A stretch of DNA of 64,000 nt. Origin: a virus. The DNA lies in the IMG/VR virus record IMGVR_UViG_3300035703_000034, positions 32,001-96,000 of that record. The stretch is one strand, 5' to 3'. Positions 1-64,000 of this stretch are shown here, piece by piece; position 1 is the first letter of the stretch, and every line of letters begins with the position of its first letter. The notes beneath the pieces were generated by a model, which had not been told where the DNA came from, did not search any database, and saw only the letters and a program-made list of their open reading frames with translations. Both the position numbers and the translations under genes were made by a program.

Positions 1-144
1 TCCAACCTGGCCTTCCGCTTCGTCACCTCGACCTTCAAGGAGAACGCGGCGACGGGCGCCACCGCCACCATCGCCAACTCGTTCAACCCGCTCGGCCCCT
101 ACGTGACCGGCAGCATCGGGCGCGGCACGGGCGGCCGGTACTAG
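1..144 (+). CDS. 3' end of a hypothetical protein (partial)
   Basis: Open frame 1 with GC3-rich codons ending TAG at 142-144, just before the next gene. Confidence 0.5.
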   Translation, partial: SNLAFRFVTSTFKENAATGATATIANSFNPLGPYVTGSIGRGTGGRY

Positions 145-154
145 AGGTTCGCCC

Positions 155-886
155 GTGTCCGAGTTCATGCCCCCCGAAGACGATCTCGCCGTCGGCGGCC
201 TGCCGAACGAGGCGCAGCAGGGCAGCCTCGCCCGCACCGTCGAGCGCCTGCAGGCGCTCATCAGCCTACACTACGAGTACCTGCCGGTGTTCTTCCAGAG
301 CACGCTGCTCAGCCTCGTGCAGGACCACTTCGCCCACGACCCCGACTACCGCTACGATCGCCACCAGCCGCTCAACAACACCGTCCTCATCACCCGCGAG
401 TGGAGCCGTTCAACGCTCGGTCAACGCGACAACCGACCGATTGTCTCCGTCGGCTTCCTCGGCTCGCAGGCCAGCCACATGGCGCTGCGCGACACCATGA
501 GCGAGACCGTGCCGAACGCCTTCAAGCCGACCCGCACAGCCAGCATCGAGGAGGTCAGCACCTTCCAGATCGCCGTCATCGACCACAACGCCGTGCGCGC
601 GACGGTGCTCGCGCAGCGGCTGCGGGCGCGCCTGGTGGCGACCCGCCTGCAGCTGCAGCGGCTCTACAAGCTGCAGGACTTGGGGATGCCCACGCTGAAC
701 GGCCCACAGAACGTCGAGGAGTTCGACGACCTGTTCCAGGTCACGATGGCGCTGCAGATCATGAGCCTGCCGCGCTGGACCGAGACGCAGGACCACGACT
801 ACCTGCGCCGCATCGCCGTGCTGACGCACCTGAACGCGACGGACCTGTTCTCGGAGATGCTGCTGCCGGATGCCCCGAAGCCGTAA
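155..886 (+). CDS. Probable virion protein (tail completion/terminator-like)
   Basis: 243-aa ORF with good codon bias in the structural region; function inferred from context only. Confidence 0.45.
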   Translation: MSEFMPPEDDLAVGGLPNEAQQGSLARTVERLQALISLHYEYLPVFFQSTLLSLVQDHFAHDPDYRYDRHQPLNNTVLITREWSRSTLGQRDNRPIVSVGFLGSQASHMALRDTMSETVPNAFKPTRTASIEEVSTFQIAVIDHNAVRATVLAQRLRARLVATRLQLQRLYKLQDLGMPTLNGPQNVEEFDDLFQVTMALQIMSLPRWTETQDHDYLRRIAVLTHLNATDLFSEMLLPDAPKP

Positions 887-1127
887 GCCGCGCGCCGTCA
901 GCCGCTCCTACGCCCGCAAGGACGGCCTCTGCCGCCTGTGCGAGCAGCCGTTCTCCACCGTGCGCGCCGGCGGCCGGACATGCGGGGCCTGCCAGCGCCG
1001 CGCCGAGGCCGACGCCCGCCTGCCGTGGCTGCTGACGCACACGCCCCCTTTGCCCGCGGGACCCCTCACGCTGCCGGACCGCTGGCTGCGGCGGCTCACA
1101 GACCCGACGGACGATAGAAGATCGTGA
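870..1127 (+). CDS. Small Cys4 zinc-finger protein
   Basis: CRLC...CGAC motif; overlaps the upstream stop. Confidence 0.4.
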   Translation: MPRSRKPRAVSRSYARKDGLCRLCEQPFSTVRAGGRTCGACQRRAEADARLPWLLTHTPPLPAGPLTLPDRWLRRLTDPTDDRRS

Positions 1128-1884
1128 CCTGCTCGCCGACGATCGGCTTGTAAGGCGCGAAGATCTCGAAGGTGCGGTTGCCGAGGTAGTCCCACGCGCC
1201 GTCCGGCAGCTCGAACGAGCCGCTGATGAACAGCCGCGGGGCCGTCGACGTGTCGACGTCCTGGCTCACGGTGAAGGTGCCGTTGCCGTCCGTGCCGTCC
1301 GAGCCGTCCACCACGCCCGTCGCCACCTCGGCCTGCATCAGCTGCAGCCCGGGGTTGATCTCCGTGATGGTCGAGCCGTCGTCCGACCCGAGCTGGAACT
1401 CGATCACCTTGATGCGCTCGCCGCCCTCGCGCGGCACCGCGAACTCGATCTCCGTGTCGGAGAGCTCCGTGAAGTTGTCGATCAGCACCCCGCCCGACCA
1501 CACCATCAAGGTGCTGCGGCCCATCACGTAGGGCTCCGGCAGCTCGAAGATGGTCTGGCCCGCCTCCGCGATCAGCACGGGGTGGTTCTTGATGCGCGGC
1601 GTCAACCGGTCGAGCGCCGCGAGGTCGGCCTTGAGCTGCAGGTACCCTTCCTGCCCGGTGTTGCCGCCGCCCGTGACGTTCAGGTCGCCGATCACCGTCA
1701 GGCCGCCGACGATCTGGAAGTTCTCGCCGACCTCGAGCACGCCCTGGTCGTTCAGGCGCACCAGCTTGCCGGCGGCACCCGACTGACCGGCCTCGCCGGG
1801 GTCGGCGACCTTCACGCCGTGGACCTCGGTCGTCGAGCCCATCCGGCGCTGGATGTGGTTGAGCAGGCGCGTCAGCAGCGACAT
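1096..1884 (-). CDS. Virion structural protein with small beta-sandwich repeats (tail/fibre-associated)
   Basis: Two repeats of the GQTIFEL...LMVW.GGV...EIEF..P..GE.I type, common in phage tail proteins. Confidence 0.55.
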   Translation of the reverse strand: MSLLTRLLNHIQRRMGSTTEVHGVKVADPGEAGQSGAAGKLVRLNDQGVLEVGENFQIVGGLTVIGDLNVTGGGNTGQEGYLQLKADLAALDRLTPRIKNHPVLIAEAGQTIFELPEPYVMGRSTLMVWSGGVLIDNFTELSDTEIEFAVPREGGERIKVIEFQLGSDDGSTITEINPGLQLMQAEVATGVVDGSDGTDGNGTFTVSQDVDTSTAPRLFISGSFELPDGAWDYLGNRTFEIFAPYKPIVGEQVTIFYRPSGL

Positions 1885-2351
1885 CAGAGCACCACCGTCC
1901 GGGTCACGGCGACCAGCGCGTCGCTCTCGTCATCCGCGTAGGCGTAGGTCTCCGTCGCCGTGCCCGCGTTGGTCTGCACCGCCTTGCTCGCGATGCGGTT
2001 GACGGCGTCGTAGGCGAACGTCGTGATGCTCACCGGCGTGCCGTCCACGAAGTCCGTGATCGTCGCGACGTTGCCCGCGCCGTTGTAGTCCCACTCGCTG
2101 CTGCGCGTGTCGATGCGCAGCGGGACGCCCCGGAACAAGACGGCCGCGTCGTCCGCGGCGCCCGCCACCAGGCGACCGTTCACGCGCAGCTCGCGCACCT
2201 GCACGTGCTCGTCGGCGTACAGGATCTCGCCCGCCTCGGGCAGCGTGCCGCCCTCGCGCTCCGCCAGGACGAGGCTGCGCAGGTCGAGCAACCTGAAGCC
2301 TTGCAGCGAGAGGTCCTCGTCGATAATCAGTTGCCGCGTGCGGATGGGCAT
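1884..2351 (-). CDS. Hypothetical virion protein with YD-like C-terminal beta repeats
   Basis: WDYNGAGN / FAYDAVNR / YAYADD motifs; coupled to the downstream gene. Confidence 0.5.
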   Translation of the reverse strand: MPIRTRQLIIDEDLSLQGFRLLDLRSLVLAEREGGTLPEAGEILYADEHVQVRELRVNGRLVAGAADDAAVLFRGVPLRIDTRSSEWDYNGAGNVATITDFVDGTPVSITTFAYDAVNRIASKAVQTNAGTATETYAYADDESDALVAVTRTVVL

Positions 2352-2415
2352 CGCTTGTCCTCGCCAGGGATCCTGTTAGGATCATACGCCGGTCGGCCCA
2401 GTTAGCCCCACGCAC

Positions 2416-2886
2416 TCATTCCATGGTCACGCGCTGCAGCACGACGGCCCGCTTCAGGTAGCCCCCCGGCGCCACCGTCACGATCAGCTGCAAGTTGTCC
2501 GTGATGAGCGGCAGCTGGTGGGGCCCGAACTCGGCCGGGGCCTTGTCCGGGTACGTCTTGCGCAGCTTCCAGCTAACGCCCTCGCCCTCGAGCAGCACGC
2601 CTTCGACGCGCAGCGCCCACGGGTACTCGCAAACCGCGAACGAGGCCGTGCCGCTCAGCGTGCCCGGGGGCGCGTGAGGCGCGACCACCAAACGGTCGTC
2701 CGCGAGCTCGAGGTGGTCGAGCGCCGCGACGTCCTCGCCGAGGCCGAACAGCTCGAAGCGCTGGTCCGACAGCACGTCGATGAGCGCGAGCGTCGTCTTG
2801 AAGTTCTCCTTGGTCAGCCGCATGGCGTGCTCGGCGTGCACGAGGGCGTTGCGCATGTTCAGCTGGAACGCGCGAAAAAACGACAT
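2416..2886 (-). CDS. Hypothetical protein
   Basis: 156-aa ORF with AGGAG SD. Confidence 0.6.
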   Translation of the reverse strand: MSFFRAFQLNMRNALVHAEHAMRLTKENFKTTLALIDVLSDQRFELFGLGEDVAALDHLELADDRLVVAPHAPPGTLSGTASFAVCEYPWALRVEGVLLEGEGVSWKLRKTYPDKAPAEFGPHQLPLITDNLQLIVTVAPGGYLKRAVVLQRVTME

Positions 2887-2895
2887 GGCGATCTC

Positions 2896-3546
2896 CTACT
2901 GGTTGAAACTGAACCGGGGTGGCTCGGGCGGCTCCGGCGGCCGCGGCCCCTGCGCCGGCCGGGGCGCCTGGGGCGGACGCGGGGCCTGGGGCGGCCGGGG
3001 CGCGGGCGGCTGCGCCGGACCCCTGATGGAATCCACCAAACCCTTGCCCATCTCGATGGGGAGCATGGCGGTGCCACCCCACATCAAGGCGCGCTGCGCC
3101 GTGATCTTGCGGCCCGCGCGGGTGTCGAACGCGCCCGACCCTGCCACCCCGCCGCGATCGCCCAGCATCGGCACGCCGCTCAGCTTGCGGCCGTCGTAGG
3201 TCCCGATGGACGGCCCCTTGTTGAGGAAGTCCCGGAACCACACGTCGGCCTTTGAGCCCAGCCGGCGCAGGCCGCCGCTCTCGGCCATGTACTCGCCCGA
3301 GCCGCCCCACTGCTTGAGCTTGCCGCCGGCCGTCTGCAGCCCCTTGATCTTGAAGAAGTTGCCGACGCCGGAGGCCGCGCGCCCGGCGCCGTGCAACGCG
3401 TGCCCGGCCATCCCGATCAGCGCCGGCAGCCCGGCGGCCGTCGACACGCCGGAAGCGAGGCCCGCGAGGGCGCCGAGCACGGCCGCCTTCTCCATGTCGT
3501 TCTCGCAGGCCTGCAGCTGCATGTAGACTCGGTACGCACCCGGCAC
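2896..3546 (-). CDS. Glycine-zipper protein with KxA leader (putative internal head protein)
   Basis: Leader ending EKAA followed by VLGALAGLASG; Pro-rich tail; GAGG SD. Confidence 0.6.
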   Translation of the reverse strand: MPGAYRVYMQLQACENDMEKAAVLGALAGLASGVSTAAGLPALIGMAGHALHGAGRAASGVGNFFKIKGLQTAGGKLKQWGGSGEYMAESGGLRRLGSKADVWFRDFLNKGPSIGTYDGRKLSGVPMLGDRGGVAGSGAFDTRAGRKITAQRALMWGGTAMLPIEMGKGLVDSIRGPAQPPAPRPPQAPRPPQAPRPAQGPRPPEPPEPPRFSFNQ

Positions 3547-3555
3547 AGGGCCTCC

Positions 3556-4635
3556 TCAGACGTGGTGGAAGCGCGTCATCTTCCAGAGCCGCTGCCAGAG
3601 CAGCACCGTCAAGCGATCGTTGAGCTCGAAGCGATCGGCGTGACCGCCGCGCAGCCACACCGCCGGCAACGCACCGAGCGAATTATATGCCCAGTCGACG
3701 AGATCACACCCGCCGCGCTGCTGGAGCCACCAGCCGGCAAACGCCTCCGGCAGCGCCGGCAGCGGCACCGGCGCCCCGTCGCGGGGGTGAACGACGAGCT
3801 GCTGCGCGTGCCGCACCTCGGCCACGGCCTCGGCGAGCGCGGCGTCGAGCTGTCCGATAAACGCCCCCTGCTCGTCCCAGCCCTCCGGCACGGGCACCAG
3901 CCAGCTGCGCAGCGGCACGCCGAGCTCCTTCTCCAGCCACTGCAGCAGGGCCACCTGCTCGAGCGGCGGCAGCACCGACAGCAGGCTGCGCACCTCGCTG
4001 GCGATCGCCTCGCGGGAGCGGGTGCTCTTGAGCAGCGCCACGATGCGCTTGGCGATGTCCGCCTGGACCCGCTCGTCCGGCGCGACGACGTGGAAGCCCT
4101 CCGCCACCAGCTGCGCCATGTGCACGAGCCACGTCACGTCGTCGCTCGCCAGGCGCACCTGCCGCGTGCTGAAGGTCAGGCGCCGCAGCGTCTCGGGGCA
4201 CAGCTGCAGGCAGGCGACCGCCGCCGGGTCGGTGCAGACGCGCCACTCGTCGTCCGTGAGCACGACAAACGGTCGCTTGACGTCGAGCCGGTGGCCGCCG
4301 AACAGCCCCGTGCGGTGATCGCGATCCCGCCCGCGGCCGTACACGTACGCGCGCCCCGGCCCGAGGTGCGTGTCGCTCTCGAGCTCCCGGACCGTCGCGA
4401 AGCCGGGGACATGGCGGCTCGTGTAGGGGAACACCAGCCCGCTCGTGTCCGGCAGGCGCGCGAAGAAGCGCGCCGAGCATGCGCGCTCAAACGTGCCCTT
4501 GCTCGGGTAGAAGCCCAGCCCCAGCTGCGCGCGATCGGGCACGGTGACGAGCTGGTCGAGCGCGAGGGCGAGCGCCTCGTCGCGCGCCGCCTCGAGCCAG
4601 GGGCCGAGGTCCTTGACCTTGGGGTCAGCCGGCAT
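3556..4635 (-). CDS. Hypothetical protein, possibly a degenerate DnaG/TOPRIM-like fold
   Basis: LGFYP, LVFPY, GLFG, FVVLTDD segments loosely recall the primase core; weak. Confidence 0.35.
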   Translation of the reverse strand: MPADPKVKDLGPWLEAARDEALALALDQLVTVPDRAQLGLGFYPSKGTFERACSARFFARLPDTSGLVFPYTSRHVPGFATVRELESDTHLGPGRAYVYGRGRDRDHRTGLFGGHRLDVKRPFVVLTDDEWRVCTDPAAVACLQLCPETLRRLTFSTRQVRLASDDVTWLVHMAQLVAEGFHVVAPDERVQADIAKRIVALLKSTRSREAIASEVRSLLSVLPPLEQVALLQWLEKELGVPLRSWLVPVPEGWDEQGAFIGQLDAALAEAVAEVRHAQQLVVHPRDGAPVPLPALPEAFAGWWLQQRGGCDLVDWAYNSLGALPAVWLRGGHADRFELNDRLTVLLWQRLWKMTRFHHV

Positions 4636-5302
4636 GGAACTGGTGCAGCGTCAGCTTCGGGTCGATCGGCGGGGCCTGGTGCAGCGCCTGGCGCCGGGCC
4701 TCCATCAGGTAGTGGGCGCGGTGCGCGCCCTCCGCGAGCTGCCCGAGGCTCGCGCCGGCCGTCATGGCGTAGACGGGCGTGTGCGGACCGAAGCGCTGGC
4801 GCATCGCGATGCCGAGCGCCGCCCCGGCCAGCGCCCCGCCCCAGGTGCCGGGGTGGACCGTGACGAGGAACGGGTTCTCGTTGACGTAGCGGCGCTCCAG
4901 CGCGTGGTCCGCGAAGGCGCCCGACACCGGCGGCGTGACGGCGATGAACTCGAGCGGGACGTTGCTGGCCTGCTTCTGCTGCCCGATCAGGTGGTAGTAG
5001 CGGTGCAGGCCCTCGAGCCCCATGCCCGTCGCCAGGCCCACGCCCATGCCCACCAGCGGGTGGCCGCCCGCCAGCTGGCCGAGGCCGGCGCCTACCAGCC
5101 CGCCGCCGTACGCGACCGGGTGCAGCATGCTCATCACCGGGTGCTTGGTCTGGTAGTCGGCCTCGAGCCGATCGTCGTGAAACCGCTCGCCCGGCATGTG
5201 CCAGTCCGTGATCCAGGCCGCCTCCGGCATGGCGCTGGCGAGCTTTGAAAGCGCCGGGTGGATAATCGAAGTGGAAGGTCCAGGACGCATGGCAGGCATC
5301 AT
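4625..5302 (-). CDS. Glycine-zipper protein with KxA motifs
   Basis: KLAS and KQAS each precede a unit containing HP...GGxLxGAxLG. Confidence 0.6.
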   Translation of the reverse strand: MMPAMRPGPSTSIIHPALSKLASAMPEAAWITDWHMPGERFHDDRLEADYQTKHPVMSMLHPVAYGGGLVGAGLGQLAGGHPLVGMGVGLATGMGLEGLHRYYHLIGQQKQASNVPLEFIAVTPPVSGAFADHALERRYVNENPFLVTVHPGTWGGALAGAALGIAMRQRFGPHTPVYAMTAGASLGQLAEGAHRAHYLMEARRQALHQAPPIDPKLTLHQFHAG

Positions 5303-5690
5303 TTCTTTGGAAACCTCGGTCTCGCTGGCGGCCGGCTACGGCCGCATGACGGCGTCGGTGCGGGACGCGGACGACGTGCTGCTCGCCGAGCAGCATGGCC
5401 CCACCTCGACCAACCCACTCTTATCATCCCTCGAAGCCGCCGTTTGGGGCCTGCAGCTCGTGGCCCGCCGCGGCGACACGGAGGTCGTCCACTGGGTCGA
5501 CAGCCAGGCGCTTGCCGATCGCCTGTCGCGCGCGCCGCGGCCGGGCGATCAGGGCGGCGAGCTGGTGAACGCTTACCGATCGCTGGCCGGTCGGATCGGG
5601 CGCGTGCGCGTGCTGAAGCGCCCGCATGCGGGGTTGCAGGATTTTGTCGCCCGCAAGGCCGCCGAGTCGGTCGACGGGGTGGTTGGCTAG
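5289..5690 (+). CDS. RNase HI-like fold protein, catalytic site degenerate
   Basis: STN...LEAAVWGLQLVARRGDTEVVHWVDSQALAD matches the RNase HI TNNxAEyxAl..GL...v.v..DSqlv pattern; the N-terminal DG motif is absent. Confidence 0.55.
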   Translation: MAGIISLETSVSLAAGYGRMTASVRDADDVLLAEQHGPTSTNPLLSSLEAAVWGLQLVARRGDTEVVHWVDSQALADRLSRAPRPGDQGGELVNAYRSLAGRIGRVRVLKRPHAGLQDFVARKAAESVDGVVG

Positions 5691-5701
5691 AAAGGAAGCC
5701 C

Positions 5702-5830
5702 ATGCAGAAAACCGGTGTGCTCCAGTGCCCCCAGTGCCACAGCCGGGAGGTCATCCTCACGGAAGAGGAACGTGGCGAACAGGTCGTGGTCTGCGCCGAC
5801 TGCGACCACGAGTGGGTGCTGCCCGTCTAG
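5702..5830 (+). CDS. 42-aa zinc-ribbon protein (TFIIB-ribbon-like)
   Basis: MQKTGVLQCPQCHSREVILTEEERGEQVVVCADCDHEWVLPV; AAGGAAG SD. Confidence 0.65.
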   Translation: MQKTGVLQCPQCHSREVILTEEERGEQVVVCADCDHEWVLPV

Positions 5831-7395
5831 TAGCGCATCCCGCCCGTCTGCGCGAGGTGCAGCAGCATGTTGGCGTAGACGCATGTGTGCATGAAGTCGT
5901 CGGGGCTGTCCTCGGGGTGGTCGTACTTGAACTTGTCGTTGTTGTTGCGGTCGTCCAGGCGCTCCTCGAAGATGCACAGGATGTCCGAGGCGTAGTGGCG
6001 GAACTGGTTCCACTCCGGGAACCAGAACTGCTTCCTGCGCATCTTCACGAACGTCTCCGTCATCGCCTGCGTGCGGTTCGTCTTGTAGATCTGGGCCTTG
6101 TCGTCCCAGCGCACCATCTCGTGCTGCTCGCTCACGTACATGAACCGCTGGACCGGCCGCCGCAGCTTCTGCTCGAGCAGCCGGCTCTGCGCCACGCCCG
6201 CGCCCCAGTCGGCCCCCACCATGTCGACGGTGAACATCGTGCAGTACGACGCGATCTCGTCGACCTGCTTGAGCACGTCCGGCTCCAGGAACCGCTTGGC
6301 GAAGATGAGCCGCAGCCGGTTATCGACCGTCAAGCCGAAGATCGAGAGCACGGTGTAGCTGCGGCGGGCCGTCAGCCCCCAGTCGATGCCCGCCATCAGG
6401 AAGTGGTACTGCATGTCGTCGGGGATGAGCTGCTCCATCAGCTGGTAGCCGGGGTCGCAGCAGGCCTTGAGGTCGTCCTCCGAGAGCAACGTGACGCCGG
6501 AGCCCGCCGACACGCCCATCACCTCGTTCAGGAACGTGTTCGGGTCGCTGCCGCCGTGGTACTTGCGCAGGATCTCCTGCCACTTGCCCGCGTCCTCCGT
6601 GTGCATCGGCAGCACGATTTGCGGGATGCGGAAGCCCGACCAGGCCTTGTCCGCGTGCCCGGCCGTCGCGTACCAGCGCCCCTGCCGGACGTCGCACACG
6701 GCCTTGCACGACTTGCACGTGAAGCCCCGATCGCCGATGTTGTCGGTGGACGGCAGGTTCCAGTGGCCGCTCGGGCACGGCACCACCCACTCGCACATCG
6801 TGCTCTTGCGCCAGGTCTCCTCCAGCGTGTTGCCGACCGTCTTGGCCGTGCCCGTGCGCATGACGAACTGCTTGGCGGAGGGCTGACCCGACATGACCTC
6901 CTCGATGATCGCCAGCTCATCGCCGACCATGTCCTGAATTTCGTCCTCGAAGACCCGGTTGGCGGACAGGCCGCGCAGGCTCTCCAGCTGCGAGGTCGCG
7001 CCGAAGTACATCACCGAGCCGTTGATAAACGATCGCTCACCGGTGTTGCGGCGGCAGTGGCTGTCGACGAACCAGCGCCGGATCTCCGGGCTGTCGTTGA
7101 TGAAGCTCGCCACACGCTGGTTGCTGAAGCGGCGCGACTGGATCAAAGACGGGTGGACCGTCAGGCTCTCCCAGTACGGCTCTCCGATGCCCTCGGAAAC
7201 CCCGAAAGCCGCAACAGCGGTCGATTTCGCGACTTGTCGGCCCGACAACACGACGATCTTGCGGCTGTCGATCTCGTAGATCGTCTGCCACGGTGGGTAG
7301 CTGTCGAGCGAGAAGGGTTTGCCCCGCAGCTGGAGCGTCCGCTCCGCGATGGTGCGTCGGTCCGTCTCGATGTGAATTTTCGATCCGGTTTCCAT
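5827..7395 (-). CDS. terL: Terminase large subunit
   Basis: Walker A region VVLSGRQVAKST, Walker B VFEDEIQD, TGT coupling motif, Zn finger, nuclease GIDWG and C-terminal PDDFMH. Confidence 0.9.
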   Translation of the reverse strand: METGSKIHIETDRRTIAERTLQLRGKPFSLDSYPPWQTIYEIDSRKIVVLSGRQVAKSTAVAAFGVSEGIGEPYWESLTVHPSLIQSRRFSNQRVASFINDSPEIRRWFVDSHCRRNTGERSFINGSVMYFGATSQLESLRGLSANRVFEDEIQDMVGDELAIIEEVMSGQPSAKQFVMRTGTAKTVGNTLEETWRKSTMCEWVVPCPSGHWNLPSTDNIGDRGFTCKSCKAVCDVRQGRWYATAGHADKAWSGFRIPQIVLPMHTEDAGKWQEILRKYHGGSDPNTFLNEVMGVSAGSGVTLLSEDDLKACCDPGYQLMEQLIPDDMQYHFLMAGIDWGLTARRSYTVLSIFGLTVDNRLRLIFAKRFLEPDVLKQVDEIASYCTMFTVDMVGADWGAGVAQSRLLEQKLRRPVQRFMYVSEQHEMVRWDDKAQIYKTNRTQAMTETFVKMRRKQFWFPEWNQFRHYASDILCIFEERLDDRNNNDKFKYDHPEDSPDDFMHTCVYANMLLHLAQTGGMRY

Positions 7396-7462
7396 TCATG
7401 TACCTGCTGGTGATAGTGTAGCACTAGAGCTTTTGCAGAGCGCTTTCACAAAGGAGTCGTCC

Positions 7463-7840
7463 ATGGCCACCGGCTACGTGCTGCCTCAACGCGTCTACGG
7501 CAACGATCTGCCCATCGAGCTGACCCTGAAGGGCATGCTCTACAAGGGCGAGCTGATCCCCTACACCGCCATCAAGCACATCAAAGGCAGCGACTACGAG
7601 CTGACCTTCAGCTTCCACGAGCAAGACGGCGAGACGCGCCCGGACATCGTGGTCGAGGTCGAGGACCAGTCCTCGCACCAGCTGTTCAACATCCCGACGT
7701 TCATCTCGAAGCACCTGCGCCAGACGGGCCTGGCGGTGTACGACGAGTCGAACCCCCAGACGCGCGGGGACGTGATCCTCAACGCACCCACCTACGACTT
7801 CTCGCGCATCCGGAACGGCGACACCGCCTTCCGCTCGTAG
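7463..7840 (+). CDS. Hypothetical protein
   Basis: AAGGAG SD before ATG 7463; TGATAGT motif upstream. Confidence 0.6.
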   Translation: MATGYVLPQRVYGNDLPIELTLKGMLYKGELIPYTAIKHIKGSDYELTFSFHEQDGETRPDIVVEVEDQSSHQLFNIPTFISKHLRQTGLAVYDESNPQTRGDVILNAPTYDFSRIRNGDTAFRS

Positions 7841-7853
7841 ACGCGCGGGGCGG

Positions 7854-7875
7854 TTTTGGCCGCGCGGTTGATAAT
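7854..7875 (+). promoter_or_regulatory. Putative late promoter (TTTT-N11-TGATAAT)
   Basis: Recurrent motif in AT-rich intergenic gaps upstream of virion genes. Confidence 0.6.
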
Positions 7876-7906
7876 TCGGATGCCCCCCGCCTAGCAGGAG
7901 CATTCC

Positions 7907-8683
7907 ATGGATCGCAAACCGCAGCTGATGGCCGAGGCCGCCCAGCTCGTCGAGCGGCACCGCGCCGACGGCGGCAACCTGAACGAGCTGATCGCCAAGC
8001 ACGCCAACGACCAGGGCTACAGCGAGCAGCTCTGCAGCAGCCTCGTGTGGTGCGTCAACCGCCAGAGCTTCAAGCAAGCCATGGCGCTCGACCAGCACGA
8101 CGAGCCGTCGATTGCCGACCCCGTCGCCGTCAAGCGCGCCCGCACGCGACCGGTCGCCGCCAGCGCCGAGCCTGTCAAGCAGGCGTCTACCGCCTGGTTG
8201 CCGACCGTCAAGCGCGCCAACAGCCGGATGCAGGGCGGCATGGTCCACACCCGCGCCGAGGGCCCCGATCACGGGCCGGCGCTGCGCGCGCACCTGGACC
8301 GTGAAAAGCGGGCGGCGGACACGGGGCTCAAGCTCGCGAGCGCCCGGACGCGCATCACGCTCGAGGACATGCACCACCAGACCCGGCTCATCAAGCAAAT
8401 TGGGCTCGACAAGCAGGCGAGCTTTCAGCAGCAGCTCGCCGCGTGCGAGCCGCCGGTGCGCGCGCTGCTCGGTGCGCTGCTGGAGAAGTCCGCGTACCAG
8501 CCGACGCTGCACACCCGCCAGGACCTCACTTTGCTGGTGCCGGCGGCGCTCAACGACTTCGACCGGTTGAAGCAGGCGGCAGACAGCATCGTGCGCGTCG
8601 GCGACGCGGCGGCCGCGCTCGAGGAGCTCAAGGTCACCCTGGCCCAGGATCGCGAGGCGGTCTCGGGCGTTGTGAGGTTCTAA
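7907..8683 (+). CDS. Head-associated protein rich in KxA motifs
   Basis: KQAM, KQAS, KRAN, KRAA, KLAS, KQAS, KSAY, KQAA. Confidence 0.6.
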   Translation: MDRKPQLMAEAAQLVERHRADGGNLNELIAKHANDQGYSEQLCSSLVWCVNRQSFKQAMALDQHDEPSIADPVAVKRARTRPVAASAEPVKQASTAWLPTVKRANSRMQGGMVHTRAEGPDHGPALRAHLDREKRAADTGLKLASARTRITLEDMHHQTRLIKQIGLDKQASFQQQLAACEPPVRALLGALLEKSAYQPTLHTRQDLTLLVPAALNDFDRLKQAADSIVRVGDAAAALEELKVTLAQDREAVSGVVRF

Positions 8684-8685
8684 CC

Positions 8686-9111
8686 ATGCCTTTGCTGGAT
8701 TCGAACGCCAGACACTTCGTCCCGCAGACCGGCGTGAACCTGCTCAAGCCGATGCTGGCGGTCGGCGCGGCGGGCCTCGCAATCAGCGCCGGCGGCCAGC
8801 TCTGGAGCAACCTGCAGGTGCAGCGATCGTTCCAGACGATGCTGCAGCGCTACCCCGAGCTCCAGCGCGAGAACCCGACGCGGGTCAAGCAGCTCTTCGA
8901 GACCATCAGCAACGCGGCGCCCGACGTCGCGAAGGACCCGATGGTGGCGGGCTCGCTCATCAAGCGGATGCTGAACTACGACGGGATCGACCACGCGACC
9001 TACATGGAGCTGGTGTCGACTCAGGAGAAGATGACCAAGACGCGCCTGGCCCAGGTGACGCCGTTCACGTCGCTTGCTGGCCCGACCGTCGAGTTTGCAC
9101 GTCACTGGTAA
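8686..9111 (+). CDS. Hypothetical head-associated protein with a hydrophobic helix
   Basis: ATG 8686 directly after the upstream stop; LAVGAAGLAISAGG helix. Confidence 0.6.
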   Translation: MPLLDSNARHFVPQTGVNLLKPMLAVGAAGLAISAGGQLWSNLQVQRSFQTMLQRYPELQRENPTRVKQLFETISNAAPDVAKDPMVAGSLIKRMLNYDGIDHATYMELVSTQEKMTKTRLAQVTPFTSLAGPTVEFARHW

Positions 9112-9128
9112 GGTTTCCGATCAGCGGC

Positions 9129-9150
9129 TTTTTCCAAAAGTGCTGATAAT
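9129..9150 (+). promoter_or_regulatory. Putative late promoter (TTTTT-N10-TGATAAT)
   Basis: Motif copy upstream of the 9194 gene. Confidence 0.65.
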
Positions 9151-9193
9151 TCCACCGACTCATTGGACCCCCGATCAGGAGGAAGAAGACAAC

Positions 9194-10423
9194 ATGTCGA
9201 ACACTGCATGGGATATGTACCAGGCCATGATGAAGCAGTCCGCTGACGCCCTGGTGCCGGGCCAGGTGGGCATGGGGATGACCCCGGGGGTCACGGGCAT
9301 GCTGGACTCGGACCCGATGACGGCCAGCAACTCGGCCATCGCGGCCCAGCGCGCGGCGATGCAAGAAGCCGCCCTGCTCCACGCCAACGCCGACGCCGGC
9401 GCCGGCTACTCGACGCCCGCTCCTGGCACGAGCCCCTCGCTCCAGATGGCCGCGGACGTCAAGGCCGCATCCGTCGTCGACGAGGCCATCAAGTTCGCCG
9501 AGCACGTGTACCTGATGAACAAGCAGGCCGTAGCTTACGTGGAGGGGCCGACCGGCGCGGCCGCCGCGGACGTCGAGGCGGTTCTGCAAAACCGTGCGTT
9601 CTCGCGTCTCGGGGCGGATTACAAGTTTGAGCCCAAGGGCATGATGGCTCAGCTCAAGGCTGCTCCCGGCGCTTGGCTCGAAATGGCCAAGGGTAACCGC
9701 GGCCTGGGGCGGCAAGCGATGGCCATCGGCGGGCCGCTCGCGGCCGTGGGCGCACTCGGCTACGGTGGTTACCATATGATGCAGCCGCCGGCGCCCGAGA
9801 TGCTGCCTCCGGCGCCCGAGATGGAGCCGAAGGCCGCCTTCCAGCTGCCGTTCACCAACTACCACCTCGTGCACCGTCCCACGATGGGTCAGCGCGTGGA
9901 TCGCGCCGTCGAGTTCATGCGGGCCCAGGCGCAGAAGGTCAACAACCCGGCGGGCTACGTCGCGATGGGCGCCACCGGTCTCGCAGGCGCTGCGGGCGGA
10001 GCCTACATGATGGATCCTGAGATGGCGGCGATGAAGTCGGCCGCGGACACGGTGGTCTACGCCAACATGCTGAAGCGCGCGGCTGAGGAAGACGCCGCCG
10101 CGGCTGCGGCAGATGCCGCCAAGCCGGGCTTCATCGACAAGGCCAAGGGGTACTTGAACAGGGGCGTCAACGCGTACGACACGTTCTCGGCCGCGCACCC
10201 CCGCATGGTGCCTGCGGGCGCGCTCGCAGTCGGTGGTGCCGCCGGCTTCGGCGCGGCCCACTACATGGCCCACCAGGCGCAGCTCGCCCAGCAGGCGGCG
10301 GCGGCCGAGCAGGGCCTCGCGGCCCCGCAGAACGAGGCGATGGCCTACATGAAGGCCGCCGCGCTCAACGAGGCGGCCAACGCGGGTCAGCTGATGGCGC
10401 TCCGCCAGCTCGGCCTCGCCTGA
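9194..10423 (+). CDS. Ala/Gly/Met-rich putative internal head polyprotein
   Basis: AGGAGG SD; three glycine-zipper helices separated by KxA sites. Confidence 0.65.
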   Translation: MSNTAWDMYQAMMKQSADALVPGQVGMGMTPGVTGMLDSDPMTASNSAIAAQRAAMQEAALLHANADAGAGYSTPAPGTSPSLQMAADVKAASVVDEAIKFAEHVYLMNKQAVAYVEGPTGAAAADVEAVLQNRAFSRLGADYKFEPKGMMAQLKAAPGAWLEMAKGNRGLGRQAMAIGGPLAAVGALGYGGYHMMQPPAPEMLPPAPEMEPKAAFQLPFTNYHLVHRPTMGQRVDRAVEFMRAQAQKVNNPAGYVAMGATGLAGAAGGAYMMDPEMAAMKSAADTVVYANMLKRAAEEDAAAAAADAAKPGFIDKAKGYLNRGVNAYDTFSAAHPRMVPAGALAVGGAAGFGAAHYMAHQAQLAQQAAAAEQGLAAPQNEAMAYMKAAALNEAANAGQLMALRQLGLA

Positions 10424-10438
10424 TACCGGTCTAAGTAA

Positions 10439-10476
10439 AAACGGCGCGAGGCGAGTAACGTCGGCTCGCGCCGTTT
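10439..10476. terminator. Intergenic hairpin (terminator or processing site)
   Basis: AAACGGCGCGAG...CTCGCGCCGTTT 12-bp inverted repeat. Confidence 0.5.
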
Positions 10477-10491
10477 CTCTAGGAGGCTGCC

Positions 10492-11937
10492 GTGCCCAAC
10501 GATTTTTCGTTCGCGCCCCACGAGAACGACCCCACCGACATCGCCAAAAACCCTTGGAAGCATCACGCCAGCGCCGCCGCCGCCGGCGGGGCGACCGGCG
10601 CTGCCATCGGTACGGCGCTCGGAGCCTGGGCAGGCGCCGGCAAAGGCTTCAAGTCCATGCTCGGGCATGCCGGCGCCGGTGCGCTCTTCGGGGGCGGCCT
10701 CGGCACGGGTCTGGGCTATCACAAGTCCGAAAAGAAGCAGCGAACCGTCGAGCAGGCCTACGGCGCCAACGATCCGTTTGCCATGGACAAGCTGAGTTAC
10801 GACCAGGCCCACGACGCCGGGCGGCAGTTTGCGTGGCGGATGCTGCGCGAGAAGCTGGCGCACCTGGGTCCGCTTGCGCCGCTGGGGCTGCTCGACGGCT
10901 CGCTGCAGGCTCCAGCGCTGCCCCAGGTCCCTAGAGGGAGCACGTTTAACCCCCGCGACTTCGACTTCGACGGCTTGCTGGTGCCCATGAAGCAGACCCC
11001 CGGAGGACGTGTCAGAAACGAGCTTCCGATCGCCTCTGACTGGGCGTCCGTGCAGCGCGGGGGGCGAGGCAAGCCGCGTGTGGTAACGGTGCACCCCAAG
11101 CTGCTGGTGAGTCCCGAGCGGGCTTTGGCGCTGAAACACCAGGTCACACGAAACTCGACGACCGGCGGAGACGCGCTGGCCATGGAGCACGCGGCCAACG
11201 TCGCCCTGGTGGAGGAGCACAACCGGAATGTCCTGAACGCGCACTTTGCCGGGCACCCGCACCGCGCGCACCTCGTGGACTACGTCCTGCAAAAGCACCG
11301 TGAAAATCACCAGGATTACTTTGACTTCGACAGGTTCGAAGGCAACGTGAGGCGCGTGGCCCCGGAGCCGCCGCGCTCGCAAACCGCCGCGCGTACGAGC
11401 GGCGCACCGTCTGGTACACCTGCGCAGGTTTCTCCCGCCGCCGCTGCGAGTGCGTCCACTACGTCCGCGGCGGGCGCTGCGACTTCGACCCCGCATGCAA
11501 GCTCCGGCGCGGCGTCGTCAGCTGCCAGCTCCGCAGCCGGCGCTCCCACTGCCCAGGCCACCGGCGCTCCCACGGCCCAGGCCACCGGCGCTCCCACGGC
11601 CCAGGCCACCGGCGCTCCCACTGCCCAGGCCACCGGCGCTCCCACGGCCCAGGCCACCGGCGCTCCCACTGCCCAGGCCACCGGCGCTCCCACGGCCCAG
11701 GCCACCGGTGCGGCGTCGACCACGCACGGCTCGAACCGTCAGCCACGCTCGGTCGCGCCTCCACAGCAGACCCTCTCAGAAGCAGCGACCGACTTGTGGA
11801 CGAACCACAAAGGCAAGCTCGGCCTCGGCGCCGCGGCGCTGGGCCTCTCGGGTCTCGGCTACTACGCGTACATGCAAAACGAGCGGCGCAACGCCGATCA
11901 GCTGTTCCAGCCGCGCGAAGACGTGATGGGCGCGTGA
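10492..11937 (+). CDS. Glycine-zipper protein with low-complexity tandem repeat
   Basis: AGGAGG SD; N-terminal Gly zippers, (TGAPTAQA)x7, C-terminal Gly-rich helix. Confidence 0.65.
   Translation: MPNDFSFAPHENDPTDIAKNPWKHHASAAAAGGATGAAIGTALGAWAGAGKGFKSMLGHAGAGALFGGGLGTGLGYHKSEKKQRTVEQAYGANDPFAMDKLSYDQAHDAGRQFAWRMLREKLAHLGPLAPLGLLDGSLQAPALPQVPRGSTFNPRDFDFDGLLVPMKQTPGGRVRNELPIASDWASVQRGGRGKPRVVTVHPKLLVSPERALALKHQVTRNSTTGGDALAMEHAANVALVEEHNRNVLNAHFAGHPHRAHLVDYVLQKHRENHQDYFDFDRFEGNVRRVAPEPPRSQTAARTSGAPSGTPAQVSPAAAASASTTSAAGAATSTPHASSGAASSAASSAAGAPTAQATGAPTAQATGAPTAQATGAPTAQATGAPTAQATGAPTAQATGAPTAQATGAASTTHGSNRQPRSVAPPQQTLSEAATDLWTNHKGKLGLGAAALGLSGLGYYAYMQNERRNADQLFQPREDVMGA
11537..11708 (+). repeat. 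24-bp coding tandem repeat, about 7 copies
   Basis: CCGGCGCTCCCAC(T/G)GCCCAGGCCA repeated; encodes TGAPTAQA. Confidence 0.95.
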
Positions 11938-13691
11938 CCGTGGTCGCACCCGACGAACGCATTAAGCAGCGGATTCTGGCTGACCCCTACGGCGAGGCGG
12001 ACGTCATCATCCACCGCTCGCGCGACATCGGCGCGACGGTCGGCAGCGTGGTTCCCATCGTGGGACCCTTGGTGGGCGCGAACGTCGGCCGCGTGCATGG
12101 CATGTACAAGGCGGTGCAGCTGCACGACCAAGCAGCAAAGGAGTATGCGGCGCGGGGCGGTCACCTGAACGTTCTGGCCCGGCACCCGTACGCCACTGGC
12201 CTGGTGTCGACCGCGGGTTTGTTTCCGGTCGGCGCAGGCACAGCGGGGCTCGCCATCGGGCATCAGCTGTCGCGCGCCGCCGTCCCGCAAGACCTCGCCG
12301 CAGCCCGCGCCACCACCGACGACGAGAAGCTGGACCACCCGTACGAGCTGCTGACGCGCAACACCGTCGGCGGCGAGCTCATCGGCGGCGCCCTGGTCGG
12401 AACGGCCGGAACGCTCGCGGGCCGTCACTACGGCCAGACGCACGCCGGTGCCATCAATGCGAGCCTGACGAAAACCGAGGAGCTCGGACGCAAGTTTCTG
12501 GCCGGCGACCTGGGCCTCCCAATCTCGCGCACCCCCCGGGGAATCAACATGCCGGGCAACTTCTGGAAGTACGGCCTCGGCGTGACAGGCGCGGTCACCG
12601 GGTTTGGCGTCGGCGCGGCGCTGGGGTCGGTGCCTGGCATCCTCGGCACCATCAAAGAGCACGGCGAGGCGGCCGCGCGCGCCGAGGCCAAGGGGCAGAA
12701 GCTCCCCTACCTGGTACGCTCGCCCTACCTGGCTTACCTCGGGGCCGGTGCGGTGACCACGCCCATCGGCCTGGGCGGCGCGAAGAACCTCGCCTTTGAA
12801 AACGTCATCCAGTACAAGCGCCAGCAAAAGACCCCGCCCGCCGACCTGTCGGCGGATCTGGGCGGGTTTGCGAGTCATCTGCACCGCACCTACCTCGGAC
12901 AGCCCGAGGCCGCGGTTGCGAAAAAGAAGCCCACCCGCACCAAACGTGCTGCAGCCCACAGTTCCCAAGGAGGAAGCCCGATGCCCAGTCCGCTGCCAAC
13001 CCCGACCGTCGCCGCACCGCCCGGTCCCGTTCCGGTGCAGCCGCAAGGAAGCGCGCTACCCCCCAAGATGCCGTTCATCGTCAGCCATCCGTACCTGGCG
13101 TCAGCCGGCTACAACGTGGCTGGTGGTGCGCTGGGCGCGGGCGTTGGGTCGCTGTCCGGTGGTGTGGCGGGCAAGCTCGTCCGGCCGGTGGCAAACGCCG
13201 TTGAGGCGGGCCTCAACGCCTACGTCAAGACACCCATGGAAGGCCGCTTCAGCGTGCCGCTGCATCTTGCTGCCGCAGCGGCGGCCCGCGGTGCCAACGT
13301 GCTCGGCCGAGCGGCTGAAACCGGCGGACGGCTGGCTGGTGGCGTGGCGGGTGCCGGGGCGGGCCTGCTGGCGGGCGACGTCGCCGCCGTCGCGCACCAC
13401 TTGCATGATCGTTTGGAGTACGCACGGACGTTGCGCAGCGCCGGTCACTCGGACCGGCTGCCGTTCGTGGTCGAGCATCCGTACCTGACACGCGCGCCGA
13501 TGTCCCTCCTCCCGGTCATCGGCCAGTACGGGATCGCGCCCGCTGTGCATTACAACGCGCGCAACGCCTTCGAAGACAGCTTCCGTGAAGCTGCCAAGCG
13601 TCCGGTCGCGCCGACGGAGAAGGCGGCCGCGATGCAGGACGCCTACGCCGCCGGCCGCACGTTTGCCTACCAGCTGGCGCAGCAAGTCTGA
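11934..13691 (+). CDS. Large glycine-zipper repeat protein
   Basis: GTGA overlap with the upstream gene; repeated units with (H/S)PY(L/A) followed by Gly zippers. Confidence 0.65.
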   Translation: MTVVAPDERIKQRILADPYGEADVIIHRSRDIGATVGSVVPIVGPLVGANVGRVHGMYKAVQLHDQAAKEYAARGGHLNVLARHPYATGLVSTAGLFPVGAGTAGLAIGHQLSRAAVPQDLAAARATTDDEKLDHPYELLTRNTVGGELIGGALVGTAGTLAGRHYGQTHAGAINASLTKTEELGRKFLAGDLGLPISRTPRGINMPGNFWKYGLGVTGAVTGFGVGAALGSVPGILGTIKEHGEAAARAEAKGQKLPYLVRSPYLAYLGAGAVTTPIGLGGAKNLAFENVIQYKRQQKTPPADLSADLGGFASHLHRTYLGQPEAAVAKKKPTRTKRAAAHSSQGGSPMPSPLPTPTVAAPPGPVPVQPQGSALPPKMPFIVSHPYLASAGYNVAGGALGAGVGSLSGGVAGKLVRPVANAVEAGLNAYVKTPMEGRFSVPLHLAAAAAARGANVLGRAAETGGRLAGGVAGAGAGLLAGDVAAVAHHLHDRLEYARTLRSAGHSDRLPFVVEHPYLTRAPMSLLPVIGQYGIAPAVHYNARNAFEDSFREAAKRPVAPTEKAAAMQDAYAAGRTFAYQLAQQV

Positions 13692-13696
13692 CGGGG

Positions 13697-13718
13697 TTTT
13701 TCGCGCGCGGCTGATAGT
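13697..13718 (+). promoter_or_regulatory. Putative late promoter (TTTTT-N10-TGATAGT)
   Basis: Motif copy upstream of the protease gene. Confidence 0.6.
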
Positions 13719-13751
13719 TCATGTGGAGCCTGAACCGGCCACGGAGCCAGC

Positions 13752-15137
13752 ATGACCGATCAGCCGTTTGAGAAACGCATCGACCTTGCCCACGACTACC
13801 TCAACGAGGGGGAGTCGCGCGTGGTGCCGCTCGCCGTCTCGTACGGCCAGCTGACCGTCGACGATCGCGCGAGCCGCGGCCACGTGAAGACCGCCGCGGC
13901 CGAAGAGGCCCTGGCTGCCTGCGCCAACGTCAAGCCGCAGGCCGACCGGGTCTACGCGCTCGTCATCGGGCTGGGTTCTTCCGAGTTCTGGGGCGTCAAC
14001 AACAACGGCGACAGCTTCCCGGAGAACGCCCTGCTGGGCCTGCCGCCGGTCGACTCGCCGATGGCGTTCTTCGACAAGTACAAGGCGCGCATCCGGCCGG
14101 GCTGGGGCTACAAGACCTTCCTCAAGGGCCACGTCTTCGAGGAGCACCGCAACTCCAACCCGCGCTTCGCCATCGGCGGCATCCAGGACACCTTTTGGAA
14201 CAACCGCATGCACCGCGTCGAGAACCTCATCTGGATCGACCGGAAGAAAGGCAAGAAGTGGGCCGAGCGCCTCGACGCCGGCAAGACGATCGGCACGAGC
14301 ATGGCCTGCAAGGTGCCCTTCGACCGCTGCAGCCTGTGCAGCAACCTCGCGCCCACCCGCGCGCAGTACTGCCCGCACCTCAAGCCCGGCACCAGCGCCT
14401 ACCAGCTGCGGCAAATTCGCGACGACGGCCTCGCCGTCAGCATGATCAACGACTTCCCGCACTTCTTCGACGAGAGCTGCGTGGAGAACCCGGCCGCCCC
14501 CGAGGCGCTTTCCATCATGAAGGTCGCTAGCGACGCGGCCAAGGTCGCGGCCCGGAAGCAGGCCGAGCTGAAGAAGACCGGGCCGGACCTCCCGCTCGAC
14601 GTGATGCTCGACGACGTCAAGCAGCTCTACCAGTCCGAGCCGCACCTGCCCGCCTCCGTGATCGACAAGCTGCGGCAGTTCCCGCTGACGGACGTCACGG
14701 CCGGGCTCAAGAAGCTCGGCATGGCGCTGCGGCCCTCCGAGATGTTCGCGCTGTGCTACGGGGCGGACGCGCTGCCGACCAAAGTGGCGCGCGACCTCGA
14801 CGACCAGGTCTGGGTGGCGCCCGTGCGCGACGGCTACGACCCGCGCCTCGCCGAGGCGGCCCAAGTGAAGATCGCGAGCCTGCCGGACCCCCGCGCCACC
14901 CAGCGCGTGGTCGACCTGCTCACGCCCTTCGCCACGAAGCGCAGCTACCTCGAGCCCTACCTGACGCCCCGGCTGATGCAGACCCCCGTCAAGGCGGCCC
15001 ATGCGATCGTGGCGCGGCCCGACCTGCAGCCCTACCTCGATGCCTACCACGGCCTGTACAAGCGTGCGAGCGGCGAGTTCGGCTACGGCGCGACCCAGCT
15101 GTACGCGACCTACCAGGGCCTGCACGGAGCGTGGTGA
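13752..15137 (+). CDS. Prohead (capsid maturation) protease with Zn-finger insertion
   Basis: NNNGDSF, HVFEEH, TSMAC (catalytic Ser context), CSLC...CPH, FFDESCVENPA; assemblin/HK97-type motifs upstream of scaffold and capsid genes. Confidence 0.7.
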   Translation: MTDQPFEKRIDLAHDYLNEGESRVVPLAVSYGQLTVDDRASRGHVKTAAAEEALAACANVKPQADRVYALVIGLGSSEFWGVNNNGDSFPENALLGLPPVDSPMAFFDKYKARIRPGWGYKTFLKGHVFEEHRNSNPRFAIGGIQDTFWNNRMHRVENLIWIDRKKGKKWAERLDAGKTIGTSMACKVPFDRCSLCSNLAPTRAQYCPHLKPGTSAYQLRQIRDDGLAVSMINDFPHFFDESCVENPAAPEALSIMKVASDAAKVAARKQAELKKTGPDLPLDVMLDDVKQLYQSEPHLPASVIDKLRQFPLTDVTAGLKKLGMALRPSEMFALCYGADALPTKVARDLDDQVWVAPVRDGYDPRLAEAAQVKIASLPDPRATQRVVDLLTPFATKRSYLEPYLTPRLMQTPVKAAHAIVARPDLQPYLDAYHGLYKRASGEFGYGATQLYATYQGLHGAW

Positions 15138-15454
15138 TGCGCCCTTACGAAGCGTACTGGCTGCACAAACAGGCGAGCGACGGCGTCGACTGGCACGCCC
15201 TGCGGCAGAAGACCCACGACCACCTGCACGCCGCCCAAGCGTACTGGCAAGCCAACAAGCCCGCGATGCTGCGCTCGACGGCGAACAACCTGATGTACGG
15301 GCTGCTCACCAGCCGGGCGACAGGGCCGGTCTCGCTGGTCGGCTCGAGCACGGGCGGCGTCATCGACGGCATGCTGTTCCGGCCCGCGACGGACGCCACG
15401 ATCAACCTGGTGGGGACGGGCTTACGAAAGTTTTACGGTTTGGGTGAAAAATAG
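15137..15454 (+). CDS. Small protein with KxA leader
   Basis: TGATG coupling; begins MRPYEAYWLHKQAS. Confidence 0.6.
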   Translation: MRPYEAYWLHKQASDGVDWHALRQKTHDHLHAAQAYWQANKPAMLRSTANNLMYGLLTSRATGPVSLVGSSTGGVIDGMLFRPATDATINLVGTGLRKFYGLGEK

Positions 15455-15496
15455 GCCAACGACGATAATTCATTTGGCAAAAGGAGGATTCGCGGC

Positions 15497-16039
15497 ATGT
15501 CGAGCACCTACATCCAGAGCCTGATCGACGAGATCACGGCGAGCCAGGCTACGAAGCTGGCGTCCGATCACGAGAAGGACGAGAAGCACGAGAAGTCCGA
15601 CAAGAAGGACGACAAGTCCGACAAGAAGGATCGCGGCCGCGAGTTCTTCGAGAAGATGCGCGGCAAGAAGGACGACGAGAAGAAGGCGGCGGTCAAGACC
15701 GCGGCCGAGCGCGCGGCGTTCGACCTGTTCGCCGAGGTCGCGGACCTCCCGGACGATCTGCGCAAGCTGGCGGCCATGGAGGCGGAGGCGGAGTTCTTCG
15801 CCGACCTGCAACGGCAGCAGGCCTTCGGCTTCGGCGGCGCCGCCAAGCAGGCGAGCGACGACGAGTACGCGGCGCTGTTCAACGAGGTCTTCGAGGCCCA
15901 CACGGCCAAGCTGGCGTCGTTCGACCCGGACTACGCCGTGATGCTCGCCGAGGAGCAGCAGAAGATGGCGTTCAACCAGGGCTTTGAAGACGCCATGGCC
16001 GAGCTGCAGGCGCAGATCAACCCCCTGTCGCAGTTCTGA
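15497..16039 (+). CDS. Scaffold/core-like protein, paralog 1
   Basis: AAGGAGG SD; charged and helical; shares LF..xFE.xTxKLA..DPxYA.ML with the next two genes. Confidence 0.65.
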   Translation: MSSTYIQSLIDEITASQATKLASDHEKDEKHEKSDKKDDKSDKKDRGREFFEKMRGKKDDEKKAAVKTAAERAAFDLFAEVADLPDDLRKLAAMEAEAEFFADLQRQQAFGFGGAAKQASDDEYAALFNEVFEAHTAKLASFDPDYAVMLAEEQQKMAFNQGFEDAMAELQAQINPLSQF

Positions 16040-16049
16040 GGAGACCTCC

Positions 16050-16286
16050 GTGAAGACGATCGATCAGGCCGTGGCGGAGAACGCCTACTGGGATCAGCTG
16101 GTGCAGAAGCAGGCAGCTGATACTTTCTACAGCGATCTTTTCGACGCGGCGTTCGAGCGCCAGACCGAAAAGCTCGCGGCGCTGGACCCCGACTATGCCG
16201 CGATGCTGTTCCAGGAGCAGCAGAAGCAGGCATTCAACCAGGCTTATGCCGAGACCCTGGCCCAGGCTCAGGCAACAGCTTGGTAG
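16050..16286 (+). CDS. Scaffold/core-like protein, paralog 2
   Basis: GAGGAG SD, GTG 16050; DLFDAAFERQTEKLAALDPDYAAML. Confidence 0.65.
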   Translation: MKTIDQAVAENAYWDQLVQKQAADTFYSDLFDAAFERQTEKLAALDPDYAAMLFQEQQKQAFNQAYAETLAQAQATAW

Positions 16287-16299
16287 AAGGTGACTTGAG

Positions 16300-16533
16300 A
16301 TGTCCGTCTACCACCAGATGATGATGCAGCTCCACGAGCAGGAGCTTGCCAAGCAGGCCGCCATGGCGGAGGCCGTCGACACCGAGGCGCTGTTCGACGC
16401 GGCGTTCGAGGCCCACACGGCCAAGCTGGCTGCGCTCGACCCCGCCTACGCGGCGATGCTGCACGCCGAGCAGGAGAAGACCGCGGCGTTCGAGGCCGCG
16501 TACTACACCACGCTGCAGGCGCTGGGAGGCTAG
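16300..16533 (+). CDS. Scaffold/core-like protein, paralog 3
   Basis: ALFDAAFEAHTAKLAALDPAYAAML. Confidence 0.65.
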   Translation: MSVYHQMMMQLHEQELAKQAAMAEAVDTEALFDAAFEAHTAKLAALDPAYAAMLHAEQEKTAAFEAAYYTTLQALGG

Positions 16534-16536
16534 ACC

Positions 16537-16746
16537 ATGAGCTGGGAGCACGAGCGCCACGCGCGGATCCAGGAAGCCACGGCCATGCTCAAGGCGGCCC
16601 GCGACGTGCTCGAGCACGCGCTGCCGCTCGTCGAGACCGGCGGCATGGACCCCGCGCAGGCGATCCTGGCAAAGAAGGCCAGCATCTACAAGAACCTGAA
16701 GTACGCCGACCTCGCGCAGGCGTACCGGTCCGCACAGGGACACTGA
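16537..16746 (+). CDS. Small hypothetical head-associated protein
   Basis: 69-aa ORF in the operon with KxA motifs. Confidence 0.55.
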   Translation: MSWEHERHARIQEATAMLKAARDVLEHALPLVETGGMDPAQAILAKKASIYKNLKYADLAQAYRSAQGH

Positions 16747-16747
16747 C

Positions 16748-17689
16748 GTGTCAGGGCCCGTCTCGGCCGATCTCCACCGGTTCATCGTCAACCCGGAGAA
16801 CAGCAGCCTCGTGCTGTCGGCCGCGCGGCACCTGCTCTACCGCCCGGCAGACTTCCTGTACACGAAGCTGCGCGGACTGCCCGCAAACCCCCGGGGCAAC
16901 CTCTGGCACGGCCTGAACCCCGAAACCTGGGGCGCGGGCCTGGCGCGCGCAGGGGAGCGCGCCGACGCGTCGCTCGGACGCATGACGGGCGGCACGCGCA
17001 AGGAGATGGTCACGCTCAACCGCGACCACCTGCAGCGCATCGGCGACACGCTCGCCGACTGGGAGCGCCGCCCCGACATGAAGGCGCACGCCGGCCGCGT
17101 GCGCAAGCAGTTCGATGATCTGCTGCACCAGCACCACGCGCCCGGGACCACCTTGGACCAGGTGCTTCAAAACAGTCGCAGTGCTGATAATTACAAGGTA
17201 ACGCTGCACGACGTGCTTTTGCCGTCCGCCACGGGCGAGGTCGGCAAGACCGTCAAGACGATCGCGGCCGACGGTGCGGCGCTGTACGGGTCGGCCGAGA
17301 TCGTGAACCAAGTCAACCGGGTTGCCAACCAAAAGACCCCATCGGAGGACCGTATGTCAGACATGGCCGCCGTCAAAGCCGCCCTCGAGCAACTCGAAAA
17401 GGCCGCGCGGATCCTGGAAGAGATCCCTGCCCGCGACCGCGCGTACAAGCAGGCTTCGAGCCTGTACCAGCACGGCGCGATCATGGAGCACGAGGTCGAG
17501 AAGTACGCCGCGCTGTTCTTCGAGAACCCGGACAGCGCCGACGTCGTGGCCCAGGGCTTGCTGCGCAACAGCGCGAGCGAGGTCAAGTCCGCGCGCCTGG
17601 GTGAGGTGGTTTCGGGCAGCTCCGCGTCGACGGGGGGCTCTCGTTATTCGAGTTTCGATGCCATGTGCCTCGAAGGGCTTACCAAATAG
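16748..17689 (+). CDS. Hypothetical protein; C-terminal part (from ATG 17354) likely a separately translated scaffold-like product
   Basis: Internal TGATAAT at 17185-17191 and GGAGGA SD before in-frame ATG 17354. Confidence 0.55.
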   Translation: MSGPVSADLHRFIVNPENSSLVLSAARHLLYRPADFLYTKLRGLPANPRGNLWHGLNPETWGAGLARAGERADASLGRMTGGTRKEMVTLNRDHLQRIGDTLADWERRPDMKAHAGRVRKQFDDLLHQHHAPGTTLDQVLQNSRSADNYKVTLHDVLLPSATGEVGKTVKTIAADGAALYGSAEIVNQVNRVANQKTPSEDRMSDMAAVKAALEQLEKAARILEEIPARDRAYKQASSLYQHGAIMEHEVEKYAALFFENPDSADVVAQGLLRNSASEVKSARLGEVVSGSSASTGGSRYSSFDAMCLEGLTK

Positions 17690-17694
17690 GGGCC

Positions 17695-17716
17695 TTTTTT
17701 CAAAACGGCTGATAAT
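17695..17716 (+). promoter_or_regulatory. Putative late promoter (T6-N9-TGATAAT)
   Basis: Motif copy upstream of the decoration and capsid genes. Confidence 0.65.
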
Positions 17717-17745
17717 CCCGTTAACGGCGTAAGGAGATCAAAGCT

Positions 17746-18276
17746 ATGACCATCAGTTTCGGTAAGCCCGGACAACTGCGAAAGACGTTCAAGGACGCCA
17801 AGCTGGAGATCCAGGGCGGCGTGTACTTCCGTCACGCGTGTCCGCTGGTGGACGCCTTCAACAAGGCGAACCTCAAGGACGGGCTCTTCCTGGCGGCTGC
17901 CGCGGGCGGCAAGTTCGACGTGGCCGCGGACGCGAACCGCGCGCTGTACCTGATCTTCACCTCGAACTCCGAGGTGATCATCTCGCAGCCGACGTCGGCG
18001 GACGACTTCCCCGGCGACGACCGCACGGACGCTCCCACGGGCCTGTTCGGCTCCGTGCAGGCCGTGTGGCCGATCGAGCTGCTGCACACGGGTGCGCGTG
18101 GCACGGCGACGGTGGCGCTCAACAGCTACGCCGTCGGCACGGCCCTGACCGTCGTGAACGGCAGGCTGTGTCCCGCCAACGTCGGAGGCATCACGGGGGA
18201 CCGGATCGTCGGTTACGTCGAGGCGGAGCCCTCGGTGACCGGCACCAACTCCGTGCAGTGCCGCGTGTCCCTCTAA
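17746..18276 (+). CDS. Head decoration/cement protein (putative)
   Basis: Beta-rich 176 aa immediately before the capsid gene; YAVGTALTV..G.L pattern. Confidence 0.55.
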   Translation: MTISFGKPGQLRKTFKDAKLEIQGGVYFRHACPLVDAFNKANLKDGLFLAAAAGGKFDVAADANRALYLIFTSNSEVIISQPTSADDFPGDDRTDAPTGLFGSVQAVWPIELLHTGARGTATVALNSYAVGTALTVVNGRLCPANVGGITGDRIVGYVEAEPSVTGTNSVQCRVSL

Positions 18277-18297
18277 CCGTTCCGGAGGCTTAGGATC

Positions 18298-19242
18298 ATG
18301 GATCAGGATATGCACACTCTGCAAGAAGTTCGGATGAGGAACCAGGGGCTGGTTCAGATGCTCCGCTCCGGACCCGAGGGTCACGAGAAGGTGGCCTCGG
18401 CCATCAAGGAGGAGCTGATCCTCAACTACGCACGCGAGGACGGCCTGTCGCGCCGCGCGATGCCGATGCGCCCCGTGTCGAACGCCGAGCTCACGCCCGA
18501 CGCCAACAACCCCGACGTGCCCGCCATGCTGGTCCCGGTGGAGCCGGTGCTCAACGAGTACCTCGCCACCTCCGTCGACTTCATGCAGCCGTCCAAGGAG
18601 CTCTGGTTCCGCTCCAAGGTGGCCTTCGTCTACTTCAAGCCGATCAAGACGAAGACCATCACGTTGACGGAAATGCAACTTCTTGCAAATAACTTTCCCA
18701 TCAGATCTTACATCGAGTCTGTCGCGCGCAACGACATTCTCGCGGTTGAAGACATCGCCCTGATCGAAGCCATCGAGCGCTGCGTGGCGAAGTTTTCTGC
18801 GACCAACGCCTTGACTTCGACCGCACCTTTGGTGAAAGATGTCATCGCGGACGGCGCGAAGGCGATGACCCGCAACCGACTCAATGTCGAACTCATTCTT
18901 CTGAATGAAATTACATATTACGACATCTTGAAGTGGAACTCTTCGGAAGTCGGCTCTCTTGTGCTGGACGACATCGTCGAGCACGGGCCGAAGGGCGAGG
19001 AGTTCAAGTACAAGAGCTGGCTGGGCTTCAAGTGGGTGTTGACAAACAACACCGACGTGATCCCCGAGAACATCCTGTACTACCTGCCCCCGCAGCGCTT
19101 CCTGGGCGTGTCGTACATGCTGGCCGAGGCCGAGCAGTTCCTCGAGTTCCGGGACGGCATCCTGCGCACGAACACCCGCGAGATCATCGGCCGCAACCTG
19201 ATGAACCCCCGCGGTCCCATCAAGCACACGCTGTCGGCCTAG
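18298..19242 (+). CDS. Major capsid protein (HK97 fold)
   Basis: 314 aa after protease/scaffold/decoration genes; REDGLSRR, DILAVED, VIPENILY, QRFLG patterns of large-myophage MCPs. Confidence 0.75.
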   Translation: MDQDMHTLQEVRMRNQGLVQMLRSGPEGHEKVASAIKEELILNYAREDGLSRRAMPMRPVSNAELTPDANNPDVPAMLVPVEPVLNEYLATSVDFMQPSKELWFRSKVAFVYFKPIKTKTITLTEMQLLANNFPIRSYIESVARNDILAVEDIALIEAIERCVAKFSATNALTSTAPLVKDVIADGAKAMTRNRLNVELILLNEITYYDILKWNSSEVGSLVLDDIVEHGPKGEEFKYKSWLGFKWVLTNNTDVIPENILYYLPPQRFLGVSYMLAEAEQFLEFRDGILRTNTREIIGRNLMNPRGPIKHTLSA

Positions 19243-19337
19243 AACGGGCTTACCCGGGCGGCGGCCCCGTGACATCTGTCGCGGCGGCCGCCGTTTGGTT
19301 CGTATCCGCCGCAGCACCCCATTGAAGGAGGACTTCC

Positions 19338-19679
19338 GTGAAGCAGCACGAGACCGTCCAGGTCCGTAACCTCTCCGCCGGTGCCATCTGCATCGCGCAC
19401 GTCACGCTCCCTGGCGGCGAGCTCGGCGCGATCAACGCCAAGCGCTTCCAGCTCTGGTTCGACAAGGGCGGTAAGCGACTGTTTGACGCCGGCCTCGTCG
19501 CCTTCGCGCAGCCGGCCGTGGCCGCCGCGCCCGCGAAGCCCGCCGCGCCCGAGCCCGTCGAAACCCCCGCCCCGGAGCCGGTCGCGGAGCCCGCGCCGAT
19601 CGCCGAGGTGGAGGAGGCCCCCGCGGCCGAAGAAGCCGACGACGAGCCCAAGCGGGGCCGCACGACCCGCCGCCGCTAA
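19338..19679 (+). CDS. Hypothetical protein with Pro/Glu-rich tail
   Basis: AAGGAGG SD; typical small post-capsid gene. Confidence 0.6.
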   Translation: MKQHETVQVRNLSAGAICIAHVTLPGGELGAINAKRFQLWFDKGGKRLFDAGLVAFAQPAVAAAPAKPAAPEPVETPAPEPVAEPAPIAEVEEAPAAEEADDEPKRGRTTRRR

Positions 19680-19727
19680 GCCGCTTATCGACCGCTCAAC
19701 GGAGCGGTCGCGCTCCAGGGGGCCGCC

Positions 19728-20204
19728 ATGACCCGCGCCGAGCTGCTCGCAGCGCTGAAGGAAGACAACGCCGACCTGGCCGTGAACGTGCCGATGCTGC
19801 GGCGCCGGCTGCGCGACTACGCGCAGTTCAACGAGATCTTCGAGCAGGTCATGACGGACGACGAGCTCGCCGACGCCATCGTCGACAGCATCGCCGACTT
19901 CAACGCGCTGCCGCCCTTCATGGGCGACTACGACGAGCGGAACTTCCCCGACCGCAAGCTGCTGCTCGACACGGCCACGTGCGAGGCGCTGCAGCGCCTG
20001 GTGCTGTGGCACGCCCAGAACCAGTTCTCCGCGAGCGACGCCGGCCTTCAGATCCCCATCCACGAGCAGTGGCAGGGGCTCATGCAAATCGAGCAGATGC
20101 TGCGCGCCCGCAGCGAGCAGCGCGCGTCGCGCCTCAAGGCCCAGCTCAACGTGCAGCGCGCCTGGGGCCCCGGCGTCAGCTCGCCGCTCTGGCGGGAGTT
20201 CTGA
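19728..20204 (+). CDS. Head-tail adaptor (putative)
   Basis: Helical 158 aa downstream of the capsid gene. Confidence 0.55.
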   Translation: MTRAELLAALKEDNADLAVNVPMLRRRLRDYAQFNEIFEQVMTDDELADAIVDSIADFNALPPFMGDYDERNFPDRKLLLDTATCEALQRLVLWHAQNQFSASDAGLQIPIHEQWQGLMQIEQMLRARSEQRASRLKAQLNVQRAWGPGVSSPLWREF

Positions 20205-20205
20205 G

Positions 20206-21144
20206 ATGACCCTGTCGCTCGAGGTCGCCTGGGCCACGCCGCGCTGGGTGTCGCTGCGCTGGGAGTACACCGGGGCCGCGCCGCTGCAGGGGCCCGTGCG
20301 CGTTTACCGATCGAACAACGCCGTGACCGGCTTCGAGCCCGTCGGCGAGACCAGCCAGGTCGTCTGGATCGACCCTGTCGATCGCCTGTCGCGCTTCAAC
20401 AGCTGGTACTACCGCGTCGAGGCCACCACCGCCACGGGCGCCGCGCTCAGCTCGCCGGTGGCGACCCTGCAGGACCTGACGGACCGCACGGTGCTGCGGC
20501 TGCAGAAGCGCGAGCGCTTCCAGCTCGCCAAGTACGACGGCAACGGCGTCTGGCTCTATCCCCGGCGCCGCACGGGCACGCCCTGCCCGCGCTGCGTGCC
20601 CCAGGGCCAGGCCGCCCTCGGCGAGCTGGGGCTGCAGTGCACCGTCTGCTTCAACACCGGCATCGAGGGCGGCTACTACCCGCCTGTGCCCATCTACTGG
20701 GCGCAGCAGACGCTCCACAGCGAGGGCAGCAACCTGCTCGAGAACCGCGTCAAGGACTCCAACAACGGCGGCAACGCCTGGACCAGCAACTGGACGCTCG
20801 TGCACCCGGAGGACCTCCTGCGCGATGCCAACCCGCCCAACAACATCTGGAAGGTGACGGGCCTGCAGGCCTCCGAGCGCCGCGGCAGCACCCTGCGCCA
20901 GATCTTCACGTTCAACGAGGTCGACCGCTCGCAGCCCTACTACCAGCTGCCCGTGCCCGACTTCACGTTCCCCGACCCGACCGCGCTGTTCTTTCAGAGC
21001 TGGGACGGCCCGGACTGCGACGAGCGCTGGGCGCAGGCCATTCAAGCCTACCTGACCACGCTGCAACCCGCACCGCCACCATCGCCGCCAGCCACGCCCC
21101 CCAGCACGCCGACGAAGGACCGTCAGTCGCGCGCTTACCGCTAG
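20206..21144 (+). CDS. Neck/head-closure protein with FN3-like N-terminus and Cys4 finger
   Basis: VSLRW...VYRS...YYRVEA; CPRC...CTVCFNTGIEGGY. Confidence 0.6.
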   Translation: MTLSLEVAWATPRWVSLRWEYTGAAPLQGPVRVYRSNNAVTGFEPVGETSQVVWIDPVDRLSRFNSWYYRVEATTATGAALSSPVATLQDLTDRTVLRLQKRERFQLAKYDGNGVWLYPRRRTGTPCPRCVPQGQAALGELGLQCTVCFNTGIEGGYYPPVPIYWAQQTLHSEGSNLLENRVKDSNNGGNAWTSNWTLVHPEDLLRDANPPNNIWKVTGLQASERRGSTLRQIFTFNEVDRSQPYYQLPVPDFTFPDPTALFFQSWDGPDCDERWAQAIQAYLTTLQPAPPPSPPATPPSTPTKDRQSRAYR

Positions 21145-21969
21145 TCAAGCGACCGGTGGGTCGCTGTCGAACGGTACGCCGTCCCCGGGGGCGGTCATCG
21201 ACAGCGTCTCGCCGGCAGGCGGCTCGGGCAGCGGCCGCAGCACCGGCCTGTCGGGCAAGGACTGCGACACGGGGTCGCCCGCCTGCTCGGGCCAGACGAT
21301 CTCCCGCGTGGTGTCGTCCGCCAGCAGCAAATTGGGCGTGGCGACCTCGCGCGCGAAGACGAGCTGCACGTTCTCCAGCACCGTCGGGTTGGTCGCGCTC
21401 AGGCTGCGCGCGTGGCTCTGCAGCAGGCACTTCTCCCAGTACCACGACGCGATGTAGGCCCCGACCTCGTTGAACGACACGAGGTACAGCCCGAACGGCA
21501 CCTCGATGAGCTCGCTGGCCGTCGTCGCCTGCAGCGGCGTGCCGCGCTGGCTGGTCGGCAGCAGCGGCGCGACGTTGTAGCCCCCGCCGGTGTGGTACTC
21601 CAGCAGCCAGCGGTACAGCATCCCCAGCATGTTGCCCTGCGAACCGACCACGCGCTGCAGGGTCACGGCGTGCTGCATGCGCCCCGGGAAGTGCCGGGGC
21701 GTCGCCGCGCCGAACTCGTTGACCGTCGTCATGCTGCGCTGGCTGCTCTGCTCCACGGCCTGCAGCATGCCGATGGGCGTCAGCTGCTCGCGGTACGCGA
21801 CGGCCAGCCGTGCGAGCGGCGGACCGGAGACCAGCAGCGTGTGGGACGGGCTGACCAGATCGCCCGGCAGCTCGTCCGCGAAGACGGGCTGCTCGAAGGC
21901 GTTGTAGGTCTGGCTCCGGACCGATCGGTACGCCGCGTGGCGCAGCGCGTCAAGCGAGAGCGTCGGCAT
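21145..21969 (-). CDS. Tail tube-like paralog
   Basis: Clear similarity to the adjacent gene (SGPP, PIG..Q, LQRV, PFG, YxEKC). Confidence 0.6.
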   Translation of the reverse strand: MPTLSLDALRHAAYRSVRSQTYNAFEQPVFADELPGDLVSPSHTLLVSGPPLARLAVAYREQLTPIGMLQAVEQSSQRSMTTVNEFGAATPRHFPGRMQHAVTLQRVVGSQGNMLGMLYRWLLEYHTGGGYNVAPLLPTSQRGTPLQATTASELIEVPFGLYLVSFNEVGAYIASWYWEKCLLQSHARSLSATNPTVLENVQLVFAREVATPNLLLADDTTREIVWPEQAGDPVSQSLPDRPVLRPLPEPPAGETLSMTAPGDGVPFDSDPPVA

Positions 21970-21983
21970 CGATCACGGGGCGC

Positions 21984-22736
21984 TCAGGCCGTCGGGAAGG
22001 TGATCGACTTGGGATCCATCTTGCCGTCGCCCGTGGCAAACGCCAGGTTGATGGCGGGTGCGGGCACCTTGCGCACGGCGTAGATGCTGACGGACTCCTG
22101 GATGATGGGCTGGCCCGCCCCCACCGACTTGCCCGCGTTCAGCAGCTGGCAGCGCTCGTAGTACTCACGGCTGACCAGCTTGCCGCCGGCCGTGAAGGTG
22201 GCGAGCAGGATGCCGAACGGCAGGCGGAACACGTCCGACTCGAAGGTCGTGAAGTGCCCCCCGCTGACGGCCATGTCGGCCGCCCCCGTGGCGTTGCTGG
22301 CGGCGCCGCCCGGCTCGTTGGGCAGCAGCCGGACATCCACGGTCTCGTTGTTCAGCAGCTTGGGCAGCCAGGCGTAGCAGGCGTAGCGCAGGTTGCTGTG
22401 GTACGAGAGCACGCGCTGCAGCGACAGCTGGTACTGGGCCTGGGAGGCGGCCGTCCGCTTGAGGCGGCTGCCGATCTCCGAGAAGGGCGTGATGCCGTTG
22501 GTCTCGCTCTCGTTGAAGCCCTGCACCGCGCCGATGGGCACGAGGGTGCTGCCGATGTCCGTCGCCTTCGCCAGCACCGGCGGGCCCGAGAAGATGATCG
22601 TCGCGTCGGCACTCGCGACGTTGTTCGGGTCGTCCTCGAACTGGACCAGGTGGTTGAAGAAGTCCAGGTCGTCCGTACCCTTGGTCGTGTCGTAGAGCGC
22701 GTTCAGGGTTTCGAGCAGCTCGCTGATGTTTGCCAT
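21984..22736 (-). CDS. Tail tube protein
   Basis: Immediately downstream of the sheath gene; PIGAVQ..., EIGS, YERC motifs. Confidence 0.65.
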   Translation of the reverse strand: MANISELLETLNALYDTTKGTDDLDFFNHLVQFEDDPNNVASADATIIFSGPPVLAKATDIGSTLVPIGAVQGFNESETNGITPFSEIGSRLKRTAASQAQYQLSLQRVLSYHSNLRYACYAWLPKLLNNETVDVRLLPNEPGGAASNATGAADMAVSGGHFTTFESDVFRLPFGILLATFTAGGKLVSREYYERCQLLNAGKSVGAGQPIIQESVSIYAVRKVPAPAINLAFATGDGKMDPKSITFPTA

Positions 22737-22749
22737 GGGGGGCTCTCCT

Positions 22750-24675
22750 TTACTGGGTCAGGACGACGCGGGCGCGGATGCGGTTGAGCGGCAACGGGAT
22801 GTCGATTTCGGTCACGATGTCGAGCACGTCCCGCTGGAACTCGTTTTGCGCCAGCGAGACCAGCGTGCCGCTGAGGATGGGCGCCCCGATCTGCGGGAAC
22901 ACCCGGTTCAGCAGGAACTGGTGGTAGCCCTCGATGACGTTGGCGATCGCCGCCGTCGTGGCCGCGTACAGGTTGTACGGCCCGATGAAGCTCGCCAGGC
23001 GGTCCTTCAACCCGATCGAGTAGTAGTCCCAGGTCTTCGTGACCGACAGCTCCTTGAACCGCGTGTCCGTCGTGTCCGTCGTCGTCTGGTAGTACGCCCG
23101 CGGCAGGGCCGTCGGCGACTGCTTCTCGACCACGAACCCGCCGCTGCCCGCGATCAGGCCGAGCTGCTCCTCGGTGAAGTAGGTGTTCGCGTAGCGCACG
23201 CCCGCCACGCCGAGCACGCCCAGGTTGGTGAAGCCCTGGTGCGGCTGGTTGCCCGCGCTCATGCCGGCCAGCGCGGCCGCCAGGTAGTAGCCCGGCACCA
23301 CCGTGTCGACGCCCTGGACGTTGACGACGATTTCGCCGTTGGTGACGTACACGATGCGGCGCGAGCCGAACGAGTCCGCCGCGCTCGCGATCGCCTCGGC
23401 CTGCCCCTGCTTGTCGAGCACGCGGAAGACCATCAGGTCCACCGCCTCCGCCGCGAAGTCGACCGTCACGGTGGCCGCCTGCGCGTAGCTGCCCTCCTCA
23501 CCCTCGAACTTGGCGTTGACCAGCTTCAGCGCGCCGTTGTTGAGCACCTCCGACACGCGGTAGATGCCGGCGCGATCCTCCGGGTTGGCCGTCACCGGCG
23601 CCTCCGCCCGGGCCGTCACCTGGACGTAGTCGCCGACGCGCACGGCCGTCACGAACTCCGCCACCGGGTGCAGCACCCGCAGCACGCCGGCCGCCCGCAC
23701 GAGCTGCCCGTTGGCGAGCGGCTCGACGACGACCTTCTCGCGCGGGTGCGGCAGGTTGACGAAGCCGATGCGGAACTTGCTCTTCTCCGGCACCGACATC
23801 TGCTGCACGTGCGCCTTGAGGAAGCTCTGCACCGTGACGTCCTGCGTGAGCAGGCAGATGGCGTAGACCCGCTCGTTGGTCAGCGCGTCCAGCGCGGCGA
23901 GCCAGGCGGCCGGGCTGTCCTCCTCGACGCCCACGCACATCACCGAGGTGATGGTGTTGGAGAGCGCGAGCTGGGCCGCGAGCGCCAGCGGGTTGTCGAC
24001 CGAGGCTGGCCCGAGCTTGGCCTCGAAGTCGGCGAGCCGGACCTCCGTGACGGCGTTGACCGTCAGCTGGCGCACGGCCTTGTAGCTGACGCGCACGACG
24101 GCCGTCAGCACCGCCTTGCCGTCAACCTCGAGCTCCGCGGCGAGCGTGACGCTCTCGTCCGTCGCCTCAAGGGAGGCGGCGGCGACGACCTGCGGGGCCG
24201 TCAGGTAGCGCTTGATGACAAAGGTGGCGCTGGCGAACGTCAGCTCGCGGTCGAGCTTCAGCGTGTAGTCGCCCGTCACGGCGAGGATCTTGGCCGTGTA
24301 GTCGACGCCGGCCGCCGTGAGGATGACGACGTCGCCCGCCGCGACGCCGCTGGCCGCGAAGGTGGTGCCGCCGGGGATCGTCAGCGTGTCGCTGGAAAGC
24401 GCGCACGTGACGGCGCCGCCGTCGCGCACCTGCAGGACCGCGTCGTCGAGCCGCACGACGAGCGAATCGGGCTCGACTTTCGCGCCGAGCTCCAACTCGG
24501 GGTAGGCAAATGTTAGACTGGTTCCGGAGTAGTTCCCGGGGCTCTTCTCCTGAATCACTTGCTTGTTCAGGCCAACCAGCACCGTGGGCAGCACCGGCGC
24601 AAACTGCGTCGTGCTGATCGCGGCGAGTTCCTGCTGAATCTCAACGCCGGGGCGCGTCATGGTTCTGATCGCCAT
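22750..24675 (-). CDS. Tail sheath protein
   Basis: Start MAIRTMTRPGVEI (GGAGGA SD); PGYYLAAALAG, ELSV, C-terminal PLPLNRIRARV typical of contractile sheaths. Confidence 0.85.
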   Translation of the reverse strand: MAIRTMTRPGVEIQQELAAISTTQFAPVLPTVLVGLNKQVIQEKSPGNYSGTSLTFAYPELELGAKVEPDSLVVRLDDAVLQVRDGGAVTCALSSDTLTIPGGTTFAASGVAAGDVVILTAAGVDYTAKILAVTGDYTLKLDRELTFASATFVIKRYLTAPQVVAAASLEATDESVTLAAELEVDGKAVLTAVVRVSYKAVRQLTVNAVTEVRLADFEAKLGPASVDNPLALAAQLALSNTITSVMCVGVEEDSPAAWLAALDALTNERVYAICLLTQDVTVQSFLKAHVQQMSVPEKSKFRIGFVNLPHPREKVVVEPLANGQLVRAAGVLRVLHPVAEFVTAVRVGDYVQVTARAEAPVTANPEDRAGIYRVSEVLNNGALKLVNAKFEGEEGSYAQAATVTVDFAAEAVDLMVFRVLDKQGQAEAIASAADSFGSRRIVYVTNGEIVVNVQGVDTVVPGYYLAAALAGMSAGNQPHQGFTNLGVLGVAGVRYANTYFTEEQLGLIAGSGGFVVEKQSPTALPRAYYQTTTDTTDTRFKELSVTKTWDYYSIGLKDRLASFIGPYNLYAATTAAIANVIEGYHQFLLNRVFPQIGAPILSGTLVSLAQNEFQRDVLDIVTEIDIPLPLNRIRARVVLTQ

Positions 24676-24713
24676 CGCGGGCTCCTCCAAGGACTGGACT
24701 GCTTCCTAAGAGG

Positions 24714-24736
24714 ATTATCAGCAGCCGATGGAAAAA
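24714..24736 (-). promoter_or_regulatory. Putative late promoter (TTTTT-N11-TGATAAT on minus strand)
   Basis: Reverse complement reads TTTTTCCATCGGCTGCTGATAAT upstream of the sheath gene. Confidence 0.65.
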
Positions 24737-25117
24737 CCGCCCAAACCGGAACCGGCCTGCGCGCGGATCGACGCGGTGGTGCACCAGACCCTCAAGGACT
24801 GCCTCGCCCAGCACGGCGGCGCGCCGGCCGAGCTGTGCATGGCGATCGACGTATCATTGAAGTGGTTGTCCGAGCAGGGCGCGCCGTGCCGCGCGTTCGA
24901 GGTGCGGCTGGCGCAGGGCGGCGTCGGCTTCCGGTGCCTGGAGGCGGGCGAGGCCGCCCACCCCGAGGGGCTCTGGAAGCTGCTGCTGCTCGCCAGCGCG
25001 CCGCGCACGGGCCCGGACGGCGCCCCGCTGCTGGTGCCGACCACGTTGAACTGGTCCTCGGACACGCAGCGCTTGACGGTGGAGTACGCCCGCGCCGATG
25101 AAACACCTGACGCGTAA
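24728..25117 (+). CDS. Hypothetical protein
   Basis: 129-aa ORF overlapping the sigma factor start. Confidence 0.5.
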   Translation: MEKPPKPEPACARIDAVVHQTLKDCLAQHGGAPAELCMAIDVSLKWLSEQGAPCRAFEVRLAQGGVGFRCLEAGEAAHPEGLWKLLLLASAPRTGPDGAPLLVPTTLNWSSDTQRLTVEYARADETPDA

Positions 25118-25991
25118 AGAAGAGCTCGAGCTGATCATCGCGGCGCAGGCCGGCGACCGCCAGGCCCTGGCGACGCTCGTGCTCGCCCACCGCCCCTTCG
25201 TGCAGTACCTCATGCGCCAGATCACCTTCCCGGAGTGGATGGACCCCGAGGACATCCTGCAAGAAGGCTGCATCGGGCTGATGGACGCCGTCCGGACCTT
25301 CAACACGCAGTCCGGCAACCGCCTGCTCACCCACGCCTACTGGAAGATCAAGAAGGCGCTCACCAACCACATGAACAAGATGGGCTACATGGTGACGATC
25401 CCGTTCCTCAAGCTGCTAGACCTGAAGAAGTACATGAACAAGCTCGAGCAGACGCCGCAGCTGGTGACGGACGAGGAAAAGAAGAAGTACAGCACCTTCA
25501 AGAACGTCCAGCTGCTGTCCTTGTCGATCGGCATGTGCTCCTTCGAGGAGCCGAGCTTCCGGCAGTTCAACAACCACCGCGCCGCCGAGGAGTCCGACGA
25601 CGGCACCGGCGCGTACGTCGCCAACGACGTCAGCCTCGTCAGCCGCTCGACCGAGGAGGTCGTCCTCGGCGAGGCCGTCTACGCCGACCTGCTGCAGGTC
25701 ATCTCCAGCCTCAACGCGCTGGAGGGCGTGCTGCTGTCACAGTACTTGGGGGTGTACGGCGACGACCGGAAGCACTCGTTGAAGGCACTGGTCGGACAGA
25801 AAGCAGACTTCGACCCGTCGGGGAACCTGGTGACCGGCAGCAACGGGTACGGCATCCAGGTGGGCAAGTCATATAATACCATTAGCAAGCTGGTTCACGG
25901 CGCCCTGCATCTTGTGCGGCATCAGGTTGCACAGCATCTGGACGACGTGTTGCCCGAGATGGGAATTAGGCACCATGACCACACCGCCTGA
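25098..25991 (+). CDS. Phage sigma70-family RNA polymerase sigma factor
   Basis: Region 1.2 LTRKEELELI..AQAGD, region 2 EDILQEGCIGLMDAVRTFN..HAYWKIKKAL, region 4 remnant. Confidence 0.85.
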   Translation: MKHLTRKEELELIIAAQAGDRQALATLVLAHRPFVQYLMRQITFPEWMDPEDILQEGCIGLMDAVRTFNTQSGNRLLTHAYWKIKKALTNHMNKMGYMVTIPFLKLLDLKKYMNKLEQTPQLVTDEEKKKYSTFKNVQLLSLSIGMCSFEEPSFRQFNNHRAAEESDDGTGAYVANDVSLVSRSTEEVVLGEAVYADLLQVISSLNALEGVLLSQYLGVYGDDRKHSLKALVGQKADFDPSGNLVTGSNGYGIQVGKSYNTISKLVHGALHLVRHQVAQHLDDVLPEMGIRHHDHTA

Positions 25992-26466
25992 CGCGCTGGC
26001 ACCGCGCGAGCCGATCCTCCCGCCGTACCAGGGGCGCGTCGAGATCAAGGGGATCTGGGACGAGCCGGGTCACCCGCGGCACGGCGAGGTGGTGAGCTAC
26101 TACGCGGCCAACACCATCACCTTCGACGCGCGCGGGCTGATGGCGCGGGCCCTGGCGGGCGACGCGGCGGGGCACATCGTGGCGGTGGCCTGGGGCACGG
26201 ACGGCACGGCCGCCCAACGCTCCGACACGGGCTGCAAGGCGCAGGTCGCGAGCTCCGCCATCGTGCAGCCCATCACCTACCCGCGCCCGGAGTCGGTGAT
26301 GTTCACCAGCGTGCTCGCGCGCGGCGAGGGCACGGGCTACACCTACAAGGAAGTCGCGCTGATGGCCGACGACGACAAGTGCTTCGCGCGCTTCGTGTTC
26401 CCCAACGGTCAGTACAAGTTTGCCCAGCTGCGCATGAGCGTCAACTGGGAAATCATCTTCATCTGA
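25975..26466 (+). CDS. Baseplate/tail-fibre attachment protein
   Basis: NTIT..ARxLMA..LAG...AWGT.G...EVAL..FARF pattern of tail-collar-like proteins. Confidence 0.55.
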   Translation: MTTPPDALAPREPILPPYQGRVEIKGIWDEPGHPRHGEVVSYYAANTITFDARGLMARALAGDAAGHIVAVAWGTDGTAAQRSDTGCKAQVASSAIVQPITYPRPESVMFTSVLARGEGTGYTYKEVALMADDDKCFARFVFPNGQYKFAQLRMSVNWEIIFI

Positions 26467-26476
26467 GGCGCGTCGC

Positions 26477-29400
26477 ATGCAGTATGGCAGCTACGGGGTC
26501 TATCAAGGCGGCGACGTCGTCAAGGCGGTCGACGGCAGCCACCTGCTCGTCGCCCCCTTGATCGTCAAGGCGAGCGACGGCCGCAACCTGGGCTTCGGCG
26601 CGCCGGCCCGTCGCATCATCACGCTCTTCGACGCCACGGTGCCGAGCTTCACGTTCGACGCGCTGCGCGTCAGCGACTTCGACGCCCCCGACTACACGCT
26701 GCGCATCGGCGCGACGGCCGGGGCGGCCTACGTGGTCTTCGACACCCACCACATCCAGGACGTGCGCGTCGTGCCGACGCCGACCACCGAGATGGTGGTG
26801 CTGGCCGAGGTTTCCTGGCCCGACGGGGCAAGCGACCTTGACGACCTGGTGCTCGACGTCGGGCCGCGCCAGGAGAGCCGCGTGCTCGAGACGGGCCACC
26901 CGCTGCAGGCGCGCGACCTGTACACGGCCGGGATGCCGTTCACGGACACGGCCTTCAACGCGCCGCTCATCGGGTTCGCGTTGCTCTCGGAGGTGCTGCA
27001 AGGCGAGGCGCTCGCGAAGAACTCGGACACCTTCAGCTTCGTGGTGATCGACGAGAGCGCGCTCGTGCGCAGCGAGACGCAGCTGACCGTCCAGCCCTTC
27101 CGCATGCTGCTGCGCCGCATGATCGACGGGCAACCCGTTTACCGGGCCGTGCACACCAAGACGCCCTTCGTCTTCGACTACGACGTGACCACCTTGCCGG
27201 GCGAACGCATCTACGTGTGGGCCAGCCCCGACAACGGCGAGGTCTACTCGGGCATCACCTACGACCCGGAGAACGGCGTGCTGGTCGCCTACGGCAACGT
27301 GACCACGGGCATGACCAGCCTCGCGCAGGTCAAGTTCATCTTAAGCTCGGAGATCGCGGAGTCCAACGCCCAGTCGGGTGCGACGATCGCCGTGCAGGCC
27401 GCGGCGCTGCCCTCGGGCTTCGTGCAGCCCGTGGCGTTCACCCGCTCGACGACCGTTTATCGCACGGCCACCAGCGCCGAGGCCATCGCCTTGATCAAGG
27501 GGATGGAGTTCCTGATGCCCCAGACGACGCACGTCTTCCCGGCCGCGCCCGAGACGGGCACGCGCCTGGACCTGCTGTTCGCCGAGTTCTACCGCGAGGT
27601 CGAGTCGGCCCCGCCGCTCAACCGCTCCTTCTACCTGCAGGTGCCCGGCGTCGGCTACGTCGTCACCAAGGTGCGCTTCAAAATCGTCACGGGCGTGGCG
27701 TACGCGCCCCCCGAAACGATCCTGCTCCAGTCGCTCGTCACGAACGACGCGGGCTTCGCCTACACGCGTCACGCGGGCGGCCACTTCGAGGCTCCCGACG
27801 TCCGCGCCTACGACGGCTACACCTTCGCGCTCCCGCTCGCGCTGGTCTCGCGCTTCAACCAGGCGCCCTTCTCGCTGGAGAACCTGGCGGGCGGCGGGCT
27901 CGACGCCGAGAACCAGCCGACCCGACCGGACGGCAAGTCGCACGTGCTCTTCCACCTGGACGAGTGGGAGACGCTAGCACCGCTGACAAACCTGCCGGCG
28001 CGCGACCCCGCCCAGCTCTTCGGGCGCGCCTTGGCCGCGACGTTGCGCGGCGAGAACGCCAACCAGATGGCGCCCAGCCAGCTGCTGCCCGCGTTCTACA
28101 GCAAGGCGCCGCTGCAGCAGGACGTGATTGCCCCGCTCAACGCGTCGGATCTGGGGCTGTTCACGCGCCTGTCCGCGCCCGACGGCGTGCGGCGCGAGTG
28201 GAGCGCCAACCCGCAACCCTACTGGCTCGGCACGCACTTCGTGGCGGATGCCGACGCCGTCTCGGCTCTGCACACCTACGAGGAGGGCACGCGTACGCTG
28301 ACCATCAGCGCGCCGCAAGGGGCGTTGCTCGAGGTCGGCGGCTTCGGCGGCAACCAGCCTGTCGTCGCGCTGCGCTGGGTGGAGAGCGGCCGCGTCGTCG
28401 TGCTGCAGGCCCCCTGGGTGATCGGCAACGACGGCCAGTCCGCCACGGCCATCCTGGATCGCGGCGACGCGCACTACAACCCGAGCGGCACCGTCGGCCT
28501 GTCGTTCGCCGTGCGCCAGCAGCGCACGGGCTTCATGACCCGGATGCCCCGGGCCATCCTGCGCGCGCTCTACAACGGCGCGCCGATGACGCTCGCGGAG
28601 GTCGTGGCCCCCGGGCGCACGCCCGTCTTGCCCCCGCCGCCCGCTCCGTACCACGTCACGCCCGTCGGCAACCCGCTCAAGGGCGACGCGCGCACCGTGC
28701 GCGTGCCGGTCGTGGCCGACGGCTCCAACCAGGTGCGCGTGCCCGTGACGCACGCCGAGCACGCCGTGCTCGGGCCCGTGCGCGCCCGCGTCGTCGGCGG
28801 CGCGGAGCTGACCATCAAGCATGTCGAGTACGAGGACTTCGCAGACCCCGCCGCCCAGCTGCGCGTCTGGCTCTCCGCGCCCGTGCTCGCGGGCGAGACG
28901 GTCGAGCTCGACCTCGCCCTCGGCGGCGTCATCGCGAACGTCGTGCCCCAGCACGCCGCGCTCGGCGACGTCGCCCGGGCCCGCTTCGTCCCGTTCACCG
29001 TCCAGGGCGAGACCGCCGCCGTGCGCCTGGCGCTGCCGTACAACACCGTGCTGCGCGGCAGCTTCAGCTACCAGCGCGACGCGGCGGCGCCCGCCACCCA
29101 CGGCGTCTACCTCGACGGCTGGCTCTACCCCGTCAGCCTCGCGGGCTTCGACCGCAACGTGATCGACCTGAACTTCCTGCTCTCGCCCGAGGTGTTCAAC
29201 ACCCTGCCGGAAGCCCAGCAGGCCAAGTGGGAGTCCGACCCCGAGAACGCCGCCGGCTACCGGCTGAAAGCCGGCACCTACGCGCTGCAGCTGCCGGCGC
29301 TGCTCAGCCACGCGCTCGCCGCGAGCGACGTCGTCCAGGTGCTGTACCGCTACCAGAACGCGCCCTACCTGCCTGTTTCGCCGGATGCCAGCTTCAGCTT

Positions 29401-29791
29401 GCTGCACCGCGGTCAGCTGCTCGCGACCAACTCCAGTCTCGCCAACGTGAGCACCTACTTCGCGGCGCCCGTGTGTGAGCGGCTGCCGCGCGTCCGGGGC
29501 CTCGTGAAGGGGGCCGAGGCCGCGCAGGTCGAGACCACGCTGCAGGACCCCCTGCGCGTCAACCCGCTCGGTCAGCTGCCGATCGACGGCACGTCGTTCG
29601 AGCTGAACGGGGCGCTGGACTTCGACCTCGGCGTGGTCGACCCCGACGCGGGCGTCGTCGCCTGGTTCGCGCTGGTGGCCGAGCGCCGCTACGTGAAGCT
29701 GTTCTGCTACGTCACCGAGAACGAGTCGTTCACGCTCGACACCCCCAGTCGCGCCTTCTTGACCTACTGCGACGCCCACTACCTGGTCTAG
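26477..29791 (+). CDS. Large baseplate/tail structural protein
   Basis: 1104-aa beta-rich ORF; RLDLLFAEFYRE and FALPLALVSRFN motifs seen in myophage baseplate proteins. Confidence 0.55.
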   Translation: MQYGSYGVYQGGDVVKAVDGSHLLVAPLIVKASDGRNLGFGAPARRIITLFDATVPSFTFDALRVSDFDAPDYTLRIGATAGAAYVVFDTHHIQDVRVVPTPTTEMVVLAEVSWPDGASDLDDLVLDVGPRQESRVLETGHPLQARDLYTAGMPFTDTAFNAPLIGFALLSEVLQGEALAKNSDTFSFVVIDESALVRSETQLTVQPFRMLLRRMIDGQPVYRAVHTKTPFVFDYDVTTLPGERIYVWASPDNGEVYSGITYDPENGVLVAYGNVTTGMTSLAQVKFILSSEIAESNAQSGATIAVQAAALPSGFVQPVAFTRSTTVYRTATSAEAIALIKGMEFLMPQTTHVFPAAPETGTRLDLLFAEFYREVESAPPLNRSFYLQVPGVGYVVTKVRFKIVTGVAYAPPETILLQSLVTNDAGFAYTRHAGGHFEAPDVRAYDGYTFALPLALVSRFNQAPFSLENLAGGGLDAENQPTRPDGKSHVLFHLDEWETLAPLTNLPARDPAQLFGRALAATLRGENANQMAPSQLLPAFYSKAPLQQDVIAPLNASDLGLFTRLSAPDGVRREWSANPQPYWLGTHFVADADAVSALHTYEEGTRTLTISAPQGALLEVGGFGGNQPVVALRWVESGRVVVLQAPWVIGNDGQSATAILDRGDAHYNPSGTVGLSFAVRQQRTGFMTRMPRAILRALYNGAPMTLAEVVAPGRTPVLPPPPAPYHVTPVGNPLKGDARTVRVPVVADGSNQVRVPVTHAEHAVLGPVRARVVGGAELTIKHVEYEDFADPAAQLRVWLSAPVLAGETVELDLALGGVIANVVPQHAALGDVARARFVPFTVQGETAAVRLALPYNTVLRGSFSYQRDAAAPATHGVYLDGWLYPVSLAGFDRNVIDLNFLLSPEVFNTLPEAQQAKWESDPENAAGYRLKAGTYALQLPALLSHALAASDVVQVLYRYQNAPYLPVSPDASFSLLHRGQLLATNSSLANVSTYFAAPVCERLPRVRGLVKGAEAAQVETTLQDPLRVNPLGQLPIDGTSFELNGALDFDLGVVDPDAGVVAWFALVAERRYVKLFCYVTENESFTLDTPSRAFLTYCDAHYLV

Positions 29792-29795
29792 CCCC

Positions 29796-31319
29796 ATGAG
29801 CGAGCCGTTCAAGAGCAGCGTGCAGGGCCTCGCGCCCGAGCCGGCAGGTCCCGCCTTCTTGCGGCGGCCGAGCATCACCAACGACATCACGCCCTACCCC
29901 GCCAGCCGGTCGGAGTTCACGGTCCAGCTGCGTCACCAGGTGACGTTCAACCTGCCTGCGGGCCTGCCGGACGCCAGCATGCGATCGCTGGTCGTGGCGG
30001 GGCGCACGCACTTCGAGGACGACTTCATCGTGCGCGGCCTCAAGGTCATCTGGCAGCGCGGCGTGCTGCCGCTCGGCACCGAGCTGCTGTTCGAGAGCCT
30101 GGGCACGAACCAGCGCCACTGGCGCCAGGTGCGCTTCATCGCCCGGCCCGCCGACGCGGGGCGCTTCGAGCTCTGGACGGCGCCCGCCGGCACGCACGTC
30201 GAGGTCTTCCACAACCAGCGTTACCACGACGAGGCGAGCGGCCTCTTCCGCGTGCAGGGACACCACCTCACGTGGCTCGGGCCGCTGGCGGCGGGCGACG
30301 AGCTGGTCGTGCGCTACGCCACCAGCCCCGAAGGCGCGGCGCTCTGGCACACGCACCACTGGCGGCTCGCGCCCGGGCACCCCAACCACTTCACCCTGGC
30401 GGTCGACAACCTGTCGCCTATCGGGCGCTCCGGGCGGCTGTACTTCCGCGGGCTGCGCCTGAAGGAGGGGGTCGACTACTTCGTCACGGACGATCGCCTG
30501 TGGCTGCTGCGCGAGGACCTGCTGGCGCAGCACGGCGAAATCTTGACATACGTGCAACCTACCAGCGAAACTCACTTCCAACGAATGAACGCCTCCGGGC
30601 GCATCACCTCGAACGTACTTGCGATCAGTCATCACACGATCAACGCCGACACGCCGATGGTTGCCGATCTGCGCAACCCTGGCGTCAAGGGACTTCTGGG
30701 AGTCAACGGTTTGCTGGCGGCCGAGGGGCACGGCTTTCTCCACTTGATGCACCGCTTCCTGCTGTGGCTGGACGGGCCGTACGTCCTCAAAGAGGACGAC
30801 GCGCTGACGCTCATCGCGGTCTACCCGCAGTACGCGCAGGGCGTTCACATCAGCCGCATGCCCGTGACGGAGGCGTATCCGACGTGGACGCTCGCGCGCA
30901 AGTCGGCGGACATCCGCAAGTCGCTGGTCCTCGTCTCGGCCGCCAACCGGCCCGGTGGCGCGTGCTACGCCGGCACGGGCGCGCTGGCGTTCCTCGACGA
31001 GCGGACCCTGGCGTGGCGCGGTGAGTTCCCGCTGAAGCCCACCGACATGGTGGTCGTCGTCAGCCTCGTGCACCCGGCCCTCGCCAGCAGCTTCGAGCTC
31101 GCGCAGTTCGCCATCACCGAGGCCCAGGCCGGCACCAACGTCTGCGTGCCGCTGCCGCGCACGCCGCGCGAGCCGCACGCCGTGCTCGCCGCGCTCAACG
31201 GCGTGCAGCTGGTGAGCGGCCGCGACTTCAGCGTCACGGACGCCCACTTCACCTACTACGCCGACGCAAGCGGCATCCCGCCGAAGGTCAACGATCGCTT
31301 AACGGTCTGGTTCCGCTAG
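29796..31319 (+). CDS. Virion protein with repeated small beta domains
   Basis: Repeats of the G..L..G.DY/F.V type. Confidence 0.55.
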   Translation: MSEPFKSSVQGLAPEPAGPAFLRRPSITNDITPYPASRSEFTVQLRHQVTFNLPAGLPDASMRSLVVAGRTHFEDDFIVRGLKVIWQRGVLPLGTELLFESLGTNQRHWRQVRFIARPADAGRFELWTAPAGTHVEVFHNQRYHDEASGLFRVQGHHLTWLGPLAAGDELVVRYATSPEGAALWHTHHWRLAPGHPNHFTLAVDNLSPIGRSGRLYFRGLRLKEGVDYFVTDDRLWLLREDLLAQHGEILTYVQPTSETHFQRMNASGRITSNVLAISHHTINADTPMVADLRNPGVKGLLGVNGLLAAEGHGFLHLMHRFLLWLDGPYVLKEDDALTLIAVYPQYAQGVHISRMPVTEAYPTWTLARKSADIRKSLVLVSAANRPGGACYAGTGALAFLDERTLAWRGEFPLKPTDMVVVVSLVHPALASSFELAQFAITEAQAGTNVCVPLPRTPREPHAVLAALNGVQLVSGRDFSVTDAHFTYYADASGIPPKVNDRLTVWFR

Positions 31320-31320
31320 G

Positions 31321-33318
31321 CTACATCGGGCTGCCGCCCTGGCGGCGCGGCGGCTTCTGCTCGGGCATGTTCTTGCTGACCTCGCCGCCCGCGGGCTGCT
31401 GCACGCCGGCCTGCGGAGCGAGGCCCATCTGCGTCAGCATGCGATCCATGATCGAGGCCATCAGCGGGTTCGTCTGCTCGAGCTGCGCGAAGATCTGGGC
31501 CTGCTGCTCGGGCGGCATCGTCGCCATCTGCTGGGCCTGCTGGGCGATCATCTGCGGGTCCGTCGCCTGGCGGCGCATCAGCTGCCGGGCGAGGTCGGGG
31601 TTCTGCTGCGCGATGCGCTCGATCGCCATCTGGGCCTGCTCTGGCTTGAGCGGGCGCAGCGCCTCGAAGACGCTCTCGACCTGCTCGTGCGGGATGGTGG
31701 GGAAGCCGAAGTTGCCCTCGGGCGGCAGGGCGTTGACCAGCAAGCTCTGGATCGTCTGGCCCCGGGTGGCCGCCTCCGCCTGCGCCTTCGCGTCGGCGAT
31801 CGCCTTCTCCAAGTTCTCGGCGATGCGGTAGCGGCTCTCCTCGGCGTAGTCGAAGTCGTTGAGCACGCCCAGCGTCTTGCCGGAAAGCACGCCCGACTGC
31901 CAGTAGTTGAAGCTCAGCTGCTTGGCCTGGATGTCGTCCGCCATCTTGAACTTCTTCATGTCGATCTTCACATGCTCGATGCCCGTGATCTGGCTGATGC
32001 GCTTGGCGACCCAGCGGAAGAGCCGCACGATGCCGTTAACCTGGTTGAACAGGCTGTTCTCCAGCATGCGCAGCGAAACCGACGTGCCCGAGTACTGCAG
32101 GCCGCCGCGCACGAACTCCTGCGGGACGTTCAGGCCGTTCATCAGGTTGGTCTGCACCTGCTCGAGCTCGGGGAAGAGCATCAGCGCCTTACCCTGGCCG
32201 CCCATCTGGTCGTGCGCCAGCGGCACCGGGCTCACCATGATGTAGAGGGGGTCCTTCTTCCACTTCCGGATCTCGGTGTTGAGCCGCCGACGCCAGTCGA
32301 GCAGGTCGACGGGCAGCGTGGTGTTGCCGCCCGTGTCGGAGGCCGGGAAGACGAAGCGGAAGGGCAGGATGTGCTCCATCATCAAGGCGAGCTGGGCGCG
32401 GCGCATCATGTTGAAGTAGAAGAGGTCCTGCAGGATGGCGACGGTGTTGGGGATGCCCCAGGGCGTCTCGACGCCCGGCAGGTCGAAGCTGGCGCGCGGC
32501 AGGTGGAACAGGTTGCCCTGCTTGAACTTGATCTTCGCCGCCTTGCCCCGCTGGGCACCCTTGGTCTGGCGCGCGGCGATGATGACGTCCATCGGCGTGT
32601 GCAGCAGCCGCACGCGGTTCCCCTGCTTGATCTTGCTCAGCTCGCTCTCGGGGATGGTGTAGTAGTACTCCGTCACGCCGGAGTACGGGTCGTAGTCGAT
32701 GTCGATGTTGCCCGGGTAGAAGCTGATGAGGTGGATGCGCGTGTAGTCGGAGATGAGCACGTCGTTGACCTTGGCGCGGCCCTTCTTCTCGCAGCTCGCG
32801 CACGTGAGGATGAACTGCAGCGCGCCGCGCTCCCACTCCCACTTGGCGTTCTTCGCGCGCTCCTCGCCGCCGCAGTGCTTGCACACCAGGTGCCGCTCGA
32901 AGGGCTGGTACACCGAGCAGAACACGTTGCCGTAGGTCTGGAAGTTGAGCCCGCACTTCATGGCGAACTCCTTGGCCTGCAGGTGCTCGAAGATCTTCTC
33001 CCAGGTCTTGATGAGCTCCTGCTTCGACTCCAGGATCCGGGTGTAGTCCTCGTCGTCCTGCTCGGCGTTGATCTTGGGCGTGAAGGTGAACTCCGTGATG
33101 GGGTACTCCGCCAGCTTCTCGATGGCCGGGTTGACGGCCGAGTTGGTGAGCATCGCGTGCGCGGAGTACTTGAAGAGCTCCTTGACGCTGTGCGGCAGGA
33201 AGAAGCCCTGGAAGTTGAAGAACTGCGACTGGTTGAGCATGCTCTGCTGGAGCATGGTCGAACCCATGGCGTACATGTCGCCCGTCAGGTCGTCGTGTTG
33301 GGACTGCAGCCAACTCAT
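31321..33318 (-). CDS. Portal protein with Zn-finger insertion
   Basis: 665 aa; FQTYGNVF, CKHC/CASC, PWGIP, GLNVPQEF, Gln-rich tail. Confidence 0.75.
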   Translation of the reverse strand: MSWLQSQHDDLTGDMYAMGSTMLQQSMLNQSQFFNFQGFFLPHSVKELFKYSAHAMLTNSAVNPAIEKLAEYPITEFTFTPKINAEQDDEDYTRILESKQELIKTWEKIFEHLQAKEFAMKCGLNFQTYGNVFCSVYQPFERHLVCKHCGGEERAKNAKWEWERGALQFILTCASCEKKGRAKVNDVLISDYTRIHLISFYPGNIDIDYDPYSGVTEYYYTIPESELSKIKQGNRVRLLHTPMDVIIAARQTKGAQRGKAAKIKFKQGNLFHLPRASFDLPGVETPWGIPNTVAILQDLFYFNMMRRAQLALMMEHILPFRFVFPASDTGGNTTLPVDLLDWRRRLNTEIRKWKKDPLYIMVSPVPLAHDQMGGQGKALMLFPELEQVQTNLMNGLNVPQEFVRGGLQYSGTSVSLRMLENSLFNQVNGIVRLFRWVAKRISQITGIEHVKIDMKKFKMADDIQAKQLSFNYWQSGVLSGKTLGVLNDFDYAEESRYRIAENLEKAIADAKAQAEAATRGQTIQSLLVNALPPEGNFGFPTIPHEQVESVFEALRPLKPEQAQMAIERIAQQNPDLARQLMRRQATDPQMIAQQAQQMATMPPEQQAQIFAQLEQTNPLMASIMDRMLTQMGLAPQAGVQQPAGGEVSKNMPEQKPPRRQGGSPM

Positions 33319-34085
33319 AGGGCCTCAAGCTCCTGAAGCGCCTGGTCGTGGCGCGTCTTCACGTAGGCGGCCGCAGCCGCCAGCCGGTCGTGCTGCAGCG
33401 CGGCCTCGGGCGTGAGCGGGCGCTGCGTCATGGCGTGCTGGACCTCGCGGCCGTGGTCCGACAGCACGCTGTCGAGGGCCGTCTGGGCGAAGCGCAGTGG
33501 CGCGGGTGTTTGCACCAGCCCGTCCTGGTGCAGGCTGACGGCCACGAAGACGGCGACCTCGTCGCCCCAAGGCGTGACGGGGTCGATGAGGCGCAGCTCG
33601 TCGGCGGCCCACGCGAGCTCCGCCGGCAGCAGCTCGGGCATGACGTCCGGCGTCACGGGGTGCCCGTTGAACGCCTGCGCGACCCAGGCAAACGCCTCCC
33701 AGTCCGTGAACGGCGCCGCGCGGTGCAGCGCCAGCTTGGCGGCCAGCAAGGCGGTGAGCGACCGCTCGTCGATCGCCAAGCGGTCGATGAGCGTCTCGGG
33801 CTCGTAGTCGGTCCAGTCCGGCCCGAGGTGCTTTTCGCAGTAGGCCGCGAGCGCCACGGGCGTGCGGGGCGCGGGTCCGGCCACCTTGGTGGCCGCCGTG
33901 TCGTCCTTGGTCTTGCGCACGCCCGCCGCGAGCAGGCGCGCGCCGACCCGCTCGACGACGGCGCGGCGATCGCGGCTCGCGTCCGTCAGGTCGGCCAGGC
34001 TCTTGAGCGCGCCGACGACCTGCTGGACCTGCAGCTCCCGCTCGAGGGCCTGGCTGTCCGCCGGCGCGTTAGAAACCGGGTCCAC
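33315..34085 (-). CDS. Hypothetical head-associated protein
   Basis: Coupled upstream of the portal gene. Confidence 0.6.
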   Translation of the reverse strand: MDPVSNAPADSQALERELQVQQVVGALKSLADLTDASRDRRAVVERVGARLLAAGVRKTKDDTAATKVAGPAPRTPVALAAYCEKHLGPDWTDYEPETLIDRLAIDERSLTALLAAKLALHRAAPFTDWEAFAWVAQAFNGHPVTPDVMPELLPAELAWAADELRLIDPVTPWGDEVAVFVAVSLHQDGLVQTPAPLRFAQTALDSVLSDHGREVQHAMTQRPLTPEAALQHDRLAAAAAYVKTRHDQALQELEAL

Positions 34086-35112
34086 GCGCAGCCACCACGA
34101 TCATGCGCTGCATCGGCATCGGCAGCCCGCGCAGCACGCTCGCCACCTTGCGCGGATCGTCCCAGTGGTCGAGCACCTCCGGCGCGAGGTCGGCGTAGAC
34201 GTCCTGCGCGACCTTGTGCATGAGCTCCTGGATCGAGAGCTGGACGCCGGCAAGCTTCATCGTGTCCTCGAAGAGGTCCTCCTGGACGGGCCGCCCGGCC
34301 ATCGAGACCACCGGGCGGAAGCCCGGGGCGCCTTCGAAGCCGGCGAGCTTGTCGAGCGTGGCGAACATGTGCCAGAACGGACCGTCGAGCTCGGCCGCGT
34401 GCGCGACCTTGGCGAGCTCGTCGTAGGCCTTGAGGAAGGCCGAGTCGAAGCGCGGCAGGTCGTGGTAGCCGGGCATCTCGACGCCCCGGCGCTCGGCGGC
34501 CGACTTGATGGAGGCCATGCGGTCGGCCTGCTCGTTGGCGGCCATGATGGCGCCGAGGCGCTGCCGCACGGCGTCGATGACGTGGCTGCGCTTGATCGCC
34601 ATTCCGTGCGTCGCGAGCGCGGGCGTCGGCGCGATGCCGTAAACGTCGCAGGCCGACAGCAGCTCGGCGGCGAACTTGGGCATCGCCTCGAGGTCGGGCG
34701 TCTCGGAGACGAGGGTGGCGAACTGGTGGTTCGCGAGCGCCACGGCGTCCCGCTCGGAGACGGCCGCGGCGGCCTGCTTCTCGGTGGGCGCCAGGAAGTC
34801 GGCGACGTCGTCCTCGATGTGGTGGATCTCGGCTGCGATCTTCAGGGCGTCGGCGATGGACTCGTGGTGCTGGAACGGAATCAGGTGGGCGGTCTTGCTG
34901 AAGTAGGCCGCGGACAGCCAGGTGTCGGCGGGGGTGTCGCAGGCGAACTTGCGCTCACCTTCCCAGGCCAGCATGCCCTTGTCCTTGCGGAACTCGGCGC
35001 TGGGGATCAGGCTGGCCGACTTGATGTAGTCGGGCACGCCTTCCGGGCCGCGCTCCTCGAGCAGCTCGCGCATGACCGCGCCGGTCGCGTCGTCGTAAAA
35101 GTCAATCAGCAT
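34069..35112 (-). CDS. Head-associated protein rich in KxA motifs
   Basis: KSAS, KTAH, KIAA, KQAA, KFAA, KSAA, KVAH, KLAG x2, KVAQ. Confidence 0.6.
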   Translation of the reverse strand: MLIDFYDDATGAVMRELLEERGPEGVPDYIKSASLIPSAEFRKDKGMLAWEGERKFACDTPADTWLSAAYFSKTAHLIPFQHHESIADALKIAAEIHHIEDDVADFLAPTEKQAAAAVSERDAVALANHQFATLVSETPDLEAMPKFAAELLSACDVYGIAPTPALATHGMAIKRSHVIDAVRQRLGAIMAANEQADRMASIKSAAERRGVEMPGYHDLPRFDSAFLKAYDELAKVAHAAELDGPFWHMFATLDKLAGFEGAPGFRPVVSMAGRPVQEDLFEDTMKLAGVQLSIQELMHKVAQDVYADLAPEVLDHWDDPRKVASVLRGLPMPMQRMIVVAARGPGF

Positions 35113-35122
35113 CTGCCTGCCC

Positions 35123-35530
35123 TCAAAACGCCGGAAGCCCGAGCGCGCGGCGCACGCCCACGAACACGTTGCGCTCGCGGATGTAGCACGTGGTCACCGT
35201 CTTACTGGAATTATCGCCCCGGCGACTTTCATTGACCAAAAGGGCGTAGCGCCAGCCGGTCACGCGGGCGCGCTGCACGAGGCCGTCCGCGTAGCGCACG
35301 CCGTCGTCGCGGCGCACCGTGCCGTCCGTCTCGAACAGCTGGGTCGTGACGGACTTGGCCTGGTGCAGGTAGACGCAGAGCACCTCGTCCTTGCGGCTCT
35401 TGCCCAGCATCGGGTCCTCGAGCGGGATCAAGATGAACTGCGCGCCGCGGTGGAGCTTCGGCGTCAGCAGCTCGATGAGCTCCTGCTCCGACTCGGACGG
35501 CGTGGGGGCCTCTCGCGTTTCGATCTTCAT
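35123..35530 (-). CDS. Hypothetical protein
   Basis: AGGAGG SD before ATG 35530 (MKIETRE...). Confidence 0.6.
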   Translation of the reverse strand: MKIETREAPTPSESEQELIELLTPKLHRGAQFILIPLEDPMLGKSRKDEVLCVYLHQAKSVTTQLFETDGTVRRDDGVRYADGLVQRARVTGWRYALLVNESRRGDNSSKTVTTCYIRERNVFVGVRRALGLPAF

Positions 35531-35538
35531 GGATCCTC

Positions 35539-37035
35539 CTACAGGCCCGGCCAGTTGCCGAGCTTCAAGACCTGGGCCACGGTGTTGAGCGTGCCGCGCA
35601 CGACCCCCGGGTCGGGCGCCCCCGCGCAGAAGAACACGGCCAGCGTGCCGTCGGTCGGCTGGATGTCCGGCGCGTTGGCGGCGAAGCTGGAGAGTCCCTG
35701 CTGCAGCGCGAAGTTCAGCTGGTGGTTGCCGCCCGCGCACGGGGGGATCACGAGGGTCGCGGCCGTCAGGCGCTGGATCTCGGCGAGCAGCGCGTCGTAC
35801 GCCTCGGTCTGCGTCTGCAGCACCTCCTGACGCTGCTGCGTGGTGTCGGGCCGCCGGGCCGCATCCTCGTTGAACGCCTGCTGAATCATGTTGGGCAAAG
35901 TCCCGAACGCGCGACCGGCCTCGTCGTACGCGGCCGCGATCTGCCCGGTGGCGTCCAGCGCCGTGAGCGTCGCCTCGTAGAGCACCGACACGCCCGGCAG
36001 CAGGGTGTTGAGGCTGTCGCCCACCGTGACCGCGCGCCAGACGTCCCACGTCGACGCGTCGTTTAGGCGCTGCAGCTGCTGGCCGAGCGGGCGGTCGTTG
36101 ACCTTCAGCTCGCCCACCGGGAAGCGCGTCGCCCCGCGCCGCACCTGGACCGGGTACGTTCCGGGCGTGAGCCCCTCGGTGGGCACCGCGAACTGCATGT
36201 GGCCTTCGGGCGTGAACTCCACCTCGAAGTACCGGTCGCCGATCTGCGCGCGATCCGTCTCGCGCAGCCCGACGCCCCGGATCACGAGCGTGGCGGGCTG
36301 GTCGACCGTGACGGCCTTGGGCGAGAAACCCTGGATGCGCGGGGCCGCCTCGAAGGCGAGGTTGAACGGAAAGTTCTCGGGCTCGCTCAGCAGCCGGTTC
36401 GCCGCCGAGGTCTCGAACCGTTCCTGCCACTCCGCGATCTCCTGGCTGCGCTGCGCAGCGGGCAGGTAAGCGGCGCGCAGCAGCGCGTCCTCCAGCGGCT
36501 CCATCAGCGAGTCGGCCAGCAGCATGTCGGCCAGGGCCGTGCGGGCGTACGGCACGCTGCCGGAGAGCATCAGCAGCAGCACCTTGGCCGCGTCGAACAG
36601 CACCTCCGGCTGCCCGGAGAAGACGAGCAGCAACCCGCCGACGTGGTGGGCCTCCGGGAAGCGGGGCGCGTCGGCGACGCCCGAGGGCTGCAGGGCGCGC
36701 GAGAGCGTGCGCTGGAGCTGGCCGAACCCGCCCGGCTGCGGCCGCAACACGCGGTAGTACAGGCCGGTGGACCAGAGCCCCGCGAGCGCGTCCTGGGCCG
36801 ACTGGGTCCACTGCTCGACGGGCGTGGGCGGCCGCTGCTGCTCGTCGTACCAGGCGCGCAGCCGGCTGGTCACCGAGGCGCGCTGGGCGTCGAGCGACGT
36901 GATCGCAGGCAGGCCGGTCGTCGCCACGTTCTTCGCGTCCTGCGCGAGCTTCGCGATCGCGCTGGGCGCGAGATCGCTGGTGCTCGCGAGCGGCGAGAGC
37001 GGCGTGGTGATCCAGTACGGCAGCAGCGAGGTCAT
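35539..37035 (-). CDS. Tail/baseplate-associated protein with IPT/TIG-like domain
   Basis: PRIQGFSP...TLVIRG.GL...PGTYPVQVR. Confidence 0.5.
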   Translation of the reverse strand: MTSLLPYWITTPLSPLASTSDLAPSAIAKLAQDAKNVATTGLPAITSLDAQRASVTSRLRAWYDEQQRPPTPVEQWTQSAQDALAGLWSTGLYYRVLRPQPGGFGQLQRTLSRALQPSGVADAPRFPEAHHVGGLLLVFSGQPEVLFDAAKVLLLMLSGSVPYARTALADMLLADSLMEPLEDALLRAAYLPAAQRSQEIAEWQERFETSAANRLLSEPENFPFNLAFEAAPRIQGFSPKAVTVDQPATLVIRGVGLRETDRAQIGDRYFEVEFTPEGHMQFAVPTEGLTPGTYPVQVRRGATRFPVGELKVNDRPLGQQLQRLNDASTWDVWRAVTVGDSLNTLLPGVSVLYEATLTALDATGQIAAAYDEAGRAFGTLPNMIQQAFNEDAARRPDTTQQRQEVLQTQTEAYDALLAEIQRLTAATLVIPPCAGGNHQLNFALQQGLSSFAANAPDIQPTDGTLAVFFCAGAPDPGVVRGTLNTVAQVLKLGNWPGL

Positions 37036-39551
37036 GGGGTGGTGTTCCCCGTGAGCAGCGTGAAGAGCTCACCGGACTCCGGGTTCTCCGCCGTCAAGAT
37101 GAGCATGTGCACGATCTGGTCGAGCGGATCGGCGAGCTCCGCGCCGTCCGGGTCAGGTGTCGCCGCGAGCAAGTTCTCGGTGCGGGTGTACAGCTGCGCC
37201 TTTTCGCGCGCCTCCGCCGCGGCGAGCCAGAAAGACTCGTAGAGCTCCGGACTCGAGTCCGCGAACTGCTGCGCCGCGGCGGTGAACGTGGCTTCAAGCT
37301 CGTTCATGTACGCGATGTCGTCTTGCAGCCGCGCGGCCACGCGGGTGCGCAGCGACTCCCCCACTCTCAGCAGGCTGGCCTGGGCGTTGGGCGGGTAGCC
37401 CGCCAGGCGAAACGCCAGCTCGACCTCCTCGGGCGTCTCGGCCTTGGCAGGCAGCACCGAGAGGTGGCGGATGGCCCGGCGCAGCACGGTCTCGTCGTGC
37501 TGTGCGGTGCTGATGTCCAGCAAATAGCGCGCGATGTCCTGGGAGAGCGTTTCGTACCGTGTCTGCAGATCGCGCACCCGGGTCTCGGCCTGCCCCTTGA
37601 GCCGCTCCAGCTCGCTTCTTCGATCGGCCGTGAGGTCCGTTCGCTCCAGCTCGCGCGTGATCGACGTCAGCTCCTCCGTCACCGAGGTCAAGGAGGCATT
37701 GGTGGTCTCGCGGTCCTTCTCCTTGGTCTTCAGCGTCGACTCGGCCTGCTGCAGCGACGCCTGCAGCGTGGCGAGCTCGGTGTTCAGCTCGGTCCTGAGT
37801 GTCGTCGCCCGGCTGCGCGTCAGCGTGTCGAGCGCGCCGCCCAGGCGCCGCTGCAGCAGGTCGATCGCGTCGGGGAGCGCCGGGTCGGGCTCGTTGTTCT
37901 CACCGGGCACGCCCGCGCCGAAGAACTGCGCCGTCGCCGGGCCGAAGCCTGCCGCGGACCCGCCGTAGCGGTACATCACCAGCGTGCCGATTGCGAGCGC
38001 GTCGAGGAGCTGGTTGATGAGCCCCGAGATGAGCGCGACGAACCGCACGATGAAGGCGCCGATGCGCTCCAGCTTGGCGATCGTGGACGTGAACTTGAGC
38101 AGGATGCGTTCGATCGCCTCGCGCAGCGTGACCAGGACGTCGAGCATCGCGCCGAGGAAATCGAGCAGGATCTCGAAAAAATCGACCGCATCATCCAGCA
38201 GGTCGGAGACGATCAGCAGCGGCTCGAACGAGGCCGCCACGCTGACGCGCCCCTGATAGGTCAGCCCGATCACGGTCGAGCCCGGCCCCTGCGGCACAGG
38301 CGGCGCGTCCGTGGTGGGCATCTCGCTCAGGTGGTCCAAGACCCGCTCCCAGAACGCCGCCACCTGCTCATGGCGCAGCGCTGTCGCCGTGTCGGGCGGT
38401 GTTTGGGCCTCAGCGGCCTGCTTGGCGGCGCGGGCCGCCGCGATGTCCGCTTGCAGCACGCCATACAGCATGAGCTTGCGCCGCGGCGTCAGCGGCGCAG
38501 GGCCCACGCGATCCAGCAGGGCCTGCTGCTCCTCCGATAGCCGCTCGTCTCGCAGGATGGCGCGGGTGCGCACCACGATCTCCCACGCCTCCTGCGCCTC
38601 GTCGATACGCGTTTGGATGGCGGCCTTCTGGTCGTCCGGCGCGTTCAGCAGCTCCTGCTTGGCGGTGTCGCGCTCGAGGGCGAACACCGCGAGGTCCTCG
38701 GCCAGCACCGTGTCGATGAAGGCCTGGCGCTCGCTGTCGTAAAAGGCGTTCGGCTTGCGCGGACCGGGGTGGTCGGGCGGGGTCGCAGGCAAGCTGGCGA
38801 GCCAGGTGGTGACCCGCTCCTGCGCGGCCGCCTCCACGCGACGCTTGCGCGCCTCTTTTTCGCGCGCGAGGCCACGCTGCCGGATGCGCTCGAGCTTTTC
38901 CTTGACCCGCTTCGCCCGGGCCTCGTTGCGCTCGCGCAGGCGGTCCGCCGACGCGGCCTGCGCGTCCAGGTACGCCTTGTCCTCCGCCTCGTCCGCCTGA
39001 CGGTTCGCCTCTGCGATCAGGCGCTCGTTCTGGGCGTAGTCGCGGAACGGGCCGGCCTCGCTCAGGGTCGGCAGCAAGAACCGCCGCAGCCGGCCAATGG
39101 TGTCGCTGAGCGTGGCCGCGAAGACCAGCGCGTTGACGGTCGCCTGCGGGGCCTGCGCCGGGTTGCCCGGGTACTCGGGCGGACCGGCCTTGAACATCCC
39201 GTCGAAGCTCGGCCCGAGGTCGCGCACCTTGCCGCTGTAGGTGTACCAGGCAAGCGACCCCTCCAGCACCCCCTTCAGCACCTTCGACAGGGCCTTGAAG
39301 ACGTTCAGCTTCTCCGCGATCAGGGCCAGGGCGCTGCCCACGCGCTGCAGAAACATCAAGATGATCCCGAGCGTCATGTCCATCAGGAACTTGGCGGCCC
39401 GCACGGCGATCATGAGCACGTCGACCACGATCTGCACGCCCTGCAGCACGGTCTGGATCGGCAAGAAGGTGTCGACCCACTCCCGCAACGCCGGGAACAG
39501 GTTCTCGAGCTTGCCGCGGACGAGCTCGACCCAGGTGCCGCTGCCTGACAT
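37032..39551 (-). CDS. Long coiled-coil tail-associated protein
   Basis: Start MSGSGTW at 39551; amphipathic and coiled-coil helices; located in the baseplate operon. Confidence 0.5.
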   Translation of the reverse strand: MSGSGTWVELVRGKLENLFPALREWVDTFLPIQTVLQGVQIVVDVLMIAVRAAKFLMDMTLGIILMFLQRVGSALALIAEKLNVFKALSKVLKGVLEGSLAWYTYSGKVRDLGPSFDGMFKAGPPEYPGNPAQAPQATVNALVFAATLSDTIGRLRRFLLPTLSEAGPFRDYAQNERLIAEANRQADEAEDKAYLDAQAASADRLRERNEARAKRVKEKLERIRQRGLAREKEARKRRVEAAAQERVTTWLASLPATPPDHPGPRKPNAFYDSERQAFIDTVLAEDLAVFALERDTAKQELLNAPDDQKAAIQTRIDEAQEAWEIVVRTRAILRDERLSEEQQALLDRVGPAPLTPRRKLMLYGVLQADIAAARAAKQAAEAQTPPDTATALRHEQVAAFWERVLDHLSEMPTTDAPPVPQGPGSTVIGLTYQGRVSVAASFEPLLIVSDLLDDAVDFFEILLDFLGAMLDVLVTLREAIERILLKFTSTIAKLERIGAFIVRFVALISGLINQLLDALAIGTLVMYRYGGSAAGFGPATAQFFGAGVPGENNEPDPALPDAIDLLQRRLGGALDTLTRSRATTLRTELNTELATLQASLQQAESTLKTKEKDRETTNASLTSVTEELTSITRELERTDLTADRRSELERLKGQAETRVRDLQTRYETLSQDIARYLLDISTAQHDETVLRRAIRHLSVLPAKAETPEEVELAFRLAGYPPNAQASLLRVGESLRTRVAARLQDDIAYMNELEATFTAAAQQFADSSPELYESFWLAAAEAREKAQLYTRTENLLAATPDPDGAELADPLDQIVHMLILTAENPESGELFTLLTGNTTP

Positions 39552-39553
39552 GC

Positions 39554-40060
39554 TCAGGCCCCCGCGAAGGCCGGCGGGCCCGTCTCGGTCGCGGCCGTTG
39601 CGACGCTGTGCGTGTGCGTGCCGAGCTTCTCGACCAGCGGCGCGAGCTCGGCCATGCGCGTCTCGAGCGCCGTCAGGCGCGTGTCGACGCCCGGCGCGAG
39701 GGCGCTGAGCGTGGTCGACAGCCAGGTGGTGAAGGTCTCGACGACGTCGACCTGCGCCATCTCCACGGTGCGGCTCGCCCCCTCCGCCGCCCCCTTGGCG
39801 GCCAGGGCGGCCAGGCCTTCCCACAGGGCCTTGGGGTAGACCACGTCGAGCGCGTCGTTGAGCGCGAAGGTGCCCGTGACCGTGACGGTCTGCCCGGCCA
39901 GGCTCGCGCCCGCGTGCACCTTGCCATTGTGCAAGACGAGCAGCTGGGACGCCTGCTCGGGCACGTACGGCAGCTCGACCGTGAGGCCCCCGGTCTGGCT
40001 CGCGCCGACGCGGGTGCGTGCGATCATCAGCTGGCTCTTGACCTGGTCGACGAGTCCCAT
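39554..40060 (-). CDS. Spike-associated protein with C-terminal HxH
   Basis: Ends ...GTHTHSVA...TGPP. Confidence 0.5.
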   Translation of the reverse strand: MGLVDQVKSQLMIARTRVGASQTGGLTVELPYVPEQASQLLVLHNGKVHAGASLAGQTVTVTGTFALNDALDVVYPKALWEGLAALAAKGAAEGASRTVEMAQVDVVETFTTWLSTTLSALAPGVDTRLTALETRMAELAPLVEKLGTHTHSVATAATETGPPAFAGA

Positions 40061-40069
40061 GGGCCTTCC

Positions 40070-40435
40070 TTAGATGACCGGCGGCGTGGTGGGGGAGCCC
40101 CAGTTGCCGTTCAAGTGGGTGTGGGCGGTGAACAAGGTGTCGAGCTGCGTCAGCGGCAGCGTGAGCACCGCCGACACGTAGCCCTCGATGATCATCGCGA
40201 GGTCGTTGGCGAGCTCCACGGGGGAGCCGTCCGGCCGGGTCGCCACGGCCTGGGCCAAAAGCTCGCGCAGCGCCACCCCCGGTGTGGCCGTCGCGGCCGC
40301 GAAGGCGGCCGTGATGGCCGCTTGCTTGACTGGATAGGCCGCAATCGCAGTCGGGGAGGCACGCCCCGGAACCATCAGGGGCGAGACGGGCGTGAGGGTC
40401 ACACCCTTCATCGTCGCCAACGTGGTCATCGGCAT
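40070..40435 (-). CDS. Spike-associated small protein with C-terminal HxH
   Basis: Ends ...AHTHLNG..GSPTTPP. Confidence 0.5.
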   Translation of the reverse strand: MPMTTLATMKGVTLTPVSPLMVPGRASPTAIAAYPVKQAAITAAFAAATATPGVALRELLAQAVATRPDGSPVELANDLAMIIEGYVSAVLTLPLTQLDTLFTAHTHLNGNWGSPTTPPVI

Positions 40436-40448
40436 CGCAACAACCTCC

Positions 40449-41657
40449 TCAAGCCGTCGGGTTGTAGTGCTCGGACACCGTCACGTTGTCCGACAGGAAG
40501 TCCGGCACGTCCTCGAGCTTCAACAGCCCGCCGGGCATCCCCGTCAGGCCGAGCGACGCGGCGCCCGGCAGCGTGGGCATGCCGCCCATCGGCGTCGCCA
40601 GCATCAGCTCGTAGTTGATGTACTGGACGATGCGCTCGATGTACTTCGTGAGCTTGTGGCCCAGCACGGCGGGCTCGTTGGTGGTGTTGTCGGCGCCCAG
40701 GTTCAGGCTCGGGCTCTTGATGGTCTTCTCGATCTTCACGTGCTCCAGCGCCGTGCCGTCCACCTCGATGTCCTGGTCGCCGCCCACCACGAGCTTCTGG
40801 TTGCGGGCCACGCTGAGGCCCTGGTGGCCGTCAATCTGCACGACCTCGTCGTTTGCCAGGCTCGCGAAGCGGTTGCCCTTGCGGTCGATGCGCACGCTCA
40901 TGGCTGGCGTCAGGCCGTCCGTCGTGCGCAGCTCGGCGCGCAAGAAGTCCGGCCCGTCGGCGTCCCCGATCGTCAGCTCGTACGCGAAGCGATCCTTGTA
41001 GGTGTCCGCCGCGCGGTCGTTCGCCCGCAGCGTGAGCTTCGTTTTGCCCGCGTCGTTGATGATCTGAATATGACCCCAGTCGGTGAAGAGATCCACGTTG
41101 CGCGACACCAGCCGCGCGAGGTCGTCGACCTGGTTGAGCACCAGCTGGCAGAGATCGCCGGCCTTGAGCCCGGCCACGCCGCCCCGCAGCGCGTAGACGC
41201 TCGCGCCCTCCGAGGTGCGCACGCCCCAGTCGCCCGCCAGCAGGTCGTGCGGCCGGTGCGAGCGGCGATCCTCCCCCTGCGCGTGCTCGACCTTGCGGTA
41301 GGGCGTGTAGGCGCCCGTGAGCGACAGCCAGGTGTTGACGGTCTGCACGTAGTCGTCGGTCTCGGGCGCGCGCCCCTCGCTGAAGTAGCGCGGCGACGGG
41401 AAGCAGTGGTGCAGCGCGTCGAACCCCAGCTCGTTGGTCAAGATGCCGCGCCAGCCCGGCATCGGCGTGCTGAAGTCACCCTCGCCGTCCGGGCCGCTGT
41501 CGCGGAGGATCGGGACGGTCTGCACCCGGTGGTGGGTGTCGAGCACCGTGGCGGTGTGCCGGACGGGGTCGACGGTCAGGATGGTCACGTAGTGACGGGC
41601 GTTCGCATCGCGCTGGTGTAGCGCGTACGGGTTTTTTATCGGCTTCGGTTTGTCCAT
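40449..41657 (-). CDS. Baseplate central spike (gp5/gpV-like)
   Basis: N-terminal OB-like ILTVDP, beta-helix repeats (IDGHQGLSVARNQKLVVGGDQDIEVDG), EPAVLG. Confidence 0.65.
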   Translation of the reverse strand: MDKPKPIKNPYALHQRDANARHYVTILTVDPVRHTATVLDTHHRVQTVPILRDSGPDGEGDFSTPMPGWRGILTNELGFDALHHCFPSPRYFSEGRAPETDDYVQTVNTWLSLTGAYTPYRKVEHAQGEDRRSHRPHDLLAGDWGVRTSEGASVYALRGGVAGLKAGDLCQLVLNQVDDLARLVSRNVDLFTDWGHIQIINDAGKTKLTLRANDRAADTYKDRFAYELTIGDADGPDFLRAELRTTDGLTPAMSVRIDRKGNRFASLANDEVVQIDGHQGLSVARNQKLVVGGDQDIEVDGTALEHVKIEKTIKSPSLNLGADNTTNEPAVLGHKLTKYIERIVQYINYELMLATPMGGMPTLPGAASLGLTGMPGGLLKLEDVPDFLSDNVTVSEHYNPTA

Positions 41658-41674
41658 CAGGAGGTCAGATCCCC

Positions 41675-42016
41675 ATGGCCAACAAAGACACGCGAGACAC
41701 GGTCAGACAATTCCTCGCGGCCCGCAAGCTCTACCGGAAGCAGCTGGAGCAGAAGCTGTTCCCGGCATACACCAGTGTGGTAACACCCGCGCTCCATAAT
41801 ACTACCAAACTGGTAAGCGCGGCAAAGAAAACCAGCGACCCGATGCTTCAGGCCATCGAGCAGCAGGCCATGGACCTGATGCTGGCCTCCCAGCGGGCCG
41901 TCGACCTGCGCAAGAAGACCTTCAGGAACTACGTGAACGAGTCACGCGCCGGCAGGATCCACTATGATTTCTACGAGGACGCGCGGCAGCAGCGCTACGA
42001 GAGGGGGGTGCTCTGA
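41675..42016 (+). CDS. Hypothetical protein
   Basis: AGGAGG SD; coupled to the gp25-like gene. Confidence 0.55.
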   Translation: MANKDTRDTVRQFLAARKLYRKQLEQKLFPAYTSVVTPALHNTTKLVSAAKKTSDPMLQAIEQQAMDLMLASQRAVDLRKKTFRNYVNESRAGRIHYDFYEDARQQRYERGVL

Positions 42017-42468
42017 TGGCGACCTTCGGGTTCTCCGCGGGGGCGTTCAAGACCCTGGAGCCCGGCACGTACCAGATCGACCTGGCGCGCGGCTTTGCCG
42101 AGGCGCGCTTCGCGTCGGACATGGAGAAGCTGGCCTTCGAGGTGTGCTACGGCCTGATGACGACGCGGGGCAGCATCCCGTTCGACCCCACGTTCGGGAG
42201 CCTGCTGCCGGTCGCCATCGGGCAGTACGCGAGCAACGAGGTCGCGGAGCTGCAGGCGTTCGTCGCCGGTGAGATTGCCCACGTCGAGGCGATGATTAAG
42301 GAGAGGCAGGCGTCTGCCGTGCTGCCGGCCGCCCAGCGGCTGGAGGCGCTGGACGCGGTCGAGGTGCGGGTCCGGCCGGCGGAGCAGCAAGTCGACGTCC
42401 TGCTCACCATCACCAACGGGCTGGGCGAGTCGGTGGGGTTCTCGGTGTCTCAAGCGGTGGACAGCTAG
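42016..42468 (+). CDS. Baseplate wedge gp25/GpW-like protein
   Basis: LMTTRGSIPFDPTFGSLL motif. Confidence 0.8.
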   Translation: MATFGFSAGAFKTLEPGTYQIDLARGFAEARFASDMEKLAFEVCYGLMTTRGSIPFDPTFGSLLPVAIGQYASNEVAELQAFVAGEIAHVEAMIKERQASAVLPAAQRLEALDAVEVRVRPAEQQVDVLLTITNGLGESVGFSVSQAVDS

Positions 42469-42471
42469 GTC

Positions 42472-43944
42472 ATGGCGGTCACGGAAACGATTCTTCAGCA
42501 GGCGGAGACCTTCATCGTCACCGCCATCACCGAGGCCTTCGCGGCCGAGGGCGACAGCATTGACCTGCGGCCGGGCACGCCGCAGTACGACCTGTTTGTG
42601 CGCGGCTTCCTCGCCGTGGTCGCGCAGATCGTCGACCAGCTGCAGCAGGCCCAGCGCAAGGTGACGGCGCTGTCGGCCACGGAGCTGACGGACGCGGAGC
42701 TCGCGGCGCTCGGGGCGCGCTTCGGCGTGAGCCGGCGCGTGGGCGCGACCGCCCAGGGCACGGTGCGCGTGAAGTTCCGCGAGCGGGTGGCCGTCACGCT
42801 GACGACGAGCGACGCCTTTCTGGCCGGGGACCAGACCTACTACCCGACCGAGGACGTCGCGCTGCTGGCCGACGAGCTGACGCAAGAACCTGTCTTGAAC
42901 TACTGGTACGTCAACGTGCCGCTGATGGCGGCCACCAACGGGACGGCCAGCAACACGGGGGCCGGCACGGCCTTCACGTGCGCCAAGCTCGCGGGCGACC
43001 CCGCGCTCATCGAGGCGGTGGCGATCACGCCGCTGTCGGGCGGCCTGGACCAGGAGGACGCGACGGCCTACTTCGACCGGTTGCAGGCCGCCCCCTTGAT
43101 CCGAAACCTGGTGAGCCGCAAGTCGATCGACGCGGTGCTGATGGGCGAGTTCGCGGGCGTCATCGAGCGGCTGCTGGTGGTGGGCTACCAGGAGCCCGAG
43201 ATGCAGCGCGATCGCCTCGAGGTCGTCGACCCCGTGCTCGGCCCGATGACCATGCACGTGGGCGGGCACACGGACATCTACGTCAAGACGCCCATCCGGC
43301 GCGAGACGGTGGAGTTCACGGTCTCGCCCGGCAACTACGTGATCGACCTCACGGACTACCGCGCGGTGCTGAAGGTCCACAACGTGACCCTCAAGGGGAA
43401 CGGCGACGTCAGCCCGTACTTCGAGCTGCGCGTGGCCGACCCGGCGCTGCGCTACTCGGCACTCGACACCGTGCAGCTGTTCGTCGACCCCGGCCTCTCC
43501 GAGGAGACCATCCAGGTCGACCTCTCGTACGCGCCGGACGTCGTGAGCATCCATGCGTACGTCAACGGCGACGAGCAGCGCATCACGAACGCCAACACGC
43601 TCGTGCGCCACTTCGTGCCCGTCTGGCTCGGGGCCGTCATCTACGTGGCGGGCGACGACGCCGCGATCGCGCAGGCGAACGGCAACATCGCGGCCTACCT
43701 GGACGGCCTCGCCAACGGCGCGCCCGTCGTCGTCAGCAAGCTGACGGAGGCCATCTACCAGGGCGGGGCGCTGAACGTGCTGCAGGACTACGACCTCATC
43801 GCCCAGATCATCTACAACGACGGCACGTTGCTCGAGCGCACGGCGGACGAGGTGCTGACGATTGCGGACGACCTGCCCAAGGGCTTCTCGCAGCGGGTGG
43901 CGACCTACCTGAACGAGGGCGTGACCCTCGTGCAGCTGGGGTAG
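42472..43944 (+). CDS. Baseplate J-like protein
   Basis: R..GATAQGTV, GTASN, GGLDQED..YFDR motifs; follows the gp25-like gene. Confidence 0.8.
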   Translation: MAVTETILQQAETFIVTAITEAFAAEGDSIDLRPGTPQYDLFVRGFLAVVAQIVDQLQQAQRKVTALSATELTDAELAALGARFGVSRRVGATAQGTVRVKFRERVAVTLTTSDAFLAGDQTYYPTEDVALLADELTQEPVLNYWYVNVPLMAATNGTASNTGAGTAFTCAKLAGDPALIEAVAITPLSGGLDQEDATAYFDRLQAAPLIRNLVSRKSIDAVLMGEFAGVIERLLVVGYQEPEMQRDRLEVVDPVLGPMTMHVGGHTDIYVKTPIRRETVEFTVSPGNYVIDLTDYRAVLKVHNVTLKGNGDVSPYFELRVADPALRYSALDTVQLFVDPGLSEETIQVDLSYAPDVVSIHAYVNGDEQRITNANTLVRHFVPVWLGAVIYVAGDDAAIAQANGNIAAYLDGLANGAPVVVSKLTEAIYQGGALNVLQDYDLIAQIIYNDGTLLERTADEVLTIADDLPKGFSQRVATYLNEGVTLVQLG

Positions 43945-43948
43945 GCCC

Positions 43949-44329
43949 ATGCGCGACTACCTGGCCGTCCAGCACGCGCGCGAGAAAGACGGCGCCCCGC
44001 CCGGCGAGTACCTCGCCACCTACGAGCGGATGGGGCGCGCCAAAGGCGATCGCCTGCAGCGGACCCTCGTGCTGACGGACGTGACCACGCCCGCGGGCGA
44101 CCCGGTGACGGACCACGTCTGGCTCATCCACACGAAGGAGTGGCAGGGTGTGGCGCCGGGGTCGCGGGTGCGCTTCACGGCCCCCGCCCATGCCTACTTC
44201 AAGGACCGTGGCCGGGGGCTGATGGGCCGGGTGCCCAACCGGGAGATGGACTACGGCTTCTCCCGGCCCCTGGAAGTCAAGGCTGCCAGCGCGTATCAGG
44301 CCTATCTGGCCTGGGTCGGAGGCTACTAA
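43949..44329 (+). CDS. Hypothetical protein
   Basis: 126-aa ORF with good codon bias. Confidence 0.6.
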   Translation: MRDYLAVQHAREKDGAPPGEYLATYERMGRAKGDRLQRTLVLTDVTTPAGDPVTDHVWLIHTKEWQGVAPGSRVRFTAPAHAYFKDRGRGLMGRVPNREMDYGFSRPLEVKAASAYQAYLAWVGGY

Positions 44330-44330
44330 A

Positions 44331-44750
44331 ATGAACCCCTATTTCGCCTATATATCTATGAAGGCCGCTTCTGACTTTTCAGACGCGCTGGACCTTTACG
44401 TGGTGGCCCACGACGCCCCGCTGAGCGAGCACATGCGCGCCCAGAACCGGGGCTACATCCCGCTGCACATGCTGAAGGACAAGGGGCGCGACAGTCACCT
44501 CGTCTACGTGCACCGGATGAGCTACAACCCGGCGATGCACCTGAAGTCGGCCGACCCAGCAAAGTTCCACGCCCTGGTGCGCACGCACCTGGGCGGCCCC
44601 CCGGTCGTCGTGCCCGCCGCCCCGGCGGCCCTCCCCCCACCCCCCGGGGTGGGGGTGGCCCCGGGTGGGCAGACCGCTGTGGCGGTCCCCCCGGTGCCCG
44701 TGAAGCCGGTGGTTCCGGTTGCACCCCCTCCCCCGGGGGTGGGGGGCTAA
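44331..44750 (+). CDS. Small protein with KxA leader and Pro-rich tail
   Basis: Begins MNPYFAYISMKAAS; GGAGG SD. Confidence 0.55.
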   Translation: MNPYFAYISMKAASDFSDALDLYVVAHDAPLSEHMRAQNRGYIPLHMLKDKGRDSHLVYVHRMSYNPAMHLKSADPAKFHALVRTHLGGPPVVVPAAPAALPPPPGVGVAPGGQTAVAVPPVPVKPVVPVAPPPPGVGG

Positions 44751-44780
44751 AAAAGACCCCCGAAACCCCTATATATACTT

Positions 44781-45342
44781 GACCCCCACATTAGCCCTTG
44801 AACAAAGGCTGGTGTGGGGTTCTTGGTTTGAGTCGGGCCTGCAGCCCGGCGTCCGTGGAAACGGAAGGCTCGCTGTGCGAGGCCGGCGAGGGTGCCATAC
44901 GGACGGCACCCGTTGACCCGGTCTTTCAGAGTTAAGGGGAACCTCGCCACTGTTTGGTCAGGCGAGGCTGCGAGAATGACCACCCCACCGTCCCGGCTTT
45001 GGGACGTTAAGCGGATACGCGACCGCGAAGGCCTGTCCCCTCGGGGGCAGAAGACTGGCATTCCCGAACCGGCCCCACGGATGGGTGGGCCGGCTGCCAG
45101 ACACATCTAGGGAGCTGCCGGGGTTTCCCGGCCCATGTCCCGCAAGCGACCACCTCTCCGTGGTGCGGGATAGTAACGTGCGGAGCGCTCCGCACGGCTG
45201 ACGGTCGCAAGCCCCTATCGCGTGGGCAGTACGCGAGAGGTCTGGTCACGTGGACAGGCATCACGTGACGAACCCGACGCAGGGGTTGCCTGCGCACGTT
45301 CCCCACCCGCCCCCGGTCCGCTCTTGCGGCCGGGGGCTTTTT
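44781..45342 (+). ncRNA. Putative large structured non-coding RNA (~560 nt)
   Basis: No convincing ORF; well over a dozen consecutive hairpins with G-U pairs on +, two candidate pseudoknots, TATACT upstream, terminator at the end. Confidence 0.6.
45309..45342 (+). terminator. Intrinsic terminator
   Basis: GCCCCCGG...CCGGGGGC followed by TTTTT. Confidence 0.7.
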
Positions 45343-45367
45343 GCGGTTCCGACCGCAGGAGGTTCAA

Positions 45368-45586
45368 ATGGACGGGCTTCAACTGCAAAAGGAACTGGAA
45401 GAGTTCGCCGAAGGACACGCCCAGCTCGAATTTGCAATTAACAAGATCAAGATCGGTTACAACGAGCAGCGCCTTCTGGCGCGACTCGACGCCGAGCAGG
45501 CGGCGACCGAGGCCGCCGGCGAGGCCGGGCGGCTGGAGTGCCGCTTGGCCGGCGGCCGCGTGGCCCCGGCCCCTCTGGCGGACTGA
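45368..45586 (+). CDS. Small coiled-coil hypothetical protein
   Basis: AGGAGG SD before ATG 45368. Confidence 0.55.
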   Translation: MDGLQLQKELEEFAEGHAQLEFAINKIKIGYNEQRLLARLDAEQAATEAAGEAGRLECRLAGGRVAPAPLAD

Positions 45587-45697
45587 AGTCCGCCAGAGGC
45601 CCGCTCCGCAGAAGGAAAACTGCGTAACAAACCCGCCCCAGCCGGGCGTGACCGGGGACCCGCAAGGGCGAGACCGGAGGCGCGTTGGTATCAAAAA

Positions 45698-45758
45698 CTG
45701 ACATCCAGGCTGCGTTAGCCTGCTGATGATGGCCCCGTCGCGGGGGCCGAAATGTCAG
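45698..45758 (+). ncRNA. Type III hammerhead ribozyme
   Basis: CUGACAUC / stem I CAGGC-GCCUG / CUGAUGA / stem II GGCCCC-GGGGCC / GAAA UGUCAG; full core and three stems; predicted cut after C45705. Confidence 0.9.
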
Positions 45759-45815
45759 AAGTCTCGTGCTGTTTCGACGGCACGCAGAGGGCTGAAGGCC
45801 CGGGGAGAAAAGACC

Positions 45816-46175
45816 GTGAAGACCACGAATCGAGCGGAAGACCTGTACCAGGCGGGACAGTATCTGGGAACGATCACTGTCGTCGAGGGCAAGGAGGTAA
45901 TCCTCCAGCCCTGGACCTACCGCCTCCGCTACGGCGGGGGCAAGCACGAGATCTCGTACGCCGTGAAGCGGGAGACAATTCCCGTCCTCCGGTGGGACGG
46001 CGACGTCATCGGGCGCAAGCCCACGGGCGTCGTGCAGGGGGTCTACCCCTTCGGGCCAGACTACGTCTCGGGCGGCCGGGCCCGTCTAGAGGAGCTCCTG
46101 GCGGCCCCCGAGACCCACGACCAGGAGTGCTACTGCCACTTGCACAAGGGCGCGGAGCGCTTGCTGAGGGTCTAG
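45816..46175 (+). CDS. Hypothetical early protein
   Basis: GGAG SD, GTG 45816. Confidence 0.6.
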   Translation: MKTTNRAEDLYQAGQYLGTITVVEGKEVILQPWTYRLRYGGGKHEISYAVKRETIPVLRWDGDVIGRKPTGVVQGVYPFGPDYVSGGRARLEELLAAPETHDQECYCHLHKGAERLLRV

Positions 46176-46367
46176 CCAACCGCCCGGCGACACGCACAGG
46201 TCCAGCCGTCTACCCGAGAAGGGCACAGACAGACGGCCCTCGTGCGTGTCGCCACCTCAACCCAGCCGGGGGTCAAGCCGGCGCGTCGGAAGTGGTCATG
46301 TCCGACGTCCCCAGTGTCAGGGGTTTGATGACACTATCACCTGCCGCTACGGCGGCAAGGAGGTCTG

Positions 46368-46853
46368 ATGAAGACCGAATCCATGGGCGCCCCCCTGCAC
46401 GGCGTGTGCCCGTCGGACCCCGAAGGGGTCTACCTCGGCCGCGCCACCTGGTGCGGGGTCGAGGTGGACCTCTGGTTCTGGGCCACGGCCTGGGACCGGG
46501 GGTCCATCGGGTACCGCCACGGCACCCGGGGGGACGAGTACGGGTCGATGCCCGTGCGCGGCCTCCAGGAGGCCGAGATGAGCCAGGCGCTGAAGGCCAC
46601 CCCGGCCTTCGAGGCCTTCTGCCTGAAGATCAACAGGCAGAAGTCGGTCCTTGGCGAGGGCTACGTCCTCGCCGAGGGCACCGTCTGGCGGAAGGCTCTC
46701 ACGGCCGCCCGCCAGACGGGCCTGATCACGGAGCTGTCGCTCCAGGAGTCGGCGGACTTCTGGGCGGCCGGCGTGCTCCAGTGGGATGACCCCACCGGAG
46801 CGTCGCTGCGCTCGGCTTACGCCGAGGCGCGTTCCGCGATCGCAAGCCTGTAG
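46368..46853 (+). CDS. Hypothetical early protein
   Basis: AAGGAGG SD preceded by a hairpin. Confidence 0.65.
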   Translation: MKTESMGAPLHGVCPSDPEGVYLGRATWCGVEVDLWFWATAWDRGSIGYRHGTRGDEYGSMPVRGLQEAEMSQALKATPAFEAFCLKINRQKSVLGEGYVLAEGTVWRKALTAARQTGLITELSLQESADFWAAGVLQWDDPTGASLRSAYAEARSAIASL

Positions 46854-47026
46854 GAACCCCCGCGCCGTGACGGCGCGTGAGTGGGGAGCTGTGCCGAACC
46901 CATAAGGCACGGTGAGCCCACACGTCGCAAACAGGCCGTAGGGGCGCCTGGTCAAGTCCGACGAAGCCCCAACGGACCCTCACCCGCGCGTGAGGGGGAC
47001 TGGCCCCCCAATGGGCCGAGGTCAAC

Positions 47027-47203
47027 GTGGCGAGCACGCGCCTCGTCCTCCGTGACGGAGCCATCAAGCTCCTCACGGAGGACGGCGTGCTGTTCGACCT
47101 TCCGGTCAACCGGAAGGGCGAGTTGCCGCTCGGCGGCAACACGGACGCGCAGCTGCGCGTCCTCCGCCCGCTCCGGGACACCGGGCGGGTCGAACAGCAA
47201 TAG
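47027..47203 (+). CDS. 58-aa hypothetical protein within highly structured RNA
   Basis: GTG...TAG, MASTRLVLRDGAIKLLTEDGVLFDLPVNRKGELPLGG...; GC3-rich codons; below the ORF-track cutoff. Confidence 0.45.
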   Translation: MASTRLVLRDGAIKLLTEDGVLFDLPVNRKGELPLGGNTDAQLRVLRPLRDTGRVEQQ

Positions 47204-47303
47204 GTTCATCCCTCTCCCTGGGGGCAAGCAGGGCGTCAGCGCGGGAAGCATACGACAACGCGCCAACCCGTACGGCCACGCCGTACAAACCAAACACAAC
47301 GCT

Positions 47304-47395
47304 CACCCTCCAAGGTGGGACGTGTTTGTTTCACATCTCTTCACTCCATTGCGAGTGATCAGATGTGAAGCAGACGCGTCCCACCTTGGAGGGTG
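47304..47395 (+). repeat. 35-bp inverted repeat (long RNA hairpin)
   Basis: Arms 47304-47338 and 47361-47395 differ at only three positions, all giving U-G pairs on +. Confidence 0.9.
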
Positions 47396-47479
47396 TGGAT
47401 TACCGTTGCTTTTCCTTTAGCCCCGCTGAGCGTTCAGCCGGGGCGCAGTTGCCGTTCCGACGGCAGAAAGGAGTCCGAC

Positions 47480-47986
47480 GTGGACATCCTCCAGAACAAC
47501 CCCACCACCTGGTCCAAGTGGACCTCGGTCGTCCTGACCACCGGCGTGCCGGGCGCCGGCAAAAGCACCCTCGCCGCCCGGCTCGTGGCCGAGTTCGGCT
47601 ACGAGCAGCTGGAGCTCGACGAGCTCCGGGCCGAGCTCGGCGACCGGGCCGACCAGTCCCTCACCCCGGCCGCCGTCGCGCTGCGCGACGAGCGGCTCGC
47701 GGCGGCCATCGCGGCGGGTCGCAAGGTCGTCGTGAGCGACACCAACGCCCACTTCCCGTTCCGGGTGGCGCTCATCCGGGACATCCTCAGTCTCGGCGTC
47801 CCGGCGGACGAGATCGCCATCGTCCACTTCAACGCGGACGTGGACGAGGCCAAGCGCCGCAACCGGGGGCGCGCCAGCGAGGTGCCCGAGGCGGTCATCG
47901 ACCGGATGGCCGCGGCGCTCGAGGCCGCGCAGCCCTCGCTGGACGCGGAGCTCTACGGGCTCCAGTACCACGAGACGGAGCTCTAA
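47480..47986 (+). CDS. Polynucleotide 5'-kinase-like P-loop protein (T4 PNK kinase domain / AAA_33)
   Basis: VVLTTGVPGAGKST, LDELR, VVVSDTN, RRNRGR, VPEAVIDRM. Confidence 0.75.
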   Translation: MDILQNNPTTWSKWTSVVLTTGVPGAGKSTLAARLVAEFGYEQLELDELRAELGDRADQSLTPAAVALRDERLAAAIAAGRKVVVSDTNAHFPFRVALIRDILSLGVPADEIAIVHFNADVDEAKRRNRGRASEVPEAVIDRMAAALEAAQPSLDAELYGLQYHETEL

Positions 47987-47989
47987 GCC

Positions 47990-48298
47990 ATGAGCAACGT
48001 CGAGAAGGCTCGCCGCGAGCACCAGGGCGACAACCTCCTGGCCCTGCTGGCGGCGGGCCTGAAGCTCGGTCAGGTCGCGGCCGTGTCCGACGTCCCCGGC
48101 TGGGCGGCGATCCACGGCGCGATCACCGTGGTCGTCCCCAGGACGTTCGGCCCCCGCCTCGTCGTCCTCGCCGTGGACGACTACGGCAGGGTCCGGGAGG
48201 TCGCCCGCCACGACCACCCGGAGACGGTCTCCCAGGAGGACCTCCGCGAGATGGCGGAGGACTTCCTCGCCGACCAGGTGGCCCACCACGCCTGGTAG
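47990..48298 (+). CDS. Hypothetical protein
   Basis: Co-directional ORF with codon bias. Confidence 0.55.
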   Translation: MSNVEKARREHQGDNLLALLAAGLKLGQVAAVSDVPGWAAIHGAITVVVPRTFGPRLVVLAVDDYGRVREVARHDHPETVSQEDLREMAEDFLADQVAHHAW

Positions 48299-48352
48299 GT
48301 CGCCGGGTTTCACCCACCCCACACGCGCCGTTCCGACGGCAAAGGAGGAACG

Positions 48353-48694
48353 ATGAACAACAAAGCGCAACGTAAGGTCAAAAAACAGACGGCCACGGCC
48401 CGTTTCAAGGACCGAGCCAAGGTCGACGCGCTGCTGGCCGCCCGGCCGGACGCCAAAGTCCGGGAGCTGGGCCTACAGTGCTTTGTCGTGCACGCCTGCT
48501 GCTGCAGCTGTGACGACAACTGGTGTCGCGACAGCTGGCTCCCGGCCTGGGAGGTCACCGGCCTCTACAACCGGGAAATCGCCAACATCTTGAACGCCGC
48601 GGGCTTCGTGCCACGCGACACCCACCTGGTGGAGGTGTCAGACGAAAACCAGGCGAAGACCGCGCGGTTCGATCGTACAGAGAAGGAGGGCTGA
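48353..48694 (+). CDS. Hypothetical Cys-rich protein
   Basis: AAGGAGG SD; HACCCSCDDNWC. Confidence 0.55.
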   Translation: MNNKAQRKVKKQTATARFKDRAKVDALLAARPDAKVRELGLQCFVVHACCCSCDDNWCRDSWLPAWEVTGLYNREIANILNAAGFVPRDTHLVEVSDENQAKTARFDRTEKEG

Positions 48695-48697
48695 TAG

Positions 48698-49054
48698 ATG
48701 CAGAAGCTTCAGAATCTTTGCGACGACACACTGAAGAAACTGACGCACTGCGGCAAGGGGCCTGCGGACGTCAAGTGGGTCCAGGGGCAGGACGCCGACG
48801 GCCTTTGGTCGTGCACCTGGGAGCAGTTCGCTGCCGCAGCAGCCGAGCTCGAGCACGACGGCGGCCCGGAATGGGTCAGCATCGACCTGAAAGTCGTCGG
48901 AGACGGCTGGTGGCTCGAGCGCCGAGAGCACGAGCTCTATGACGAGTGGGTGTTTCGGCAGGCGGTGGTGCGTCCCAAGCGCAGCCTCGCGCCGACCGCG
49001 CTGACGCTTCGCGGCATGCGTTGGGAGTATGACACACCGGGTGACGAGGACTGA
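48698..49054 (+). CDS. Hypothetical phage protein
   Basis: DLKVVGDGWWLERRE...EW.F motif typical of a small phage family. Confidence 0.6.
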   Translation: MQKLQNLCDDTLKKLTHCGKGPADVKWVQGQDADGLWSCTWEQFAAAAAELEHDGGPEWVSIDLKVVGDGWWLERREHELYDEWVFRQAVVRPKRSLAPTALTLRGMRWEYDTPGDED

Positions 49055-49111
49055 CAGTCCGAGCGCATAGACTTACGACCCGCCGACCCGTCGGCGAGAA
49101 AGGAACTTCCC

Positions 49112-49783
49112 ATGATCGAGATCAAGAACTCCCGCGGCCACGTGCTGCACACGGTCGACGCCGACACGCTCATCGGGGCGGACTTGTCGGGCCTCGACCT
49201 GACGGACGCCAACCTGCGCGGCGCGGACCTCAGCCACGCCAAGCTCGTGAAGACCAACCTCAGCTACGCGTGCCTGGAAAACGCGGACTTCAACAGCGCC
49301 GAGTTGGATGAGACGCAGTTCGACGGTGCGGACTTGCGCGCGGCGAACTTCCGGACGCGGAACACAGATGCCAGCTACCGAGGTGACCGGACAGGAATCG
49401 AAGCCGTGTCGTTTATAGACGCGGACCTGCGGAACGCCAACTTCTGCAAGTGCGAGATTTTCTGGTCTTCGTTCTACGATGCCGACCTGCGGGGCGCCCA
49501 CTTCAAAGACGCCGAGTTCTTCGGTGACGACATGGAGTTCGCCTTCGCCGATGCGCGCAACGCAGACTTCAGCTTTGCAACATTCAACAATGTACAGCTT
49601 AAAGGCGAAGGCGAGGACGACGGCCTTCCGTATCTCTGTGGCGCGGACTTCACCGAAGCCTCCTTCCTTGAGTCGTTCATCGACGCACACCTTGATGGTG
49701 CAAACTTCATGCGCGCCCGCTTGGCTCGTGCCACGTTCAGCCCGTACGTTCAAGAACAGCTGAACGAGACAGTGCGGCGCTAA
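49112..49783 (+). CDS. Pentapeptide repeat protein
   Basis: A(D/N)(L/F)xx repeats throughout. Confidence 0.9.
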   Translation: MIEIKNSRGHVLHTVDADTLIGADLSGLDLTDANLRGADLSHAKLVKTNLSYACLENADFNSAELDETQFDGADLRAANFRTRNTDASYRGDRTGIEAVSFIDADLRNANFCKCEIFWSSFYDADLRGAHFKDAEFFGDDMEFAFADARNADFSFATFNNVQLKGEGEDDGLPYLCGADFTEASFLESFIDAHLDGANFMRARLARATFSPYVQEQLNETVRR

Positions 49784-49805
49784 CCCACCCACCCCGGCCC
49801 CACCC

Positions 49806-49835
49806 GCCCCGCAACCCCACCGGTTGCGGGGCTTT
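49806..49835 (+). terminator. Terminator-like repeat, copy 1
   Basis: GCCCCGCAACC-loop-GGTTGCGGGGC-TTT. Confidence 0.7.
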
Positions 49836-49854
49836 CGCATGAGGACCCATCACC

Positions 49855-50310
49855 ATGCCCATCCCCGTCATCCGGTGCGTCCGCGAGAGCCGGGCGCCGT
49901 ACGATCGGCGCACGGCGCTCAGGGGTCCCGAGGACGCTGCCCGTGCGGCGCGGGCCGTCATCGGCGACCCGGATCGCGAGCACTTCCTCACCATCCACCT
50001 GGACCGCAAGAACCGCATCTTGTCGGCGGAGATCACCGCCATCGGGACGCAGTCCGCGGTGCTGGTCGGTCCCCGGGAGATCTTCCGCGCGGCGATCGCC
50101 GCCGACGCGGGCGCCCTCATCGTGGCGCACAACCACCCCAGCGGCGACCCGGCCCCGAGCCATGAGGATCGCGAGCTCACGCGCAAGCTCCTCGAGGCAG
50201 GCGCGCTGCTCGGCATCACCCTGCTCGACCACCTCGTCCTCGGCGACGAGGACGCCACGTGCCCCCACCTCAGCCTCCGGGACGCGTACCCGGACCTCGG
50301 CTGGACCTGA
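49855..50310 (+). CDS. radC: RadC-like JAB domain protein
   Basis: REHF, PREIF, AHNHPSGDPAPSHED, LLDHLVLG. Confidence 0.9.
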   Translation: MPIPVIRCVRESRAPYDRRTALRGPEDAARAARAVIGDPDREHFLTIHLDRKNRILSAEITAIGTQSAVLVGPREIFRAAIAADAGALIVAHNHPSGDPAPSHEDRELTRKLLEAGALLGITLLDHLVLGDEDATCPHLSLRDAYPDLGWT

Positions 50311-50330
50311 TTGAAAGGAGATCCGTCTTT

Positions 50331-50960
50331 ATGAGGACGACACAAAAGTTACTCCGAGGCCATCGGACGGTGCCGCTTGATGACGTGGCAAAGGTACTCG
50401 GGGCCGAGTATGTGTCAATAGACCCCGGCGAGCAAGTAGCCGCCGAGGCCTTTTTGGTCGATCGTCACGACTTTCAGCCGAACGGCTACTGCGGCCGCCC
50501 TGCAAACAAGGTGGCAATTTCGGAACGTCTACTGGGTACGGTCGAGAGCGGGGCAGTCAAAGGCGGCGACATCCTGCTACAGTGCCGTCCGGTCACACTG
50601 GCTCAGCCGGCACTGGTAGCGGAGGACCCTGACGCACTCTGGTATCCAACCCAAACGATGCGGATCCTGCGCATGCGCGCGTACAGCCCCGTCAACGCGG
50701 TCATTTTGCATCGTTACCTGTCATCACGCGTCGGACAAGAGTTATTAAACGCCGCGGCAACGCACAGTGGCAAAGGTAAACATTCGTACGTGCCGGTGGA
50801 CGCGCTGCGGGCCTTGCCCGTCATCGTCCCGGACGATGAGACGGTCAGCCGAATCATGGCGGCGCACGACGCGATCCTCACCGCGCACCAGGAGTTGGAG
50901 CGCGTCCAGCAGCGCATTGCCGCGCTGCGCGACGAGCCCTGGCTGACGTCCCTGACCTGA
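50331..50960 (+). CDS. Type I restriction specificity-subunit (HsdS TRD)-like protein, stand-alone
   Basis: PLDDVA, VKGGDILL, YLSS.VGQ..L, LRALPVIVP plus coiled tail; lower GC than its neighbours. Confidence 0.6.
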   Translation: MRTTQKLLRGHRTVPLDDVAKVLGAEYVSIDPGEQVAAEAFLVDRHDFQPNGYCGRPANKVAISERLLGTVESGAVKGGDILLQCRPVTLAQPALVAEDPDALWYPTQTMRILRMRAYSPVNAVILHRYLSSRVGQELLNAAATHSGKGKHSYVPVDALRALPVIVPDDETVSRIMAAHDAILTAHQELERVQQRIAALRDEPWLTSLT

Positions 50961-50977
50961 CCAAATCCCGCGCCCCC

Positions 50978-51007
50978 GCCCCGCAACCACCCTGGTTGCG
51001 GGGCTTT
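50978..51007 (+). terminator. Terminator-like repeat, copy 2
   Basis: Same stem as 49806-49835 with a different loop. Confidence 0.7.
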
Positions 51008-51028
51008 CTCTTTGAAAGGAGCCCCACG

Positions 51029-51376
51029 ATGAGCGCCAAGGACGTGCGCCGGCTGAACGAGGACTTCCTCCAGACCATCCCGCACCGGGTGCTGCGGGAC
51101 TTCTCCGGCCCCATCGACTTGCCGGGCGGCCGCTTCATGCACCACGGCGTCGTGGTCGTGACGCACCCGAGCGGCGCCCTGGACGTGCTGACCCGCAACG
51201 GTCAGTTCCTCCGGGTCTCGGGACCCACGACGGCGGTCCCGCTCGACCTCGCGGTCTACCCGCACGCGCAGCTGAAAAGCGGCGTGCTCGAGGCCCTCAA
51301 CTCCGCCATCGCGCGGCGGAAGCAACGCACGCACGAGCTCGAACGACTAGAGCGCCGGCTGTGCGAGCGCGCGTGA
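51029..51376 (+). CDS. Hypothetical protein
   Basis: AAAGGAG SD before ATG 51029. Confidence 0.6.
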   Translation: MSAKDVRRLNEDFLQTIPHRVLRDFSGPIDLPGGRFMHHGVVVVTHPSGALDVLTRNGQFLRVSGPTTAVPLDLAVYPHAQLKSGVLEALNSAIARRKQRTHELERLERRLCERA

Positions 51377-51438
51377 ACCCACCCCCGGTCCTGACCCACA
51401 CCCCACCGTGCCGTTCGCGGCAGAAGGCGGATAACCCC

Positions 51439-51882
51439 ATGGAGATGCTCGACAACAACGCCACCCAGGTCCTGTTCATGGCGATGGTGGACGCCAACCT
51501 CATCGGCAAGCACTTCCCGCTGCACCTCGCGCACATGGCGGACGAACTGGCCGCGCACCTGAAGGCGGGCGGCACGCCCGAGTCGTACTGGGCCGAGTAC
51601 GTGTTCGCGCCCATCGACGACCAGCCGCTGCGCCGGCAGACGGCCGAGGAGCTGGCCGGCTGGGCGATGACGCTCCTGATGGTCGCACCGGCCCTGAAGC
51701 GGCTCGCCAACGTCGGAGAAATCGCGGAAGCCATCGTGCTCGTCTCGGCGCACGTGGCCGTGCGCAAGACCCCGCTGCTCGCGGCGGTGTTCCATTTGAT
51801 CGCCAAGGAGCTCGACATCCTCGTGATGCCGAAGGCCTTCGGCATCGGCCGCGACGCCCTCGCGGCGCTCACGGCCCAGTAG
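51439..51882 (+). CDS. Hypothetical protein
   Basis: ATG after a hairpin element; codon bias. Confidence 0.55.
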   Translation: MEMLDNNATQVLFMAMVDANLIGKHFPLHLAHMADELAAHLKAGGTPESYWAEYVFAPIDDQPLRRQTAEELAGWAMTLLMVAPALKRLANVGEIAEAIVLVSAHVAVRKTPLLAAVFHLIAKELDILVMPKAFGIGRDALAALTAQ

Positions 51883-51896
51883 AAAGGAAGGTTCCC

Positions 51897-52337
<441 letters not shown>

Positions 52338-52574
52338 AGAGCGCACCTGCGCCGACTGCGTCTACCTCGACCGTGCGCCCCTTGCGGTGCACGGCCTCGA
52401 GTGGCACACGGCGGCGACGGTCGCGCTGTTCGAGTCCGATCGCCCGTGCCGGGCGTTCGGGCAACAACCGGAGTACAGGGCCTGCGAGGCGCTCCTGACG
52501 CACGACGCGTGGGACTGCCTCCAGGCCTCGCCCCAGAGTGGTCCGCCACCGACACGCAAGCGGAAAGGACCGCC

Positions 52575-52736
52575 ATGACGGACCAGGAGAAGGCAGCCTT
52601 GTGGACGCTCGCGAGCCTCGCAGCCGACGTGCTGATGCGCATGTCGTGGTTTGCCGGCAGCGAGTACGTGGGCGTCATGGACGAGGCCAAGAAGTACGGC
52701 ATCGTCAAAAAGGACTGGACGGACAACTTCTTTTGA
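52575..52736 (+). CDS. Small hypothetical protein
   Basis: AAAGGA SD. Confidence 0.5.
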   Translation: MTDQEKAALWTLASLAADVLMRMSWFAGSEYVGVMDEAKKYGIVKKDWTDNFF

Positions 52737-52751
52737 GGAGGAGGTCCACGG

Positions 52752-52895
52752 ATGCCCGCATACCACGACAGCTTCGACTGTCAGGTGCATCCCGAGGAGT
52801 TCGGCGAACTCCCACCCGACGACGAGGGGGTGGCGATCGCCGAACCAGAAGAACACGAGGAAGACTGCGCCCTGTACTGGTGGGAGGTCGCCTAA
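52752..52895 (+). CDS. 47-aa acidic protein
   Basis: GAGGAGGAGG SD; MPAYHDSFDCQVHPEEFGELPPDDEGVAIAEPEEHEEDCALYWWEVA. Confidence 0.5.
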   Translation: MPAYHDSFDCQVHPEEFGELPPDDEGVAIAEPEEHEEDCALYWWEVA

Positions 52896-52896
52896 C

Positions 52897-53361
52897 ATGA
52901 GCACGTCACCCCAGCCGCCCCGGCGGCGTCGGTCCTGGCAGGCGACGAAAGTCCTGCTGGACAACCTGATGGCAAATCAGGTACAGAAGGAAACCCGTCT
53001 CGCGGAGCTGCAGAAGCAGCTGTTCGACACGGAGCTGGGTCAGCAGGTGCTGGCCCTGAGCAACGAGGTCGAGCGGCTGACGGCCCAGCTCCAGGCGCTG
53101 CTCCAGGACGTCGTCGGCGTCCAGGAGACGCCCTACGGCAAGGTCGGCTACCAGCCTCGCACCGCGTACACGTACAACCCCGCGGCGATTCGGGAGGTGC
53201 TGCCGCAGTACGTGGAGACCCTGGTCGTCCAGGCGGTCGACAAGAACGAACTCAAGCGGGTGCTTGCCAAAGGCGACCGCCGCTGGGACGTGCTCAACCA
53301 GCACGCCAGCACCGAGGCCAAAACGACGCTGGCCTGGGTGTGCAAGCCCCTCACGCACTAA
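52897..53361 (+). CDS. Gam/Gp157-like host-nuclease inhibitor (putative)
   Basis: Coiled coil followed by TPYGKVGY...VDKNELK. Confidence 0.5.
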   Translation: MSTSPQPPRRRRSWQATKVLLDNLMANQVQKETRLAELQKQLFDTELGQQVLALSNEVERLTAQLQALLQDVVGVQETPYGKVGYQPRTAYTYNPAAIREVLPQYVETLVVQAVDKNELKRVLAKGDRRWDVLNQHASTEAKTTLAWVCKPLTH

Positions 53362-53403
53362 CAACGCTCAGTCACGCACAGTCATTTAACTCTGGAGGTA
53401 CAA

Positions 53404-54510
53404 ATGACAGCAGAGATGGTGTCCCCCATGGGACCTGAAGATGCTGCGCGCATCCCGCTCTACGGTAAGCAGATCCACTGGAGCCTGCCGGGTGTGGCCC
53501 TGACCGAAGGCGAGGTCAAGAAGCTCCTCGTCGAGGCCGGCCTGAACCCCGACGCCACCCCCAAGGTCCGCGGCACGACGACGGCGGCCCGGACCCTCAA
53601 GAAGCTGCAGCAGGACAGCGAGGGCGGCTTCGTCACCGAGGCACCCGCGCCCAACGGCTGCACGTACTTCTTCCTGGTGCTGCCGGGCTTCGACGCGGCG
53701 GGCCAGATCGGGTTCCGGACGGAGCGGGTCACCTACGACCCGGTGACCGACACGCTGACGGCCGAGAACCCCGACCGCCAGTCGGACGTCAACGCGGCCC
53801 TGGCCCGCTTCGCCAACTGCCTGCTCGGCGCGGACATCCGCAGGGCGCTGACCCGCATCGTGCAGGACGAGGGCGGCGTGCCCTACGCGCCGGGCTCCGG
53901 TGTGTACATCCTGCCCGAGTCCAAAGCGGACGTGGCCGACCGCATCGACACGTTCGTGCGCAGCCTCGGCAAGCGCTGCAAGGTCCGCATCATGGAGCTG
54001 ACCAAGACCGAGCAGAACCGCCAGACGATGGAGTCGGCGTCGCGCGACGACATCCTTGCCGAGATCGCGCAGCTGTCGGAAGAGCTCACCAAGCTCGAGG
54101 ACAGCAACGTGATCGCGGAGGGCGGCGACAACCGCGCGGTCATCGTCGGCTATCAGGCCAGCTTCGTCGAGGAGCTCGTCGTGACCAAGCCCGTCCGGCG
54201 CGGCGACAAGCTTCAGATGATCGCGGGCGGGGCGTTCATGACCTTCGAGATCGACCGTGCCAACGACGACGGCACGCTGACGCTCGCGGTCCCGGCGCCG
54301 CGGGCCGTGTCCGGCAGCTTCACCATCGAGCGCCCCTCGGAGACCCGCGTGCGCGCCAGCACGTGGACCAACAAGATGAAGACGCTCCAGGCGAAGCTCA
54401 CGAAGGCAGAGATGTACGCCGACCTGCTCGCGTACAAGGCGGACGACATCCGCCAGGCCATCGCCGAGCAGATGGCGCGTGTCCAGGCGCGGATGCTCGG
54501 CGCCGAGTAG
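53404..54510 (+). CDS. DUF6744-like protein upstream of MoxR/vWA
   Basis: G..IHWSL...LLVEAGL, GSGVYILP pattern and gene context. Confidence 0.5.
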   Translation: MTAEMVSPMGPEDAARIPLYGKQIHWSLPGVALTEGEVKKLLVEAGLNPDATPKVRGTTTAARTLKKLQQDSEGGFVTEAPAPNGCTYFFLVLPGFDAAGQIGFRTERVTYDPVTDTLTAENPDRQSDVNAALARFANCLLGADIRRALTRIVQDEGGVPYAPGSGVYILPESKADVADRIDTFVRSLGKRCKVRIMELTKTEQNRQTMESASRDDILAEIAQLSEELTKLEDSNVIAEGGDNRAVIVGYQASFVEELVVTKPVRRGDKLQMIAGGAFMTFEIDRANDDGTLTLAVPAPRAVSGSFTIERPSETRVRASTWTNKMKTLQAKLTKAEMYADLLAYKADDIRQAIAEQMARVQARMLGAE

Positions 54511-54583
54511 GTCCCTCTCCCGTCACCCCACGATCCGCCGGGCGCACGTCGCCCGGCGGTCCCTTCCGATGGAGATCACACCC

Positions 54584-55732
54584 ATGACGACGAACGTCAT
54601 CACGGCCATCCAGGCGATCGAAACGGAACTCAACGACTACTTCCTCGACCGCAAAGACCTCATCCGCGGCCTGCTGCTCGCCATCGTCAGCCGCCAGCAC
54701 CTGCTGATGGTCGGCGAGCCCGGCACGGCGAAGTCCGCGATCGCCCGCGCCCTGGCGGCGCACCTCACCGGCGGCCGCTATTTCGAGACCCTGCTGACGA
54801 AGACCTCGCCGCCCGAGAAGGTTTTTGGCCCCATCGCGATGAGCAAGCTGCTTCAAGACGTCTACGAGCACAAGACGACGGGGTACGCGCCGGACGCCGA
54901 GATCGTCATGCTTGACGAGGTCGGTAAGGCCTCCAGCGTCATCTTGAACGAGTTTCTTGCTTTGATGAACGAGCGCTTGTTCCACAACGGCGGCATCGCC
55001 CAGACCTGCCCCCTGATGACGATGGTGGGTACGTCCAACGAGCTGCCGGACGGGGACGAGCTCTCGGCCCTGTACGACCGCTTCCTGCTGCGCTTCGAGG
55101 TGCATGATCTTGACGATGCCGAGTTTGAGCTGGCAATCGACGCGGACGACGCGTACCAGCCACAGACACATCTGACGCTTGCGGACCTCACGGCGCTGCA
55201 GGACCAGGCGGCGAGTATCAGGCTGCCGGCTACCATCCGTCAGGCGATGGTCCGGCTGCGCCGCGAGCTGCGCGACGCGGGATTCCGGGCCTCCATTCGC
55301 CGCTGGAAGGCCAGCCGCAAGCTCATGGCGGCCAACGCCCTGCTCAACGGGCGCACCGTTATCAACGAGGAAGACCTCGAGGTGCTTGCGAACTCGCTGT
55401 GGAAAAAGCCCAGCGACCGCACCGTCATCTACCAGAAGGTCATCGGCATCGCCAACCCGCTCAAAGCGGAGCTCACGGCGCTGCTCGACAACTACCACAG
55501 CATCCGCGCTCACGTGGAGGCCGTCATCAAGCAGACGGGCGAGAACAGCGCGGCGACGAGCGACGCCCGGCTCGAGGCGCAGAACAAGATGCAGGCGCTG
55601 AACAAGGCGCTTGCCAAGCTGGCGAGTACCCACGCGGGCACCTCCCAGGCGGCGGCCATCGAGGAGGCGCGGCGTCAGGGTGCGGCCCTGCACAAGGCGT
55701 TCCTGGTGGCGCACATGGGGTGGAGCGAGTGA
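54584..55732 (+). CDS. MoxR/RavA-type AAA+ ATPase
   Basis: GEPGTAKS, MLDEVGKA, LMNER, SNELP, ALYDRF, SIRRW. Confidence 0.9.
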   Translation: MTTNVITAIQAIETELNDYFLDRKDLIRGLLLAIVSRQHLLMVGEPGTAKSAIARALAAHLTGGRYFETLLTKTSPPEKVFGPIAMSKLLQDVYEHKTTGYAPDAEIVMLDEVGKASSVILNEFLALMNERLFHNGGIAQTCPLMTMVGTSNELPDGDELSALYDRFLLRFEVHDLDDAEFELAIDADDAYQPQTHLTLADLTALQDQAASIRLPATIRQAMVRLRRELRDAGFRASIRRWKASRKLMAANALLNGRTVINEEDLEVLANSLWKKPSDRTVIYQKVIGIANPLKAELTALLDNYHSIRAHVEAVIKQTGENSAATSDARLEAQNKMQALNKALAKLASTHAGTSQAAAIEEARRQGAALHKAFLVAHMGWSE

Positions 55733-56031
55733 TGACGGCCACCCTGGACCACCAAATCGAGCAGGCGCTTGAGCTGCTCGATGAGCAAATCGCGAGAATC
55801 AGGCGCATCGACGCGCTGGCGTACGACGACACGCCGGCGTTCGTGGCAACCACCATGCGCGATGCGCTGACGCTTTACGAGAAGGTCAACCGGCTCCTGG
55901 GCAAGCGCTTCACGCCGTCTGGCAACCTCATCAACCAGGATGGGGTCCGCGAGCGGCTGCGGCAAGTTCAGGACCGGGTGCTGACGCTGCGCGAGATGTC
56001 GCGCGGAAAGGAGAACCCGTGCGGATCGTGA
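55732..56031 (+). CDS. Small helical hypothetical protein
   Basis: TGATG coupling to the ATPase gene. Confidence 0.55.
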   Translation: MTATLDHQIEQALELLDEQIARIRRIDALAYDDTPAFVATTMRDALTLYEKVNRLLGKRFTPSGNLINQDGVRERLRQVQDRVLTLREMSRGKENPCGS

Positions 56032-57443
56032 AGACCGATCTGCTGGACCGTCGGGCGTGGGAAACCGCGCTCGACGCCAGCGATTCCCTGCATCAACTGG
56101 TCGAAACGAACGAGGCCGAAGAGGACGGCCTCGACGACTTCGTGGCCGATCTCTTCCAGACCCTTCACCAGCGGGTGCCGGTACTGGCCCCGCCGCACAG
56201 CCTGACCCTTACAGAGCCTGTGCTGCGTGAGGTGATGGAGACGCAGGAGTTCAAGCAGCTCACGGCGTCGACGCGCGGCGACCTGGTCAACGCCACCTTC
56301 GCCACCCACCGGCTCGGCACCAAGCTCGTCGAGAAGCTGCGCGCGCTGTTCAAGGAGGATCTGAAGGAAGAACACGAGGAGCTCGAGGAGGACGAGCTCG
56401 AGGACGGGGACGAGGACGACGGCCCGGACCAGCCCGACGGGTTTCCGGATCCCACGGGTCGAAAGGGACGCAAGCGCAAGGGCCGAGAACGCAGGCCCGT
56501 CGACCCCGATAAGATCGGCGAGCTCCGCCGGGACCTCCGCGAGGCCGCGAAAGACGTTCAGAAGCAGGTCGACGCCATCCAGCAGGCGGAGGACATGCTG
56601 GGCGGCAAGAGCGGTCACAGCCTGGAGAAGAAGCTCGCGCTGAGCCAGAAGGTCGGCCGCTCCACCAAGCTCAAGCAGATGATGGAGCTGGCCGGCCGGC
56701 TCCGGCGGGTCGCGCTGGCGAAGAAGTCCAGCGTGATTCGCGAGGTGCCCCAGGAGACGGTGGGCATCCGGATCGGCGACGATATCACCCAGGTGGTGCC
56801 AAGCGAGCTGGCGCTGCTGGCGCACCCGACGACGGCACCGCTGTTCTACAAGAAGTTTCTTCAAAAGCAGTTGATGCTCTGGGACAAACAGGGCGAGGAG
56901 AAGCTCGGCGGCGGCGCCATCGTGCTGCTGATCGACGGGTCGGGCTCGATGGCCGGGCCGCGGGAGCTCTGGGCCAAGTCCGTGATGATGGCCTACCTGG
57001 CCGTCGCGGAGAAAGAAAAGCGCGACCTCCACGTCATGCAGTTCGCGGGCCACGGCAAGACCGCGTCGTGGGAGTTCCCGTTCCGCAGCAACCCGGCGGC
57101 GGTGGATCGCGGGAAGATCCTGGAGGCGGTCGAGGTGTTTCTCGACGGCTCGACCGATCTCGAAGGCCCGCTCCGGTGGGCGGTCGAGCAAATCAAGGTG
57201 CCGGCAACCAACCCGATGTCGGCGGCGGACGTCGTCGTCCTCACCGACGCCGAGTGCACGTTCAGCCCGGAGTTCATCAGCGAGTTCGGGCAGGCGCAGG
57301 CCCGGCTCGGCTTCCGCACGCAGGGTGTGCTCATCGGGGCGCCGGCGTACCTCCCGCACTTCCAGCAGGTGTGCGGCGAGGCGATCGCCATCGACGACCT
57401 CAAGGACGACGACAAGGTGACGGACCTGCTGTTCAAGAGGTGA
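56019..57443 (+). CDS. vWA-domain protein (ViaA-like)
   Basis: MIDAS LIDGSGSM, GSTD, VVVLTD; PSELALL. Confidence 0.85.
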   Translation: MRIVKTDLLDRRAWETALDASDSLHQLVETNEAEEDGLDDFVADLFQTLHQRVPVLAPPHSLTLTEPVLREVMETQEFKQLTASTRGDLVNATFATHRLGTKLVEKLRALFKEDLKEEHEELEEDELEDGDEDDGPDQPDGFPDPTGRKGRKRKGRERRPVDPDKIGELRRDLREAAKDVQKQVDAIQQAEDMLGGKSGHSLEKKLALSQKVGRSTKLKQMMELAGRLRRVALAKKSSVIREVPQETVGIRIGDDITQVVPSELALLAHPTTAPLFYKKFLQKQLMLWDKQGEEKLGGGAIVLLIDGSGSMAGPRELWAKSVMMAYLAVAEKEKRDLHVMQFAGHGKTASWEFPFRSNPAAVDRGKILEAVEVFLDGSTDLEGPLRWAVEQIKVPATNPMSAADVVVLTDAECTFSPEFISEFGQAQARLGFRTQGVLIGAPAYLPHFQQVCGEAIAIDDLKDDDKVTDLLFKR

Positions 57444-57447
57444 CGCC

Positions 57448-57642
57448 GTGTTCGATTACGACGGCTGGTTGTACCGCCAGGCCGAGCGGCACCACGGGGG
57501 TCCTGCTCGGCACACGCTGCGGTGCGTGACGTGCCTCAGCGACGCGCTGGACTGTGCGTGCGAGGAGGACACCGAGCTCGAGCCGGTGGACGACGGCGAC
57601 GCGCACCACGACCGGATGAGGGACGACGCACTCACCGGTTAA
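57448..57642 (+). CDS. Small hypothetical protein
   Basis: YDGWL...CVTC...CAC. Confidence 0.4.
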   Translation: MFDYDGWLYRQAERHHGGPARHTLRCVTCLSDALDCACEEDTELEPVDDGDAHHDRMRDDALTG

Positions 57643-57678
57643 CAACCGTTCAACAGTTCAACAGTTCAACCGGTTAAC
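57635..57678. repeat. GTT(C)AAC heptamer-type tandem repeat
   Basis: CCGGTTAACAACCGTTCAACAGTTCAACAGTTCAACCGGTTAAC. Confidence 0.75.
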
Positions 57679-57708
57679 GCTCAGTCAACGCAAAGAAAGG
57701 AGTCCGCG

Positions 57709-58077
57709 ATGCGGAACCCGACGATCCCCAGTCAGATGTTCAACATTCTCCGGGGGCGCTTGGACCTGCTGACGAACTACGTGGAGGACTTCCTCTACGT
57801 CGACCTTGCGGCCCTCGGCCGGGCGCCCGAGGGGGCGCGGTTCGCCTGGGTGGTGCGCGAGTGGGGCACGCACCTGATCGACATGTACGACAGCTCGTTG
57901 ATCGGGTACGCGCAGTCGCTCCGGGCCGACCACCCCAAGGCGCCGTGGTTCATCATCGAGGTGACGGACCCGGCAGAGCTGCCGCTGGCGGCGTACCCGC
58001 GCGGCACGGTGGAGCCCACCAGCTACGCGGCGGTGGTGCGCGAGCTGCGCGGCCCGAAAGGCGCGGTGTCGGCATGA
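57709..58077 (+). CDS. Hypothetical protein
   Basis: AAAGGAG SD; FAWVVREWGTHL. Confidence 0.65.
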   Translation: MRNPTIPSQMFNILRGRLDLLTNYVEDFLYVDLAALGRAPEGARFAWVVREWGTHLIDMYDSSLIGYAQSLRADHPKAPWFIIEVTDPAELPLAAYPRGTVEPTSYAAVVRELRGPKGAVSA

Positions 58078-58370
58078 CGCTGGGCCAGGATCTCCTGCGC
58101 TCGCAGGTGCAGTGGACGGTGTTCGCCTGCCAGGACCTGCTGCGGATGCAGCACGTGGCGGGCGTGGTGCGGCTTAAGGACAATTTGCAGCGGGTGCTCC
58201 AGCACCCGCACGACCTGGCCGGGGCCTTGATGGCGCTGCTCGACGAGACGACCGTCGAGGACGCCTTCGAGAACCTGCGCGAGATGACGGACTGGATGGA
58301 GCGCGTGCGGCTCTACGTGAACGCGCTCAACAGCTGGGACACCCGCGTCATGGCGGATGAGAGGAGCTGA
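58074..58370 (+). CDS. Hypothetical protein
   Basis: ATGA coupling. Confidence 0.55.
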   Translation: MTLGQDLLRSQVQWTVFACQDLLRMQHVAGVVRLKDNLQRVLQHPHDLAGALMALLDETTVEDAFENLREMTDWMERVRLYVNALNSWDTRVMADERS

Positions 58371-58372
58371 CG

Positions 58373-58747
58373 ATGGATAAGTTCAAGAAGGCGATGGCGC
58401 AGCTGATGCGCGCCTACGAGGAGGAGCTCACGAAGGACCTGGTGGTCGTCGGCAAGCTCACGGACGACGAAAAGGTCATCGTGCGCCGGATGGCCGGCAT
58501 CCACGAGCGGGGCCAGACGCTGCACGAGGTCATCCAGACGATGACCGACGAGCTGCAGCAGCTGGCGACGACGCTGGAGCGCACGGAGTTCCGGCTGCAG
58601 GATCGGCTGGCCCAGCGGCTGGACATTCCCGACAGCGTGGCCGACGCCGAGCGCGACGTGCTGTTCGTCGCGGACGACGGCCAGGTGCTGATGCGCCGGC
58701 AGCTGGCGTTCAAGCTAGGGCTCGAGTACCGGGAGGTGAAGGCGTGA
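58373..58747 (+). CDS. Hypothetical coiled-coil protein
   Basis: GAGGAG SD. Confidence 0.6.
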   Translation: MDKFKKAMAQLMRAYEEELTKDLVVVGKLTDDEKVIVRRMAGIHERGQTLHEVIQTMTDELQQLATTLERTEFRLQDRLAQRLDIPDSVADAERDVLFVADDGQVLMRRQLAFKLGLEYREVKA

Positions 58748-58935
58748 GTCTTGAGAGCAGCGCCATTCTACTGCTCCGCGAGTTCGTGGAGAACGTCCGT
58801 GCGGTGGGCGGCCTGGACGACGTCCGTTTCGGCGAGCTCGACGACGAGCCGGGCTGGCCGGACATGCAAGAGACCTTCGAGCGCGCCGCGAGGCTGCTGG
58901 CGGCGTGCGACACATCGGAAGAAGGAGGCACCTGA
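58744..58935 (+). CDS. Small hypothetical protein
   Basis: GTGA coupling, GGAGG SD. Confidence 0.5.
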   Translation: MSLESSAILLLREFVENVRAVGGLDDVRFGELDDEPGWPDMQETFERAARLLAACDTSEEGGT

Positions 58936-59321
58936 TGACAACCAGCATGATTCGCAAGAACTTTCTCGACGTGTACCAACGGTACGAACAGCTGGGGTTC
59001 GACATCGTGGCGAACGTCAACGTGGATCGGCCTGACCTGGGGATGGACACCTGGCTGCTCGCCAGCTGGGAGCCGGGGTACAAGCGCGTGTCGCTGGACG
59101 GTTTCGCCACGCGGGCTGACATTCAGGACGTCCTGTTGCACGGGCTGCTGGACGATGGCGCGGACTACGACGCAGCGACCGTCCCGCTGCTTGCGCTGAA
59201 CCTGACCACGGGCGACCGCTACGCCCTGCGAGCCCGCTACGACATGGAGCTCGCCGGGCCGTTCGGCAACGACTTCCGCACAGACGGCTTCACGGACGGC
59301 ATCGCCCGTCCGGTGTGCTGA
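58935..59321 (+). CDS. Hypothetical protein
   Basis: AAGGAGG SD, TGATG coupling. Confidence 0.55.
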   Translation: MTTSMIRKNFLDVYQRYEQLGFDIVANVNVDRPDLGMDTWLLASWEPGYKRVSLDGFATRADIQDVLLHGLLDDGADYDAATVPLLALNLTTGDRYALRARYDMELAGPFGNDFRTDGFTDGIARPVC

Positions 59322-59334
59322 AAGGAGCAATCCG

Positions 59335-59787
59335 ATGGGTTACACGCACCACTACTACCAGCTCGTGCACTGCCCCGACGACGTGTGGGCAACCCTGCGC
59401 GAGGCGGCCCACAAGCTCGTCGCCGCCGCCCCCTGCGCGATCGACGACGAGTCCAACCCCTGTCAGGTTCGCTTCAACGGGGTGGGCAGCGCGGGCTGCG
59501 AGACCTTCCTGCTCGGCAACTGGAAGCGCCCCAAGTACGACTGGGAGCGGTTGTCGGCATACACGCACGACGGCGCGCACCACTTCTGCAAGACCGGTCA
59601 CCGTCCTTACGACCTCGTCGTGTGCGCGGTGCTGGCCGTGGCAGAGCAGCTGGCGCCGGACGTGTACCGGGTGCGCTCCGACGGCGAGCCCGACAAATGG
59701 CAGCCCGGGCTGGCGTTCGCCACGAAGGTGCTGGGTTTCGGAGTGAAGTTGCCGAAGGGCGTCGCATTTCCCGAGGAGGTGGCGTGA
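59335..59787 (+). CDS. Conserved hypothetical phage protein
   Basis: MGYTHH...CETF...FCKT..RPYD.VV.AVL. Confidence 0.65.
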   Translation: MGYTHHYYQLVHCPDDVWATLREAAHKLVAAAPCAIDDESNPCQVRFNGVGSAGCETFLLGNWKRPKYDWERLSAYTHDGAHHFCKTGHRPYDLVVCAVLAVAEQLAPDVYRVRSDGEPDKWQPGLAFATKVLGFGVKLPKGVAFPEEVA

Positions 59788-60203
59788 TGGGACAGTACTT
59801 CCTGGTGGTGAACCTGGACAAGCGGGAGTTCATCCACCCGCACGCGTTCGGCGACGGGCTGAAGCTGGCGGAGTTCGGTCGCAGCGGGGACGGCACGATG
59901 TTCGCGCTCGCGGTGCTGCTCTCCGACGGCTTCCGCGAGCGGGGCGACGACCCCGTCATCGGCTCGTGGGCCGGCGATCGCGTCGTGGTGACGGGCGACT
60001 ACGCGGCGGCCGGGCGCTTCACGGTCGACGAGTGGCGGAACCTGTACGCCGTCGTGCGCGAGTCGATCGACGTGGCGGCGCGCCAGCACGGCGAGCCGGG
60101 CCTGTACCGGGACGTCTCGGAGGAGGTGCGGCGTGCGGTGGTGAGCCGCATCGAGCCGGGGGTGTTTCAGGGTGGCGTCGAGTCCGGGGAGGCCGTAGGA
60201 TGA
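59787..60203 (+). CDS. Conserved hypothetical phage protein
   Basis: MGQYFLVVNLDKREFI...GSWAGDRVVVTGDY. Confidence 0.65.
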   Translation: MGQYFLVVNLDKREFIHPHAFGDGLKLAEFGRSGDGTMFALAVLLSDGFRERGDDPVIGSWAGDRVVVTGDYAAAGRFTVDEWRNLYAVVRESIDVAARQHGEPGLYRDVSEEVRRAVVSRIEPGVFQGGVESGEAVG

Positions 60204-60652
60204 GGTGCAAAGAGGCCGAAGGGAAGCCGCCCGTGTTCCACAAGATGCTGCACCTCGCCACGGCGCACCTCACCGAAGACACGTGCACGCGGTGGCTCGG
60301 CAGCGACGACAACCGGTCAGTGAACGCGCTAGACTTCGGGGGCGCTGGTTGGCAGGTGGCGGTCAACCCGACCGCGGAGAGCGTGCCGGAGGACCTGCAG
60401 CGCGTGATGACGTACGCGCACAGAAACGACTGCGAATGGGTCTGCTTCGACTGCGACGCGCCCGTTTGCGCGGATCTGCCGACGTATGACTGGGGCCTCT
60501 ACGCGGCCAGTCGCGCGGCACTCAACGCGCTGGCTGACCTCAAGGCAGGCAAGATCGACGCGGTGCCGCCGGAGGTGGTGACGAAGCTCTTGCGAGAGGC
60601 GCGTTACCACGACAGCGCGGTCGAGAAGCTGGTGCGCGACGCCGGAATCTGA
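60200..60652 (+). CDS. DUF5983-like protein
   Basis: LATAHL...PEDL...A....CEWVCFDCDA....LPTYDW. Confidence 0.6.
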   Translation: MRCKEAEGKPPVFHKMLHLATAHLTEDTCTRWLGSDDNRSVNALDFGGAGWQVAVNPTAESVPEDLQRVMTYAHRNDCEWVCFDCDAPVCADLPTYDWGLYAASRAALNALADLKAGKIDAVPPEVVTKLLREARYHDSAVEKLVRDAGI

Positions 60653-60744
60653 CGCGCGGTGGATAATCTCTCCATAGACCCGCCAAGGCTATGCGCGCAA
60701 GCGTATCCTCAAACTGGCGGGTCCCTTTTTGTCTGGAGGCAGAG

Positions 60745-61017
60745 GTGAAGCAAAAGACCCGCGTGACCGTCACGCCCCACCGCATCGGCTACCTCACGGT
60801 CGAGCCGTGCGGTACCTTCAAGCGCACCTGGAAGGGCCAGACCTGGGACGACGACCAGGCGCTCACCCAGGGGGCGATGCTCCAGCTCAGTCAGGAGCAA
60901 GAGCCGGTGCTCCAGGCGATGGGCAGGACCGCCCGGCACTGGTTCGAGCGGGGCTGGGCGGTGACGACTTACCTGCCCGTGGAAGAGGCCGAGGCGCTGT
61001 TCCACTGCGCCTACTAG
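60745..61017 (+). CDS. Hypothetical protein
   Basis: GGAGG SD before GTG; start uncertain. Confidence 0.45.
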   Translation: MKQKTRVTVTPHRIGYLTVEPCGTFKRTWKGQTWDDDQALTQGAMLQLSQEQEPVLQAMGRTARHWFERGWAVTTYLPVEEAEALFHCAY

Positions 61018-61031
61018 CGAAGGAGATCCTC

Positions 61032-61436
61032 GTGACGACGAAAACGACATGGACCCTGGTCACGCGGCTGCCCGGCGAGCACCGCATTTTCCGGGACGCG
61101 GGCGGACGACTGGCGCTCGCCGACAACAGCGGGGACACGCCGGACACAACGGACGACGGCGTGCTGTACCTCGACCTCGACCGGCCGGTGCAGTTGGTGT
61201 CGGCGTCAATCGCCGAGGTCTTCAGTACGTCCCAGCGGCTGTACTGCAAGATTCCGCTCGTGACGTCGGACGGCACAAAAAGTTCGACGTTGGGCGTCTT
61301 GGAGGACGGCCCGATCCTGAACAGCCTGGGTATGAAGGTCGAGGTCAACGCCGCCGCGCAGGCGGTGCTGGCACGCTTCAAATGGTGGTTGGCGTATGAT
61401 CGCGTGTTTCAGCAAGAAGGACCCGTGGACGCGTGA
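61032..61436 (+). CDS. Hypothetical protein
   Basis: AAGGAG SD before GTG. Confidence 0.5.
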   Translation: MTTKTTWTLVTRLPGEHRIFRDAGGRLALADNSGDTPDTTDDGVLYLDLDRPVQLVSASIAEVFSTSQRLYCKIPLVTSDGTKSSTLGVLEDGPILNSLGMKVEVNAAAQAVLARFKWWLAYDRVFQQEGPVDA

Positions 61437-61667
61437 CTCGCACGGTCGTGCGTTGCACTGGGTGGCGAAGGAGATGCCGGATCTCACGACGGTCCGGTGC
61501 GCCTTCACCACCTGGGCCGTCGACCGCGACCACGCCGTCACCTCGCTGGCGGTCCACCTGTTCTCGGACGACGAGGACGAGCCCGTGGACCGCGACGACG
61601 CCCGCCGTGCGTTTGACGCCGGCGGCTTCAGCGTGGCGTGGCTCAACTAGAGGGGCACAGGCTCGGT

Positions 61668-62261
61668 TCAGCTGAACAACCGGCTCAACAACCCCCGGGT
61701 CTGGTGCCGCTCGAGCTGCGCGAGGCGTTCCTGCAGCCGCTGGTTCTCCTCGCGCAGCTCCAGGTTCCGGGCGCGCTGCTCTTCGTAGCGCTCCTGGTAC
61801 TGACGAGCGGCCTCCTCGGCGGTGCCGAGCGATCGCGACGCCTCGACGAACTGGATGGAGATTTGACGATCGTCAGCCAGCTTGGCGATCGTTTGCTCCA
61901 GGCGCTCGCCGAGGTTCTGGAGCACCGTCAGCGCGGTGTTCCGGCCAACTTCCACCAGCTCCGCGTCGTCCTCTTCCTCAACGAGCACGGCGTCCGCTTC
62001 GACAGCGGCAGGCGCAAAGCCGAACTCCGCTAAACGGGGAATCAGCTCACGCCGAAGCGCGACATCCTGCAGACCGGCCTCCCGCAACCGCTTGATCTCT
62101 TTGAGAAACGGCACGAACCGTTCGTCGAGCACACGCTGGCGGCGCTCGCCCACCTCGTACGGCAAGCAGTCGCGGAAGTCCTTCAACCAGAACTTGACGG
62201 TGCTTTCCTTGGTGCCCACCACCGCGGCAATCGTCTTGTTGGTGTAGGTCTGCTCCGACAT
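61668..62261 (-). CDS. MerR-like HTH plus coiled-coil protein
   Basis: YTNKTIAAVVGTKESTVKFWLKDF; C-terminal RGLLSRLF typical of plasmid replication-region proteins. Confidence 0.75.
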   Translation of the reverse strand: MSEQTYTNKTIAAVVGTKESTVKFWLKDFRDCLPYEVGERRQRVLDERFVPFLKEIKRLREAGLQDVALRRELIPRLAEFGFAPAAVEADAVLVEEEDDAELVEVGRNTALTVLQNLGERLEQTIAKLADDRQISIQFVEASRSLGTAEEAARQYQERYEEQRARNLELREENQRLQERLAQLERHQTRGLLSRLFS

Positions 62262-62333
62262 AACACTTCCTTTCGTGGTCGCAATCCTAGTTTGGCTGTC
62301 GCTAAATCGTCAAGCGATGACGGGAGTCACGCA

Positions 62334-63068
62334 TCAGCCGGTCGCGGCAGGCAGCAGCTCCGCCAGCGGCAACCCCCACTCCGCGGCCCGCCGGCGGCCG
62401 CTGGCGCGGACGACGGCAAGCGGTGAGTCCAGCATCACGCGAACGGAAGTCATGCGGTCTTCCAGCGTGGTGGCCGCGTCGCGGGCGTCGGGCTCCGCCA
62501 CCGGCCGCGCCGGTGCGGGCGCCACCCGGGGGGCCGGCTGCGGGGCGTCCGGCTGCTGGTCGCGGTGGTAGGTGTCCAGCGGCAACCAGTTGTGGACGAT
62601 GGCGCGGAACAGGAACCCCTGCGGGTTCTTGAACCTGTAACCGACGGCCACGCGGTGCCGGTGGTAGGCCAGCTGGTTCTCGATGCGCTCCCGGGTGAAC
62701 GCGCCGGCCTGCAGGCGGGCCAGCAAGTCCTGGACGGCCCAGGGCTTCAGGCCCGTCTCGAGCAGCGCGGTCTCAAGCGGCTCGCAGGGCTTTGCGGGTT
62801 CGTCCGCAACGGGCTGCGGGTGCTCATGAATCTCGTTGTGTTTTGTTGTGACATGTTCATGCGAAATTTTTTTCGTAACCGGAACCAGCTCGAGCTCGCG
62901 GAACTTCTCGAAGGCGAGCTCGACGGACCGGACGCTGATGCCGCAGGCCTGAGCAATCAGGCCGTACGGCGTCAGGCCGTGTTCCTCGACGTAACTGTGA
63001 ACCAGAATGGCGGACAGGCTGAGGCCAGCCGCCTTGAGCTTGCGCAGCTCGGCGAACGGAATCGACAC
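62334..63068 (-). CDS. Replication-initiator-like HTH protein
   Basis: GAGGAG SD before GTG 63068; wHTH (IAQACGISVRSVELAFEKF) and KNPQGFLFRAI..NW C-terminal motif. Confidence 0.55.
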   Translation of the reverse strand: MSIPFAELRKLKAAGLSLSAILVHSYVEEHGLTPYGLIAQACGISVRSVELAFEKFRELELVPVTKKISHEHVTTKHNEIHEHPQPVADEPAKPCEPLETALLETGLKPWAVQDLLARLQAGAFTRERIENQLAYHRHRVAVGYRFKNPQGFLFRAIVHNWLPLDTYHRDQQPDAPQPAPRVAPAPARPVAEPDARDAATTLEDRMTSVRVMLDSPLAVVRASGRRRAAEWGLPLAELLPAATG

Positions 63069-63523
63069 GCGGGCTCCTCGGGGCGTGTGCAGAAATTTTT
63101 CACGCCAGGGGTCGCCCTGTACTTGACGTCCCGATCCACCACCCGTATAGTCGAGGTTGCGAGTTTCAACTAAACGGTCTTGATTGTGGGTCGGGGGCCT
63201 TTCGGGGCTCCTGACTTTTTTTCTGCTCGGTGGGCTACTTGAGAGGTGGTTCCTCCAAACAAAAACGCCGTCGAGGCTGACAGCTCGACGGGCGCAAGAC
63301 ACCCGGTGGTGACAAGCTCGTTTTGTGGTACGATGAGCTTGCCGCCGTCGCCTGCTGTCAAATCTGAGGCGCTGGCTTATGGGCTCCGACGTTCCCGCGT
63401 CGGGGCCCTTTTATGTTGCGCGATCGCCAGGGCTTTGGCAAGCGATCCTCCCGCCGCCGATCGCCAAAGTGTTGTGCGGCCTGCGATCGCGGCGCGATCG
63501 CCCCGTGTGAGAAGGAGGCACCG

Positions 63524-64000
63524 ATGATCCCTGCATGGATCGCCCTGTGCGCATGGGCGATGCTGCTGTCGGGCTGCGTGTTCATCCCGCCCGTGACCGC
63601 CGCCGACGCGGTCAAACTAGCGTCGGATGGCGCGCAGATTCGCAAGCAAATTCTCCGGGTGCACCGCCGGGCGGAGGCACCGGCGCTGCAGGCCTACGTG
63701 CAGCAGCTCGGCGCGCGCGTCGTGCGGGAGCTCGACCCGGACGCCGAGGCCTACACGTTCGAGGTGGTCGTGGCGGACCCCATCAACGCCTTCGCGTTGC
63801 CGGGCAACCACGTCTTCGTCACGACGGGCGCGGTGCTCGCCATGCGCACGGAGGCGCAGCTCGTGAACGTCCTCGGCCACGAGGTCGCGCACGTGGTGAG
63901 CGACCACGGCTGGCAGAACGTGCAGTTTCGGCAGCAGAACGCGCGGTTGCACCGCATCGACCCGGCGGCCGGGTTGCTGGACGTGCTGTGGACGAGCTTC
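63524..64000 (+). CDS. M48 family Zn metallopeptidase lipoprotein (partial)
   Basis: AAGGAGG SD; lipobox LSGC; INAFALPG; VLGHEVAHV (HExxH); not in the ORF track because it is open at the window end. Confidence 0.85.
   Translation, partial: MIPAWIALCAWAMLLSGCVFIPPVTAADAVKLASDGAQIRKQILRVHRRAEAPALQAYVQQLGARVVRELDPDAEAYTFEVVVADPINAFALPGNHVFVTTGAVLAMRTEAQLVNVLGHEVAHVVSDHGWQNVQFRQQNARLHRIDPAAGLLDVLWTSF

Follow-up and report, generated by a model that had tools for sequence, protein, structure and literature searches.

The stretch of DNA analysed here, which is referred to as the window, is 64,000 nucleotides long and was taken from an IMG/VR virus record of 106 kb (G000), where it spans bases 32001-96000; unless noted, positions are counted from the first base of the window. 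The record has a G+C content of ~68% and was determined by CheckV to be 51% complete, and its complete relatives are 203-208 kb in length with terminal repeats. The source phage belongs to a GC-rich environmental lineage of the jumbo type with a genome of roughly 200 kb and 68% G+C. On the plus strand, the gene encoding baseplate J (42472-43944) is followed by two small ORFs (43949-44329 and 44331-44750), an AT-rich box with the sequence TATATATA(C/G)TTGA (44770-44782), and a hairpin-rich gap (44781-45342). The next cistron is a 72-aa ORF with a Shine-Dalgarno sequence (45368-45586), whose GC1/GC2/GC3 pattern fits coding and which matches no family in Pfam or PHROG. Further small plus-strand genes follow, and then a polynucleotide-kinase-like ATPase of the AAA_33/PNK type (47393-47986). 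None of the flanking small proteins matched a Pfam family.

The nearest baseplate relatives by identity are P0002 (78%) and P0003-P0005 (~55%). Using P0002 as a query against IMG/VR returned the known loci and nothing further, and a metagenome scan with a baseplate profile found no nearer relative. A single-protein search of IMG/VR and a strict 22-nt pattern gave no matches, nor did blastn of the region against a phage collection. A relative with a counterpart of the gap is IMGVR_UViG_3300047564_004815 (G001, locus L003). The two small ORFs that precede the gap in the window are the N- and C-terminal halves of a single 233-aa protein in this relative (L003:7479-8180, 37-40% identity), and the gene next to baseplate J is either split in the window or fused in L003. 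The second of the two ORFs (44331-44750) has a proline-rich C-terminal tail that lies over GC-rich palindromes.

The gap itself is non-coding. Between 44751 and 45367 the coding GC3 signal is absent in every frame of both strands, and natural variants carry 1-nt indels inside the gap; small ORFs within it were ruled out on these two grounds. The 562 nt of the plus strand fold with an MFE of -291.6 kcal/mol (z -4.96), and 0 of 100 shuffles folded as well, which agrees with the original prediction that the gap is almost fully tiled by hairpins. Since z is about -5 for the gap and -1.5 to +0.9 for six coding windows of the same length from the record, the hairpin richness is real. It had also been proposed that many of these hairpins contain G-U pairs that work only on the plus strand. 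The minus strand folds equally well (-290.0 kcal/mol, z -5.54) and the MFE structure of each strand contains 16 G-U pairs, so there is no asymmetry between the strands in this respect.

Three segments can be distinguished in the gap. The first is a hairpin-rich leader of 356 nt (44781-45136, +; z -3.22) that has no coding signal. The second (45137-45208, +) is the ribozyme described below. The third begins with three trailer hairpins (45209-45304, +), which are absent in the relatives (z -3.91 for 45209-45368), and ends with an intrinsic-terminator-like hairpin of 12 pairs and one bulge followed by five U (45309-45342, +), as identified by a terminator scan and the predicted fold. The original prediction had placed the gap between a TATACT box at 44774-44779 and a terminator; the positions are right, with the hairpin at 45309-45337 followed by the five U. 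One natural variant, 45322 U>G, falls in the loop of the terminator-like hairpin.

The segment 45137-45208 is an HDV-like ribozyme related to the drz-Fpra and theta ribozymes, a known class of RNA, with cleavage predicted from the sequence. Its five helices (P1, P2, P3, P4 and P1.1) occur in the canonical order and form a nested double pseudoknot. P1 consists of 7 bp (45137-43 with 45165-71) and opens with a G-U pair (G45137-U45171). It is separated by a 2-nt J1/2 from P2, which is a perfect 6-bp helix (45146-51 with 45203-08) and forms a pseudoknot that lies outside the scoring of the Rfam model. P3 has 3 bp (45152-54 with 45162-64, ACC with GGU) and closes the 7-nt loop L3 (45155-61, UCUCCGU). 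The 2-bp P1.1 is formed between L3 and the two bases after P1 (45172-73 with 45156-57), and P4 (45177-96) is a full 8-bp hairpin. J4/2 (45197-45202, GCUGAC) contains the predicted catalytic C at 45198, the equivalent of C75, which is followed by N-R-A. L3 has U in the first and G in the sixth position, an observation that is independent only in the window copy, as these positions are fixed by the search pattern elsewhere. In HDV, U20 and G25 form a metal-binding reverse wobble. The predicted cut site lies at 45136/45137, directly 5' of G45137. A natural variant, 45200 G>A, keeps the purine in J4/2 and produces the same J4/2 as in L003.

When 44600-45900 was scanned against Rfam at permissive settings, a single match stood out, the family RF02682 (HDV-F-prausnitzii), with a score of 30.6 bits that lies below the gathering cut-off of 44. 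The E-value is 0.002 over 1.3 kb, or 3.8e-5 when the single family is searched against the whole 106-kb record, in which this match is the only one. A structure descriptor that requires P1, P2, P3, P1.1 and C-N-R-A, and leaves P4 free, found a single site on both strands of the record, at 45137. Applied to 105 simulated strands that matched the record in length and dinucleotide composition, the descriptor found 3 sites with a 5-bp P2 and 0 with a 6-bp P2. The original prediction had seen in the gap a new or diverged class of ncRNA in which no tmRNA, RNase P or intron signature could be recognised. The second part is borne out, as no such match was obtained at the gathering threshold in the window or at E<=10 in 44600-45900. 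The first part does not hold: RF02682 matches best, although below its cut-off, and the ribozyme has all the structural hallmarks, so that in substance the region contains a known RNA.

Comparison with other phages supports this assignment. BLAST of 44751-45760 against the records of five relatives gave one significant match, which is 72 nt long with 82% identity, covers exactly the ribozyme, and lies at L003. Baseplate J is 50% identical between the two phages, the gene before the gap in L003 is homologous to the ORFs at 43949-44750, as described above, and the distance from baseplate J to the ribozyme is ~1.07 kb in L003 and 1.19 kb in the window. Because of this homologous upstream gene and the similar distance, the position of the ribozyme in L003 is orthologous. 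A scan of IMG/VR with a pattern identified a third copy on an unrelated contig (L025), and a covariance model built from the window copy scored L003 at 71 bits and L025 at 58 bits. Across these three sequences, each of the 75 pair cells holds a standard pair. Two-sided changes occur in 6 pairs (2 each in P1, P1.1 and P4), compared to 0-1 in controls with slid partners.

A looser pattern in which P1 and P2 were left free, along with extra copies found by the model in two contigs, extended the set to 16 copies on 13 IMG/VR contigs. In this set, P1 pairs 2-5 show 3-5 pair types and are paired in 15-16 of the 16 copies, and P2 pairs 1-5 show 3-4 pair types and are paired in 14-16. The first P1 pair is G-U in 8 copies and G-C in 4, and J4/2 reads C-N-R-A in all 16. 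P3, L3, parts of P1 and, partly, P2 were fixed by the pattern, and therefore their invariance or near-invariance is no evidence. All 16 copies score below the gathering threshold of every HDV family in Rfam. An Rfam search at E<=1 of the loci of the five relatives (51 kb) gave no match, the L003 copy being found instead by BLAST and our own model. Neither G002 (74% complete) nor any of the complete relatives G003-G007 contained a ribozyme according to the single-sequence model; the descriptors gave no site in the entire G002 record or at the examined loci of the other relatives. Because the model finds no copy in the complete relatives, the ribozyme is accessory. A pattern scan of genome contigs gave at least 120 matches, mostly from Actinomycetota; these are attributed to chance or to coding sequence because the model accepts none as a ribozyme, and they were set aside.

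The positions of the 16 copies point to a role. A start codon (ATG or GTG opening an ORF) lies 11-44 nt after the ribozyme in 13 of them, at a distance of 26 nt or less in 12 of these, and 8 of the 13 start codons have a recognisable Shine-Dalgarno sequence. For L003 and L025 the distance is 19-20 nt. In 7 of the 16, an ORF on the same strand ends 19-41 nt upstream of the ribozyme. L170 (+) contains three copies within 1.9 kb (5012-5080, 5532-5597 and 6829-6898), each 11-15 nt before an ORF-opening ATG, and L180 (-) contains two (8457-8510 and 9394-9444); these tandem copies look like ribozyme-punctuated operons. Since start codons are near 13 of the 16 copies and an upstream gene ends close to 7, the most likely role of the family, as judged from its placement, would be the cleavage of leader or polycistronic phage transcripts immediately upstream of a cistron. 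For the window, this role is taken from the relatives because its next ORF is 160 nt away and behind the terminator-like hairpin. The window copy is an atypical member of the family, with a long structured leader before it and three hairpins and a terminator-like hairpin after it.

Two members have distinctive surroundings. On L186 (-), a copy nearly without P4 (~4490-4541) lies 5 nt or less from the 3' end of a tRNA (4546-4623, -). The contig is an AT-rich phage contig with a tmRNA and five tRNAs, and the arrangement is that of the theta ribozymes. On the unrelated contig, from record G008, the ribozyme heads a gene for a 410-aa protein (L031:248-1480, -) that has no Pfam match and stands opposite a divergently transcribed small ORF, which by eye is a possible helix-turn-helix regulator.

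We consider it probable that the gap is a non-coding, hairpin-rich leader or intergenic RNA of the plus strand whose functional core is the HDV-like ribozyme at 45137-45208. The sequence, the hallmarks of the fold, the conservation, the covariation and the gene context are shown here; from these we infer that it is transcribed and cleaved, with possible effects on stability or translation. The ribozyme, once transcribed, would fold into the nested double pseudoknot, in which, with C45198 and a bound metal ion, the 2'-OH of U45136 would attack the next phosphate. By the chemistry established for the HDV class, the upstream product ends in a 2',3'-cyclic phosphate and the downstream product begins with a 5'-OH. 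With a transcription start at the AT-rich box, the 5' piece would measure 356 nt; it would end in a 2',3'-cyclic phosphate, and the 3' piece would carry its 5'-OH on the folded ribozyme. The downstream message would in this way gain a defined and structured 5'-OH end and be uncoupled from the RNA upstream.

The leader raises a different possibility, that the product of interest is the upstream piece and that the ribozyme makes the 3' end of a stable 356-nt phage ncRNA, with a hairpin at its 5' end and another, bearing the cyclic phosphate, at its 3' end. The theta ribozymes trim phage tRNAs likewise, and the L186 copy, which abuts a tRNA, is theta-like. Outside the ribozyme, the window and L003 have in common only three features. 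The first is the AT-rich box, which occurs once in the 106-kb record and at L003:8311-8323; it does not fit the sigma-70 consensus and is possibly a promoter. The second is a strong hairpin at 44781-44822 (+), found in both the MFE and centroid folds, which is a putative 5'-terminal stem-loop and has a counterpart at the equivalent place in L003. The third is a hairpin with the stem CGUC.../...GACG followed by UUAA (44989-45010, +), a motif also found in the L003 leader and otherwise absent from the record; the 8-mer GACGTTAA is present once in G000 (45003) and twice in L003, where both occurrences (8398 and 8513) lie in the leader. In both phages (G000 and G001), moreover, the RNA upstream of the cut site ends in a hairpin. 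The box was rejected as a recurring promoter motif, as it occurs a single time in the record and is absent upstream of other family members.

Natural variation in the gap also bears on this possibility. Near-identical variants of it were found on short contigs from a freshwater and an estuary metagenome (DNA). The non-coding gap is 95-99% alike among them, whereas the start of the next ORF is sharply diverged. Substitutions fall at unpaired positions of the MFE structure in 9 of 13 cases, and 66% of the covered positions are paired (binomial P ~0.01); two further substitutions lie in a marginal 3-bp extension within a 12-nt loop. This pattern lends modest support to selection that may act on the hairpins. 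On the other side, no compensatory changes were seen in the leader hairpins of the natural variants, and 44864 G>A disrupts one predicted leader pair. The leaders differ in length (356 nt in the window vs ~200 nt in L003) and are not alignable, and no Rfam family, tRNA or tmRNA (ARAGORN) was found in the leader of the window. Many members of the family, in addition, leave no room for an ncRNA, as they begin only 19-41 nt after the preceding gene. We judge a ribozyme that serves to form the 3' end of a stable RNA to be unlikely, though it should be kept in view.

A second ribozyme-type motif is present further downstream. A descriptor identified a type III hammerhead-like motif at 45698-45758 (+) in which the core is complete, with CUGAUGA, GAAA and an AUC cleavage triplet. 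Its stems have 7, 6 and 7 pairs, there is an extra U after A9, and the predicted cut is after C45705. This is the only site found by the descriptor in the record, and 123 simulated strands gave 0 hits; the Rfam hammerhead models did not match 45698-45758 at E<=10. A GTG with a Shine-Dalgarno sequence follows the motif after 57 nt, at 45816. Two candidate ribozymes ahead of two successive genes would fit with message processing. It is quite improbable, in our estimate, that the 356-nt ncRNA with its AT-rich promoter box and hairpin-UUAA motif, the hammerhead-like motif and the PNK-type kinase together constitute an RNA-end-processing module.

According to the original prediction, the whole of the ~560 nt would be one large ncRNA of a new class, held together by a long-range stem and two H-type pseudoknots. 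The elements named are present in the sequence. The complementarity for the pseudoknots is found between 44955-44960 and 44977-44982 and between 44995-45000 and 45028-45033, and 44936-44942 is complementary over 7 nt to 45298-45304, a long-range stem that is part of the centroid fold. The fold z of ~-5 and the natural variants, which spare most stems, are likewise in its favour. Among the variants, 44960 A>C would lose one pair of the first possible pseudoknot, and 44998 U>C would change a G-U to a G-C pair in the second. A self-cleaving ribozyme in the middle of the unit, however, would split such an RNA in two, and the minus strand is equally foldable with the same number of G-U pairs. In addition, L003 lacks the trailer and the terminator and its leader cannot be aligned, and there is no comparable syntenic gap after the baseplate genes in G002 (L004; 74% complete) or in the complete relatives G003 and G004 (L005 and L006). 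What stands of the proposed RNA element is a structured non-coding region; conservation between phages and covariation are confined to the 72-nt ribozyme, which is the only part that aligns with the nearest relative, and the conserved ~560-nt architecture is not borne out. The region resembles GOLLD and ROOL in being a long, highly structured phage RNA, but nothing supports a new class of that type; there is no Rfam match to them at the thresholds used, and the 560-nt unit is unconserved even in the nearest relative. We judge a single large ncRNA to be very unlikely.

The hammerhead-like motif could also be read as the partner of the HDV-like ribozyme. The two would excise a 569-nt RNA containing the 72-aa ORF, the ends of which would be healed, sealed or circularised with the help of the PNK-like kinase acting on the 5'-OH. 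The motifs share the plus strand, are separated by 569 nt and enclose a single small ORF; the kinase of the AAA_33/polynucleotide-kinase type is encoded 1.7 kb downstream; and prophage hammerheads that flank single genes are known (Perreault et al., PMC3088659). The terminator-like hairpin, however, lies between the two motifs, and the 106-kb record, which is about half of the genome, encodes no RtcB or RNA-ligase domain. The second motif lacks an Rfam hammerhead match, and the published work on prophage hammerheads detected no circular or spliced products (PMC3088659). Excision of this kind is very improbable.

Finally, a DNA-level element such as a replication origin or a packaging or recombination site, in which the box is an unwinding element and the inverted repeats form in DNA, might be suspected from the equal folding of both strands, the uniqueness of the AT-rich box in a 68%-GC record and a local turning point in the cumulative GC skew at ~44-46 kb, but it is almost certainly not the explanation, as the ribozyme is specific to one strand and its covariation is that of an RNA, the region lacks iterons and tandem repeats, and the genes around it form a run on the plus strand.

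The HDV-like ribozyme as the core of a leader or intergenic RNA can be compared with several known systems. HDV-like ribozymes have already been described in phages (PMC10879173, PMC13635239), including one from the Ackermannviridae that was crystallised and is active (PMC13635239). The closest systems include drz-Fpra-1, which is located upstream of glmM (PMC6765202), and the bacterial and metagenomic HDV-like variants of Weinberg et al. 2015, as these are cited in PMC13635239. With drz-Fpra-1/RF02682 the window copy shares the double pseudoknot, a 7-bp P1 starting from G-U, a 3-bp P3, the U...CGU of L3, an A/G-G P1.1, a full P4, a J4/2 of the form C-U-R-A and a position upstream of a gene. 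It differs in its score, which is below the cut-off, in its origin from a GC-rich environmental phage rather than a gut Firmicute, and in the 560-nt structured gap around it. The theta ribozymes are minimal HDV-like ribozymes that adjoin the tRNAs of gut Caudoviricetes and have been reported only from mammalian-gut phages (PMC10879173). They are similarly phage-borne and HDV-like and define RNA ends in cis, as is predicted here, and the L186 copy is close to them in its minimal P4 and its proximity to a tRNA. In contrast, ARAGORN found no tRNA or tmRNA in the window, the window copy has the full 8-bp P4, and most family members precede start codons.

In position, the family resembles the phage hammerheads. 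The hammerhead HHphage of the haloviruses HF1 and HF2 lies 13 nt before a start codon, and the 5' end of the transcript was mapped at the cut (PMC3088659). In both cases a self-cleaving ribozyme is found a few nt before a start codon, and several flank single genes, but the hammerhead is a distinct class of ribozyme in both fold and chemistry. The RNAs of the R2 and L1Tc retrotransposons also carry HDV-like ribozymes at their 5' ends (PMC6765202, PMC3185411). There, as proposed here, the ribozyme heads the message, releases it from RNA co-transcribed upstream and is retained at its 5' end; those are eukaryotic retroelements for which IRES-like roles have been proposed, whereas no reverse transcriptase or mobile element was seen at this locus.

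The roles of bacterial and phage self-cleaving ribozymes are largely unknown (PMC6765202). What is new here is the ribozyme copy and a small sequence family, the HDV-like class itself being already known. With this locus, a GC-rich environmental phage lineage with genomes of roughly 200 kb joins the known sources of HDV-like ribozymes, and the regular placement of the family supports the view that phages use such ribozymes to cut messages right before a cistron. The 16 copies provide a concrete set of sequences for studying whether the cut alters mRNA stability or translation.

Several additional observations were made in and around the gap. A 14-nt direct repeat (86%) of the P2/P3/L3 segment 45148-45161 is present in the leader at 44978-44991, with no matching P1 or P3 partners, and may be a remnant or a decoy. 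Two stretches of 20-24 nt are 75-80% complementary to ribozyme strands: 45069-45088 to 45150-45169 (P3/L3/P1) and 45290-45313 to 45162-45185 (P1/P4). The latter overlaps the 5' arm of the terminator-like hairpin. Through alternative pairing, these stretches could link the folding of the ribozyme to termination; they could also be due to chance in a GC-rich region with many palindromes. In the estuary variant (X4 contig 26), the trailer is ~96% identical over 45242-45364 and diverges sharply from 45365, where a diverged homologous ORF start follows in which the frame and the first residues are still recognisable. Either the 72-aa ORF is fast-evolving and the gap is better conserved, or there is a mosaic junction at the gene start. 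An AT-rich motif resembling TGATAAT(T) recurs between genes at positions 39868, 49185 and 49705 of the record (7868, 17185 and 17705 of the window); it may be the general promoter element of the phage, distinct from the unique TATATATA box at 44770.

Follow-up and report, generated by a model that had tools for sequence, protein, structure and literature searches.

Gene context of the locus

The DNA analysed in this study, here referred to as the window, is a stretch of 64,000 nt that covers bases 32001-96000 of a 106,380-base IMG/VR viral contig (68% G+C; CheckV completeness ~51%). Its source is an uncultured GC-rich tailed phage. GC3 frame analysis and family scans place the genes on the minus strand up to 41657 and on the plus strand from 41675, and family scans identified a baseplate wedge-like and a baseplate J-like protein on the plus strand at 42016-43944. 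After a gene that ends at 44750, the frame plot contains ~590 nt without coding signal, and a terminator closes this stretch. The elements that precede the hammerhead on its 5' side begin ~920 nt upstream of it and are, in order, an AT-rich patch, ~350 nt of ORF-free RNA, an HDV-like ribozyme candidate, the terminator, and a 72-aa ORF (Table 1). The hammerhead itself is located 3' of the baseplate genes, in a spacer of 229 nt that separates the putative 72-aa ORF from a 119-aa ORF, and the genes that flank it on both sides share its plus strand.

Table 1. Coordinates of the features at the hammerhead locus, in window positions
Feature	Position	Strand	Sequence or structure	Basis
ORF-free structured RNA	44790-45136	+	~350 nt, hairpin-rich	no coding signal in frame plot; fold z -1.97
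HDV-like self-cleaving ribozyme candidate	45137-45208	+	predicted cut 5' of G45137	RF02682 match, hand pairing, descriptor
HDV-like P1	45137-45143/45165-45171	+	7 bp, hallmark G-U at base	
HDV-like P2	45146-45151/45203-45208	+	perfect 6-bp pseudoknot GCGACC/GGUCGC	
HDV-like P3	45152-45154/45162-45164	+		hand pairing
HDV-like P4	45177-45196	+	long	
HDV-like J4/2, putative catalytic residue	C45198	+		sequence
Intrinsic terminator, strong	45309-45342	+	12-bp GC-rich hairpin (45309-45337), then UUUUU	terminator scan, sequence
Putative 72-aa ORF	45369-45586	+	AGGAGG ribosome-binding site 6 nt upstream; enclosed by the two predicted cut sites	
Type III hammerhead ribozyme motif	45698-45758	+		sequence, minimum-energy fold, descriptor, shuffles, class model
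Stem III	45698-45704/45752-45758	+	CUGACAU/AUGUCAG, 7 bp, A15.1-U16.1 included; open	
C17, cleavage-site residue	45705	+		sequence
Stem I	45706-45711/45717-45722	+	CAGGCU/AGCCUG, 6 bp, 7th G-U pair possible; loop GCGUU	
Core strand CUGAUGA	45723-45729	+		sequence
Inserted U after A9	45730	+		sequence
Stem II	45731-45736/45743-45748	+	GGCCCC/GGGGCC, 6 bp, G10.1-C11.1 present; loop GUCGCG	
GAA core strand	45749-45751	+	followed by A45752, paired with U45704 (A15.1-U16.1)	
Leader of downstream product	45759-45815	+	two further hairpins, then GGGGAG ribosome-binding site of the 119-aa gene	fold of predicted 3' product
Downstream gene, 119 aa	45816-46175	+	GTG start	GC3 0.89 from 45816; exact product in public protein collection

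The AT-rich patch, TATATATACTTGAC at 44770-44784, is unique within the window; it could not be called as a promoter, and a sigma-70 scan of 44300-46400 returned no site. The ORF-free RNA that follows contains no tRNA and, besides the HDV-like match, no Rfam family. The terminator sits between the two ribozymes, 26 nt ahead of the ATG of the 72-aa ORF. This ORF has its stop codon in the loop of a 12-bp hairpin (45573-45600), and its longer, TTG-start form (45341-45586) has codon-position GC values of 0.78/0.41/0.77; it has no family match and no homologue, and the gene therefore stays uncertain.

The hammerhead motif is non-coding, as the GC3 bias begins at 45816 and the public gene call corresponds to the 119-aa form. 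On the same two grounds, the ATG inside CUGAUGA (45726) was ruled out as the start of the downstream gene. The 119-aa protein belongs to no known family according to the family scans. Further downstream, a PNK-like kinase (47393-47986), a pentapeptide-repeat protein, and a RadC-like protein are encoded. Directly 5' of the kinase gene, a near-perfect long inverted repeat is visible in the sequence at 47304-47395 (+). A match to the abiF RNA was also recorded at 60679-60722 (+), below threshold (27.1 bits vs a gathering score of 37; E 1.3).

The hammerhead motif and its inserted-base subclass

A complete type III hammerhead is present at 45698-45758 on the plus strand. Its C3-U4-G5-A6-N7-G8-A9 strand agrees with the hammerhead consensus without substitution of any core position, and so do G12-A13-A14, the A15.1-U16.1 pair, and the non-G residue 17 (C45705). 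Both the fold and the descriptor place three helices around this core; stems I and II each end in a loop, and stem III is open. The sequence gives 7, 6, and 6 bp for stems III, I, and II, respectively, and this replaces the lengths of 5, 6, and 7 bp in the original prediction. The strict consensus is departed from at one point: U45730 is inserted, so that A9 does not directly precede the G10.1-C11.1 pair, which itself is present. Cleavage is assigned to the position after 45705 because standard hammerhead numbering puts C17 there. The original prediction of a type III hammerhead, with its coordinates, core, extra U, and cleavage after 45705, is thus borne out by the motif, the fold, the chance controls, and a class model.

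For the isolated 61-mer, the three-way junction is the minimum-energy structure (-29.5 kcal/mol, z -2.98). A contact between GCG of loop I and CGC of loop II had also been proposed; the 3 complementary bases do exist, but they are no better than chance, as 19% of loop shuffles gave equal or better complementarity. A hammerhead descriptor (CUGANGA, an optional inserted base, GAAA, U-H, and three stems) found a single match on both strands of the 106-kb contig, namely 45698-45758, and the type I and type II descriptors gave zero matches across the same contig. According to 300 dinucleotide-preserving shuffles, the chance expectation per genome is 0.03 at stems of ≥3 bp and 0.003 at stems of ≥4 bp; at stems of ≥5 bp, the 300 shuffled contigs gave zero hits.

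Rfam is silent at this site. A scan of the whole window returned no family at gathering score, and whole-window scans at gathering level and at E-value level revealed no further ribozyme. RF00008 aligned the hammerhead core only when it was given a 77-nt stretch; the core was then correctly aligned, at 14.4 bits vs a gathering score of 48.5. A scan of viral contigs for the pattern CUGAUGA-N-GGCC...GGCCGAAA yielded at least 122 matches, and 113 of the 122 matches listed complete a full hammerhead (95 type I and 18 type III). Of the 95 distinct hammerheads among the matches listed, 90 have U at the inserted position. As at least 95 distinct phage hammerheads carry this insertion, the extra U is the mark of an abundant phage subclass, not a defect. 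None of 12 clean phage type III hammerheads with the insertion reached the RF00008 gathering score. The low score is therefore not evidence against the site, and the silence of Rfam is a property of the RF00008 model, not of the hammerhead. This means that the Rfam type III model misses a whole phage subclass with a base inserted after A9, and that such ribozymes consequently go unannotated in viral contigs. Among the type I hammerheads, a large family that combines the junction CCCGC-CUGAUGA-U-GGCC with a short open stem I was observed in many IMG/VR contigs (loci L001-L116), with at least 79 distinct sequences.

Covariance model R1, derived from the 12 clean type III hammerheads as seeds, with the window excluded, matches 45700-45756 at 37.5 bits (E 2e-8), a score that is partly obtained by construction because the seeds were gathered with a pattern taken from the core and stem II of the window motif; likewise, the covariation in the seed alignment is partly produced by choosing sequences that form stems. 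The runner-up match of R1 scores 16 bits, lies inside a gene, and is without GAAA.

Relatives of the phage were searched for at several levels. The 119-aa protein has no match in viral contigs or metagenome contigs and finds only itself in a set of 5.8 billion proteins, while the baseplate J-like protein has no match in viral contigs. A blastn search with 44300-47000 against phage records gave no match. A stem II-specific hammerhead pattern found 23 loci in metagenomes, with 0 copies of the window ribozyme among them, and a 20-nt exact word had 4 matches in genome contigs, apparently in coding sequence and none with a surrounding hammerhead. Because no relative of the phage or of the flanking genes was found, the hammerhead locus is without conservation or covariation evidence.

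The cleavage triplet of the hammerhead is AUC. Among the 95 distinct phage hammerheads in the matches listed, GUC occurs 89 times, AUA 3 times, GUA twice, CUC once, and AUC not at all. AUC is also described as essentially absent from natural hammerheads; in the ELVd hammerhead, it is among the fastest triplets in purified RNA and the slowest during transcription, because AUC pairs with GAU of the core (Carbonell et al. 2006, PMC1636495). Folds of the nascent transcript of the window locus predict the same trap: once the core is made, CAUC, i.e., AUC together with C45702, pairs with GAUG and thereby extends stem I. In these predicted folds, the 5' strand of stem III is tied up in a GUUGGU/ACUGAC hairpin, and the 3' strand of stem III is able to pair with CUGAUG. 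In a native context of 231 nt, the hammerhead-constrained fold has an energy of -94.6 kcal/mol vs -94.9 kcal/mol for the optimum without stem III, in a nearest-neighbour model that ignores the tertiary contacts favouring the active hammerhead.

The AUC triplet and the competing folds of nearly equal energy are the unusual points of this hammerhead, and on these modelled folds its cleavage may be slow or conditional. It could be argued that the ribozyme is real and that AUC and the flanking hairpins serve as a delay or switch on downstream expression, instead of constitutive processing. The measured behaviour of AUC during and after transcription, its absence from the other phage hammerheads listed, the trap, the two sequestered strands of stem III, and a gap of only 0.3 kcal/mol between the inactive and active folds all agree with such a slow cutter. 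This alternative is nevertheless considered unlikely, as the tertiary contacts left out of the calculation favour the active form, no ligand-binding or protein-binding element is evident, and a single example has no relatives to show that the trap was selected. As a natural AUC hammerhead, the motif would be well suited to testing the co-transcriptional trap model.

Inactive hammerhead-like RNAs have been listed (Perreault et al. 2011, PMC3088659), and a non-cleaving look-alike, i.e., a chance or decayed motif that is only an intergenic hairpin cluster, would fit the unusual triplet, the inserted core base, the loop-loop contact that is no better than chance, the RF00008 score far below gathering, and the lack of an orthologue that shows conservation. 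Such a look-alike is judged highly improbable given that no core position is substituted, that the insertion is shared with at least 95 distinct phage hammerheads, that the chance expectation is at most 0.003 per genome, and that the class model matches at E 2e-8. Moreover, AUC is catalytically excellent in purified RNA (PMC1636495), and a second ribozyme lies nearby, as it does in comparison loci.

The HDV-like candidate partner and the proposed RNA processing

The second ribozyme is the HDV-like candidate upstream. The descriptor and hand pairing reveal the nested double pseudoknot P1/P2/P3/P1.1/P4, in which P1.1 is only possible. RF02682 (HDV ribozyme of F. prausnitzii) matches 45137-45208 at 30.6 bits, below its gathering score of 44 and with a model that leaves P2 unscored; the E-value is 0.001 for the 661-nt ORF-free stretch, which was scanned at E-value level, and 0.097 for the whole window, and in the window the match is the best of any family. 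The HDV-like descriptor was anchored on the P3/L3 core, a 14-base pattern that has 118 occurrences in viral contigs, the remaining 116 of which were tested. Seven of these 116 other loci passed (5 distinct sequences), with P1 and P2 that differ and are compensated; these pairs were taken from the descriptor table, since a MAFFT alignment of the loci was too poor for pair counting. RF02682 scores 75-81 bits in 4 of the 7 passing loci, and one locus directly follows a tRNA, as in theta ribozymes (PMC10879173).

Two further observations were made on HDV-like ribozymes in viral contigs. Three RF02682 ribozymes of 75-81 bits are present on one strand within 4.6 kb at L169:10024-14617 (-). At L165:2266-2370 (-), an HDV-like fold that scores below the Rfam gathering score lies directly 3' of a tRNA-Cys in an array of seven tRNAs, an arrangement that is the one described for theta ribozymes (PMC10879173).

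The occurrence of two ribozymes at one locus was compared with the 12 loci of inserted-base type III hammerheads. Five of these carry another ribozyme that is Rfam-certified, at a distance of 0.5-2.4 kb and on the same strand; it is a type II hammerhead in 4 and a twister-sister in 1. All four loci that were examined have one or two small ORFs between the paired ribozymes. A naive ORF-based analysis of the genes around the comparison hammerheads gave results too noisy for use, owing to the GC-rich DNA. Locus L034 combines a type III hammerhead (4277-4331, -) with a twister-sister (4894-4973, -; 75.6 bits) ~560 nt apart, which flank a 182-aa ORF; this spacing is very close to that of the window pair. 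L009, L042, L078, and L095 each contain a type III hammerhead missed by Rfam and, on the same strand at a distance of 0.6-2.4 kb, a type II hammerhead that is Rfam-certified. A same-strand ribozyme pair around small genes is thus an ordinary arrangement. Hammerheads of prophages are known to flank single genes or short gene blocks, polycistronic constructs of ~2 kb were shown to be cleaved, and processing into operon-length or gene-length mRNAs was proposed (Perreault et al. 2011, PMC3088659). In general, bacterial self-cleaving ribozymes cluster with each other, and their role is largely unknown (reviewed in PMC6765202).

Taken together, it is probable that a genuine type III hammerhead in the 229-nt spacer cuts itself between C45705 and C45706 and so separates the mRNA of the downstream accessory genes from the upstream RNA. 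The analysis establishes the motif, its fold, how rarely it would arise by chance, its match to a class of phage hammerheads, and the repeated presence of same-strand ribozyme pairs within this class; actual cleavage is inferred. Upon transcription of the plus strand through the spacer, the RNA would fold into the three-helix junction and cut itself at this site. The upstream RNA would then end in ...CUGACAUC with a 2',3'-cyclic phosphate, whereas the downstream RNA would carry a 5'-OH on C45706, where the stem I hairpin starts, so that the accessory-gene mRNA (45816 onward) becomes separate from the RNA that precedes it. Once cleavage has taken place, CUGAUG could be re-paired by the stem III 3' strand, a step that would free the 5' fragment and keep the ends from being ligated again. 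The predicted 3' cleavage product starts within the stem I hairpin and has zero unpaired 5' nucleotides. Bacterial 5'-end-dependent RNases favour a single-stranded 5'-monophosphate end, and a base-paired 5'-OH end would presumably slow the decay of the downstream RNA. Of the 5'-OH, hairpin-protected mRNA that the original prediction put forward, the hairpin at the predicted 5' end is thus retained, and the stabilising effect is plausible.

The hammerhead would be an internal processing site, because the baseplate genes, the ORF-free RNA, the HDV-like candidate, the terminator, and the 72-aa ORF are all located upstream of it. It had initially been placed at the head of an early gene array; this view is not supported, as the upstream genes are baseplate genes and no tool gave an early or late assignment. 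The release of an upstream RNA, on the other hand, becomes more concrete through the second predicted cut, that of the HDV-like candidate 569 nt upstream. Cleavage by HDV-like ribozymes takes place at the 5' end of the ribozyme itself. Between the predicted cuts at 45136/45137 and 45705/45706 lie the HDV-like candidate, the terminator, and the 72-aa ORF. If both took place, three pieces would result, namely, I) a leader RNA of ~350 nt; II) a 569-nt piece with the terminator and the 72-aa ORF; and III) the downstream mRNA; these could differ in stability and translation. The RNA of 44790-45136 would be set free and would carry a 2',3'-cyclic phosphate at its end. Counted against this processing reading are the strong terminator between the ribozymes and the absence of a detected promoter. 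Counted against it as the best explanation are also the AUC triplet, the near-equal alternative fold, the partly built-in R1 score, and the absence of relatives.

The ends themselves might have a use. A 5'-OH and a 2',3'-cyclic phosphate are the established chemistry of both ribozyme classes, and the two cuts would yield one RNA with exactly the ends that RtcB joins. The ribozyme-made ends could accordingly feed end-healing or joining, with the phage PNK-like kinase phosphorylating the 5'-OH and thereby timing the decay of the downstream mRNA or a host RtcB-type ligase circularising the 569-nt piece. The kinase is a kinase-only protein of 197 aa that is encoded 1.6 kb downstream on the same strand; Pfam AAA_33 matches it at E 4e-21 and PHROG 505 'polynucleotide kinase' at E 4e-16, and among its solved relatives the PNKP kinase domain ranks best (E 5e-5). 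Phage PNK-like kinases, however, have other known roles, e.g., tRNA repair; the 106-kb contig, which is ~51% complete, has no RtcB or RNA ligase family; by eye, no complementarity joins the two ends of the 569-nt piece; and a terminator lies inside that piece. Spliced or circular products of phage hammerhead pairs were also looked for and none were found (Perreault et al. 2011, PMC3088659). This use of the ends is considered very unlikely. A combined scheme, in which the HDV-like ribozyme and the hammerhead excise a 569-nt RNA (45137-45705) with the 72-aa ORF, its ends serve for circularisation by RtcB or as a decay timer set by the PNK, and AUC delays the cut, is regarded as extremely improbable. 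If it were true, joining by an RtcB-type ligase would mean a circular phage mRNA, and action of the kinase would mean a built-in timer of RNA decay.

Comparison with known systems

The window hammerhead, for which internal processing between upstream RNA and accessory genes is the preferred reading, adds one clean example of a self-cleaving ribozyme in a phage; our understanding of how hammerheads work is unchanged by it. It represents a further case of the intergenic phage hammerheads, often paired with another ribozyme, that have already been described (PMC3088659). What is noteworthy is its natural AUC triplet, its membership of a subclass missed by Rfam, and its HDV-like partner: a mixed pair of HDV-like ribozyme and hammerhead brackets a tiny ORF together with a terminator, where the tail-baseplate genes give way to accessory genes.

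The phage and prophage hammerheads of Perreault et al. (PMC3088659) resemble the window hammerhead in their intact core, co-directional phage genes, and possible loop-loop pairing, and in having a further ribozyme within ~0.6 kb on the same strand that flanks a small gene. They differ in that the window partner is HDV-like instead of a second hammerhead, that the triplet is AUC and not GUC, that the flanked piece contains a terminator, and that no relatives are known. Among the HDV-like ribozymes of gut bacteria and phages, drz-Fprau (RF02682) and the theta ribozymes (PMC10879173) have the same nested arrangement of two pseudoknots as the HDV-like candidate and the same conserved P3/L3 core, whereas the candidate differs in its score (30.6 vs 44 bits), its long P4, the lack of an upstream tRNA, and its hammerhead partner.

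The 12 inserted-base type III hammerheads from IMG/VR have the same topology, 6-bp stem I, CUGAUGA-U-GGCC junction, G10.1-C11.1 pair, and GAAA strand as the window hammerhead and, like it, all stay below the RF00008 gathering score. In contrast, all 12 carry GUC with C-G at 15.2-16.2, where the window has AUC with U-A; their stem II is 4-5 bp long (6 in the window) and their loop I 6-10 nt (5 in the window), and several have a loop I/loop II complementarity of 4 bp (3 bp in the window). The viroid, satellite, and eukaryotic hammerheads of RF00008 (Hammerhead_3) align with the window motif position for position in core and topology; the window motif differs from them by the inserted U, other stem and loop sequences, a DNA-phage context, and a score of 14.4 vs 48.5 bits.

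Lastly, two viroid hammerheads provide counterparts for the two deviations from the common pattern. The CChMVd (+) hammerhead cleaves despite one extra nucleotide (A10) that likewise separates A9 from G10.1, and the ELVd-(+)-AUC mutant, with the same triplet as the window, is fast after transcription and slow during it through pairing with the core (PMC1636495). Both belong to viroid RNAs, which replicate by a rolling circle, and AUC was engineered there, whereas in the window it is natural.
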